A stretch of 63,574 nt of DNA, filler included, from Octopus bimaculoides (Eukaryota): the NCBI RefSeq assembly GCF_001194135.2. It is 8 parts of 8 records of this genome, joined end to end, with 100 filler letters (N's around TTAATTAATTAA, not from the genome) between each part and the next. Parts side by side here need not be neighbours in the genome. Positions count along the whole stretch, not along the records: positions 33,610 to 42,072 come from NC_068997.1; 7 more parts are not named here. The stretch is one strand, 5' to 3'. The notes beneath the pieces were generated by a model, which was given only the letters and a program-made list of their open reading frames with translations, had not been told where the DNA came from and made no database searches. Below are positions 1-63,574 of this stretch, one piece after another (position 1 is the stretch's first letter; the number at the start of each line of letters is the position of its first letter). The position numbers were made by a program, and so were the translations under genes.

Positions 1-370
1 ATATATATATATATACATACATATACATATATATACATATATACATATATATACATATGTATACAGATATACATACATACATATATATGTATATATATAT
101 ATACATATACATACACACACATATATATATATGCATACATGCATGTATGTATGTGTATATATATGTATGCACGTGTATGTGTGTGTATATGTATATATTC
201 TATTCTATTCTATTCTATTATATTGTATTATATGTTAGGCGAAGGAAGAAGAGAGTTCATGTCCAGGAAACTCTTGTGTAACAGGCCACTGCCTCGGCTT
301 AAATAATACATATGCATCCACACACACCTACACACATACATACACACAGGTATATATATATATATATATT
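1..370. repeat. Compound (AT)n/(AC)n/(ATAC)n microsatellite
   Basis: Direct reading. It generates the spurious [11 protein letters not shown] 57..281. Confidence 0.95.
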
Positions 371-1065
371 ACTATACGCATACACTATGATTTATAAACG
401 TAAACATACATCATTATGGTGTGCATATTCGAACTTGTAGGTCAAAGTGTTGCACCTCGGTGGCTGAATATTTTGCATTTTGGCACATCTTGTCAAAGAG
501 AATATCATAGCTCATTCGACTTATATGTTCTAGTTCTTTTTTTATTTTATTTCCGCTTCTTTTGTGGATTCCCCTGACACTCTGTCGCCATCCAGTTCTA
601 TTATTATGAATTTGAATCGGGAGCTTGAGTCAATAGTGAATCTTTCATTTGCTGATTACACAATCATAGACGCTGCTCCCATTGATACGTTGCAGTTACT
701 CTCTTGATAGAGCTTGGCGATCCTCACCGTTGATCTTCTAGAATTCCTCCGCTCAGCATCAATGTAAGAAGTATTGTTGGCTCAGTTGAGCTCTTCCGCT
801 ACCTCTTCACAATCTACCATGCTCTAATCTCATGACTTTGCTGCGTCCCTGGCAGGGTAGTTGAACGGGTGCTATGCCTTACCGAAGGACAGCCGGTAAC
901 AGTGCAGTTGGTCATTCCTTGAGGTATTCTCAAAATACCCGTATATCCAATTATGTTCTACTTTCGGTTGTATTTTACGCATTTTTATGAAGTACGTTTA
1001 AACTCTCTTCTGTAGTGCAATTGTGATTGAATCAGTATTCGAGAACTGAAATTCCATTTAAATTA

Positions 1066-1325
1066 TCTTTTGGCTTTTAATCATTTCAGTTATTGGTCTG
1101 TTGTCACGCCGGGTCACCACCTTAAAGAATTTAATCGAGCAAATCTACCACAGTACTAATTCTATCGGTCTTTCTTGCCGAACATTTAAGCTACGGGAAC
1201 GCAAACATACAAACACTAGTTGTCAAGAGATTGTGAGAGACAGACACAAATATAGGCACGCATACATATACATATGAAGCTAATGAAGTTCATAAGATAA
1301 TCGTGTGTTTGTGTGTGTGTATGTA

Positions 1326-1384
<59 letters not shown>

Positions 1385-1540
1385 CGGATTTCCAGCAATT
1401 TCCGTCTAACAAATTTACTCACATGGCATTAGTCGACTCGGGACTGTAATAGAAGACACTTTCCCAATGTGCTGTGCTTTTGGAGTTAATCCGAAACAAC
1501 ATAGTTGCAAAGCGAGCTTCGTAATCCCACAACCGTAATG
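1066..1540 (-). mobile_element. SINE family A (tRNA head, internal (CA)n, tail ...ATGACTGAAACAAGTAAAAGA), degenerate full-length copy
   Basis: Reverse complement aligns by eye with the copies at 27992-28450 and 34395-34758 (head, GGCAAGTGTCTTCTACTATAGC core, microsatellite, CTTGACAAC...GGTTCGGCAA tail). Confidence 0.8.
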
Positions 1541-3684
1541 TAAATTCATCGAACCGCATAAATTTTAATAATCATTAAAATTAAAACTCACGGACAGGCT
1601 ATGTCTGTTAATATCCATATATAATGATTAGCTTTGTGTAATTATTAGCGGTCTTAAAATAAAATAGTGTGGAAATACGAGGCTGTTAAAAGACAAAGAC
1701 AAAGTAAGTGATAGTAGGTTATGTAAAATGAAGGTGAGTGGATGTATGGGGTATTTATCTGTGATGCTCTACCGAAATAACAAAGAAGAAAAGGTGTGTG
1801 TTACAAGGAATGACATATTTCTGCTGTCTGTACTACCTAATGAAATGTGAATATGCCAGGTCACTGCCAATATACTATGGAGGTCAGAGGCATATGTTTA
1901 GTATTTTAGTAAATGAGGAGGAATATTGCTATCCTCCTTTGTGGATCTTGTTCTAATGTATGGTCATAAAAAGTAAGGCATCCAAGGAATGTTCTTTAGC
2001 CCTAAGTCACTTCTTCGAGAGCAAGCGTTTAATGAAATAATTTTCATATATTTAGAAGATAAATTTATATTATTAATCGTGATGAATATTTGTGATATGA
2101 GGGACGTCTGGCAGCTATTTCTAGCAATTTAGCTAACCAGATTGGGTGTTTCCTGTTGACATTTACTCGACGCATATTACTTGTTTGTGCGACAGGATAA
2201 TGGTAAGCTTTGGATCGATGAAACCAATGGTATAAGCAAGCTATTAATTCTAATCTAAGAAACAGTAGGCGGTATTTTTTGCACCATTCAAAGTCACTCA
2301 GTTCAGGGATTTTCAGATTTTCACGCTAAAATTTCGTGGTAATCGTTCCACAATCCTCAGGATAAGAACCAGTGCATAGGATAGTGTCTTAAACCTATTA
2401 ACCACTCACAGTAATTCAGAATTCTGTTTCTGTATAGAAGACAACGTCTTGTTTTATAGTTGGATTACTTCCAGTTCAATTGTTTGTTTAACACTGTTAA
2501 GGGAGCATACGTGAGAGAAATAATCCAGCTGATTGAAAACGTATTTTTACAGACGGCAAAATGCTTTCTTCGCTTGTTCACAAAATACTTTCCTCTGTAA
2601 ATTGTTTTTCTATGTATTTGTCAGTAAGAAATGCCTTTTCCGAAGAAAAAATATTAAAATAAAAACAATTGTAGAGACAAATACACGCACGCACAAGTAC
2701 ACAAAGCACAAACACAAATATGTAAACGCATTCGGCTTCGCATACACATACACAGAGCCTTGTGAGATATTTCCAGTATTATCTGCCCATTATTTCTAAA
2801 CATTTATATGTATATATGTACATATNNNNNNNNNNNNNNNNNNNNNNNNNNNNNNNNNNNNNNNNNNNNNNNNNNNNNNNNNNNNNNNNNNNNNNNNNNN
2901 NNNNNNNNNNNNNNNNNNNNNNNNNNNNNNNNNNNNNNNNNNNNNNNNNNNNNNNNNNNNNNNNNNNNNNNNNNNNNNNNNNNNNNNNNNNNNNNNNNNN
3001 NNNNNNNNNNNNNNNNNNNNNNNNNNNNNNNNNNNNNNNNNNNNNNNNNNNNNNNNNNNNNNNNNNNNNNNNNNNNNNNNNNNNNNNNNNNNNNNNNNNN
3101 NNNNNNNNNNNNNNNNNNNNNNNNNNNNNNNNNNNNNNNNNNNNNNNNNNNNNNNNNNNNNNNNNNNNNNNNNNNNNNNNNNNNNNNNNNNNNNNNNNNN
3201 NNNNNNNNNNNNNNNNNNNNNNNNNNNNNNNNNNNNNNNNNNNNNNNNNNNNNNNNNNNNNNNNNNNNNNNNNNNNNNNNNNNNNNNNNNNNNNNNNNNN
3301 NNNNNNNNNNNNNNNNNNNNNNNNNNNNNNNNNNNNNNNNNNNNNNNNNNNNNNNNNNNNNNNNNNNNNNNNNNNNNNNNNNNNNNNNNNNNNNNNNNNN
3401 NNNNNNNNNNNNNNNNNNNNNNNNNNNNNNNNNNNNNNNNNNNNNNNNNNNNNNNNNNNNNNNNNNNNNNNNNNNNNNNNNNNNNNNNNNNNNNNNNNNN
3501 NNNNNNNNNNNNNNNNNNNNNNNNNNNNNNNNNNNNNNNNNNNNNNNNNNNNNNNNNNNNNNNNNNNNNNNNNNNNNNNNNNNNNNNNNNNNNNNNNNNN
3601 NNNNNNNNTATATATATATATATATATATAAATATGTGTATATACATACATACACACACATACATACATACATACATACATACA

Positions 3685-4265
3685 TACTCAGACATGCAGG
3701 AAGTAAATAGACACCTTTAATTTTCAAAATCTTTTATTTGATATTAATTGGTTGAAGGAGAGGTTTTCTTCTAGCTGCTCGTCCATAATACCCAAGCTTA
3801 TGCAGATATGTAACACACGTTCTTGGACTAACTTCTAGCTGTTTTGCAATGTAAGAAGCCTTCGAACAGGAATCGTTTTCCACAATTCTCTTCAAAAATT
3901 GAAGCTTCCTTTCCGAGGTCCCAGGTCGACCGGGACTAGAATTTGTTGATTCTTTTCCTTGGTTTTTTAATTATATATATAATTCTATTAACAGTAACAA
4001 GAGAAATTTTTAGATTTTTGGCAATTTTTCGCTGGCTAAGACCAGCCTCATATTGCCCAACAATACGACCTCTTTGAAAATCTGACAGTTCTGCTGAATT
4101 TTTTGTGCATGGTATGGTTACTCTTCGCAAATGTTTAATATAATGGCACCTGGAATGATAAAGAATAATTACATTGTAAACTCTACACCGCTGAAAATAT
4201 TAAGACGCTTAGATCAGAAATTTCGAAAATTAAAGGTGTCTATTTACTTCCTGCATGTCTGTCTG
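3685..4265 (-). mobile_element. Internally deleted Tc1-family DNA transposon (about 580 bp)
   Basis: About 41-bp TIRs (3689-3729 cagacatgcaggaagtaaatagacacctttaattttcaaaa vs its reverse complement at 4221-4261), with TA at 4266-4267. Minus-strand transposase N-terminus [27 protein letters not shown]...PGRP...LGYYGRAARRKPLL. The DDE domain is absent. Confidence 0.9.
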
Positions 4266-5222
4266 TATATATACATATATATATATATATATAAATTATA
4301 CAAGAATAAGGGCAGGGAATCGTCAATTAGTAATAGAATTAATAATTAACAATTTTGCCAAGTAGTTCAGTATGAAAAAAACCTTTATCGGTAAAATCAT
4401 TTATCATCATAAATATACAGGGATTAGCAATGGGTTGCTTCTCCAACATACTGAAAANNNNNNNNNNNNNNNNNNNNNNNNNNNNNNNNNNNNNNNNNNN
4501 NNNNNNNNNNNNNNNNNNNNNNNNNNNNNNNNNNNNNNNNNNNNNNNNNNNNNNNNNNNNNNNNNNNNNNNNNNNNNNNNNNNNNNNNNNNNNNNNNNNN
4601 NNNNNNNNNNNNNNNNNNNNNNNNNNNNNNNNNNNNNNNNNNNNNNNNNNNNNNNNNNNNNNNNNNNNNNNNNNNNNNNNNNNNNNNNNNNNNNNNNNNN
4701 NNNNNNNNNNNNNNNNNNNNNNNNNNNNNNNNNNNNNNNNNNNNNNNNNNNNNNNNNNNNNNNNNNNNNNNNNNNNNNNNNNNNNNNNNNNNNNNNNNNN
4801 NNNNNNNNNNNNNNNNNNNNNNNNNNNNNNNNNNNNNNNNNNNNNNNNNNNNNNNNNNNNNNNNNNNNNNNNNNNNNNNNNNNNNNNNNNNNNNNNNNNN
4901 NNNNNNNNNNNNNNNNNNNNNNNNNNNNNNNNNNNNNNNNNNNNNNNNNNNNNNNNNNNNNNNNNNNNNNNNNNNNNNNNNNNNNNNNNNNNNNNNNNNN
5001 NNNNNNNNNNNNNNNNNNNNNNNNNNNNNNNNNNNNNNNNNNNNNNNNNNNNNNNNNNNNNNNNNNNNNNNNNNNNNNNNNNNNNNNNNNNNNNNNNNNN
5101 NNNNNNNNNNNNNNNNNNNNNNNNNNNNNNNNNNNNNNNATATATATATATATATACACACTCATGCTTGGTACAAAACAATTCCGTTATATTTTGTTTT
5201 CCTAAAATCAATGGGTAGAATA

Positions 5223-6513
5223 AGAAGGTCGGCTGAAAAGTTCACAGGCTGAGCAAGATACTCCCGAGGAATGTGACTAAATGAGGTTTCTTCTCAATAT
5301 ATCCCCCCCTCCTCTGCAGTCCTGATACTTCTTCCATGGCTGTTGCAGTGCTTGGATCCCATTAGTGAGGAAGCTTCCATCCTGTACGTCAAAAATGTCA
5401 TCAATTGCAAGGATGACGTCATCATCACGGTGATACTGGCTCCTAGCCAAGTGTTTTTTCATGTTGGGAAACAGATGATAGTCAGTTGGGGATAAATAAG
5501 GAGAAAAAAGAACAGTGATGAACCAGTTCAAAGCCAGTCCCGCACAGCAGACATTGAAATCAAGGACTTTTGTGCTGGAGCATTTTTCTGATGAAACAAG
5601 ACCCCTTTTGTCATTTTTCTTAAGCGCTTCGTCTTGATAACTTTTCGTAACTGCCTCAGTAAGCTGGCATACTACTCTTCATCGATGGTGTGGCTTTCTG
5701 AAGATAGTCAATAAGCGCAATGCCTTTTGCATCCCAAAAAACTGAGACCATCGACTTCTCTGCAGATGTACTAAACTTTGCCTCTTTTGGAGCAGGTTAG
5801 GAGGGGTGTTTCCAGTGCATGAATTGTCTCTTTGTCTCTGGCTCAAAGTAATGAACTCAACACTTATCTTGAGTGAGGAAACATTGAAGGAAACGAGTCG
5901 GATTTGTCGGGAACAACGTCAGATTTTTCCGTCATGTGATCAGTCTGGTGCGCTTCTGCTCAAGTGTCAGAAGACATGGGACCCACCGAATAGAAACATT
6001 CGTCATGCCAAGTTCATTGTGCAGAATATTCTCAACTCTCTCAAAGGATATGCTAATAGCATTTGCTATTTGATTTTACAATCACCTGCATTTCATCCTT
6101 CACTATGTGGTGTACACAATCAATGTTTTCCTTGGTAGTGGCAGCTGTTTGAAGTCCAGACGTTGGGGCATCTTCAAGACTCTCCCTTCCCCTCCTGAAT
6201 TCAGCTGCCCACTTTTGCACTGTTGATAAATTAGGGACGTCATCTCTTAATGTAATAACCGTGTCATGATGAGTGTCTCTGGGGGCTAAACTTTTTTCTG
6301 TAGCTATTTGATAACATCAGGATGCTAAATTTTGTCCATTTTCAAGACAAGTGGCTACTTGTTACAATTGAATTCTTTGAACATTCAAGTGTTAGTTTAC
6401 CTGGAAAGAAACTATGAAACTATTGATAGGAAGTTTTGAAATTAATGCATGCTAGATTTCACTGTTCTAGCATTACTTCATAGGCATCATATGAACTTTT
6501 CAGCCTACGCTCG
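5223..6513 (-). mobile_element. Mariner transposon, full length (about 1.29 kb), inactivated
   Basis: TIRs GGTCGGCTGAAAAGTTCA (left) and TGAACTTTTCAGCCTACG (right). ATG at 6339. C-terminal PYLSPTDYHLFPNMKKHL matches the mariner YSPDLAPSDYHLF motif. Multiple stops and frameshifts. Confidence 0.93.
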
Positions 6514-7899
6514 AATTAGTATGTGATTTAGAATAACGTGGAAATGCTATAAAACAACGTAATGGATCAGAAACAATAAAAGTCTTAAATATCATAGTCA
6601 AGTTCAAAACGCTATGTGATGAACATGTCTAGAAGACGTGTGTCAACAGGCGGACAAAAACGAAGACAGGTGGAATTCCGAGAGAGTACTAAGATATAGT
6701 AATGGCAGGTAGCAAAATGGAAGGATGAACTCCATAAATTTGACAAAATCTGAAAATCGAACCCCGAATGGCGATCGTCACAGAGTAATGGTGTAATGGT
6801 AGAGCTATGTCTCACTTGATCGCTTGTTTATTTGTAGAAGTACGTGGTGATTAGATATCTGGACAAGCTTTAAAAGTGGATATCAATTACTGAACACAAT
6901 ATAGCACTGGGCATCTTATAAAAATCTGAATCATGTTAGAGAACAATTTTCTTTAGTATTTAACGTAGACTTAGATTCTCATTTAACATACTTTCCTGTG
7001 TTTTTCATTTCATTGTTGAATTATTTATGAAATATTATCAACATTTGAGCTCATCTTTGATTTCTCACTAAGGAACATTACCACACATTTTATAGAGACA
7101 GAAATAGATATTCCTTCTTATGATTAGATAGTAAGAAAACAGTGCCCATGGCGTTCACGCGCCTTCTTATGATGTTAAGGATGATGTGTTTGATATTTAG
7201 TTCGAATTTTTGTATGAATGCAACTAGTTAGATGCAAGATTCAGAGATCATTGTAGTAGTTAGGAAATAGTAAGGGCCGGAGATTTAATGTGTTAGTGAT
7301 TAAGTACGTACCAAGAAGACAGAATATGTTAGTGAGACCGATATCTTCCTTTGTGATGCGGCCCACGCCTTTATTCATTTTCCATCTGTAGCATTGTGGT
7401 ATATAGGAGCTAAATTTTACTGTGATTCTCGCGGTTTAAAGATAATCAGTAGTTGATTACAGCCGAAGGATTAGCTCTTTCCTGACGCTAAAGCGTAAAG
7501 CCTGTATTTACTAAGGGTGTTAAATTGAGAGTCAGAATGATCAGTTATTGTGAAGTCTTTGAGGGTCATTAATGGTACGTTGTGCAAACCTTACAGATCG
7601 TCCGGATAACGATTGTTATGTTATGTTTGCTGATTGTGTCTTTCTGGCACTGAAAAGGAAAAGAATGACATATTTCTATTGGAGAATGAATTCGAAGTCT
7701 ATGCTCATGGAAACAGTAAAAACTTGACGCGATGTGTCTTGACTGTATGTGGATAACACTTCCGTGGAAAATGTTTCAGAGGTTTTGAACTATGTTGTAA
7801 CCTAAATAAACGTGAACATTGTTGTTATTCATGCAGAGTGTGTGTGATGGATGTTACAACTTAACCTTGGGGACACTACACATGAATGTGTTTAGATAT

Positions 7900-7902
<3 letters not shown>

Positions 7903-7968
<66 letters not shown>

Positions 7969-8010
7969 CGAGTGAAAGAATGATAGGGGAGAGAGAGGGA
8001 GTGAGAGAGA
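7903..8010. repeat. (GA)n microsatellite
   Basis: Direct reading. Confidence 0.95.
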
Positions 8011-8735
8011 AGTGGGAACGGATGCAGCAATTGTGCAATCTGACAGGAATCGACAGAGTCTTGAAGATTAAAGCATATTACGTTGGTATATATCTTAGCT
8101 AGATTCTGGTGCCAGATTTGGTAAAATTATTTTAGGCCTTTACAAAAGGTTTTAACGAATCAGATGGCTTACTGATACCAGAAATTTTACACAGTCACTC
8201 TACCATATAGAAACATCTGGCGAATATCATCCAAATCTTTTGCTGTCTTAAAAAGAAATGAAGAAAGTATAGATAAGTTTCTAGATGCACCATGTCTGTA
8301 AAAATGGTGATGTGGTCATAGCTTGATTGTATTTGAACATAGAGATTAATGAATCAGGTGATCTTGGCCTCAGTAATAACAAGTACAAAGTAAAGTAAGG
8401 ACATTAGTGGGATAAACATTAGGACAGAGAGTGTATGAACAACAAGCCCAATTTGCGAATTGATCCAGTAAGAAATTTCTCGTTCCTGATATAATAATAA
8501 TTGTTATTTTTTTTTTAAATTACTGAAACTCTAAATTGTTAAAATTCACAAAAATATCATGAGTGGCAATTATTAATGACTTGTAGGGACACCGTACTTC
8601 GTTAAGCAACCATAAACACTATAAAGTATATTAAACATTTTATAAATCAATACTGTTTTACTGTGTTAGCAGTGCTATTAAATCACTTGTTAAGGTTAAC
8701 TCTACAGATTTTCTATAGAAATTTATAGCCAGGAC

Positions 8736-8836
8736 TGATTCTGTTATGATGTTTCGTATCCGAATACACCTAATGAAACCAACAATGCGATTGTTTACAT
8801 TAGGCATATTCGGAAACAAAGCGTCATAACAAATCA
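8736..8836. repeat. About 100-bp imperfect palindrome (hairpin, 3-nt loop)
   Basis: Arm tgttatgatgtttcgtatccgaatacacctaatgaaaccaacaat vs reverse complement of the right arm tgttatgacgctttgtttccgaatatgcctaatgtaaacaat. Confidence 0.8.
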
Positions 8837-9877
8837 CTGCTGGTTATAATTTCAGTAGAAAATTTGTAGAAATAACCTCAACAAAAGTGGTAAATTTTAG
8901 TTAATAAAAACATTCTTGGTCGATTTCATTAAGCAGAGATCCCCAATAGTTTGAGTGAGTCAAGTTGAATATATTACGAATAAGACGAAAATCGTCGGAG
9001 GTAGGTAGCGGTGATCTGCGTTGGCACTAAAATATTACTGCAAAGCTTAAATTACAGTTTTTTCATAAAAGAATTTCATTCGATTTTGTTTGAAACTGAT
9101 TTAAGGTCTGTATAAGTAAGAAATATTATATACTGTAAACATATCTTGTTAATGTTATCTCCGTAATCATTTCATTTGAAAAATATTAGTTGAGTTATTT
9201 AGCAAGTGTTATTTTATCTTTCTAGAGAGTCAGCAGTTCATCACTTCTGCAATATATCCTGGTTGTGAAAATAAATACAAGCATTTGAAATTAAATTGCT
9301 GTTATCTTATGAATGTTATGGTGATCAGAAAAGATGAATGTGGTAAAAAAAAAACAAAAAAAAAACGGAATGCGTAAGAATTTATACAATTTTCATTCTT
9401 GTTCTCAAGTCAATTAATTTCATTTAGATATTCACATTAGGGCCTGCTCGTTGAATATTGTTATACTTTCCTATCNNNNNNNNNNNNNNNNNNNNNNNNN
9501 NNNNNNNNNNNNNNNNNNNNNNNNNNNNNNNNNNNNNNNNNNNNNNNNNNNNNNNNNNNNNNNNNNNNNNNNNNNNNNNNNNNNNNNNNNNNNNNNNNNN
9601 NNNNNNNNNNNNNNNNNNNNNNNNNNNNNNNNNNNNNNNNNNNNNNNNNNNNNNNNNNNNNNNNNNNNNNNNNNNNNNNNNNNNNNNNNNNNNNNNNNNN
9701 NNNNNNNNNNNNNNNNNNNNNNNNNNNNNNNNNNNNNNNNNNNNNNNNNNNNNNNNNNNNNNNNNNNNNNNNNNNNNNNNNNNNNNNNNNNNNNNNNNNN
9801 NNNNNNNNNNNNNNNNNNNNNNNNNNNNNNNNNNNNNNNNNNNNNNNNNNNNNNNNNNNNNNNNNNNNNNNNNNNNN

Positions 9878-9909
<32 letters not shown>

Positions 9910-9911
<2 letters not shown>

Positions 9912-10261
9912 ATGAGCTTTACGCATTTATTTATTTATTTATTTGTGCATCGTAGAGTACCAGCTGTTTCTGATATACATTATAGGTGCTATACCTTATA
10001 ATTATAGATTTAAAGTGATATATATTATAATTCCGATTACTCAATCGGTCGATTGATCAATGGAAGAAACTGAAGGGTCTTAACAAATGCTATCATCATC
10101 AGAGCCTGCACACTGAGTGGCAAACTCGTTAGGGCCGTTTCAAACGATCAATCCACCGACTGAGTAAACGGAACTATGAACGTACCTATAATACATATCA
10201 GAAACAGCTGTAGGCCCACGATGCACAAATAAGTAAATAAATAAATATGAAAAGCCCATTA
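9910..10261. mobile_element. Fold-back MITE-like element with long inverted arms, TA at both ends
   Basis: atgagcttt...tttgtgcatcgtagagtacagctgtttctgatatacattataggt...ttccgattactcaatcggtcgattgatc is mirrored by gatcaatccaccgactgagtaaacggaa...acctataatacatatcagaaacagctgtaggcccacgatgcacaaat...aaagcccat. Confidence 0.75.
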
Positions 10262-12727
10262 TTAATGCTTATTTTTGTATATTACACTTTGAAATACCAT
10301 ATTAACTGGATAATGCAAACATGAACTTACAAAGTCGATTAGCAATGAATTTCAAGTCCAGATCTTGTCTTAGAAGTATCTGGAGTTCAATACCAATCGG
10401 AAAACATTTCTTAGGCTGGAATATTTGTATGATCAGAGAGCTTGAGAAGCATTTTGCCAGGGTTGATAATTCCTTATTAAATACTTTATATACATATATA
10501 ATGAAATTTGCTATATCATTACTAACTTTGTAATATCTAGTATTTTAGTTTGTACATAATATCCTCTGTTTCATGTATTTATTACCTTATATGATATGTG
10601 ACATCCACTTGATGGTATACGATGCGACTACTAAGTAAACAAATATGATATTATATGTGCTATAAAATATGTAATAAAATATTTATTACATATTGACTAA
10701 CTGTTAAAGGTAATGGCATTAACGTTATACCAATATATCACAAATGAACTTTCCGTATGATTTAGTATTTATTTATCACTCGTAGAGCTAGATAGGCTGC
10801 ATTAAATGTCCTGATCCAGTGACTCAACAAAACTCTCGCAAAGGATATGAACTCACGACCCGCAAAATGCTAGTTCAGCACCTTATCAAATCAGCCAGTT
10901 TATCACAATATATACTACCGTAGCTAGCCATTATCGTTGTCATTATCATCAGTTGGTTTATTGCTACTACCTAACCTAAGTGATGCTATCTATATCCACT
11001 GCTAACTTCACCATTTCAGTATTGTATTGGTTCTTTACATGCCCATCTCTCAATGATGAATTCATGAGAAAACTTTAATCAGGGTGAACGATGAGAAGTG
11101 ATAATATATTATGATCAATTGCCAAAACGTCAAAGTGTAAATGCCTTGAAAATGGCAATTGGCAACGGACGGAAAATAGCATTAGATAGTTAAGGTCAAA
11201 AGATTTGACCTTCGTTAAAATAAGATTTCTTTTGACATTTGGGCTTGCTTTTTACAGGACGAAAAGCAGAAAACAAATGAGAAAAGCGAAATGAAAGCTT
11301 GGCATTTGAACCTATTTTTCTATGGTTTATGCGTAGTTCTTTCGAACGTATCAAATTGTTACTCTGATTGATTAAGTACGAAAATATACCCATTTATTTT
11401 CTCTCGTTTATACAGACGAGCAGCTCAATATATTTCTTTATTTGTATGTTGTTCGATAAAAGAAGGCTTGTATAATAGCCGGATTGATGCGCTGAATAAG
11501 TTTAAAAATGGGAATATGATTAGTGAGAAATTATGTGAGATAAATATATTTTTCATCGATAATCACTCGAGAGAAAATGACGATATGTAAAGTTTATATT
11601 AAGCTATTTAGAATGAATATATTGTTACAGTTGTTGCTCAGCTCCAGCTTATCAAGCAGACCTATTGTCGAAGGCGTTCTATTTTTAACTATTTTATCTT
11701 TTATCTAAGTAGCCTATGTCATCATCGTTTCTTCTTTTCAAAACAATATGGTATGAAGAGTAGATTTGGTTGCCATTTCCATGAAAGCTTTTCTCCTAAC
11801 GTCAGAAAGAATATCTATGTTGAGTAACTGCACGTGCCCAATCATTTTTTTTTTATTATCGTTATGGTGCACAAAGCAAAAATATTAAAAAAAGAGAAGT
11901 TGTGTCTAATCATGTTGCTCTGCATTGCTATTTTGAATGATTTGTGACATTATTTTAAACGAACATTTTTCTTATGTATGTAAATATAACAAGAAAATAA
12001 CAATTGCATATGGTAAAAACAGAGAGAGAGAGATAAGAATACTAGAGAACAAGTCTAATGTTCAGTAATTCTAATTGGTATAGTGATGAGTCATTTAACG
12101 TTCATCGACGTCCAGATTCACATAACCTGGTAGTTGGACAACATAGGATGTGTTTCGCAGATGCCTTTAAGCTGTAGCAGCACTATAAACCTTACGAAGG
12201 ATTTTCCTTGTCGCGTACCATTTGAATGTGGTGAAGTAGCAATGGCGCTAATTTTCAGGGGAAAGCAGGGGCTTTTGATGTCGATGACTCGATCCCGGCC
12301 AGCTCCAGTCAAGCTAGTCTACGACCAACGGTATTTTTCTTATATCAGTGAATACTTATTCCAAATTGTGCATTTACAAGGGTAGGGTGTAATTTTGATG
12401 AAATTTGCCTATTTGTTGCCTAGCAAGTGACCACTTAGAGCATCTCTCGTAAACTCCGAGAAGGACCAGTTGTCTTCATATTCGTAATACACCTAAAGGA
12501 TACAGGAATAGCTTGTTGCAGGAACTTATATTTGAGGGTGATTCAAGCTGTGAGTATTTTCGTATACATCACTGTGAGAATTGATATTATACTGCAGTAA
12601 TTCATTTGATATATAATAATACTACGGCAATTACCAACTTTTAAACACCTTTCATTGCTGAAGCTTCCACAAATCTTAACAGGCAATGCAATCGATAGAT
12701 AAATACTGTTATCGTGCAGTAAACAAT

Positions 12728-12764
<37 letters not shown>

Positions 12765-13389
12765 TTACGCCCCACGCGGCTTCCCGACACCACCAACAGG
12801 CTCTAATTGTCTGTCCGATACCTCGGAAGACCGTATGCGAGCTCAGCAAGCCAATTAGCTTGCAAAAACAGAGAGCGATGTTCTAATTCGGCGTCGTATG
12901 AATGAGAAATTATTTGAATATAATTTTACATTCGTAACAATATATATATNNNNNNNNNNNNNNNNNNNNNNNNNNNNNNNNNNNNNNNNNNNNNNNNNNN
13001 NNNNNNNNNNNNNNNNNNNNNNNNNNNNNNNNNNNNNNNNNNNNNNNNNNNNNNNNNNNNNNNNNNNNNNNNNNNNNNNNNNNNNNNNNTATATATATAT
13101 ATATTTTACAAACCATCTGGAAGTTAGCAACGTTGCAACATATCTTTCATTGAGGAAACTGTTACAAGTTTCAACTGACAAGTTGCTCCGTGGATAGGTA
13201 CGACTATAATGTATAACCAATGTAATAATACTCCCAACACAACAGTTACCAACGTTGTAATGTATGCTTCCTTACTGAAAATTCTACGAGTCTCAATTGA
13301 CAATGCACCTCTATGCATGGCTACACAGACGCAATTTTCAAAAACGGCCAAGCCAGTGCTAATTAGTTAGGTATCATAATCTTTTCTAC

Positions 13390-13580
13390 TTTAGGCACAA
13401 GGCTTGAAATTTTGGCGGAGAGGGCTAATCGATTACATCGACTCCAGCGCTCAACTGGTACTTAATTTATCAACCCCGAAAGAATGAAAAGTAATGTCGA
13501 TCTCGGCGGAATTTGAACTCAGAACGTAACGGTTGAAGAAATACCGTTAAGCATTTTGCTGACGTGTTTATAGATCAGTG
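13390..13580 (-). mobile_element. SINE family B (head GGCGGCGAGCTGGCAGAATCGTTAGC, core CTTTCATCCTTTCGGGGTCGATAAA..AAGTACCAG)
   Basis: Matches the cleaner copies at 43470-43682 and 46168-46405. Confidence 0.85.
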
Positions 13581-13862
13581 TGGTCGCCACTTTAATTAGG
13601 CATCATAATGTAATGCTAAGCCTGCCAATAAAGATTATTGTCATGAGACTCAAGAATATTTGGGAAGATATTTATATTTCAGCAAAATGCTATCTGTAAA
13701 TGAGAAGAAATCAGACAGAAAGGTAGAGTAATAATCTCATTATAATTTCTAACTTAGTAATGGTATCACTGGTAATTTGTAACATATATCGGTTATATGA
13801 AATATGATATAAAATAGAAGCAGGCGATATTCATTCAGATTGAGAATATTCAAGAATATTTA

Positions 13863-14030
13863 TAAGGCAGAATCGTTAGCACACCCGACAAAATACTTAG
13901 CGGCATTTCAGCATTTAAGCTCTGCGTTCAAAATCCGCCGAGATTGACTTTGCTTTTCATTCTTTCGGGATGATGTAATCGACTAATCCTTTCCCTGGAA
14001 TTGCTGGCTTTGTGCCATAATTTGAAACCT
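13863..14030 (+). mobile_element. SINE family B, internally deleted
   Basis: ggcagaatcgttagcacacccg head, ttgactttgcttttcattctttcggg core, gctggctttgtgccataatttgaaacc tail. Confidence 0.8.
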
Positions 14031-14047
14031 ATATTTATTCAGATTAA

Positions 14048-14222
14048 GGCGGTGACCTGGCAGAATCGTTAGCACGACGGGCAGAATGATTAGTGGTATT
14101 TCGTCCAACTTTAGGTTCTGAGTTCTAATTCCATGCGGTCGACTTTGCCTTTCATCCTTTCGCGTTAATAAATTATATACAACTTGAACACTTGGGTCAA
14201 TGTAATCGGCTTAACCCTCCCA
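14048..14222 (+). mobile_element. SINE family B
   Basis: ggcggtgacctggcagaatcgttagcacgacgggc head plus gtcgactttgcctttcatcctttcg core. Confidence 0.8.
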
Positions 14223-14326
14223 CGAATGATGTACAGAGGTGTTTCAATACTAAGTCTTGAACATATATATGTCAAACACTTGAACCATAGATATGACAGA
14301 AAATTCTTGTCCATTTAAATTTTAAC

Positions 14327-14510
14327 TTTCATTTGGCCATGCTGGGCCACCGGCTTCATGGGGTTTTGCCGAAAAACTCGACCTCCAATACCTGTTTTTT
14401 TAATTCTGGTACTTATTTGATCCTTTCCTTTTAACGAGCCGCTTAGTTTCCGAGAAGTAAACAAACCAACAACAGCTGTTAAGTAGTGAGGGGCAAACAC
14501 AGACACAATG
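14327..14510 (-). mobile_element. SINE family A, 3' half
   Basis: ggccatgctgggccaccg...gagccgcttagtttccgagaagtaaacaaaccaac is the reverse complement of the family A tail. Confidence 0.7.
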
Positions 14511-14629
14511 ACACACACACTTACATACACACATGTATATTTATGTACATGCATACACACATAAATATGTATATATTTACACATGTGTGTGTGTGTATAA
14601 CACGTGATGTTGTTACGCATCGCAGGTCA

Positions 14630-14823
14630 CAATGCGCTTTTGCATTCGAATAACGCGACACTGCTGGCTAGACGAGTAGGCCAACAATCCTCGCTAGTCG
14701 AAGGGAGTAATATGAAATAAAGTGTTTTGCTCAAGAACACAACGCACCGCCCAGTCAGTGGATCGAACTCACGATCTAGTGATCGTGAGTGCAACACCCT
14801 AACCACCAGACCACGCGCCTTCA
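14630..14823 (-). mobile_element. SINE family C (tRNA head plus CORE-like CTTGAGCAAGACACTTTATTTCA)
   Basis: Reverse complement reads gtgaaggcgcgtggtctggtggttagggtgttgcactcacgatc...gtgagttcgatcc...tcttgagcaaaacactttatttca, with A and B boxes. Confidence 0.8.
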
Positions 14824-14840
14824 CTTATATGTATGTATAC

Positions 14841-14877
<37 letters not shown>

Positions 14878-15805
14878 TATACATCTATGTGTGTATATGT
14901 AAATGTATATACACCCGCACACACATTGCTTGTACAGTTGGATGTATCACTATAAGAAATGTGTAAAGTAATCGATATATTGTTAGTTACGACCAAACTT
15001 TTTCTGGTGTGCTATAAGGTAAAGTTTTTAGCGGCTGCCAGCTAATCTGGTCATTAGTTTTACGTGAGCCCTTTCATTGGTGTGATGCAGCATTGTGAGC
15101 TGAAGGTTAGCTAGACGTGTCGCAACAGTTTATAAAGCATAAGTTTTCTTAAATCTTACAAAAACTCAGGTTTCTGATAAATGTGCAAATTCCTTAGATA
15201 TACTTTGAAATGAAAGCGAAATTCTGTTGCAGTCATACATTCTCATATAACTCAACGAGGGAATTGCACAAGATATGGAGAGAAATCAAAACCGTATGAC
15301 GATCACGGATATTTTATAAGCTTCTCTCTAACTTACTGTATATGCTATGAACATGTAAAAATGATTTAGTCAATTAAGGCTAAAATTATACACCAACAGC
15401 AGAGTTAATAACCTGTGAGCGCTCTAAATATCTATACTGAGTAAACCCTGACCCAGGAATTTGAAACACAACCTGACTGGTTACAGAGTTGCTGTGAAAA
15501 ATACACAAACTATTTCTTGCTCTTAATTCAACTTCAGACTTGGAAATGGACGAGCGAACACGACGGCGTTCTAAGTAGATTAACTATATTTCACTCCCTT
15601 CATGTTGAATTAATATCTAATCTCTCCAACTGATATATGATATGGTTGATAATGAAAACAGCTTAACATTTCTCGCAACTGGCTTACAAAACAGAACACC
15701 CTTAAATCATATTTAATAGTCATAATTATTTATTATGTATTCACAGCAGACGAGGTGTAGATCGGGGTAACGGTTTATTTTAAGGATTACAGAACTGGTT
15801 CTACT

Positions 15806-15836
<31 letters not shown>

Positions 15837-16164
15837 AAAATGAAAAAAGTATTCAGGCTAGTAACATGCTTTTATGTATTTTAGGTGGCAGTAGTAAGTG
15901 AAATATAGGAGAAGCTTTTATTGAATTATCGACTGAAGCTGAAATTACAAGATGTTGCTTTAGCTTCTGCAGGATTGGTTTTACATGTGTGTCTACTTTA
16001 AAACAATGCACAAGCGTAATTAAAAGCATAAAACATTAACATTCCACACACACACCCACACAAATATATATGATATATATATATATATACATATATAAAA
16101 TTAAGAGCTTTCAAACGAGGCAATTTATATTAACATTTTTTTAATTTATATAAAAAATTTATAT

Positions 16165-16345
16165 ATCTGTATATATATAAATGGCAATTTCTGTCTGTCT
16201 GTTATCATCTTAGTGCCTAAACCAGCGAACCAATACTTACAAAACTTTGTATATATGTTGCACTAACATTCAATTCAATAATAGGCTAAAATTGGATTTC
16301 AATAAAAATCTATATGTCCCCACAGGAGCGTTGGGCAAATTATAA
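16165..16345 (+). mobile_element. Possible short non-autonomous Helitron/Helentron-like element
   Basis: tatatataaatggcaatttctgtctgtctg start, aaaccagcgaaccaatacttacaaaactttg motif, and a GC-richer end cccacaggagcgttggg. Family resemblance only. Confidence 0.35.
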
Positions 16346-16489
16346 GATAAAATAAGAAGGTTGAAAAAGTATTAGTGTGAGGGAAAAGTAGTAACAGAAA
16401 GAATACAGTGAAAGCGAGAATACAGTTCTATATTTAAGAGATGAGGAATTATGTACATTATTTACATTATTTACATTAAAAGGATGGTA

Positions 16490-16745
16490 CATAGTTGCAA
16501 AACACACACACACACACAAACACAGACATGCACACACACACACACACAGACGTACATAAAAACATACACAAACATGGACATGCAGGCACATGAATATGCA
16601 GAATACATACATGCAGATGCACACACATACATGCATATATACATATGCATACACGCACATATATACATACACACATTTGCATACCTACATACATACATAC
16701 ATACATATATACATACATACATGCATGCACACACACATACTGACC
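16490..16745. repeat. Compound (CA)n/(ATAC)n/(ATGC) microsatellite
   Basis: Direct reading. Confidence 0.9.
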
Positions 16746-16983
16746 CACAAACATGCGCACAAAGAAACAAAAAGGAACGCAGTGTGTATAACGGACACAG
16801 TAAAGACTATTGAAAAAGTTGCAAGGCGCAACGAAAATTTTAGGAAAATAAAAATAAGGAATAAGTGTAAATTTTACCAGTGAGTGTGTTAAATTATAAG
16901 GCACAAAAAGAAGCTGACTCTCCCCAGACACAACAGAATATGCTTCAACACACGAACTCACATAAAGAATCTTGCAAACCAAA

Positions 16984-17014
<31 letters not shown>

Positions 17015-18119
17015 NNNNNNNNNNNNNNNNNNNNNNNNNNNNNNNNNNNNNNNNNNNNNNNNNNNNNNNNNNNNNNNNNNNNNNNNNNNNNNNNNNNNNN
17101 NNNNNNNNNNNNNNNNNNNNNNNNNNNNNNNNNNNNNNNNNNNNNNNNNNNNNNNNNNNNNNNNNNNNNNNNNNNNNNNNNNNNNNNNNNNNNNNNNNNN
17201 NNNNNNNNNNNNNNNNNNNNNNNNNNNNNNNNNNNNNNNNNNNNNNNNNNNNNNNNNNNNNNNNNNNNNNNNNNNNNNNNNNNNNNNNNNNNNNNNNNNN
17301 NNNNNNNNNNNNNNNNNNNNNNNNNNNNNNNNNNNNNNNNNNNNNNNNNNNNNNNNNNNNNNNNNNNNNNNNNNNNNNNNNNNNNNNNNNNNNNNNNNNN
17401 NNNNNNNNNNNNNNNNNNNNNNNNNNNNNNNNNNNNNNNNNNNNNNNNNNNNNNNNNNNNNNNNNNNNNNNNNNNNNNNNNNNNNNNNNNNNNNNNNNNN
17501 NNNNNNNNNNNNNNNNNNNNNNNNNNNNNNNNNNNNNNNNNNNNNNNNNNNNNNNNNNNNNNNNNNNNNNNNNNNNNNNNNNNNNNNNNNNNNNNNNNNN
17601 NNNNNNNNNNNNNNNNNNNNNNNNNNNNNNNNNNNNNNNNNNNNNNNNNNNNNNNNNNNNNNNNNNNNNNNNNNNNNNNNNNNNNNNNNNNNNNNNNNNN
17701 NNNNNNNNNNNNNNNNNNNNNNNNNNNNNNNNNNNNNNNNNNNNNNNNNNNNNNNNNNNNNNNNNNNNNNNNNNNNNNNNNNNNNNNNNNNNNNNNNNNN
17801 NNNNNNNNNNNNNNNNNNNNNNNNNNNNNNNNNNNNNNNNNNNNNNNNNNNNNNNNNTACAAAACGTCAATAAACAACATATTCTCAATATAAAATAGTG
17901 TACATTTAAACACAAAGGAAGCTGCCTTCAACAAGCAGTTTTACATCATAATTTTTTCAAATTCAGCGCGCAAGCGCAGTTTCAGTCGGCAGTACATGAG
18001 TATAAGCCGAACTAATCTTCTAAAAATTGCTAAAAACATATACGTAAAATATAGGGTAGCGAGTTTTTTTCAGAAATTTCAATACCAGTGGCCTAGCATG
18101 TATAAAAAGTGTGTGTGTA

Positions 18120-18332
18120 TGTTTGTGTGCGTGTATTTGTCCCCCCCCACACACCAACATCGCTTGACAACCGACGCTGGTGTGTTTCCGTCCCCGTAAC
18201 TTAGCGGTTCGGCAAAAGACCGATAGAATAGGTACTAGGCTTACAAAGGGTACGTCTTGGGGTCGATTTGTTCGACTGAAGGCGGTGCTCCAGCATGGCC
18301 GCAGTCAAATGACTGAAACAAGTAAAAGAAAG
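18120..18332 (+). mobile_element. SINE family A, 3' half
   Basis: catcgcttgacaaccgacgctggtgtgtttccgtccccgtaacttagcggttcggcaaaagaccgatagaa...ccagcatggccgcagtcaaatgactgaaacaagtaaaaga. Confidence 0.9.
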
Positions 18333-18963
18333 AAAATTAGGTATTTATGGAATTTTGATTTAGTGTCAGGTGACTTTTAGCCTGTACTGTGTGTGTGTGT
18401 GTGTATATGTGTGTGTGCATGTGTGTACATACATATATATATGTCTGTGTGTGTATATATGTGTGTGTATGTGTGTGTATGTGTGTATGTGTCTGTGTGT
18501 ATGTATGTATGCATGTATAGATATATATTTAGAATCTCTAGTGTATTATTCCACAACGATAAGCAGGATACCAAATTGACCTTTGAAATAATTCTCTGCA
18601 GTTTGTGTTTTCTGACTCCCCCTGTGTCTGATTTTTTGAGATTAATAAGTCTAATCTTAGTTTTTGCAGTTGAAGTTGCCAATGGGTTCCTTAAAAAGGA
18701 GAAACAGTTGAGGAGGTTCATGTTGTCAGTTCTGTCATGTACGTTGTGCCTGGAAATTATAAGTTTGACTACATCTACCTGAAATACTTATTCCCCGTTA
18801 TGCCAATCTCCACATATTAAGCGGATAAAATAGACAGCAAACAGAGTAGCAGGGACGATAGTCCATTGAACGAGGTCGGAAAAAAAATGAGGTATTGAGT
18901 CTCAACTGAGAAAGAAATAATCTTTCAAATTTTTATACAAGAACGCTATTGAGGAATGCTGCA

Positions 18964-19130
18964 AGTCGATTATATCTTCCCCCAGCACTCGTGTGATATT
19001 TATTTCATCGGCCCCGAAAGAATGAAAGGCAAAGCTGACCTCGGCCGAATTTGATCTCAGAACATAAAAACGGACGAAATGCCGTTAAACATTTTTCCCG
19101 GCGTATTAACGATTCTGCCAGCTGACCGCT
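18964..19130 (-). mobile_element. SINE family B
   Basis: ccccgaaagaatgaaaggcaaagctgacctcggccgaatttgatctcagaac...aacgattctgccagct. Confidence 0.85.
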
Positions 19131-19412
19131 TTTCCAGCGACACTAATAATAATTTCAAATTTTGATGCAAGGCCAGCAATTTTGGAGCAGGAGTACAGTC
19201 AATTACACCGACTCCAGTGCACAACTTGAACTTATTTTATGTAAGAGCTTGTGGATAGATCACAATAAAATCAGTTACCGTTTCATTTCTGCTTTTACTC
19301 TTTTACAAGAAATTAATGATATTTTGGTCTCACGAATCAATTCCTTGTGTTATTTTTTACTGTATATTTGCTGTAGAGTTGAAGAAAAAAAATTTCATGT
19401 GCACCTTAATAT

Positions 19413-19540
19413 TAGCTTCAAATTTCGGCACAGGGCCAGTAACTTCGGGCAGTGGGGTTGTCATTTACATCGATATCAGTACTCAACTAGTACTTATTTT
19501 ATCGATCCTGAAAAGGATGAAGGGTAAAATCGACCTCGGT
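19413..19540 (-). mobile_element. SINE family B, 3' part (a second tail fragment lies at 19150-19220)
   Basis: ttcaaatttcggcacagggccag...tacttattttatcgatcctgaaaaggatgaagggtaaaatcgacctcgg. Confidence 0.8.
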
Positions 19541-19543
19541 GGA

Positions 19544-19700
19544 TCTTGTGCTTGCAGAGGGGCTAGCACGAGACCACCAACGGTGGAGAGCAATGGTGGA
19601 CCTCGTCGGCTCTACGCATAATGACGTCTCTGGAACCACTAACCTGGGATGATCCCAGCTCCATCAAACAAGAGCATGAAGCAAGCAAGTAAGCAAGCAT
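19544..19700 (+). mobile_element. RTE-type LINE 3' end
   Basis: Translates AEGLARDHQRWRAMVDLVGS (similar to the RTE C-terminal A.DR..WR..V motif), followed by an (AAGC)n tail. Confidence 0.55.
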
Positions 19701-20565
19701 ATCATGTGTTTTCCAAAACGGAGACGATCACCCTTTCTCCATGTGATCGGCTTGAAAAATTGGTAAGACACTTATTTTCCCAATTTTCTTAACATGAAAC
19801 CAGTGGTAATATTAATTCACAAATAAAGAAATTATATCCATCAATGCTGTGTTTAGCACTCATTTTCATCGTTCAGCATTTACGTGTGTGTGTGTGTGTG
19901 TGTGCGTGTGTGTGTTGTGTGTGTGTGTGTATAAAGACAAAGAGTGAAAGAAAGAGCAGTTAAAGCCGAACTCCAACGTGTTGAATGGCCGTTGCTTTTT
20001 GAAAATAAAAATAAAGTAAAAGCAAACAGACTTTTAGTCTTGGTACAAAAATGATGTAAGGCGGGCAAAATAAATGAAGTCTGTTTAATTAGTCACTGTG
20101 GTCAATACAAAACTAATTTCACGATTATTGTACAAACAAAATAAATCAATTAATTTTTTTTTTTTTTTTAATTTACAAGCACATTTTTCGATCTTCAGTT
20201 GTATATACCATATTATAAGAAAAATATAAATAACTATAAAATAAATTTATCTTCACTTATCCACATCAATTCGTAACCCAAGGTATTCAGTATTGAAAAG
20301 TGTAAGAGAGGAAGAAGAACCATACTTCTTCATTCACATTCAAACACGCTTTCTAATCTGTTGCTGAGCCGATAGCTGCAAATACATCACAAAAAACTGC
20401 TACTCGGAGTTTCACATTCTCAATCGTCGGACAGTTTAGATTGAGAATATATATATATAGTAATATTTTATAAGCTTAATGCTTATAAGCGATCACCGCA
20501 CAATGACTAAAGAAGGTAGTCTAATGATGGGGTATATAAGTCATCGACGGAAAAAAGTAGTCTTC

Positions 20566-20639
20566 CCGTACGCGTGTGACTCGAACCCACACCCCTTCGT
20601 TTTTACGACAAGTGTGGTAACTATTTACACCAACGTACA
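20566..20639 (-). tRNA. tRNA-like cloverleaf, probably non-functional or tRNA-derived
   Basis: Acceptor TGTACGT/GCGTACG, D arm GTG/CAC with A box TGGTGTAAATAG, anticodon arm CTTGT-CGTAAAA-ACGAA (U33 missing), 5-nt variable loop, T arm GTGGG-TTCGAGT-CACAC. T6 at 20551-20556, about 10 nt downstream. Confidence 0.6.
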
Positions 20640-21054
20640 ACCATGCTTCTTTACGTCATATTTAAGAACTATAATTAGTTCGTAGTGTTATCTTTGTAAG
20701 CAAACTTTCATGTGCTTTCACTGCGATGGTTTTTGTTAAGCAGTGTCAATTTTTACAATTTTGTAAATAATAATAATAGTATTTTATAAACTTAAAGCTT
20801 ATAAGCGATCACCGCACACTGACTAAAGAAAATAGTCTAATAATGTGGCATATAAGCTCTCGACAGAAAAAAGAAATTGTAAAAATCGACGCTGCCTAAC
20901 AATGTGGCATATAAGCTCTCGACAGAAAAAAGAAATTGTAAAAATCGACGCTGCCTAACAAAAACCATTGCAGTAAAAGTACAAGAAAGTTTGTTTGCAA
21001 AAACAACACTATGAACTAATTATAGTTCTTAAATATGACGGCAAGATGCATGGT

Positions 21055-21119
21055 TGTACGTTGGTGTAAATGACTTGCACACTTGTCGCGAAAACAAAGA
21101 GGTGTGGGTTCGAATACGG
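21055..21119 (+). pseudogene. Second tRNA-like copy with a deletion in the T-stem/acceptor 3' side
   Basis: tgtacgttggtgtaaatgacttgcacacttgtcgcgaaaacaaagaggtgtgggttcgaatacggg. T6 at 21131-21136. Confidence 0.55.
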
Positions 21120-21278
21120 GAAAACCTATATTTTTTCAGCCGAGGGCTTATATGCTCCATTAGTAGACTATTTTCTTTAATCATTGCGTGGTGATCGCTA
21201 TAGGCTCTAAGCTTATAAAATACTATTATTATTATTTACAAAATTGTAAAAATCGACGCTGCTTAACAACAACCATCG

Positions 21279-21314
<36 letters not shown>

Positions 21315-21747
21315 TACATAATACACAAACACATATATATATGTATATAACGTGTGTTCATCTAATTGTCGATATATGCGGATATACTCGCCCGCATAGA
21401 AGCATAAATGGATTGTTTGTGTCAGAACTATACACGTTTACATCCCACTCGCTGATACATACAGACAAACTTACACAAGCACGAATCTGAATAGCACGTT
21501 CACATTGAAGCACGTATATGCCTAACAACATCAACAGCAACATCTTCAGGTATCAGTCCTTGATTATTCTCTGTTAATTAATTAGACAAGTGTTTCCGCT
21601 TGTGCTTCCCGCCGTACTTATTCCCTCGCATTACCGAAACAGCATGCCATGTCTACTAATATTAGCAAATTGACAGACAAAACAGACTGAAAGACGGACA
21701 CTCATACATATACAAGCACATACATACACATACATATGTGTATTTGT

Positions 21748-21780
<33 letters not shown>

Positions 21781-21984
21781 TGATGCATGCTCATACACAT
21801 GCGTTTATAGATTATAAACGGAAATAATCTTATACACAGATCCCAAGCGTTATCAAATCTGCGTATGCCTATACACACACGCGTTCCTGTGCACACACAC
21901 ACACACTCACACACACACACGCGCGCGCACACACTCCAAGGTGATTAAACTGTGGAAGGCTCGCGTAAACATACAAGGGCGAAT

Positions 21985-22140
21985 TAGCAGAGTGGTTACG
22001 ATGACTTTGTGCTCTGAGTTTTCAGTCGCACCGTAGTCGATTCTGTTTTTATCCTTTCCCTTCGGTGTTGATGGAAAAACCAGGCCAGCAGTGTGTTGGT
22101 TCTTCCATCTTCCCTTCTCTCCATCGACTAACCCTCTGTT
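21985..22140 (+). mobile_element. SINE family B, highly degenerate
   Basis: tagcagagtggttacg...gctctgagttttcagtcgcaccgtagtcgattctgttttatcctttcccttcggtgttgat. Confidence 0.45.
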
Positions 22141-22332
22141 TCATTGTCAGCGTGTCTAACTGACTATATGTCTGTCTCTGTTACAGTGGAAGAAATCGGC
22201 TGTATTCAAATCAGCGAATGATGGATTCCACCAGGTTTAAAATGCCAGCAAACACCGAATGTACCACTTGAGAACCCAAGGAGAAAATACATCTATCCTT
22301 CCATCCATCCATCATCCATCTATCCACACACA

Positions 22333-22378
<46 letters not shown>

Positions 22379-23410
22379 NNNNNNNNNNNNNNNNNNNNNN
22401 NNNNNNNNNNNNNNNNNNNNNNNNNNNNNNNNNNNNNNNNNNNNNNNNNNNNNNNNNNNNNNNNNNNNNNNNNNNNNNNNNNNNNNNNNNNNNNNNNNNN
22501 NNNNNNNNNNNNNNNNNNNNNNNNNNNNNNNNNNNNNNNNNNNNNNNNNNNNNNNNNNNNNNNNNNNNNNNNNNNNNNNNNNNNNNNNNNNNNNNNNNNN
22601 NNNNNNNNNNNNNNNNNNNNNNNNNNNNNNNNNNNNNNNNNNNNNNNNNNNNNNNNNNNNNNNNNNNNNNNNNNNNNNNNNNNNNNNNNNNNNNNNNNNN
22701 NNNNNNNNNNNNNNNNNNNNNNNNNNNNNNNNNNNNNNNNNNNNNNNNNNNNNNNNNNNNNNNNNNNNNNNNNNNNNNNNNNNNNNNNNNNNNNNNNNNN
22801 NNNNNNNNNNNGTTTGCAATGTCCTGTACCCAGATATGCACCTATATATACAGGTAGACGTAGGTATGCACATACCTGTACGTATATATGCATATACTCA
22901 TTTATTATTTGTTTTATATATATATATTTATATACATTATAGTAAGAATGGATACATAAGGGTGGAAGACCACAGGAACAATACCGTATATCCAACGCAA
23001 GAATTTAATATATGTGTCTCTGTGTGCGTGTTCAATTCATTCTAGAATCAATAAATATATAGTTTTAAGTCTCTAAAATGTCTAAAAAGTAAGGTAAAAT
23101 AAAGTATACAGGTATATAGAACGATATAAACTTCAGAAATATCATGAATGTTTAAAATATTTATTTCAAAATATTTATAAACATGCATAGTTTCCAAGTT
23201 GTATACAAATATTTGACAATTTAAGATAATACATTACAATATATACACGTAAAGTATGATTTAACATATAATGGGTAAATATATACGATATGATATTATA
23301 AATTTACATGCTGAGCACTTCAACTCGTTTTTATGTATTGTTATATTAACAATACACAATTATACAAAAAATTACAGCTTATATACATATATATATGTAT
23401 GTGTGTATGT

Positions 23411-23455
<45 letters not shown>

Positions 23456-23747
23456 ATTCAGTAATCTGAGCCTTCCCGAGCCAGGTTTCTGTTAGGAGCC
23501 TGCGACTCTCTAAGTTGCATGGAGCTGAATCAAACTATTTAAAATAACAATATATCTATCTCCTATTAAATCTGTTGAGTGCCTTTTTATTTCGTTTGTC
23601 CACTCATTGTATACATACATACATACATACATACATATGTATAGTTTATGTATTTATGTGTGTATATATATGTATAATTTAAATTAACTCTATGAACGAC
23701 AATGAAACGAATACCACCATTCTTATTAAGCAGGCTTGTTGGCGTTA

Positions 23748-23800
23748 AGCCGGTTTAGTCGCCGACGGCTCGACCATGCGGCAGGTTGTTACTGGGCTAT
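23748..23800 (-). mobile_element. Isolated 5'-terminal motif of the R4/Dong-like LINE
   Basis: ccggtttagtcgccgacggctcgaccatgcggcaggttgttactgggc closely matches 45790-45837 at the 5' end of the RT-bearing element. Confidence 0.65.
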
Positions 23801-23829
23801 CATATATACATATATATGTGTGTGTGTGC

Positions 23830-23875
<46 letters not shown>

Positions 23876-24849
23876 NNNNNNNNNNNNNNNNNNNNNNNNN
23901 NNNNNNNNNNNNNNNNNNNNNNNNNNNNNNNNNNNNNNNNNNNNNNNNNNNNNNNNNNNNNNNNNNNNNNNNNNNNNNNNNNNNNNNNNNNNNNNNNNNN
24001 NNNNNNNNNNNNNNNNNNNNNNNNNNNNNNNNNNNNNNNNNNNNNNNNNNNNNNNNNNNNNNNNNNNNNNNNNNNNNNNNNNNNNNNNNNNNNNNNNNNN
24101 NNNNNNNNNNNNNNNNNNNNNNNNNNNNNNNNNNNNNNNNNNNNNNNNNNNNNNNNNNNNNNNNNNNNNNNNNNNNNNNNNNNNNNNNNNNNNNNNNNNN
24201 NNNNNNNNNNNNNNNNNNNNNNNNNNNNNNNNNNNNNNNNNNNNNNNNNNNNNNNNNNNNNNNNNNNNNNNNNNNNNNNNNNNNNNNNNNNNNNNNNNNN
24301 NNNNNNNNNNNNNNNNNNNNNNNNNNNNNNNNNNNNNNNNNNNNNNNNNNNNNNNNNNNNNNNNNNNNNNNNNNNNNNNNNNNNNNNNNNNNNNNNNNNN
24401 NNNNNNNNNNNNNNNNNNNNNNNNNNNNNNNNNNNNNNNNNNNNNNNNNNNNNNNNNNNNNNNNNNNNNNNNNNNNNNNNNNNNNNNNNNNNNNNNNNNN
24501 NNGGGTAAAATTATAGAAAATAAAGGACAATCTTTCTACTACGCGCAGCGAAAATATGAGAAACAGGCAAAAAAAAAAAAGCGGTGGAAAGGAAGAAGGG
24601 ACATATCCGTTTTTCAAAGGTACATGACTTTCACATTGAGAATGTCCTATACATACATACATACATACATACGTGTGTGTGTTTGTGTGTGTGTGTGTGT
24701 TGTGTTGTGTTGTGTGCGTGCGTGTGTGTGTGTGTGTGTAGTTACTTAGCCAATGATATTGTGCAACCACAGGTGAAACTCAGAGTAGCGAGAAACTAAC
24801 TCGATCAAAATAAAATACTTTTAATCTTTTCTGTAATATCGAAAACTCA

Positions 24850-25280
24850 TTTTCCGAAAGGAGATGTAAACCTCAATGAAAAGCACCAATTACGGCCAAT
24901 AAATGCTCATGCAGAGAAAAAATCAAAATGCCCATTGGTGAATCTCTGTATGAGTACAAATCTTGTATATAAATGTACCTTGCACACAAGAGGAGTACCA
25001 TATGTTTATATTGTCGCCAGCTTCAAGTGAATCAATAAAAAACATTCAACATCTTCGGCCGATTTTGTATAGCGACTGAAGAAAGATAAAATTAAGTATA
25101 GCATAACTTGGTCCATAGTAAGGCCCGCAAAACCATACAGTGTCATTACCAGGAGATGCCGACTCTGCTCCCAGGAATCCCTGTCTATTCTGTGGACCAA
25201 TGAGTAGATCATTAATAGAATTTCTGAAAGACTTTCAAGATGGCTACACGCATATAAATGTACTTTCGCACAAAGCAATG
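24850..25280 (+). mobile_element. Penelope-like element 3' end (GIY-YIG endonuclease remnant)
   Basis: Frameshifted translation KCPLVNLCMSTNLVYKCT...LKKDKIKYSITWSIVRPAKPYSVITRRCRLCSQESLSIL...IINRISERLSR matches the CPL..C...N.VY / W.I...A.PY...C.LC..E pattern. Confidence 0.75.
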
Positions 25281-25932
25281 TGAATGAATTTGAGTAACTG
25301 TAATCATAATTTATTTTAAGGTGTGGATGAATTAAGTTTAGCTTTAATTTCCCCATTCCTATAAACACCAAGTAGCTATTTAACTGTCTTTGTGATGGTG
25401 AATGCACCAAACCTCACGTGTGCGTAAGCTTACATTTTCACGGATGCCTGTATGAGCGAGGGTGCACGCTCATATCTGTTAACGTTTATTTTTAATACTT
25501 TTCTCGCTGTATTGCGTGTTCGTTTCTTTTTTGCATCTGCGATTTTATTTTTGATCTTCTATATAAATGAAGACATTTCCATCATTTTGCTGCTTTTCTT
25601 TCTACGAAATGGGAAGATACATTGCGAAAATGTTATTTTAACTAGTTGTATCTATTTATCACCCGATGAGACACATTGTTTACTTACAGTTTCATTGTAC
25701 TTATATGAATAATACTGCCCACTCTCCAATTATTGTTCACATTTCTTGTTATTAAAAGCCGTTATTTATTGATTATAAGAACTTTCAAAATCTCAGGATG
25801 GAAAACTTAAAGTAGTTATTTTTGGCTGTAAGAGAAACGAAATAAGAGCTCAGAAAAAGACAATTCGCTACTTTAGCTCTTCCGCAACATACAACATAGC
25901 TCAATATTGTTTATTAGTATGTAGGTATACCA

Positions 25933-26228
25933 ATGAAGTCATTTAGCTTAGTGGTTAGGATATTCGGTTCACGATCGTAAAGTTGTGAGTTCAATTCCCG
26001 GTGACGCGTTCTGTCCTCGAGCAAGACACTTTCTTTTACGTTACTCTAGTCCACTCAGCTGGCAAAATTGAGTAGTTCCTGTATTTCAAAGGGCTAGCTT
26101 TGTCACATTCTGTGTCACGCTGAATCTGCATGAGAACCATGTTAATGGTAAAAGTGTTAGTGGATTGCTCAGTCCGTTAATTTCACGAGCAACTGGGACT
26201 CTTGTCATAGTAACTGATGAAGTGCCAG
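25933..26228 (+). mobile_element. SINE family C, full length
   Basis: tagcttagtggttaggatattcggttcacgatcg...gagttcaattcccgg...cctcgagcaagacactt...ctgtatttcaaaggg, ending in a (GTA)n tail. Confidence 0.88.
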
Positions 26229-26719
26229 TAGTAGTAGTAGTAGGTATATCACAAACTTTCATGGTTTCGATTTCGACTCTACGTTGTTTCTTATTTTGTG
26301 AAATAATCTTATTTCAAGAAACAGGCGTTTTTTAATTCAGTCGATTTATAAAATTGAAAAAAAACACACCTAAAAACCAAAATGGAGTGAAAAAAAATGA
26401 AATAAAATTCATGTGAAAATATGTGTAAACTATTTATTAAACCAAATATATGGTAATAATTTTGTTTTTAATGATTTTTCCTTTTCCGAGTTAAGTCGCA
26501 TGTCTTAGAACCTATTACCGATGTAGGTTGGGGTATATCTATATTCGATATTTGAACTACGACCTTTCACCACAAACATAACATAAAGAATATCAGATAA
26601 TGACCAACAGAAATAAAGAAATGAATACAATATCTCAGTAGAAAATGTATACTAAATAAGGAGGAGCTCTAATAAACGACAGCTCTAACGAATGCTTTTA
26701 TATGCATATTTATTAGTGT

Positions 26720-26805
<86 letters not shown>

Positions 26806-27991
26806 GTGTGCGTGCGCGTGCGTGTGTGTTTAAGAATAAGTTCTTTATGTGAAAGTGTGTATGTATATAATGTCGTATGTAAATTACTAAGTGTTTGAAG
26901 TTCTACTAGCAGATAATAGTGAGAAGGTTATGAATATTTTGGTGGTTAGCATTGCACAAATTAAATCCGATTCAATCCGGGTTACTCATATATGAAACAT
27001 CTGAAATACACAGTCAATGATATGCCTAATGTTACATTATTTTAAATTTTTGACTATGATATATTGTTTCTTATAATATTTTTCGTCGTATAATCTATGA
27101 CCTGGTCACTGACACACTGGTCTGTTGTATCTATTAAAGTCAATATTATTTGTGGAAACACAAATTCGTAGTCAGTAATATAGTTATTAATGCTACTTCA
27201 GTTTTCTGATTATATACACACGCACACACTCACACACTAAAAATAACGATGAGAACAACAACTGAAAAGAGAAAATCGAAATAAAATGTAACTATTGGTT
27301 TGACGCTCAATAATAGCTAAGAAAATTATAAGTGTCTTTCACGTTTCGCGTATTAGCGCTTTCCCTCCCCAAATAAATAGTTAGAAGGGGAAAAGTAGCC
27401 GACGGAAAGGAAGAACTTAACATAGAAATATGAGTACATTTATGTCATGTGGAATATATAAGAAAACTTGTGGAATATATTACATGTAGTATACGTTACA
27501 GAAGTTGAATAACTGGAAGGGAGAAAGAAAGAATGAGGTTTCAAACGTATAAGAGCAACAGTGAAAAAAATTGTATAAATTACGTGCGTGTCGTATCAAT
27601 TTTAAAGCCTGTGTCTGTGTTTAAGGACGAGAAATGGAGATTGTACAGACATCGTGTTATGTGTGAGCAAAGTCATTTATGTGAATCCATGTGCTAATAA
27701 TGAGTACGTGTTTGAGTGTCTTTTTATCCTAGAGCTTGCACTGTGAATTTAGTCATTATAGAGAAGGAAAGATGGGCGTATTGTTGTGATATGCGTGTGT
27801 GTGTGCGTGAGTGGAGTATGTAGTGGTGTATAAGTAAGTTCCTACGGTATAATGTACAAATGTGGAGCTAGTCTACAGGGTTGCGTGTGTATGTCTATCG
27901 TTCTGAACTGTGGGCCTCTGTGTGTATGTGCACGTGTAGGTGTGTTCGTAGACGGGTGTGTCGCAATAGTTTAGATGAATAGTCTTTTAAT

Positions 27992-28450
<459 letters not shown>

Positions 28451-29124
28451 TTTACTTAAATATTATTAGGAATTCTATAAAAAAAAATGTTAAATATTTT
28501 GTTTATTGTAAAAGTATAACCGATTTAATGAATGCACATAAGTTTTAACAACAAAATCTTATATGGATTCCCGTTTGAGAGAACATTGATCTAAAAGATG
28601 AAACCATGCTCTTAGCCATATACCTCCGCATCCCGTAAAACACCCTCAAACACCCGTATCCCTAACGCTACGGAGTGGATCACTCATATCCATGATGCTG
28701 CAGTTTCGACGTTAAATGCGTTTTCAAACGTTTGAAGAAATCACCGCGACAAATTGGTCGGCGTTTAAGTATCGTCACAGCTTTTGAGAGAGCATTGTCT
28801 GAAGCGTGAGATTTAACACTGAAACACATTTCAAATAATTAAGAAACCCACCATTGTCTATTTGCATGAGATTCTCACAACAGGTATACATTCCTTACAA
28901 CGCTTTACAATTAAGTGAAGCGTTTCATTACAATACAGGCAACAATATCAGTATATGTGTGTACGTGTGTGTATGGGTGTGCATATGTTTGGGTATATGT
29001 ACATGTATGTATATGTGCGTGTGCGTGAGTGTGTGTGTGAGTGAGTGTGTGAGTGAGTGAGTATGTGTTTGAGTGAGTGTGTGTGCGTATTTATATATAT
29101 ATATACACACACATATACATATAC

Positions 29125-29182
<58 letters not shown>

Positions 29183-29396
29183 NNNNNNNNNNNNNNNNNN
29201 NNNNNNNNNNNNNNNNNNNNNNNNNNNNNNNNNNNNNNNNNNNNNNNNNNNNNNNNNNNNNNNNNNNNNNNNNNNNNNNNNNNNNNNNNNNNNNNNNNNN
29301 NNNNNNNNNNNNNNNNNNNNNNNNNNNNNNNNNNNNNNNNNNNNNNNNNNNNNNNNNNNNNNNNNNNNNNNNNNNNNNNNNNNNNNNNNNNNNNNN

Positions 29397-29432
<36 letters not shown>

Positions 29433-29934
29433 GCATATGTATGTACGTATGCTTATGTGTGTGTGTGCGTGTGTATGCTTATATATGTGCATCACATATA
29501 TAAATATATATGCTCATGGTCATGCGCACGTACATGCGCATATGCACACATGTCTACGAACCATACGTACATACATACAATCATACATATAAACAGGCAT
29601 GCATACGTAGTAATACAGAGAAATGTTTATCGAATATAATCTATCGACGTACATGATATATATGAATGTGTATTTGTGCGTATGTATGTTTATATGTATA
29701 TGTATATCGAATATGATTTATGTATGTGAATGACTCTGTGTGTATGTGAAAGTGCGTATATGTATGTGCATGTGTGTCTGTATATCTTTCATATGCCCAG
29801 ATCAAGCATGAAAAGATAGCTTTTTATCAATTTTACTTTTCATTTTTCATCAGCAAAGGAGTCAGTGGCAGAATAAGAAATGTTGGGCGGAAGAGATGGG
29901 GGAGGGGCAGGAGGAAAGTAATATGATAAGCAAA

Positions 29935-30230
29935 ACATGAAGAAGAAGATGATGATGATGATGATGATGATGGTGGTGGTGAGGTGGTATTGGTGGCTTT
30001 GGCGGTAGCGTGGCGGTGGTGGTAATAATGATGATGATGATGATGGTGATGATAGCGATAACAAATGCGATAACGATAACGAGGAAGAGAGGAGGGGAAG
30101 GAGAGGGAAGTAGATAATAGTGATGATGATGATGACGACGACGACAATGACGTCGATGATGATGATGATGACGATGATGATGATGATGATGACGACGACG
30201 ATCACGTCGATGATGATGATGATGATGACA
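29935..30230. repeat. Compound (GAT)n/(GAC)n/(GGT)n trinucleotide tract
   Basis: Direct reading. Source of the poly-H/I/S ORFs at 29833-30340. Confidence 0.92.
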
Positions 30231-31033
30231 AAATACACACTGGGAACATAGTAAAGAAATACAACAATAATAAACAGGAAAAAAAACAAAAAACAAAAAA
30301 TAAAAAGTGAACGGAAACACAAATACAAAACAAATTGCAATGACGATGAGACAAGGTCTAGAAAGATTCTTGAAATGTAGACATTCTTATAGATAGTGAA
30401 AAAAGAAGAAGAAAAAGAAGACGAAGAGGAAGCAGCGAATGAAGCGGTGCATGTGATATGGCAACGATGAAATGAACGACTTCAAAGAAACATTTTATGA
30501 GAAGAGATTCGACAAGCAATTTAACATTCTCTAAAACATGAGTAAGTTCAAAACGACAGCCAGCTAACTACGTTCCATCGTTCTTCTTCACACTTCGATC
30601 GACATCTTGGCCTCGCAACCTTCTTTCAAATACCGTCATCCCCACCCACACCACCGCAGCATCTCACAACTCTTGATTATGTTATTGTGCACTTCTCCGC
30701 CTACTCCTCTCCTCACTTCAGCTTCACTTTCACTTTCAGTTTCTTCATCAACTCACACCCTTCACCATGTTTTTCAAATTGAGGCTTGTTTACGTATCTT
30801 CTTACCTTGCTTATTTATCTATCCTTCTTCCTGTCTATTCTTTTCTATTAAGATTGATTTATATATGCACGCGCACTCACGAGCACACACGCACGCACAC
30901 ACAAACACACACACACACACAAACACATACACACAAATATTGTATTGAGTGCCTCCTCTGTGTTTGTACATGTGTGTGTATACATACATACATACATATA
31001 TATATCTACCTATATATATATATATATATAATA

Positions 31034-31082
<49 letters not shown>

Positions 31083-31084
<2 letters not shown>

Positions 31085-31376
31085 AGTACTCCGTCGGTTA
31101 CGACGATGAGGGTCCCAGCTGATACAATCAACAGAACAGTTTGCTCGTGTAATTAAGGTGCAAGTGACTGAGCACTACACAAACACGTGTACCCTTAATG
31201 TAGTTCTCAGGGTTGGCCCTTTGAAATACAGGTACTTCTCATTTTTGCCAGTTGTGTGGACTGAACCCACGTGAAATAAAGTGTCTTCCTCAAGGACAAA
31301 ACGCATCGCCGGGAATTGAACTCACCATCCTACGATCGTGAGCCGAATACGCTAATCACTAAGCCACGCACCTTCA
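31083..31376 (-). mobile_element. SINE family C, full length
   Basis: Reverse complement begins tgaaggtgcgtggcttagtgattagcgtattcggctcacgatcg and aligns with 25933-26228. Confidence 0.9.
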
Positions 31377-31436
31377 TGTAGATGAATGTATGTATACACA
31401 CATATATATGTATGTATAAATATATTTATATATTTG

Positions 31437-31476
<40 letters not shown>

Positions 31477-32148
31477 NNNNNNNNNNNNNNNNNNNNNNNN
31501 NNNNNNNNNNNNNNNNNNNNTTAATTAATTAANNNNNNNNNNNNNNNNNNNNNNNNNNNNNNNNNNNNNNNNNNNNTATATATATATGCATACATGCATA
31601 TATGCACACACATGTACACACACACATATACACACATACATACACGCATACATACACACACACATATATATATATGCACACACACGTTACATTGAATCTT
31701 AAGATAAATGAAAGTAGGTCTATAAGCTCACAATAGTATCATATGATATCTCAACTGTTTTAAGCGCATTTTTGTACAAATGCTATGAAATTTAACCCTT
31801 CTGGTTTTTATTCATCAAAACAACTAACTTCACTGATTTGACTTAAAATATGGTTTTGTAACTGTACTCATATGACATACAAAATAATCTTTGACGAAAT
31901 GAAAATTCCAAATTAATATTGTGATGATATTATAAGAAGGAAGAAATACTGGTAAATAAGTAGATTAATATGAAAATAATTGCGAAAAGAATTTAGAGAA
32001 AATTGGTAGAAAAGAAATTAAAATAGATTTTACAGCGTTTGATAATACATAAGAGGACAACGAATTTGAACGTAGGATATGTATTATATACACAGTCCTT
32101 CTCTCGCTCTCTGTTTGTCTGTCTGTCTCTCTCTCCCTCTCACACACT

Positions 32149-32190
<42 letters not shown>

Positions 32191-32744
32191 GTCGTTCAAA
32201 TCACATCTTAGGATCTTGAGAAAGGAATACATAAATTGGCTGTGATCAGATGTGGAGAAGGATGGGCTTCGCAAGTTTTAGAAACGTTAAAGACACGTTG
32301 AATATCAAGTCGGCGCCTTTGCGATTCCTTGAGGACTTGAGAGGTCAAAAGGATGATGACTACGTATGTACGTGTTTATGTACATATGTATATATATGTA
32401 TGTATATGAATGTACACACACATATCAGAAAGTCTATGAGAGTTACTNNNNNNNNNNNNNNNNNNNNNNNNNNNNNNNNNNNNNNNNNNNNNNNNNNNNN
32501 NNNNNNNNNNNNNNNNNNNNNNNNNNNNNNNNNNNNNNNNNNNNNNNNNNNNNNNNNNNNNNNNNNNNNNNNNNNNNNNNNNNNNNNNNNNNNNNNNNNN
32601 NNNNNNNNNNNNNNNNNNNNNNNNNNNNNNNNNNNNNNNNNNNNNNNNNNNNNNNNNNNNNNNNNNNNNNNNNNNNNNNNNNNNNNNNNNNNNNNNNNNN
32701 NNNNNNNNNNNNNNNNNNNNNNNNNATGAGACTACCATCATGTA

Positions 32745-32885
32745 TGTACGTATGTCATTATTCAGTTTATTTCAAGATTTTTTGCCAATAGAGAAAGAAC
32801 CGGTTTCTAACCTAGATCCAAGGTTCCCTCATTGGAATTTCAACATCAACAACAGGGCATTTTTGTTTGTATGTATGTATGTATG
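32745..32885 (-). repeat. (ATAC)n-flanked dispersed module, copy 1 (possible retroelement 3' end)
   Basis: Reverse complement ccctgttgttgatgttgaaattccaatgagggaaccttggatctaggttagaaaccgg...cttgaaataaactgaataat matches 56490-56600. Confidence 0.8.
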
Positions 32886-33454
32886 TTTTTTCTTTGGGTT
32901 TTGTTTAAGCTCTTCTTAAGAGAGTTCAAACCGGTCGCTAGTGTCAAAACTTTCTGAGTCAAGAGAGTTTCCTGTGTTTGTAAATATGAGGTTGATGTGG
33001 TGTGTTGGTTGAGCTGTCGATCTATTCATCTAAAGAATCTCAGATGAAAAATCTTTGTAATGTCATACAAATCTTCGTTATGCCTCTAATGGATTAGATT
33101 TGGAGAATCCGCGACAATTTCTTTTGCTTTTTCTTCGAAAAATGTATTATTCCTATGGTTTTGTGCAAATCTGTTGGCACATAGCTTAATGAACCTATGA
33201 TGATAGGTACAAATCAGAATCTATAACCAGAGTACAAGAGCTGTAAGTTTCATGTTAATTGACCATAAATGTTCTGTTTTTTTTTTCTGGGCTTTTGACT
33301 GTACATTCACATCTGCTGGGCATCTGACCTCCACAACAGTGCATGAATTTTTTTTCCCTGATCCACAGAAAAATATCAGGTCTGTTATATTTGCACTGAA
33401 TTGATACTTTTATTGGGGTCTTCCACCAGCATTCCTTATTTGTAAAGGTGTAAA

Positions 33455-33509
<55 letters not shown>

Positions 33510-33609
33510 NNNNNNNNNNNNNNNNNNNNNNNNNNNNNNNNNNNNNNNNNNNNTTAATTAATTAANNNNNNNNNNNNNNNNNNNNNNNNNNNNNNNNNNN
33601 NNNNNNNNN

Positions 33610-34314
33610 ACCACATTTTGGGTGGGATAATCTCCCACTCCACAGCAGTGGCCTTATTTTTCTTTATATTCTCTGCCATGAGAAAAATGTCCACATAAGA
33701 ATAAACACAACGAAAAATTTTAAACACAGGCAAAAAGAGAAAACAGTTCAAAAAAGCGGAAGAAATAAAATTAACAGTTCGTACTTAAAAAAAAGTCCAT
33801 AAAAGAAAGAGAAAGGAAAGACAACAGTTCAGAAAGAATGAATAAAAATTTACAGTTCCAGGCAGAATAAAACTTTTCAGGCCACAACAGTACTCCAGCC
33901 CAATTTGATCCCGGCTCCGCTGCAGTCGTCACTTTGCTGGTAAAATCCAATCCTTTGCACAGTTCCACGTGGTGAAATTCAAAGCAAGATAAAACTTTTC
34001 TTCAAATTAGTAGTTTTCAAAACTTGGTTTGAAAATAATAAATTTTTCCAAAGTTCACAATTTTTGGAGGAGGGATACCCCCAAAACACACTTCTCACCG
34101 CTAAGTGAGACTTTAAGCACAACTACAGGCAGACAAATACATGGAACTCAGTAGAAATTTATTGTTCGACAAAAATAAATAGACACTAGCAACAAACCTC
34201 CACTAAATCCCCAAAACACAAACGTCTTACCTGTAGTTGTGCGACAACAATTCATGACGCTGGCATACAGCGACGTGACAGCAGCAGCTAAAAAACACGT
34301 CCACACAGAAGTGA
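33610..34314 (-). mobile_element. 5' end (about 635-nt UTR plus ORF1 start) of an L1/Tx1-like element, cut by an assembly gap
   Basis: Begins tcacttctgtg directly after SINE-head TAGCTTGCTTACC. T-rich UTR, then ATG at 33679 (MAENIKKNKATAVEWEIIPPKMW, gap). Class assignment is by analogy with 54728-55932. Confidence 0.55.
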
Positions 34315-34350
34315 GGTAAGCAAGCTACTTACCACACAGCCATTCCTACG

Positions 34351-34352
<2 letters not shown>
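34315..34352 (-). mobile_element. SINE family A head truncated at the insertion site
   Basis: Reverse complement gacgtaggaatggctgtgtggtaagtagcttgcttacc, followed by unrelated sequence. Confidence 0.85.
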
Positions 34353-34394
<42 letters not shown>

Positions 34395-34395
<1 letters not shown>

Positions 34396-34758
34396 GGGCG
34401 TGGCTGTGTGGTAAGAAGTTTGTTTCCCAACCGCTTAGTTCCAAGTTCAGCCCCACTGTGTAGCAGCTTGAGCAAGTGTCTTCTACTATAGCCTCGGCCG
34501 ACCAAAGCTTTGTGAGTGGATTTGATAGACGGAAACTGAAAGAAACCCGTGTATATATTTTTTTGCGCGCGTGTCTTTATGTTTGTTTGTCTCCTTCCAC
34601 CGCTTGACAACCGTTGTCGGTGTGTTTACGTCCCTGTAACTTAGCAGTTCGGCAAGAGTGCCAGATAGAATAAGAACTAGGCTCTAAAAAAACAATAAGT
34701 ACTGGGGCCGATTCGTCTGACTAAAATTCATGACTGAAACAAGTAAGAGATAAAAGAT
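34395..34758 (+). mobile_element. SINE family A, near full length
   Basis: gtggctgtgtggtaagaagtttgtttcccaacc...gacggaaactgaaagaaacccg...cttgacaaccg...tgactgaaacaagtaaga. Confidence 0.92.
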
Positions 34759-35149
34759 ATAGATGATAATGGTAGCTGTCTACTCGTGACTGAGGAAGAT
34801 CATCACTGACAACTAAGAACACTGTGCACGCAGACAAATTTACAAATTACACTTGTGGATCCACTGGTGATTAATAAGCCCATCCTTTGAAAGACATACA
34901 CGTCCGCAGATACTGCAGGCAAAACGTCCCCCATTCGCTACACGGTGGTGCATTTTCAAGCAGCTTGCTTAAGTTCAGTATGCAAAATACGTGTCTCTTC
35001 AAAAATACTTACTCCCTTCGTGACACCTTTCTTTCATAGGTGGCGATGACAAACAGTGCTTTCTCAACTGACCATCCGTATCTCACATGACTTCCAGAGT
35101 TTTGAGGACAGTAAAACCACCTCTTAGCTAAATTACTCTGACTCGAAGT

Positions 35150-35500
35150 AGAAGAATCTGTCAGCGTCTCAGCTATGGGTTTGTTAGCAAATCAGTTGAG
35201 CAGATGGAACTCGTTGAGCATCTAAGGAAAGGAAAACCCTGGTTCCAAACTTTTTCTGCCTTGTGGCTATACTTAGCCATGGGAAGACTTCGGAATATGC
35301 CTTGAGGGAAAATCGGATGTCGAAGCCCCTGAGGCAGTTCGACATTCTCTACAACCTCTTTCTGGCAACTGCGACAACGCTAGAGCCAAATTGTAACAAT
35401 CATACTGTTTGTTCCTTTGGATCCATCAGTGACGCGGAAAGGAGGGACAAGCTCCATGGACAACAACCTGTCCTCCATATCATATTGTACAGGCTTGGTT
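35150..35500 (+). mobile_element. Probable RTE-type LINE 5' UTR fragment
   Basis: ggaaaaccctggttccaaactttttctgccttgtggctatacttagccatgggaagacttcgg resembles RTE 5' UTRs as I recall them. Not verified. Confidence 0.35.
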
Positions 35501-35859
35501 CTTATCGATGAGCCTCTACTGAAGAGAGAGAGAACTGGACTTCTAAGCTACCGGGAATAAAACAGATATATTACGTAATTTGGTCTTTGGACCAGAGACA
35601 GTTGTCATATTTCTTCCTAGGCTAGAGATAACGACTTTTAAGTGACGTTAGTATGGTTAATGATTAATCTAATATTTTAAAATCAATAATTAAGGGAAAA
35701 CAAAGCGGGAAAGACTGTTGTAAACGTCCTGAGAAATCATTTCATGTAGGTGACAAATGCTGAAAAGCATCGAAATTCTATAATCGGTTGACGAAATTCT
35801 TTCAGAATACTGGCGAACGGCACATCTGTATCAAATGATTTTACCGTATCGCGGATCAT

Positions 35860-36050
35860 CAGCCAATCAGTGAAACTTATATAGAATAATACTGACCGAA
35901 CAGCTAATGCTGTCGTGGAAAGCTGGCGCGCTATATTCTGACAGGCTGCTTCTGTCGCTAAAAGTTAATTTATATACAGCCCACTAGCGTTCCGCAACAC
36001 CACTAGCTGTTTGGCTAGTATCAGTCTATATCGGTTTGACTGATTTTCTG
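35860..36050. repeat. Degenerate inverted repeat (about 50-bp arms), MITE-like
   Basis: cagccaatcagtgaaacttatatagaataatactgaccgaacagctaatg vs reverse complement cagaaaatcagtcaaaccgatatagactgatactagccaaacagctagtg. Confidence 0.65.
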
Positions 36051-36442
36051 TCTGGTATTCAGCTTGGTTAGATGTCACTAATGATCCATGATGCAGTGAA
36101 ATCATGCAGTGCCGTCCTCCGGTGTACTGATGGAATTCTGTCGAGCGTTAATAGAATTTCGATGTTCTTTAGCATTTGTCGGCTACAAGAAATGATTTTT
36201 CAGGATGTTTATAGCAGTCTAAGACATTATAATGTCTTAGACATTATAATGCTGGAACCCAAGTTAGGTTGGATGTACTAATCAATATTTGTAATAAAGA
36301 GGGAAAGAGTTATAAAAAATTATGTGCATATGTTCATATACATGAGTATTTGTGTATGTGCATACATAAATGTGTGAAATAATCAGCGTAAATATCCCAG
36401 CTCAGTGTAAATAAAAATCATTATTTTTTTTTTTTTTCCAGA

Positions 36443-36512
36443 ATGATTGCGAAGGTTGCCAATCTTTTAATATTGTTATTTCTGCTAATGAGAGCCTCAC
36501 CCACTGATGCAC
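36443..36512 (+). CDS. First coding exon of an unidentified secreted or membrane protein (signal peptide MIAKVANLLILLFLLMRASPTDA), partial CDS
   Basis: T-run plus CCAG acceptor at 36440-36441, ATG one base into the exon, basic-hydrophobic-TDA signal-peptide pattern, GTGAGT donor at 36513 (phase 1). The other two frames contain stops. Confidence 0.65.
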
Positions 36513-36724
36513 GTGAGTCGAAAATTGTCCTTTTAATATTTTCTTCAATACCCATGGCCACTTTATTTCAAGTAGAAACTTTCCGACTAAATTTAATAGA
36601 TTACTTCTTGATATCGGAATATTTAAAGAAATGGTGAGATTTGAACTAAGAATGCAGTTCGTTAAAACTATAAGCTTAATAGAAAACAAATAGTAGTAAT
36701 ATAATATTTTCCACAATAATCTTC

Positions 36725-36862
36725 TCTACTATAGGCACAAGGCCTGAAATTTGATGGGAGGGGTTAAGTCAATTACATCAAACCCCCACCCCACCCAGTG
36801 CTCAACTTGTACTTAATTTATCGACTCCGAAATGATGAAAGGCAAAGTCGACCTCGGCAGAA
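36725..36862 (-). mobile_element. SINE family B, 3' part
   Basis: ggcacaaggcctgaaatttg...gtacttaatttatcgactccgaaatgatgaaaggcaaagtcgacctcggcagaa. Confidence 0.85.
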
Positions 36863-37019
36863 ATATTCGCCACAATAATGACATTGTACTTGAGCAAGAA
36901 ACTACTATTATAGAGTAATACTAAAATGCTTCATTCCATCACCTTTTTTTAAAATGTTAAGTCATCCTCGTTCCAGCATTCAAACTGAGGCTCTATATTT
37001 ATGAGTAAATGTGTATATT

Positions 37020-37279
37020 GGAGGTGCAATGGCCCAGTGGTTAGGGCAAGCGGACTCGCAGTCGTAGGATCGAAGTTTCGATTCCCAGACCGGGCGTTGT
37101 GAGCGTTTACTGAGTGAAAACACCTGAAAACTCCAAGAGGCACCGGCAGGAGGGGGGGAAACCCTGCTGTACTCTTTCACCGCAGCTTTCTCTCACTGCT
37201 TCTGTTGTACCTGTATTTCAAAGGGCCACCCTTGTCACACTCTGTGTCTCACTGAATCTCCCCGAGAACTACGTTAAGG
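37020..37279 (+). mobile_element. SINE family C variant, cut by a gap
   Basis: ggaggtgcaatggcccagtggttagggcaagcggactcgcagtcgtaggatcgaagtttcgattcccagacc...ctgtatttcaaagggcca...ccccgagaactacgttaagg. Confidence 0.85.
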
Positions 37280-37419
37280 NNNNNNNNNNNNNNNNNNNNN
37301 NNNNNNNNNNNNNNNNNNNNNNNNNNNNNNNNNNNNNNNNNNNNNNNNNNNNNNNNNNNNNNNNNNNNNNNNNNNNNNNTTGCCAAATTTTTGGTATAAA
37401 AAATATATTTAAACACACA

Positions 37420-38742
37420 CACACACACATAAATGTGTAATAGTGTCTGTCAGTGTGTGTGTTTGAGGGTTACTCTAACTTCTCCCACACCGTCCAACCG
37501 ATTTTAATGATTCTTGGCACATAGGTAGATCACATGCCCTAAAGTTCAAATAAGGCTGGAAGTTTTCGAAAACTCGATAATGCTCATCTGGTATCGATTT
37601 TGTGAGCTCAATCGGGCGTTTTAATGAAAATTCCCATAATGATGTTATTTTTCCTGCAGCTTTTTGCATTTTTTGTTCGATTTTGATGAAAATCGATCAG
37701 TGAGCGAGGCTCATGACAGTGAGTTGATGTCAGTATATGGCGTTGACAAAAAATTGATAATTGCGGCTTAGCAGTGGTTTTATAAAATCAATAGGCTTTT
37801 TGCATGCAAAATACCCATATGCATTTTATTTTGGGCCATAACTTTTATAATTTTTATCCGATTTTAATGAAATTTGAGATGTAGGTAGATATTGTGGTCG
37901 GGGAGACGGTAAAGGTGGTTATTTAATTCAAAAGGGTTTGAAAAGGGCACAAATGCAAATAAGCATTTCCTTAGAGACATTCCTGTCGATTTTGTAGAAA
38001 TTTTACATGTGATTACAGTTCATGTCCATTAGCTGATGCCGGCATGAAGAGTTAACAAAAACTCGATAATTGCACGTGAGCGGGGAATTTTAAGAAATCA
38101 ATAGGCTGTTTGTAAGCAATTACCCATAGGATTAATATTTTATGCTGTAACTTTTACAGAATTCATCCAATTTTGATGAAATTTGACATTTAGGCAAACT
38201 TTATGGTCGGAGTCAAGTGGTAGAATTAAAACTGGTGAAGGCAGGAATCGTCAAAATTCACTCGCAATAAAATAATGAACTGATTTTGGAGAAAATTGAC
38301 CCATGAGTAAAATTAAGTACTTCGTCATATGAAACATCGATTATTCATATAATGTATTGGGAATTAAAAGTCAATGGAATATTTTCATGTAAAGCTCACA
38401 TGGATTCTATTTTATGACATAACCTTAGCACTTTTCTTCGGATTTTGCTGAAATTAGACACGCTGATTAATTTTGTACAGAGGGTGGCATTAAAAGGAGA
38501 GAAATAAACAAACATCACTCTCAACGGGTCGAGGTATACCCAAAAGTTTGACTGCAATTTCAGACAGTCCAGTATGTAGGAGTATGTTGAAAGCGTTAAC
38601 CGGGTAAAATCCCTGCCGAACCACCAGATATAACATCTCAATGGGTAACAGTTGGCACGAAGAACGTAGATTTCAATACAAGGTCAGAGGTGGGCTTAAC
38701 TTCAACACGGAAAACATGAGCAACGCCGGATCCAACGGCTAG
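37420..38742 (+). mobile_element. Non-autonomous Helitron-like element with internal subrepeats
   Basis: (TG)/tctgtc start, recurring CCGATTTTRATGAAATTT motif (about 37498, 37678, 37858, 37987, 38167), and 3' end gagcaacgccggatccaacggCTAG|T at 38739-38743. Confidence 0.6.
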
Positions 38743-38755
38743 TATATATATATAT

Positions 38756-38790
<35 letters not shown>

Positions 38791-38792
<2 letters not shown>

Positions 38793-39960
38793 AATGTCGA
38801 CGGAAAAGTTCATAGCCTGACTACGATACTCTCATGGAATGTGACCAAATAAGGTTTTTATTTTCAACATAGTCCTCCTTGCGGTCCATACACTTCTTCT
38901 GGCGGTGTTGCAGTGCTTGGATCACATTCTTGACAAAAGTTTCATCTTGTTGGTCAAAAATTCATCAACAGTAGATATGATGTCATTATCACTGCAATAC
39001 TGGTTTCCAACCAATTGTTTTTTCAAGTTGGTGAACAGATGATAGTCAGATGGTGCCAAATCAGGAGAATAAGGACAGCGATCAGCCAGTTCAAAGCCAC
39101 AGTTATGCACAGCGGCCATTGAAACCAAGGACTTGTGTGCTGGAGCATTGTCCTGCTGAATCAAGAACCCTTTCGTCAGTTTTCCTGGGTGTTTGTTCTT
39201 GATAGCCTTTTGTAAATGCCTCAGCAAGTTGGCATAGTACTCTCCATTGATGGTGTGGCCCCTTTGAAGATCAATAAATACAATATCATTTGCATCCCAT
39301 AAAACTGAGGCAATCACCTTCCCGGAAGATGAAACGACCTTAGCCTTCTTTGGAGCTAGTGAGAAGGAGTGTTTGTACTGCATGGATTGTCTCTTTATCT
39401 CTAGCTCAAAGTGATGAACCTTACACTCATCCTGAGTTAGGAAACGTTCAAGGAAACCAGCTGGATCTGCCTCAAACAATGTCATATTTTCAAGTGATGT
39501 GATCAGCCTGGTGCGCTTTTGATCGAGTATCAGAAGATGTGGCACCCACCAAGCAGAAAGCTTCGTTATGCCAAGTTCATTATGCAGAATATTCTCAAAT
39601 CTCTCACGGGATATGCTAATAGGACTGGTTATTTGATTTATAGTCAATTGCCTGTCATCCATCACCATATGGTGAACACGATCAATGTTTTCCTCTGTGG
39701 TCGCAGTTGCAAGACGTCCAGGCCTTAGGTCATCTTCAAAACTCTCCCTTCCGCTCCTAACCTCAGCTGCCCACTTTTACACTTTCAATAAAGCTGGAGC
39801 GTCATCCTCTAATGTAGCAACCATGTCAGCATGAATATCCTTGGGACTTAAACCTTTTTTCTGCGGGTACTTTATAACACCACGATGCCAAATTTTGTCC
39901 ATTTTCAAGAGAAGTCGCTACTAGTTAGATTTTAAGTCTTCTTTGAACAGTTAGATGTCG
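38791..39960 (-). mobile_element. Mariner transposon, same family as 5223-6513; one TIR missing
   Basis: Left TIR gtcgacggaaaagttcatagcctgac. ATG at 39902 (MDKIWHRGVIKY). The 248-aa ORF 38922-39668 carries TQDE, QDNAPAH and YSPDLAPSDYHLF with 34 residues between D2 and D3. N-terminal part is frameshifted. Confidence 0.95.
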
Positions 39961-40962
39961 TTATGGTGAGAGAGAGGGAGAGAGAGAGAGAGAGAGTTTA
40001 CGAAAGTGCTACAAATAGTTTCGTGCTTCAGAGTTACAATAATTTGGCCGATTTATACAACATGCCATGTATCTCAAATCGATCTTTCGGGATCAGTGCA
40101 TTTCGTTAGATGCATTTAGACGCCAGGACGCTGGTCTGTGAGAAAACATGAGAAAAAACTTTCATTTCAGCATCTAAAATAAGTTGCTGAGTAAGTGCTC
40201 AGTTAGAATGAAGAAATGTATTGGATTATTCGGCAATCCAGATTCAAAGAGTCAGAATTTTCCATTTTTGCGCATGGATAGATGGACTGATATCTTGAGC
40301 ATTTAGTGGGATTGTCGTTGCCAAGGTAGCTGGGGTTTTTTTTTTATATTGCTTCAAGCTTCATGACTTGTCCAAATAGTTGTCTAGTGACAGTACTGTG
40401 ATACTTGGTGTACTGAGGTGACAGCAGAAAATGATGTGCTAAGGCAAGAATTATTTCTTACCATTTCTTTTGCCGAATTCAGCATGGTTAAAAGATGTCA
40501 TTTGTAATTTAATGAAACTAATGTCAGTACAAACACAAACTTGTGTCACTAGAGCTAGATACCTAAACAGTAAAAAGTGGGAAAATAATACATATACGCA
40601 CACATATAAACGCGCGCATGTATGTAAAAAAAGGAAATGACAAAGGAATAAATTATTATCTTATGAACTTCATTAGCTTACAGCTGTTTCCGCAACAAGA
40701 TGCAGTTGGACTCATAGTTGAGTGCCTGAGTAACACCTTACAGTTTCATCAGAGCCTCACAGATGAAGTACAATCTATTTGGGAAAATAAATACATCTAA
40801 GAATACATACAGGAAAGCATTACCAATGAGAAAGCATATATGCTGGGGATGAAATCCAGGGCTCCTACCATAACTACGATAAGATAAATTCTATGATGTG
40901 TATACTGATGGGTATACTCGGGTGTAGAGAAAGAGTGAATAAATCTATCTATAAGAGTATAT

Positions 40963-40993
<31 letters not shown>

Positions 40994-41280
40994 NNNNNNN
41001 NNNATATATATATATATATATATATATAGTTTGCTCATCTACTCGAAACTGAGTCAGTCTCGTGATCCTGTCGTCTGCTGGAGGATGGTAGAGGTTCACT
41101 CCCATGATGGCAATATATTTGTACTGAGTGCAGTGCTGCACCGAAAACCAGCTGGTAGAAGATCTGCTAAACTAGTAGTAATGTGGAACAACCACTTTCA
41201 TGTGGCGCTCAACTTTACTTGTTAGTATAGTTACTACCCTCATCTCTTCTTCAGATTTTACAACTAGCTACTTTGATTAT

Positions 41281-41500
41281 TACCTCCGCTTTCTCTAAAG
41301 CGGAGGTATTGTTTTCAGTCGTGTTTGTTTGGTTGGTTGTTTATCTGTCTGTGGACAAGATATCTCAAGAACCGCTGGATGGATTCGGGTTAAACTTTCC
41401 GGAATGTTTGCCCTCGTGACTGGCACGAACTGATTAGATTTTGGGATCGATCCGGTACTGGACAAGGATTCTGGATTATTTTTTATATTTTCTTTATTTT
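41281..41500 (+). mobile_element. Helentron-associated (HINE/DINE-like) element
   Basis: Perfect 12-bp hairpin tacctccgcttt-ctct-aaagcggaggta, then (GTTT/GTCT) microsatellite, aagatatctcaagaaccgctggatggatt and gaactgattagattttgggatcgatccgg, as is typical of HINEs. Confidence 0.6.
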
Positions 41501-41715
41501 ACATGTATATGTAAAGTTTTACATAGTTCTCTTGTACACGCACACACATACACACACACACACACGCAAATATACCTCTCTTTTACACACATATACTCGC
41601 ACTTCAAACGCTATCACCCCTATCACCCTTTCTTTTCTCATTCATACGACACTCTCTTTGCCATTTATCTCCTCTGCTTTCATCTCTCACTCCGGCTCTA
41701 TTATATATATATATA

Positions 41716-41970
41716 CTAGCAGTATAACCCGACCTTGTCCGGGTGTGACTTATTACGCCATCTACGATAAGTCTTGCTAGGTGAAAATCAACTAAAAAAG
41801 AAAGCCTTACAATGAAAAAACCCTTATGATGTAAATATGTTCATAATTCAAAAGACGATGAAATCAATAGGGAAATTCTGAAGGCTGTTTTGCGTAAAAT
41901 GATTAAGCATAACATTATTAAGCGTATGTAAATTTCATCCGTCTAATTGGCTATAGAAATGCTTGTGAAA
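41716..41970 (-). mobile_element. Helitron-like 3' end
   Basis: A|CTAG at 41715-41719 next to the imperfect hairpin cccgaccttgtccggg. Internal aaatttcatcc motif. The 5' boundary is uncertain. Confidence 0.5.
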
Positions 41971-42172
41971 ACAACTTGTTGCGCTGCCCTGATTATACAT
42001 TGCAGGGTAATCTCTTTTCGCAGGAGCTAGGACGGCAATTTCTGATGAAGCAATTGCTGGCGATCTGTTGGTNNNNNNNNNNNNNNNNNNNNNNNNNNNN
42101 NNNNNNNNNNNNNNNNTTAATTAATTAANNNNNNNNNNNNNNNNNNNNNNNNNNNNNNNNNNNNNNNNNNNN

Positions 42173-42633
42173 CATACGCTGGGATATGCCAATACACACA
42201 GATAGAGAAATTAAGGCCAATAGACCAGATATAGTTGTCAAAGATCACAAAGAAAAAAATGCTTTCTAATTGATGTATCAATACCAGCAGATGACAACGT
42301 TTCCCTAAAAGAAATGGAAAAACTTTCAAAATACAAAGACCTGGAAATAGAGGTAACTCGAATGTGGAATCTAAAAACAGAAACAATTCCTATCTTAGTA
42401 GGTGCCTTAGGTATAATAAAAAAATATTCAGGCAAATACATAACAAAAACACCAGAACTTACAAATATATATAACATACAGAAAATTGCACTACTAGGCA
42501 CTGCACACCTCCTACGCAAAACACTTTGAATACAGTAACCATAAGTGCATCACAGCAAACCAGAGCACATACCCAAGGCACACAGAGCTGCGATCGATAG
42601 TGAAGTGAAAGCACGTTATAAAAAAAACTACTG

Positions 42634-42640
<7 letters not shown>
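42173..42640 (+). mobile_element. R4/Dong-type non-LTR retrotransposon 3' end (restriction-like endonuclease plus 3' UTR)
   Basis: WDMPIHTDREIKANRPDIVVKD...LIDVSIP...EMEKLSKYKDLEIEVTRMWNLKTETIPILVGALG is a PD-(D/E)xK RLE domain. It ends in (CAA)n(TAA)n at 42634-42705. Confidence 0.88.
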
Positions 42641-42704
<64 letters not shown>

Positions 42705-42959
42705 TAATAGTCAATATAAAGAGCGCGATGCGATTGCAATAGATATTTTATTGGTTGAACGATCCATAGAAATTCAAAATTTGAACGAGGGCAACCAGCG
42801 TTCCCACGTTGATGGAATTACAACTGACAAAAAGAAAATGAAAGAAAAAGAGAAAAAAAAAGAAAAGAAAAGGAAAAAGAAGGATATTTAATCAAACAGT
42901 TTTGTGCAAATATTATGAAATTCCCCTGTCATCTTATCTATCCCTTCAGGGAGTGATGC

Positions 42960-43350
42960 TAATAACTCAGAAGCATATTTCTCCTAATGCATTTTGAGGA
43001 CTGAAAGTGTAGCAGATGCAGAATATTTTCTGAGAATATGCACTTTCAAGTCTTTTTCAAAATTGCAGCCGTTTGATGTAAAATGTGCGGCAAGATTTGT
43101 CGAACAATTGTTATTGTGCCTGACGTCATATCTGTGTCCATTGAATCTTTTGTTTAATTGTTCTGCTGTACAACCAACATAAATCAAGTTGTCTTTGGTG
43201 CATTCTCTTGCGTACACCAAATGAGAATCTCTACATGTCCCACCTTCCGTGTAAATCATAGCATTTCAGTAATGACGGAATTGACTGATGGAATTGACAT
43301 AACTCATGTTGTTGCACAATGAACAGGGCTGTTTTTCAAGGTACAGCGTG
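42960..43350 (-). mobile_element. Penelope-like GIY-YIG endonuclease remnant (different lineage from 24850-25280)
   Basis: TCRDSHLVYARECTKDNLIYVGCTAEQLNKRFNGHRYDVRH...LAAHF matches the TC.S.N.VY...C...YVG.T...L..RF..HR pattern. Confidence 0.82.
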
Positions 43351-43469
43351 CAGATACTCCATTGTTAGTTTTCTTGGAGTCAGAAGTAGAGGTTAATAGT
43401 TCTCTTATATTTTTATTCCGTTTAAATAATAATAATAATAATGACAATAATAATAACAACAGCAATAAT

Positions 43470-43682
43470 AATTTCAAATTTTGGCACAGGACCAGCAATT
43501 TCGAGAGAGGGGATAAGTCGACTACATCGACCCCAGTCCTCGACTGGTACTTATTTTATCGACCCTGAAAGGAAGAAAGGCAAAATCGACCTCGGCGGAA
43601 TTCGAACTCAGAAAGTAAAGACGGACGAAATGCCGCTGAGTACTTTGCCCGGCGTGCTAATGATTCTGCCAGCTCGCCGCCT
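43470..43682 (-). mobile_element. SINE family B, full length, in an (AAT)n tract
   Basis: Head reverse complement ggcggcgagctggcagaatcattagcacgccgggc, with intact core and tail. Confidence 0.92.
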
Positions 43683-43849
43683 TAATAATGATGATAATAA
43701 AAAGTAAAGGTGACACATAGTCTCTTTGAAAGATGTCAGCTTGTCCAAATTCTCTTCTACCTGCAGTCAGAACACTCATCCTCTTTCTCACACTGCTTTT
43801 GAATAAATAAATTTACTGGCCGGACCACCTCCAGGCATTTCAGAATCAA

Positions 43850-45850
43850 CAAATGTCTGCTTATAGTCAATTATATGTCTGCTTATAGTCAATCCAAGCC
43901 ATTGATAGGCTTGTCACCTTTCCCCGACAATTCTTCAGGATTGCCTTATCTATTAGCAATTGATCTCTTGTTTTTCGTGATCCCTTCCAGTAGCCTTTCT
44001 GTTCATCTGCTATCAGTTCATTTTTTACGAGATGGTCGTACAATATATTTCCCATTGTTCCAGTTAGAAGCTTCAACATCATAGGTAAGCAAGCAATTGG
44101 ACTGGGTCCTTCTGAATCAACATAGTTCTTCCTTTGACCATCCTTTCTGGTACAAATCCTTGGTGTACACAAATTTATAATAGCTTTTGTAGTTTATGAC
44201 GTAAATTCATTAAAACCTTCAACCAAAACCCTGATCTAGGTCCGGGTCAGTTGCTTTCCAATTTCTCATCTTACCTATTCCTGCTTGAATATCTTCTAAC
44301 ATGATGATAATGTCCTGTATCACCATATCTTTGAATTCTTCCACTTCACGGAGCCAGGCTGCTCTGTTGTTTGTGTTTGACATTCTCTGGCCAGATGTTG
44401 CTCCAAAACAAAGTTGCTTCTTTGGGATAGGTAACTGCTTCTTCCTTAACTCTTCCATTCAGTGTCTCGTAGAACAGCTGATTTGTTTTAAACAGTTGAT
44501 TTTGTTTGAATTGTAAGCATCTTTTCCCGTATTTTATTTTCATTTTAACTCCACTCCCTTTGATCTTTTGTTTTAATATAACCCTATATGAATAGAATGC
44601 CCTTTTCCATCAGGTGGTATTTCTTATTAATGTAGTTCTGTTCGGTTTCATTGAGACTCATATTACCACTCCTTATTTCCTCGATGTTATTTAAATCTTT
44701 CCAGCATAAAGCGATGCTTTTTTTTCATTCTCCTTTAACAGAATGGTTCTTTGCTTCTTTTTTCTAATCGTCCCCATCTTTTCTGTGATGACATAAACAG
44801 TAGCATACATCAAAGAATTTAACTCAGTGGTATCCATAACTGAAATTCTCATGACAACTTCATTTGCTTTCCCGATTTCTGATTTTATCTTTACCCTACC
44901 ATATGACTTCAATGATGGTAAACTTTTCCTTTCCTCAAGTAACTTTAATCCCAGAATTATGTGGCTGAGAGTAGCTAGTTCTGGACTCTTTTCTTCTGGT
45001 GATTCTCTAGTTTGAGGTACACTAATATCTTCTATATATTGTAGATTCCCTCCCTCCATGTCACAGATTTGTAGATTCTCCTGTTCTATGTGTATTTCTT
45101 CTGAACCAGTAATCACCTGCGGTTCCTTTTTCACTTCCATTATAATCTTCACTTGTTACATATTCTCTAACTACATTTTGGTTTTATTTTGTCTAATCTG
45201 ATCGGCCAATCTTTGTTCACCCACATCCTTCAGCTCTTCATATAGATATTTTTTCCAGAGCTCTAATAATTTTTTCCTATAGTCTCTTTTCTCTCGCTCA
45301 CTCTTAATATAACATTCAAACAATAATTTGTTGCTCCCCTTTGTTTATTTCAATCTCATTCGCAGTTGAGGGTCAGCAGTATCTTGATTACGACCGGACC
45401 TGCGCTGCTGTTCAACAGAACACCTAGCAGACGCAACACCTTCGATGAAAGATCCTTCATCTTCATTGACGCTGTTAGTGTTACTTTTCATTATCGGCAT
45501 TTCTGTCATAATTGGGGCATGTTTTAAAGTTACCATCAAACAGTAATTATATCGTGTTATTATCACTAGACAGGTTATCACCCAAGACGTCTGAGAGGCT
45601 TGTCTACTCTCATTGAAGCTGATTATCCAGTTCTGGTCGTCACATCTAGTATTTATTCTCGTAGCGAATAAAGACTCATATATTTGGATGGCTGTTGAAT
45701 CTAGTGAGATCATCCACCTTTTAACAAGTTTTGTTTTTCTTCCAACATAATCCCCCCCTCCTTACCAGGCAAGCACTTGGTACGGTTGTCCGGTTTAGTC
45801 GCCGACGGGCCGACCATGAATCAGGTTGTATTGGATTACATGTTACTAAT
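43850..45850 (-). mobile_element. R4/Dong-type LINE, 5' part (5' end, N-terminal region, RT start), degenerate
   Basis: PIACLPMMLKLLTG...EQKGYWKGSRKTRDQLLIDKAILKNC...SMAWIDYK (RT domains 1-2). N-terminal NKLLFECYIKSE. Many frameshifts. A 21-bp tandem duplication lies at the truncation point (43853-43892). Confidence 0.85.
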
Positions 45851-45947
45851 AACACTAAAAGTGACCTGGTATTATTACAGTTATTATTACCAGTAAGGTA
45901 GCTGTAATAATAACCAGCGAGTTGATGTAATAATAACTAGCTAGCAG

Positions 45948-46140
45948 CATCGTTACAGCGCCGGACGATAATGCTTAGCGGTATTTCATTCGTCTTTGCG
46001 TTCTGAGTTCAAATTCCACCGAGGTTAACTTTGCATATTATCCTTTCGGAGTTGATAAAACACATACCAATTGAGCACTGGGGTAATCATCTTAACCCCT
46101 CCCCCAAACTGCTGGCCATGTACCAAAATTTGAAACCATT
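45948..46140 (+). mobile_element. SINE family B
   Basis: catcgttacagcgccggacgataatgcttagcggtatttc...gttctgagttcaaattccaccgagg...gctggccatgtaccaaaatttgaaacc. Confidence 0.88.
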
Positions 46141-46167
46141 ATTACAACTACCAGTACTGTCACTACC

Positions 46168-46405
46168 TATTTCCTATTTCTTTACTGCCCACAAGGGGCT
46201 ACACACAGAGGGGACAAACAAGGACAGACAAACGGATTAAGTCGATTATATCGACCCCAGTGCGTAACTGGTACTTAATTTATCGACCCCGAAAGGATGA
46301 AAGGCAAAGTCGACCTCGGCGGAATTTGAACTCAGAACGCAGTGGCAGACGAAATACCAATAAGCATTTCACCCGACGTGCTAACGTTCCTGCCAGCTCG
46401 CCGCC
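46168..46405 (-). mobile_element. SINE family B variant with alternative tail and 15-bp TSD
   Basis: TSD agtactgtcactacc at 46153-46167 and 46406-46420. Intact GGCGGCGAGCTGGCAG head. Confidence 0.93.
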
Positions 46406-46805
46406 AGTACTGTCACTACCACCAACATTATTACTACCACTAAAACCAATAGTATTCTTATTATCATCACGATTATTATTTCTATTACTTTCATTGTTAT
46501 GATCATCTTCAATACCAACCATTATCATTAACAAAGTTCAATAGGAGGTGGTGCGATGAACTTGGGATTTCAAGATTTACTGTAATAAGATTACCGGCTC
46601 AAAGACTTTCCGTATAGGTGATGGAGCGGGATTGGGTGGGTGCACCGTCAGTAAGCAGGTTTCTAAAATTGAAGAGACAATTGTGTTACTCCTATTAGCA
46701 AATGAAACACGTGTAGTAGTGAATAAATAATACCAAATATTTTTCAAATCTCCTGTTTTGATGCATACATGTATATATACATGTGAGTGTGTGTATGTAC
46801 GTTTA

Positions 46806-46903
<98 letters not shown>

Positions 46904-46948
46904 TATACTTATACATATATATACGCACACATATATATAATTACAGTG

Positions 46949-46990
<42 letters not shown>

Positions 46991-48387
46991 ATATATACAC
47001 CCACACATATATAATTACAGTGTTGGAAGTACATATTAGCCATTCAAAACATACACAAAATGCTAACTTCACTTGAACATTTATTATTTGCTAACACCAA
47101 GTAATAAATATGTAAGCGAAGTTAACTGTTTTTGTGTGTTTTGAATGGCTAACATGTGCCTTCCACTCGGTTAGTGTTTTAGTTTCAACACATTGTTTTA
47201 GATCAAATCACTTGCCAGACAAGTACATCTCCGAAATATATATAATTTTACTGAAATCTATATCTCCATAGATCACTAAAGCCTGATTCGCGTTATCACT
47301 TATATCAGGCGAAGAAAGGAAATGTTGCACTGACTTATATTAATAATGTATCACGAAAAATTAAAGAATAAATAAATACATAATTCATTAGCTCTCATAC
47401 ATTTCCTGTTTACATAAGGGTAAACAGGAAATGTATGAGAGCTAATGAAGCCAAAGATCGATAAACCAACAAATAATCATCTAAATGATAATTACAAGCA
47501 TAGTGTGAGTTTTGATGGCTGTTGTAAATTGCACACCTTGTGCTTTCAAACAATGTTAAAGTTATTATTTATAAACTTGGCAAACAGGAAGAGTCTTAGT
47601 GATAATGGTTATTGCCATACTCTGGCTGGTAATACACTGGCTGCATTATCCAACGAACCATATATTAAAAGCATATACAATCAAATGGATAGAATTGTAG
47701 TGTTTGGTTGGACTTCTAAGTGGTACTGTATTGGGGTTGGGGTTCTAAGAGGTACATGGATGACATTTACTTACACTTAGAAACATACACAATTATGAAA
47801 CGCACACGTGCACAGACATACACACGTGCGCACACACACACGAAAACACACACACACACACATACACGTACATACACATAGATATTTAAACACAGCCTGT
47901 ACAAACACACATATTGTGAGTGAGTGAGAGTGCTTATCCATCTATATGTTTGCGCGAGCCTGCCTATACGCTCATATACGCATACTCAGACATACCTGCA
48001 CATCCACGTTCGCATATAATCATCATTTACGGAGGGCTATGCATTTATAAAATGTAAGCGAATCCACCGTCGTTTTCGATGGTAAGTATTCGAACCCTTC
48101 GATCAACTGACTTGCTTAATTAATATCTTAGTGACTGACTGTTCCACAGACCCTTGTATCTTTAACATAATCCTTAAAAACGATTGCTGTGATTAAATGC
48201 GTAATATAGGTGACACTTTGGATTTAAAGTGCAATCCATGCGACGGATTTCAACACGGTTTCCGTTTGCTCCATTCGCTCACAAGACTTAGATTGACTCT
48301 AAGTAAAAGATAATACGCAAAATAACAAGAGGTCGGCTCGCGAAGCGAGCATTTAACATCTCGGAGATATGTGCACCTACATACATA

Positions 48388-48545
48388 AACATGTGTTTAT
48401 GTGGTAAGGATCTTGCTTCCCAACCACATGTTTTCGAGTTCAGTCTCATTGCGTGGCACTTTGGACAAATGCCTTTTACTTTAACTCCGGAACGACCAAA
48501 GCCTTGTGAGTGAATTTGGCTGACAGATACACGGATACTGAGAGA
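48388..48545 (+). mobile_element. SINE family A, 5' half
   Basis: gtggtaaggatcttgcttcccaaccacatgttttcgagttcagtc...gaccaaagccttgtgagtgaatttgg. Confidence 0.85.
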
Positions 48546-49499
48546 AGCTCATCATGCATATACATACATGCATGCATGCATACATACATACATACTTGTA
48601 TGCATACATACATACATATATACATACATACCTACATACATACAAACATCCCGAAGCGACAAGTCGCATTTTTGGTTTGGAGTCGCATTTTTGGTATCGA
48701 GAATACGATGAATTCTATCTCCAGCTTTGATGTCACAACTACCAGCCCTGTTAAATAGCTGATTTATTCTCATGAATTGACTGATCGTAGTGGTTTTCGA
48801 CCGAAACTTGACTTTACTATGCAGAGAGCTACTACAAATAACATAGCTTAACACGGCAACATCAACAACACATTAAGAACAGAAGGAAAACAACGTCGCA
48901 AAACGTATACTGACTCTTTTTAGCAGTAGTTAGAGAAGAAACTGTAACTATAAAACACATTTTTCTTGAAATTATGAACTCGATAAGGATTTGTATTTTT
49001 TCTTATGAAAGTGCTAAACATATTATATTGAAAGCACACTGAGAGGATCTTCATCTACAGTTAAATTATTTTACTGTCAAACAATTACGCCAATAAGCAA
49101 CATTTATTGAAAATAAGAATGTAACTTTATTCAAAACAAAGGTGAAATTAGTTTTCTTTGAAATATCAATAGTATGAATAAAAGTGCGAACGATATTAAA
49201 AGACCACATGATTTCAAAGTTAGCGATATTCCAATGGATGCCACGAGGCCTACAAACCAGACTACAGGTGACAATTCTTTAATATCAGTAGTAGATATAG
49301 GACTCTGTATGCGCGCGCGCGCGTATGTGGGTCTGTGTGCGTGTATGTAGGCTAAGGCAACTGACCACTGTTCCACAACCACTATGATAAATAGCAGGCA
49401 CAAGAAAAAATATTTTTGGCTTTGAAATACTCTCCCGAACAGAGAAGTGATTTCTACCAAAGTAATTAAAAGACCAACAGAGACGGTGAGCTAATAATG

Positions 49500-50485
49500 A
49501 AACCAAAGAGGAGTATTTACAGCAACGTAAATACCAAGATTAATACCTGTTTGTATGACCTGTTTACAACTGAAAAGCAACACATGAACAACTTTAAAAA
49601 CGTAAACAAAACCGAAACGACGAAAAATAAATGCCAGCAAGAGTTCTGAAGACAGAGAAAAAGATATCTGATTTACGGAAGACTATCATCCATATAATGA
49701 TGCTTGTTACCTGCAAACAATTCTCATTAATTCTCACCAACAAAAAGTGAAGAAGGAGATACATATGATGTTTGGAAATTGCAAAAACAGAACACTCCAT
49801 TGTAAACTGATCACTCTCAAACAGCAGCTGTCATTCAGAAAATCCGACATCGGAGGAGAGTAACCAAAAGAAAAAAACAAAACAAAAAAAAAACTAAAAA
49901 CTTAACTGCAACCAAGTAGCAGTGTACACAGACATGAAAGGAGAAGCGGTAAATATCACAGAAAGGAGAAGACTCTGAAGCAAAGAGGAGGAATTTAACC
50001 GAGATGCTCTGTGGCTGGAAAAATTTCTAAGTAATTATTGTCCCTGCATTTTGCTCTAGACATACTGCATCGATGGTGATACACTTGTGACTTCAATTCA
50101 AAAACTTTAGGATGAAAAAGCACCAGCTTGATTGTTGGGTACTTGATTGTTGATTGTTGGGTACTGGTACAAGAAGTTTATCAACCTCTACCAGTATCTT
50201 ATCAACCTCTACCAGTATCTTATCAACCTCTACCAGTATCTTATCAACCTCTACCAGTATCTTATCAACCTGTACCAACAAGCTCTCACTCAAATAGTAT
50301 TCCTTCAACAACATTTTGAAAGTAATAACGTCATCATAATAGAAAAAGCAGCTGAGAAGGAGGGTATATTTGGGGATGTACTGAATAATTATTGATAAAG
50401 AAAACTATAATGTCAGAGGTGAGGCAGCATAGGATAAACCTGGTTTCAATGTATCCCGACTACAAGAAGGCCTTTGATGCTACAT
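49500..50485 (+). mobile_element. Degenerate R4/Dong-type LINE fragment (RT start)
   Basis: NRDALWLEKF...KAP..LIVGYWYKKF...NLVSMYPDYKKAFDA resembles KAPG.D.I...W.K and ..W.DYKKAFDS motifs. Confidence 0.65.
50178..50277 (+). repeat. 21-bp minisatellite (ttatcaacctctaccagtatc) x about 4.8
   Basis: Four exact copies plus one partial copy. Confidence 0.97.
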
Positions 50486-50587
50486 ATGTGTGTGTGTGTA
50501 AATATTATATTTTTTTATAATTATAAAATGTAAATTATAATAACTGAAAATCAACTTCAAAATACTCTGTACGTGTAGAGACAGAAA

Positions 50588-50643
<56 letters not shown>

Positions 50644-51262
50644 ATGATTAATTAAAAGGTTAGTGAAACTGAAGTTTTACCGATCGTTAGGACCGTTAAC
50701 TCACGTCAAGCTCTCTTCTTGTATTATTTATATAGCGATGTCTTTCTATACATAAATGGGTTTAGTATGACATTTTTACTATTGAAAAAATTGCTGAATA
50801 AAAAATCTGGTGTACGCATTTGAATAAGTAAAATGATCACCTATGTATCATAATGTATATGCACCATTGAGAAGCAAGATACTGCGGAGGGAGATGAAAA
50901 ATTGTCCCGGCAGCATTTAGCAAGGATGCCAGATCCATTTCGGCTTTACTAGGACCTGGTAATAACGTGTACTCACAATCATATGCCTTAACGAAATTTG
51001 CCGCCTCCGATGTATACAAAACTGAATAGTATATTCACTGATAATGCGAATAGTCGCTGAGCTACCATAAGTGTTGCAATTTATTTGCATCGTAGCACAT
51101 AAACTGATGATATACAGAAGTGAAAATATGAAGAACGAAGAACAGAATTTCACATGGAAAAATATTAAGCAAGTGTTTCAGATGTCAAAATCAACATTAA
51201 CGAAAGAGATTTAAGAATTCATTTAGGAGAATGAGAAGTTACTGAAAAACATGAATAAATAA

Positions 51263-53535
51263 CACTAGGAAACAAAAAAAGATTTATTGTCTGCTACTCA
51301 GACAAATGGTGCGTACTAAACTAAATCGAGTATGCTGATTCCGAATCTGAACTCAGAATTGCTGTAGCACGTCAGGATTTTGAGTTATGCGCATAATTAT
51401 ATATTAATACTATATTACAATCAGGAATAGTTAAGTTCAAGGTAAGTAATTATTATAATAGTATATTTGTAAATTTATGTTCAAAGCAAATAGTATTATA
51501 ATATAATGGTACATAGTATATTTATGCTAAGGGAATATTCACTTTATTTTTGATATATTCAGCTCAGAATGTTTGAGATACTTGCTCTTGCGCTTATGCA
51601 TCGAGCTGATCTCTCGTTGTAGGAAGCAGCAGTAGTCACCCATCATGTGTGGATTGGACCGGCCTTGATACCTCGTTTCCATCTCAGATATGTCCTGGTG
51701 GAAACTCTCACCATGCTCATTATTAAGGGCATCAAGATTCGTTGGAAAAAACTGAGATGAGAATGCAAGGAGTGCATTTTAAGGGACATTCGGCATCCCA
51801 TTCTTCCATACGTTGTTAGCATGTTGTTTATTAAACCAGCATAATTTTCAGCTCAATGATTTCCAAGAAAGTTCTGTACAACTAACGCGAATGAATCCCA
51901 TGCCTTCAGCTCAACTGGATTCAGTTTACCTCTGAATTTGCTATCAGATATCAATTCTCTGATCTCGGGTCCAATGAAAATGCTTGCTTTCAGTTTTGCG
52001 TCACTTTTCTCTGCACCAAATATTACTTTTAGGTACTGGAAGCCACAACCATCGTGTGTCATTGCTTTTACGAAGTTTTTCATGAGGCCGAGTTTGATGT
52101 GAAGGGGTGGAAGGAAGAGCTTTTGCAGGTCTGCCAGTGGCATATGCTGCACATTGTACCNNNNNNNNNNNNNNNNNNNNNNNNNNNNNNNNNNNNNNNN
52201 NNNNNNNNNNNNNNNNNNNNNNNNNNNNNNNNNNNNNNNNNNNNNNNCTTTCAGAAAGAGTTCCATCGATTCATAAGTTTCTTTCATACTGACAAAATGA
52301 CTCACAGGAATCGAAGGCTTTTCATGACCATTATGTGACAACACAGCTTTGAGGCTAACTTTTCTCGAGTCTATAAACAATTTCCATTCGTTAGCCACAT
52401 GCACGTGTCCTAGGTTTGCATGCGGACATTAACATCAGTACAGAAACAAGCATTATTTTCTTGCTTGAAAAAGAGAGATACGCTTTTATGGCAGGAACGG
52501 AAAATGGAAATTTTCGTACCTTGCTGTAGGAGATTCCGTTGTTGTAGTTTGGATCCCCAAACTTCTGCCCTCTCCTTTGACAATGTCAGGTCTCTTACTA
52601 AATCGTTCAAATCTTCTTGATTAAACTAGCCTGGATCATTTTGCTTAGAATCACCTACGTACTCTTCGTCGTTAGGAGAGTCAGGGGGCTTATCGTGCAA
52701 CATACCAAGATTTTCAAGTGAAGCATGTGAGAGGGGAACTGAGACAGGGTTCTTGAAGTCATGTTTTAGAGCCGACTTACAATTTGCATGCATAATTTTT
52801 GCTTTGGTCTTCTTTGAGAAACCATTAATATTAGTTATGCAAAAGTAACAAAGACATGATTGGTTGGCTCACGCCATACCATTGGTACAGCAAAAGGCAT
52901 TCCCTTTCATTTTCCATTCAGCCACTGTGTAAGCCCTGAATAACATACGGTGTAGCATATATGAAGCCCCCACCTCTTGTCCTGGTCCCCAACTATACAC
53001 CCGGAATAATATTTATAGGCAATTTTTAATTTGGTAACAATGTTCCTCCACTGGTCACGTGGAGCAAATTTTCCACAGACATAACAAAGGTTGTCTGGAT
53101 GATTCACACAGCTTCTCCTATTCATGATCTAACACAATGAACACAGTTAAAACAGTAATCACGGAGAGCGAGAGAGACAAATACCACACGTGACGGCAGC
53201 GCAAACGACACTGAGAGTTATCAAGAACAAACTGACGTATTTGGTATTGCACACAATACGCCAGCGTCAGCTATTGCTAGACTAAATAATGGTGGATAAA
53301 TAAAACAGATATGAAGGCATGTTTGAAAAAGTGTTTAAAATGCATACTGAAATAGCAATGTTTTGGGGAGTAAGATGCTCGTAGAAGTTTATGGTCATGA
53401 TACATCATTGTAAACGGCATTAAAAAGACAGGCATGTGTGGTTTTAGTTACATACTCCGGAACAAAACTATGATGTACGAAAGCAGCTGAAATATCAAGA
53501 ATACATATACGCAGAATTCTCTAGTTTTCCAGATG
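51263..53535 (-). mobile_element. Chapaev3-like (CMC) DNA transposon, near full length, inactivated
   Basis: CVNHPDNLCYVCG...GDQDKRW, NDLVRDLTLSKERAE, WKLFIDSRKVSLKAVL.HNG, LPPLHIKLGLMKNFVKAM, KMHSLHSHLSFF...EHGESFHQDI. Degenerate termini cactaggaaacaaaa / ttttccagatg. Confidence 0.85.
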
Positions 53536-54193
53536 GTTTGTATTACTAAAATCAACTTTAATACAGAAATTAAAAGATACATAAATTAGTTATGATTTTG
53601 GTAGTTTTACGGAAAATACTTTTTGTACAAATGGGTGAGCGACAACATTGTAAAAGTGAAAATAATACTTAAAGGGATAATAGACGAAGTAATATTTACG
53701 TGGCACTAAAACGCACTCAAAAAAAATCAAGGAACATGCAAACACACACGTAAACGCATATATATGAGTTTTCTGCCCACCCATGATGTATACAATATTA
53801 ATTCTAGCTATTGAATTTCAGTCACAATTAAACGCTTAATTATTGCCAAGGCCTTCCATAAAAAGGTGCCTATTCGCATTAATCCAAAGAAGATAAGTTT
53901 TATTTGCCAAGCTTTGTATTAATGGCAAACATCATAGGAGATAGTATTCATTACGGAAAGATGAATTAGTGCCTTTATGTCGGCGTGACTGACTTCTGCG
54001 GCATACATATTTTGTACGTTATATTCTTGCACACATACGCATACACACACACACACAAACACACAGACACACGCACGCACACACACACACACACACACAC
54101 ACTCACATACACACACACATGCACATACATACTCAAATATGTGTGTATATATACGTATATACGCTATATATATGTATATATACATATACAAAT

Positions 54194-54258
<65 letters not shown>

Positions 54259-54480
54259 TACATATATATATATATGCATATGCATAGATATACACACACA
54301 CATACATACATGCGTGTGTGTGTGTATAGATATATATGTGTGTATAAACAATTGCAGCGTGGAAGGTGTTTATAAGCCATTTAAAATAACACACAAAAAC
54401 CGTTAGATTCACTTCAACATTTAAATTTAATTTGTCAAAATATTTTCGTCGCTTTGAGACCACTAACAAAATGCAAAATT

Positions 54481-54638
54481 TTCTGTGCAGCACAGAAACC
54501 TTCTTCATCAATGGGATTCAAGCACTGCAGCATCGATGGAAGAAGTGTGTGAACTGCAAGTGGGGCCTATGTTGAAAACCACATTTGGTCACATTCCATG
54601 AGAGAATTTCGGTCACTCTTTTCAATCGACCCTCGTAT
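54481..54638 (+). mobile_element. Mariner 3'-end fragment with TIR
   Basis: FFINGIQALQHRWKKCV matches the C-terminus of the other two copies. It ends ...aatcgaccctcgTA. Confidence 0.85.
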
Positions 54639-54689
54639 TCCTTGTATGACTAACCTCAAAAGTCACCGCACGCCACTGATATATACATA

Positions 54690-54727
54690 GGCGCAGGAGT
54701 GGCTATGTGGTAACTAGCTTGCTTACC
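54690..54727 (+). mobile_element. SINE family A head (5' piece of an interrupted SINE)
   Basis: ggcgcaggagtggctatgtggtaactagcttgcttacc. It resumes at 55933. Confidence 0.92.
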
Positions 54728-55932
54728 TGGCTTCCGGTTACCCAGAGTGTATTTCGTTTGTCGTTTGTGTGAGTCGGACGTTAATTTTTTTTTTTGCTAC
54801 TTTGAGGTAGAGATGATGTACTCAGCCCTTGAAGAAAATGAAGAGTTTCGCCGAGGCTGCGGAGGTGAAGAGAAGAGAAGTATACCTGATAAGAATGAAG
54901 AAGCATACAAAAATGGTGCAGAAAGTGGGCGGCAACATGACGTTATCACCCCCACAAAGAATCATGGATGGTATAAAAAGAACAGTCGTATACAAAGTTT
55001 ACTCGATAAAGAGTAGGAAGGTCAACCAAATAGAAATAGAGAAAATAGAAAAGGCAGTAAAGGAGGAATCCAACGGAGTAATATACATGACAAGAGGATG
55101 TCAATATGGGACAATGGTAGTCCAGTTTAGAACAGAGGAGGCAAGGAGGCTGGCCGGTAAAACAGTAAAGATGGAGGAAATGGTCCTTTTACCCACGTAT
55201 CTTGGAAGAAGGACTTCCAAGATAAGGGTAGAAGGAATCCCGCCTGATATAAGTGTGGCTTGGGTTGCAGCAGCCGTCCTCATTGGAAGTGAGAAGGAAG
55301 TGGCTGTCCTCCAGGCCACGGGAACCGAAGAAGGAAGATTTAAAGGGAACTTACCATTCAGACCGAGGAAAACAATTGGAAATTTTGGCAGAGACAGTAT
55401 CGTTAGGCGAGATAGTTCTCATAGTGTGGGTGGAGGGCAGAATCCCACGTTGCTTTAATTGTGGCCAAAAGGGCCACATTAGAGCGTACTGCCCTCTACA
55501 GAGGAAAACGACAGAAGAAGCGGTGGTGTAGACGGAGGAGAAAAAGGAAGAAGTACAGATATATGGAAGGAACAAGGAGGATGAATGGAGTAACAGAGAA
55601 TAAAAGGAAAAAGAGAAAGAAGAGGAAGAACAGTCAGTATGATGTAGGACCCTAGACCGACTCCATCCCACCCACCCTCTCTCCCCACAGGAAAAAAAGA
55701 AGAAAGAACAGATACCATAAACTTTACAAGACGGTGAAAAAGGTTACGTATATATGGAGGAGAGAGTATTGTCACTCAGCGATGGGGAAAAAGGAAAGAC
55801 TAGATTAAAGACTAAGGAGGACTTAGGACTCAGAGGTGGCGAGTGGTGTTACTCACTGTAGGGTGAGTAACACACTTTTCATATTCTCATTTCTCTATGT
55901 AATGCCTTTATGGCAATTTAAAAGAAATAAAG
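54728..55932 (+). mobile_element. L1/Tx1-like non-LTR element, ORF1-only (internally deleted), inserted in a SINE
   Basis: 13-bp TSD tagcttgcttacc (54715-54727 and 55933-55945). ORF1 with RRM-like KIRVEGIPPDIS and CCHC knuckle CFNCGQKGHIRAYC. 3' hairpin at 55846-55873 and AATAAA at 55926-55931. Confidence 0.85.
54829..55531 (+). pseudogene. Retrotransposon ORF1 (gag-like nucleic-acid-binding protein), frameshifted
   Basis: The 209-aa ORF 54829-55458 and the overlapping frame 55253-55531 join into ...VLIVWVEGRIPRCFNCGQKGHIRAYCP, an ORF1-type zinc knuckle. Confidence 0.82.
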
Positions 55933-56070
55933 TAGCTTGCTTACCAACCACATAGTTCCGGGTTCAGTCCCACTGCGTGGCACCTTGGGCAAGAGTCTTG
56001 TACTATAGCCTCGGGCCGACCGAAGCCTTGTGAGTGGATATGGTAGACGGAAACTGAAAGAAGCCCATCA
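55933..56070 (+). mobile_element. SINE family A, continuation after the insertion
   Basis: tagcttgcttaccaaccacatagttccgggttcagtcccactgcgtggcaccttgggcaag...gacggaaactgaaagaagccc. Confidence 0.93.
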
Positions 56071-56186
56071 TATATATATATATATANNNNNNNNNNNNNN
56101 NNNNNNNNNNNNNNNNNNNNNNNNNNNNNNTTAATTAATTAANNNNNNNNNNNNNNNNNNNNNNNNNNNNNNNNNNNNNNNNNNNN

Positions 56187-56490
56187 CATATATACATACA
56201 TACATACATGCATACATACATACATACATGCATACATTCATGCATACATACATACATACATACATACATACATACATGCATACATTCATGCATACATACA
56301 TGCATACATACATACATACATGCATACATTCATGCATACATACATACATACATACATGCATACATTCATGCATACATACATACATACATACATACATACA
56401 TACATACATGCATACATTCATGCATACATGCATGCATACATACATACATACATACATACATACATGCATGCATACATACATACATATAAG
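56187..56490. repeat. (ATAC)n tract with recurring ATGC/ATTC variants (higher-order pattern catgcatacattcatgcatac)
   Basis: Direct reading. Confidence 0.93.
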
Positions 56491-56610
56491 AATACCCTGT
56501 TGTTGATGTTGAAATTTCAATGAAGGAGCCTAGGATCTAGGTTAGAAACCGGATCTTTGCCTATCGGCAACAAATCTTGAAATAAACTGAATAATTACAT
56601 ACATACATAT
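56490..56610 (+). repeat. (ATAC)n-flanked dispersed module, copy 2
   Basis: Homologous to 32745-32885. Confidence 0.8.
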
Positions 56611-57014
56611 GTTGTTTGCCATTCAGCTTTGCAATAAGTTCCAAGTCGACAAATTATATCATTGTTTTGATGAAAATTGTTCATTGCTTGAAAAATATTG
56701 TTCAAGTTTAATAAAATTTATTATTTATTAACTGTATGAAGTGTCATTGTTGGGCCGAGGGGCCAATGAAGAGCCCTCTATAGGAGCTAGCTTAAAAGGC
56801 GCCCGATAGTGAAGAACTCCAAGTATACTTTTGGCAGGATCCAAGGTTATGGTTCACCACCATTCTATGTTGTAAATCTGTGGTTGGGCTCTAGACAAAC
56901 TGGTTTTCACAGCGATGTGTAAGACAATTTATAGATAACGGGCGTTACATATTTTTCCTTTATTGGAGCAAATTTGGCTTACAGTTGTTTCCAGTAGTCA
57001 TTATAGGTACATAG

Positions 57015-57156
57015 TTTACGTCTACCAAATCCACTGACAAGGCTTTGGTCGGCCCAGTGCTATAGTAGAAGGCACTTACTTGCCCAAGGAACCACGCAAT
57101 GATACTGAACGCGGGACCATGTGGTTGAGAAGCGAGATTCTTACCACACAGCCACT
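57015..57156 (-). mobile_element. SINE family A, 5' half
   Basis: Reverse complement agtggctgtgtggtaagaatctcgcttctcaaccacatggtcccgcgttcag...gaccaaagccttgtcagtggatttggtagacg. Confidence 0.88.
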
Positions 57157-57966
57157 ATCATAGCATTAACTGAAATACAAGCTCTAGCTGTGATGCAAAT
57201 ACAAATGAAAGTGATAGACATCATAATAAACGACTGAAAAAATTCTACAGAGACTCGCTGTCGCAACATTGAAGTACTCGATGACGTCAGGTGACCTGCG
57301 AAACTGTAACGTAACATCTGACCTATTGTTAATAATTATAAAATTAGAAATTGAAGTCTAATCAAATGAAAAAATATTAGAGAATTTCTTTAAAAACCTG
57401 TAAAAAAAGTTTTGCTTGGCTCGGTGTCTGCTGCTTCCAGCTCCACCAGACATACAAACGCTGTGTAGTTTACTCCGGTGTTTAAAATCTTCAAACCAAA
57501 CCTGCTAGCTATGAATAACTTCTGAATCTTTATCTCTCGCTTCTTCGACTTATGTCTGAAAATGCTCCTTGCTTTTACCATAAAGATAACTGGCTTTAAT
57601 GGCTACTAGTGTAGTATTTCGTCATATGGCAAGCATATCTTCCATTTTTTCTATATAGCAAGCATATCTTTCATTTTTCCCAAAAATTTACTCCTTCAAC
57701 GGCTTAGCCACGTTACTGATAACAACAACAACGAGTCGTCAAGGCAGAAGCTTTTCTTTTTCTCTGCAATTCTCGTGTTGGTTCTAATCGTTGATGCGAC
57801 ACCGTTTAAAGACACAAGCACCGACACCTGATGTAACCGAACCACCAATCTCATAATCGCTTTACAGCTTTACATATCCTGTACGATGGTTGTTCCTTGG
57901 AACCTTATATGAACTTTCAGAACTTGGAAATTGAAGGCTCCTTTCCTTTCATGATGGGTAACAGGA

Positions 57967-58014
<48 letters not shown>

Positions 58015-58430
58015 AAAGGAAAGGAAAGGAAAAAAGAAAAAGAAAAGAAAAAACTGCGTAAACATTTTGGGTGCTTATTGGGGTAGGGAAAGAATTTCTC
58101 ATATGAGAGCATTCAATAGTGATGATGATGATGATGATGATGGTGATGTTGATGTTGATGTTGATGATGATGGTGATGATGTTGATGATGTTGATGATGA
58201 TGATGGTGGTGATAATGGCAATAATGGTGATGATGGCTTCGTAATGCACCCGTAAATATGGTCGTGTACACGTACCAGCGTGAACACACGTTATTGGAAT
58301 TTGGTAATAACCCGAGTGTGCGTTTACGTGTGTGCTTGTGTGCGTGCGAGAGAGAGAGAGAAGGAAAGAAAGAATATGCGTCCGTATATCTATGTGGCTG
58401 TGTGTGTATGTGTGCGTATATATACGTATG

Positions 58431-58470
<40 letters not shown>

Positions 58471-58617
58471 NNNNNNNNNNNNNNNNNNNNNNNNNNNNNN
58501 NNNNNNNNNNNNNNTTAATTAATTAANNNNNNNNNNNNNNNNNNNNNNNNNNNNNNNNNNNNNNNNNNNNATATGTATGTATGTATATATGTATGTATGT
58601 ATATATGTATGTATGTA

Positions 58618-58785
58618 TTTGCCCTCTTTATCACTTCAGAACCGATGTTGTTCTATTTAGTGAGACCGAGAGAATAAATATCAGATTTTAATAAATAAAT
58701 AAATAAACTGGGTTCGAAATCCTTCATTCCGAGGCCACAGCATGGCCGGTGTCCAATGACTGAAACAAGTGAGAGATAAAAGAGA
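58618..58785 (+). mobile_element. SINE family A, degenerate 3' half
   Basis: cagcatggccggtgtccaatgactgaaacaagtgagagataaaagag tail. Confidence 0.65.
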
Positions 58786-59029
58786 TAATTTTATTTTTTT
58801 AAAATGAAATAATTATAACTGTGCCGGTAGAAATCGAACCTGCGACAGCATGATAAGCGAGTGATGCAACAAAGTCTGTGTTACAGCAGCAGCTAATAGC
58901 GTGTAAACAACGTCTGTTGTATATATTTGGCTTTGAGCCTGATTAACGGATAAGATAATAAACACAAAGGAGATATCATCATCCACGGTTTATCGGCCAA
59001 CACCACATAGATGTGAGATATAAGATATA

Positions 59030-59062
59030 AGATAGACAGATAGATAGATAGATAGATAGATG

Positions 59063-59103
<41 letters not shown>

Positions 59104-59164
59104 AGAAAGAAAGAGAGAGGTAGGGATAGAATGAGAGAGAAATAGGCAGATAGATAGAAAGAGT

Positions 59165-59219
<55 letters not shown>

Positions 59220-59412
59220 AGAGAGAGACAGAGAGACAGAGAGACAGAGAGAAGACAGACAGAGAAAGAGAGACAGAGAGAGAGAGAGACAGAGAGAGAC
59301 AGAGAGAGAGAGGCGGAGAGAGATAGAGAGAGTGGATACATACATATACATGGAGTGAGTGAGAGGCAGCAATATACATAGAGAGATAAATATATATATA
59401 TATATATATATA
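59030..59412. repeat. Compound (GATA)n/(AT)n/(GA)n/(GACA) microsatellite
   Basis: Direct reading. Confidence 0.93.
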
Positions 59413-60275
59413 NNNNNNNNNNNNNNNNNNNNNNNNNNNNNNNNNNNNNNNNNNNNNNNNNNNNNNNNNNNNNNNNNNNNNNNNNNNNNNNNNNNNNNNN
59501 NNNNNNNNNNNNNNNNNNNNNNNNNNNNNNNNNNNNNNNNNNNNNNNNNNNNNNNNNNNNNNNNNNNNNNNNNNNNNNNNNNNNNNNNNNNNNNNNNNNN
59601 NNNNNNNNNNNNNNNNNNNNNNNNNNNNNNNNNNNNNNNNNNNNNNNNNNNNNNNNNNNNNNNNNNNNNNNNNNNNNNNNNNNNNNNNNNNNNNNNNNNN
59701 NNNNNNNNNNNNNNNNNNNNNNNNNNNNNNNNNNNNNNNNNNNNNNNNNNNNNNNNNNNNNNNNNNNNNNNNNNNNNNNNNNNNNNNNNNNNNNNNNNNN
59801 NNNNNNNNNNNNNNNNNNNNNNNNNNNNNNNNNNNNNNNNNNNNNNNNNNNNNNNNNNNNNNNNNNNNNNNNNNNNNNNNNNNNNNNNNNNNNNNNNNNN
59901 NNNNNNNNNNNNNNNNNNNNNNNNNNNNNNNNNNNNNNNNNNNNNNNNNNNNNNNNNNNNNNNNNNNNNNNNNNNNNNNNNNNNNNNNNNNNNNNNNNNN
60001 NNNNNNNNNNNNNNNNNNNNNNNNNNNNNNNNNNNNNNNNNNNNNNNNNNNNNNNNNNNNNNNNNNNNNNNNNNNNNNNNNNNNNNNNNNNNNNNNNNNN
60101 NNNNNNNGGTGGGTATTCATATAACTGTGTGTGTGTAGTTAAATACCGATGAACAGTAAGTGAAACGCGGGTTACACACATACACAGATTCACGCACACA
60201 TACACATACACACATATACAACACGGAAGTACATGTATATGTCTGCCCGCGTATACACACATGCATACTTATACA

Positions 60276-60342
<67 letters not shown>

Positions 60343-60415
60343 CTGTATGTACAGTTATATGCATATGTACATATAGGCAACACTCACAATCGCACACATT
60401 CACACATCGGCATAA

Positions 60416-60452
<37 letters not shown>

Positions 60453-60604
60453 TGACCGTGTGTGTGTTTGTNNNNNNNNNNNNNNNNNNNNNNNNNNNNN
60501 NNNNNNNNNNNNNNNTTAATTAATTAANNNNNNNNNNNNNNNNNNNNNNNNNNNNNNNNNNNNNNNNNNNNTATATATATATAAACATGCATGTATGTAT
60601 GTAC

Positions 60605-60990
60605 TGCTTAAGTTCGCTGTGAAAAATACTGGCTTGCGTCCAACTGCGTGCCAACTTTTGAAAGTGTCTTCGGCTCTAGCCCCGGCTGAATGCATTGTGC
60701 TTGAATTTGCTTGATGGAAACTGACTGCAAACCTGTCTTGCAGATATGTATTTGTATATTTGTGTATATTCATGTGTTGCGAGAGTCTGTGTCCGTCTGT
60801 ATTTAATCTATGTGTGCACGTTCTTCTCTTATGCTTACGGCGTACCGCTTGATGACTAGTACTACTTTGATTACATTCTCTTGCATATCTGTTCGGTCGA
60901 GGAGGCGACCAAAGTATAGACTAGACCTAATACGCCTGGTTTGAACGAATGAAACCTGGTAAGTGGGGCCCGAGACTGACTGCAGTCCAA
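60605..60990 (+). mobile_element. SINE family A-like, highly degenerate
   Basis: aagttcgctgtg...aaagtgtcttcggctctagccccgg...atggaaactgactgcaaacctgtc, followed by ccgcttgatgac...gactgactgcagtccaatagcggaaac. Confidence 0.5.
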
Positions 60991-61557
60991 TAGCGGAAAC
61001 TGGTAGCGTATACGCATCAATATATAAACCACCGGGCAGTTTAACGACCAGATTATTTGAAATATTAAATTACTCTTTTAAAACTTCATCAACAAGTTAT
61101 TATCTAAAATTATGTAAAGTATCTTAGTTCAAAACTGAAGAAACACGGTTGGAACTTTTGAAGAGGTAATCGCGCGCAGCATACGGAACACTCTTTTCAT
61201 GAATCACTTTTGTAACCTTTATACTGAGTAAAAGAGAAAGATGAAATATTTATACTTTTTGTTTTCTGTTCTATTTGTTTTACTAAACAAAAATATAAAT
61301 AAATCACACACACAAACACACAAGCACGCACCCGCACACACATGTACACATATATGCATTCAAACTAGTTTCGGGCCAATGCCGCAGAGCGTTCTCTCAA
61401 GGTCTCGTATCCTTCTTGTTTGTTATCGGCTATCAACAGTTAGACCCATCTTCCACTGTTATCTCTATAGGTTGGTTTTACATGTAGTCCTCATTTCAGC
61501 TGAGGGTAAATATAATAATAAAGAAAACTATAACGAAAATTTCCACAACCCGATCTG

Positions 61558-61745
61558 TCAGAATCATTAGCATGCCGGACGAAGTGTTTAGCGGTCTTTC
61601 GTCTTTACGTTCTGGGATCAACTACGGCTGAGATCGATTTGGTGTTCAACATTTCGGTGTCGATAAATTAATTACTAGTTAAATACTGGGGTCGTTACGA
61701 TCGAATTACCCCTCTCCCCAAATTTTAGGCCTTGTGCCCCTAACA
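61558..61745 (+). mobile_element. SINE family B
   Basis: gtcagaatcattagcatgccggacgaagtgtttagcgg...tactggggtcg...ttttaggccttgtgccc. Confidence 0.82.
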
Positions 61746-62094
61746 GAAATGATTATATGCTAGCATACATATATACATATTTATACATATATATGAAATC
61801 TACGTGTGAATTCATCGATGATTAGAAACCCCTTCACATACATATTCTATATATATTTCTCCCTCTATTTCTTCACCACTCTCTTATTCTTGCAGTGATA
61901 GTCTAGTTTTTTTTTTCTTTTTCTTCATAGCACTATTCATCACTCTGTGTGTGTGTATATATATATGTATGTATATACTTTTGTGAATAGAATTCATTCT
62001 CTAACGATGCATTTATTCTTTCACAACATATTTAGATGTGTAATTATTTCTTGATCTTTACTTTATCAAAATAGATTTAATTGATATCTATATA

Positions 62095-62226
<132 letters not shown>

Positions 62227-62499
62227 NNNNNNNNNNNNNNNNNNNNNNNNNNNNNNNNNNNNNNNNNNNNTTAATTAATTAANNNNNNNNNNNNNNNNNN
62301 NNNNNNNNNNNNNNNNNNNNNNNNNNTTTGAATGAGAGAAGTTAAAACAAGAAAATTACGGAAAGGGAGGAAACAAAATACCCACTTAAAATTTTCTTTC
62401 ATTCTTTCTATCTATATTTCTTTCTTTCTTTATTTATTTATTTATTTGCAACATCGTTATATACGCTGCTCAAAACATACACGTTCGATTAAATTGAGC

Positions 62500-62590
62500 C
62501 ATTTGACGCATAGCCTATTGGTTAGAGTGTTGCACTCACGATCATAAGATTGTAAGTTCAATTCCCGGACCGGGCAGTGCGTTGTGTGTC
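62500..62590 (+). mobile_element. SINE family C head
   Basis: gcatagcctattggttagagtgttgcactcacgatcataagattgtaagttcaattcccggaccgggcagtgcgttgtgt. Confidence 0.75.
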
Positions 62591-62629
62591 ATGTGTCTTG
62601 CATGTGCAACTTGATGGAATTGGAAAGAC

Positions 62630-63030
62630 AAAGACACATGCAACACTTTATCCACCATATGCAGTTCTGCAACAGTCTTCAGGGTTAAATCTTGGTTCGC
62701 TTGCTCAATTTTTGAAAGAGCTTTTGCCCATACTTCTGTATCTTCGTTTGCTGTAAGGCCTTGTACACAAAAATTAGGCACTTAAAGAACTTACTCCTGA
62801 GATGCTTTAATTTTAAAAATTTCATACATTCTGTGGACTGTTTCTGCATACGTAATGAAGTCATCATCCTCTTTTTTTAGTACAATTCCAACACTCCGTT
62901 TGAGTGTTAGATAGAGAAGTTTTATCACCAAACGTGTTAGACACCTGGCCTTGCTAGTTACAGTCAAACCGTCCAACTCATGCCACGTTGGAAAATGGAC
63001 GTTAAATGCTGCTGGTTGTGCCATGGTAAT
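62630..63030 (-). mobile_element. Ty3/Gypsy LTR-retrotransposon gag remnant
   Basis: Frameshifted FGDKTSL...KKEDDDFITYAETVHRMYE.FK...FKCLIF(V)QGLTANEDTEVWAKALSKIEQ...LTLKTVAE resembles invertebrate Gypsy (K02A2.6-like) gag. Confidence 0.65.
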
Positions 63031-63353
63031 AACCTGGTGTTAGGACTCAACATATATATATTCTCCAGACTGAAGTGTCAGTCGAGTACAGAGTAGTAAT
63101 AAGAAATTAGAATGGCAAAAGAATAAAACAATTGTTTTATGAAATCCATTAGCTAACAGCTGTTTCTGCTATAGGATGCAATACACACTTAATTGAATGC
63201 TTCAATATCACCCTGTAGCTTCATTGGAGCTTCGAACATGCAGTATTCTATTCGTTTGTCATTCTGACTTCTTATATATCATCTCCTCCAAAGCCCCTTC
63301 CCCTCTCAAAGGATTTTTGTCTTGCAAATTACTTGGTAACCCTGCCAATGCTA

Positions 63354-63540
63354 ATGCCATGTAAAGAACATCCAGCCCATACAGTAAAGTGGTTGGCATT
63401 TGAAAGGGCATCCAGTTGTAAAAGCCATGCCAAAACTGACCTTGCCTTTGCTTGTGCCATGTAAAAAGCACTCAGTCCACTCTGTGGGGTGGTTGGTGTT
63501 CGGAAGGGCATTCAGCCGTAAAAACCATGCCAAATTAGAC
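63354..63540 (+). repeat. Two diverged 100-bp tandem units of an interspersed repeat (GGAAGGGCATCCAGCCGTAAAA motif)
   Basis: tgccatgtaaa at 63355 and 63455, each followed by gtggttgg...aagggcat.cag..gtaaaa.ccatgccaaa. Confidence 0.75.
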
Positions 63541-63574
63541 ATAGAAGTCTGGTGCAGGCTCCTGTTAAACCGTC

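What the first reader, a model, noticed from the sequence alone, without database searches (positions are those of the whole stretch)
33610..34352. Second, unrelated element fused to the same SINE nucleotide (event 2)
Seen: on the minus strand a SINE head reads ...ggctgtgtggtaagtagcttgcttacc and then switches to tcacttctgtgtggacg..., exactly the junction of event 1 (...gcttacc|tggcttccggtt). The two inserts share no obvious sequence beyond a similar first 10 nt (T-C/G-A/G-CTTC-C/T-G). This one has a long T-rich UTR and an ATG at 33679. Both targeted heads carry TAGCTTGCTTACC, while four intact family A heads here (28.4k, 34.4k, 48.4k, 57.1k) carry the variant ...TTGCTTCCC or similar. Inference: two independent families share a target and may prefer one SINE subfamily. 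The 3' TSD is lost in a gap.
Basis: partly seen in the sequence, partly recalled or inferred. Interest (0 to 1): 0.75.

Follow-up and report, generated by a model that had tools for sequence, protein, structure and literature searches.

The report
Truncated SINE head inside a palindrome
A 38-base start of a common octopus-type SINE does stop abruptly next to unrelated DNA, but nothing here shows that this DNA is a mobile element aimed at that spot, and the fragment is more likely an ordinary broken SINE lying head-to-head with an intact one.

Summary
The sequence observation holds. On the minus strand a SINE head (34352..34315, ending ...GCTTGCTTACC) stops at 34315|34314, and the next 705 nt show no similarity to the rest of the SINE.

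This head is the left arm of a 114-nt zero-spacer palindrome (34315-34428). Its centre is (TC)7(TA)9(GA)6-7 and its right arm is the head of an intact plus-strand SINE (34397-34757). The two heads belong to different subfamilies, so they are independent copies.

The break lies exactly at the 3' base of an 8-bp hairpin that only the TTACC variant forms. In Octopus vulgaris transcripts that variant continues normally (…TTACC-AACCA), so it is an ordinary SINE subfamily.

The 705 nt show no transposon hallmark: no long ORF, no Pfam domain in the two ORFs scanned, no terminal signature and no TSD. The ATG ORF has only 23 visible codons.

Most likely this is an ordinary truncated SINE in an unstable inverted SINE pair. 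A template-switch chimera with a tRNA-half-like SINE fragment, or a target-specific LINE (Tx1 or Dong type), remain possible. Interest is low to moderate.

The parts
34315..34352 (-). 5' head fragment (about 38 nt) of a tRNA-derived SINE, TTACC variant. The core GGCTGTGTGGTAAGTAGCTTGCTTACC is 34341..34315.
   Evidence: Pattern match with no chance expectation. 80% identity to the neighbouring plus-strand SINE head. 19-20-nt stretches are identical to O. vulgaris transcript contigs.
34315..34333 (-). 8-bp hairpin GGUAAGUA-GCU-UGCUUACC. Its 3' base is the last SINE nucleotide before the break, and the intact SINE continues with A (a CpA step).
   Evidence: RNA fold -7.4 kcal/mol, z = -2.5. The same 19 nt of the neighbouring subfamily do not fold, 0 kcal/mol.
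34314..34315 (-). The junction: the last SINE base is 34315 and the first non-SINE base is 34314.
33610..34314 (-). It is non-coding in all six frames, and its nature is unknown.
   Evidence: Longest stop-to-stop frame is 76 codons. The two longest ORFs (52 and 65 aa) have no Pfam hit. No similarity to anything else in the piece. No homologue was found, but the database is blind to this genome.
34231..34314 (-). First 84 nt after the junction. They are 49% GC with CpG obs/exp 1.0, against 0.51 in the rest, and they end at CAG|GTAAGA, a 5' splice-site-like sequence.
   Evidence: and direct reading. A site this good is expected by chance in roughly a quarter of 705-nt stretches (my estimate), so this is only a hint.
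33743..33965 (-). Five same-strand copies of GAACTGT within 223 nt of the T-rich part.
   Evidence: 6 matches in the window against 1.3 expected; no shuffle of 100 reached 6.
33675..33784 (-). 110-nt AG-free, T-rich tract ending in ...ctcatggCAG|AG. It looks like a polypyrimidine tract plus a 3' splice site and overlaps the ATG.
   Evidence: This is weak evidence, because AG-free tracts are expected in T-rich sequence.
33610..33679 (-). ATG and 23 open codons (MAENIKKNKATAVEWEIIPPKMW...) running into the gap.
   Evidence: No homologue. The frame is also open for 35 codons upstream of the ATG.
34351..34396 (.). Palindromic compound microsatellite (TC)7(TA)9(GA)6-7 between the two SINE heads.
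   Evidence: It contains 22-nt arms that are 100% complementary (I21).
34315..34428 (.). 114-nt zero-spacer palindrome: reverse-complemented head, microsatellite, then head of the plus-strand SINE. The left arm ends exactly at the junction.
   Evidence: I2 (57-nt arms, 79% complementary). DNA fold -40.8 kcal/mol against -12.1 for shuffles, z = -11.3.
34397..34757 (+). Intact SINE copy of about 360 nt from the other subfamily (…AAGTTTGTTTCCC|AACCG…), with a possible TSD ATATAGA.
   Evidence: The shared 7-mer ATATAGA at 34378 and 34757 is not significant (275 of 2000 shuffles).

Best explanation
The minus-strand head is the remnant of an ordinary SINE copy of the TTACC subfamily. It landed head-to-head with a SINE of another subfamily in the same TA-rich microsatellite.

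Shown:
- The two heads are independent copies. They differ at the subfamily-diagnostic positions.
- Both are preceded by TATA(GA)n. SINE 5' ends in O. vulgaris transcripts are also usually preceded by (T)ATA. This fits an endonuclease preference for TA-rich sites, which would make (TA)n a two-way hot spot.
- The pair forms a strongly cruciform-prone palindrome.

Inferred:
- A full inverted SINE pair with an AT-rich centre is unstable, as closely spaced inverted Alu pairs are (from my own knowledge).
- Everything beyond nt 38 of the left copy was removed or separated by a non-specific event. This was either a deletion or rearrangement provoked by the inverted repeat, or an ordinary nested insertion.
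- The break fell at the base of the 8-bp hairpin.
- On this reading the 705 nt are neighbouring DNA or an unrelated sequence, not an element aimed at this nucleotide. A few weak features resemble a promoter, first exon and intron.
For: - Zero-spacer palindrome whose left arm ends at the junction (I2, z = -11.3).
- The arms differ at the three diagnostic positions. The left arm equals the variant seen in O. vulgaris (27/27 core), so this is not a fold-back copy of the right arm.
- The variant head continues normally as AACCA in O. vulgaris contig comp2876.
- The 5' flanks (T)ATA|GG recur in 5 of 6 O. vulgaris copies and in both copies here.
- The 705 nt have no ORF above 76 codons, no Pfam domain in the two ORFs scanned, no similarity to other repeats in the piece and no DNA-transposon or Helitron terminus.
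- There is no TSD evidence for any compound unit.
Against: - That could not be checked.
- A break exactly at the hairpin base and at a CpA step also fits a defined RNA fragment.
- The left head core has no mutation over 27 nt while the right SINE looks older. The truncation would then have had to follow a fairly recent insertion.
- The exact symmetry of the (TC)7/(GA)6-7 flanks is not explained.
- About two thirds of an octopus genome is repeats (PMC13282606), so the 705 nt may well be part of some transposon.
Confidence: 0.42

Rival explanations
1. Template-switch chimera, or a shared 5' module. A discrete tRNA-half-like 5' fragment of the SINE RNA exists, about 38 nt long, ending after the hairpin at a C|A bond. 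The LINE reverse transcriptase copies it after reaching the end of another RNA. The head thus becomes the 5' end of an unrelated retrocopy. If that retrocopy stays active, the head is a fixed 5' module of a LINE-like family. The junction is then the RNA fragment's 3' end, which is why it would recur.
For: - The break is at the 3' base of a stable hairpin specific to the variant, at a CpA step.
- The upstream flank has the usual SINE 5'-flank signature, TATA plus a purine run, as expected for the 5' end of a retrotransposed unit.
- Precedents: tRNA/L1 chimeras carry 5' tRNA halves of 1-37 nt (bioRxiv 10.1101/2025.02.02.635956). U1/U2 pieces were repeatedly added to the 5' ends of Tx1-mobilised elements (PMC4494074). 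One module of about 70 bp sits on unrelated LINEs and SINEs in molluscs (PMC4758252).
Against: - No poly(A) or tail and no TSD are visible.
- No parental copy of the 705 nt is known.
- The primate tRNA halves are mostly antisense to the LINE, whereas here the head would be in sense.
- The adjacency to an inverted SINE would be a coincidence.
Confidence: 0.2
2. A target-specific non-LTR retrotransposon, for example of the Tx1 or Dong/R4 lineages, recognises the SINE and inserts after nt 38. The 705 nt are its 5' UTR and the ATG at 33679 starts ORF1.
For: - Abrupt junction.
- About 635 nt of non-coding sequence are followed by an ATG with an open frame.
- The GAACTGT x5 cluster could be promoter repeats.
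- Tx1-clade elements are known to target other transposons and microsatellites (PMC4494074).
- O. vulgaris has recently active L1-Tx1 (13 families) and Dong-R4 families (PMC13282606).
Against: - No RT, EN or ORF1 domain is visible, and only 23 codons without a homologue can be read.
- Two unrelated families sharing the same 5' junction nucleotide is unexpected for target-primed reverse transcription.
- The TTACC variant is a common subfamily, so 'preference' may only reflect abundance.
Confidence: 0.14
3. Twin-priming chimera with the neighbouring plus-strand SINE. In one insertion event the top-strand 3' OH at 34314 primed reverse transcription of a separate SINE 5'-half RNA from its 3' end. 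This gave the reverse-complemented head upstream of the sense SINE. The 705 nt are then plain target DNA.
For: - The architecture (antisense half, then sense retroelement) mirrors the tRNA-half/L1 chimeras.
- The left arm starts exactly with the complement of the fragment's 3' end.
- It would explain why the followers are unrelated.
Against: - No TSD links 34275-34314 with the 3' flank of the plus-strand SINE.
- The left head is unmutated over 27 nt while the plus-strand SINE looks diverged, which suggests different ages.
- The 46-nt microsatellite between the two 5' ends is unexplained.
- The head has its own normal 5'-flank signature.
Confidence: 0.06
4. Assembly artefact. A short-read scaffold joined the wrong flank through the repeated head or the microsatellite.
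For: The piece carries scaffold gaps (33510-33609, 37280-37379, 40994-41003), and the junction lies in a very high-copy repeat next to a palindromic microsatellite.
Against: The junction k-mers must exist in reads. The left head has its own distinct 5' bases (CGTAGGAAT). The microsatellite is shorter than a read.
Confidence: 0.05

Closest known systems
Closely spaced inverted SINE pairs (inverted Alu pairs) as unstable, cruciform-prone structures
   Same: Two SINE heads face each other across an AT-rich centre and fold as a very stable hairpin. One partner is truncated.
   Different: The instability and its role in the truncation are inferred from knowledge of Alu pairs. No empty or ancestral allele was seen here.
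tRNA-half/LINE-1 and U6/LINE-1 chimeric insertions (template switch or twin priming)
   Same: A small Pol III-type RNA piece of about tRNA-half length ends at a defined nucleotide and is fused to unrelated sequence.
   Different: The piece here comes from a SINE rather than a tRNA. No TSD or tail is visible. The orientation relative to the 705 nt is sense, while primate tRNA halves are mostly antisense.
Target-specific Tx1-clade LINEs (Tx1L in Tx1D, Tx1-Mar in Mariner-N4_AMi, Kibi in (TC)n)
   Same: This would be an element sitting at one fixed position of another repeat. The lineage is active in octopus.
   Different: No RT/EN, no second copy and no target continuation are shown here.
Shared 5' modules of LINEs and SINEs (LP-SINE 70-bp module; U1/U2 heads of SINEU and Tx1; Pr77 of ingi/L1Tc)
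   Same: A short identical 5' piece sits on otherwise unrelated elements.
   Different: Only one such fusion is visible here. That the head belongs to the follower is unproven.

Membership tests
tRNA-derived SINE (head fragment) | Sequence identity to the 5' head, including the A-box region, of the SINE family present in the same genome | tested here: met
   27-nt degenerate pattern: 2 matches against 0 expected. 80% identity over 46 nt to the neighbouring copy. 19-20 nt identical to O. vulgaris SINE heads.
tRNA-derived SINE (head fragment) | Continuation into the B-box, body and tail | tested here: not met
   The following 30-705 nt are not more similar to the SINE remainder than shuffles are.
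Target-specific non-LTR retrotransposon (Tx1 / Dong-R4 type) | Encodes reverse transcriptase and endonuclease, with or without ORF1 | tested here: inconclusive
   Nothing in the visible 705 nt: no frame above 76 codons and no Pfam hit for the two longest ORFs. Coding sequence, if any, lies behind the gap. The 23 visible codons have no homologue.
Target-specific non-LTR retrotransposon (Tx1 / Dong-R4 type) | Many copies at the same position of the target, with the target continuing after the 3' end | not testable with these tools
   The 3' side is in the gap. The collections lack this genome.
Chimeric retrocopy by template switching | The small-RNA part ends at a defined RNA terminus | tested here: inconclusive
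   The break is at the hairpin base and a CpA step. This is compatible, but the RNA fragment itself was not observed.
Chimeric retrocopy by template switching | One TSD pair and a 3' tail flank the whole chimera, and a parental copy of the follower exists elsewhere | not testable with these tools
   The 3' end is behind the gap, and there is no access to the genome.
Twin-priming chimera with the plus-strand SINE | A TSD flanks the compound unit 34315-34757 | tested here: not met
   No shared word of 6 or more bases between 34275-34314 and 34725-34830. Some LINE types leave no TSD.
Helitron or TIR DNA transposon end at the junction | A|TC... 5' end (Helitron), or a TA/TTAA/8-bp TSD with a characteristic TIR start | tested here: not met
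   The junction reads ...TTACC|TCACTTCTG. The preceding base is C, there is no TA or TTAA, and there is no hAT, mariner or piggyBac-type terminus (direct reading; the criteria are from my own knowledge).
DNA palindrome / cruciform-prone inverted repeat | Complementary arms with a short or absent spacer, folding far better than shuffles | tested here: met
   57-nt arms, 79% complementary, 0 spacer. z = -11.3.

The most novel reading that the evidence does not exclude
A defined 38-nt 5' fragment of one octopus SINE subfamily ends at the base of a subfamily-specific hairpin. It is recurrently joined to the 5' ends of unrelated retrotransposed sequences. This could happen in two ways: a tRNA-half-like RNA is picked up by template switching, or a Tx1/Dong-type LINE lineage uses this abundant SINE as its landing site. 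Either way, a SINE would be shaping the birth or the targeting of other cephalopod retroelements.
Probability: 0.3. Interest if true: 0.55.

Novelty: already known. Interest (0 to 1): 0.3.

Why it matters
If the break is non-specific, this is routine repeat decay in a SINE-rich genome. The only point of note is that (TA)n tracts collect SINEs in both orientations and create fragile palindromes.

If the same break recurs genome-wide, it would be the first invertebrate case of one of two things. One is SINE-RNA halves feeding chimeric retrotransposition. The other is a LINE lineage targeted to a SINE. Both bear on how the very large and diverse octopus SINE and LINE populations arise.

The test is cheap once a genome assembly can be searched: tabulate what follows ...GCTTGCTTACC.

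Tried and rejected
- **Exact-ORF look-ups:** six window ORFs, including the mariner ORF and ORFs flanking the junction, gave nothing.
- **Protein homology:** the 47-aa N-terminal frame and a six-frame composite of 33610-34352 gave nothing. A control with SINE frames plus the mariner ORF found only three fish or metagenome mariners and no SINE ORF. The database is therefore blind to this genome, and one search carries no weight.
- **The search of protein representatives:** It was not used afterwards, because a 23-codon query cannot reach significance.
- **SINE-head pattern in public contigs:** 0 hits in metagenome, prokaryote-genome and viral contigs.
- **Rfam and ARAGORN:** Rfam gave only sub-threshold miRNA-like hits caused by the palindrome and microsatellites. 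ARAGORN found no tRNA.
- **'The follower is an internally deleted SINE':** rejected. An alignment that looked plausible by eye is no better than shuffles (p = 0.23-1.0).
- **'The left arm is a fold-back duplicate of the right arm':** rejected. The arms differ at the subfamily-diagnostic sites, and the left arm equals the O. vulgaris variant.
- **Structured RNA in the first 150 nt:** rejected (z = 0.25).
- **Words from the 705 nt, and the junction, in the 400 kb of O. vulgaris transcripts held as a supplement:** none found. The sample is far too small to mean much.
- **Full-text search for the head sequence in papers:** none found.

Full report
**What is there**

The usable piece is 33610-42072, with scaffold gaps at 37280-37379 and 40994-41003.

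On the minus strand the sequence reads ...(TA)9(GA)7-C-GTAGGAATGGCTGTGTGGTAAGTAGCTTGCTTACC | TCACTTCTGTGTGGACGTG.... A degenerate head pattern matches only twice in the window, with none expected by chance:
- 34315-34341 on the minus strand, which is this head
- 34402-34428 on the plus strand, which is the head of an intact SINE of about 360 nt at 34397-34757

Similarity to the SINE stops at 34315. The next 30 to 705 nt are no more similar to the rest of the SINE than shuffled sequence. This holds against both the local copy and an O. vulgaris copy.

**Source of the SINE**

Stretches of 19-20 nt of the head (GGTAAGCAAGCTACTTACC and AGCTACTTACCACACAGCCA) occur identically in Octopus vulgaris transcript contigs. 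These contigs are held as a supplement of PMC9115989. This agrees with my recollection that this is the abundant octopus SINE.

The head is the left arm of a zero-spacer palindrome. The arms are 34315-34371 and 34372-34428, 79% complementary (I2). The centre is (TC)7(TA)9(GA)6-7. The right arm is the head of the intact plus-strand SINE. As single-stranded DNA it folds at -40.8 kcal/mol, against -12.1 for shuffles (z = -11.3).

The two heads are not copies of each other.
- The left one carries T, C and A at the three diagnostic sites (GTAAGTAGCTTGCTTACC). This is the variant found in O. vulgaris.
- The right one carries AAGTTTGTTTCCC.
- The first nine or so bases next to the microsatellite also differ.

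So two SINEs of different subfamilies sit head-to-head.

Both are preceded by TATA(GA)n. In 5 of 6 O. vulgaris copies the SINE 5' end is likewise preceded by (T)ATA, for example TTATA|GGTGCAGAAGTGGCTG and TTTATA|GGCGTGGCTG. This suggests a TA-rich target preference, which would make (TA)n a hot spot in both orientations. That last step is inference.

**The junction nucleotide**

The last 19 nt of the variant head form an 8-bp hairpin, GGUAAGUA-GCU-UGCUUACC (-7.4 kcal/mol, z = -2.5). The same stretch in the other subfamily does not fold at all. The break is at the 3' base of this hairpin. In an intact copy the next base is A: contig comp2876 reads ...GCTTACC-AACCA. The variant is therefore an ordinary subfamily with a normal continuation, and the break is at a CpA step.

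**The 705 nt (34314 down to 33610, minus strand)**

- No frame exceeds 76 codons.
- The two longest ORFs have no Pfam match.
- Nothing else in the piece resembles this stretch.
- The junction has no Helitron, hAT, mariner or piggyBac-type terminus (direct reading).
- The first 84 nt are 49% GC with CpG obs/exp 1.0, against 0.51 further on, and they end in CAG|GTAAGA.
- A 110-nt AG-free, T-rich tract ends in ...CAG|AG at 33673/33672 and overlaps the ATG.
- GAACTGT occurs five times on one strand within 223 nt.
- The ATG at 33679 opens only 23 visible codons before the gap. They have no homologue.

These features fit a LINE 5' UTR, a host promoter with first exon and intron, or plain non-coding DNA about equally well. 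The splice-like sites are not statistically compelling.

**What could not be done**

- Exact-ORF look-ups found nothing.
- The protein database returned nothing for the 705 nt. It also returned nothing for frames of the SINE itself, so it does not see this genome's repeats and the negative result is empty.
- The head pattern is absent from metagenome, prokaryote and viral contigs.

As a result, copy number, other junctions, the 3' end and the empty site remain unknown. Event 1 lies outside the piece.

Event 1 may be a small internal deletion rather than an insert.

**Explanations**

1. *Ordinary truncated SINE (0.42).* An inverted SINE pair around an AT-rich centre is a cruciform-prone structure. 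By analogy with inverted Alu pairs (my knowledge), it invites deletion or rearrangement. Alternatively, an unrelated sequence was inserted non-specifically. This reading uses the one strongly non-random feature that is visible, and it needs no unseen element.

2. *Template-switch chimera or shared 5' module (0.20).* A tRNA-half-like SINE RNA fragment ending at the hairpin base is copied onto the end of another retrocopy. Precedents are:
   - tRNA 5' halves (1-37 nt) in L1 chimeras (bioRxiv 10.1101/2025.02.02.635956)
   - recurrent U1/U2 5' additions in Tx1-mobilised elements (PMC4494074)
   - a 70-bp module shared by unrelated LINEs and SINEs in molluscs (PMC4758252)

Tx1-clade elements target other transposons and microsatellites, and L1-Tx1 and Dong-R4 families are recently active in O. 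vulgaris (PMC13282606). It has no positive evidence here. Two unrelated families sharing one 5' junction nucleotide would also be unexpected for target-primed reverse transcription.

4. *Twin-priming chimera with the plus-strand SINE (0.06).* No TSD supports it, and the two heads look different in age.

5. *Misassembly (0.05).*

**Verdict**

The interpretation cannot be decided with the data reachable here and has no positive support. The default reading is ordinary repeat decay, so interest is 0.3. A simple genome-wide tally of what follows ...GCTTGCTTACC, together with the sequence beyond the gap, would settle it.

Noticed in passing
34351-34396: Exactly symmetric compound microsatellite (TC)7(TA)9(GA)6-7 between two independent SINE heads. 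The 22-nt arms are 100% complementary while the adjoining SINE bases differ. Six O. vulgaris SINE copies lack such a (GA)n leader. The symmetry is unexplained; hairpin-templated correction is one possibility.
   Followed up: partly
34301-34308 and 34332-34339: The 8-mer CCACACAG (minus strand CTGTGTGG, the A-box core of the head) recurs 6 nt after the junction inside the non-SINE sequence. It could be chance or a trace of a microhomology event.
   Followed up: no
window 34345-34400 and O. vulgaris contigs in the PMC9115989 supplement: SINE 5' ends are usually preceded by (T)ATA. The TTACC subfamily seems to start about 11 nt further upstream than the A-box (GGTGCAGGAGTGGCTG...). This suggests a TA-rich target preference of the mobilising LINE.
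   Followed up: partly
38800-39930 (-): Mariner-type transposase pseudogene: a 248-aa ORF plus frame-shifted N-terminal pieces. Pfam Transposase_1 at 3.5e-16. The best database relatives are fish SETMAR/Mos1-like proteins at 52-59% identity.
   Followed up: partly
37480-38480: Three to four degenerate tandem copies of a unit of about 270-360 nt (…CCGATTTTAATGAAATTTGA…TAGGTAGAT…), 63-79% alike. This is an unclassified tandem or satellite-like repeat.
   Followed up: no
35712-36220: Fold-back structure with 112-nt arms, 79% complementary, 285 nt apart. It looks like a MITE or fold-back element.
   Followed up: no
37027-37279 (+), cut by the gap: A different tRNA-like SINE (GGTGCAATGGCCCAGTGGTTAGGGC...GTTTCGATTCCCAGACC). 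It is not called by ARAGORN or Rfam.
   Followed up: no
36716-36915: Another interspersed-repeat-like block (…CTACTATAGGCACAAGGCCTGAAATTTGATGGGAGGGG…GGCAAAGTCGACCTCGGC…). I recall it as a second abundant octopus repeat; this was not verified.
   Followed up: no
36443-36514 (+): Exon-like segment: ttttccag|A ATG ATT GCG AAG ... GAT GCA C|gtgagt. It encodes a signal-peptide-like start (MIAKVANLLILLFLLMRASPTDA). It may be the first coding exon of a secreted or membrane protein, about 2.1 kb from the junction on the opposite strand.
   Followed up: no
38721-38756 and 41702-41737: 36-nt inverted repeat (81%) joining two (TA)n tracts about 3 kb apart and bracketing the mariner remnant. These may be the termini of a larger element, or a microsatellite effect.
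   Followed up: no
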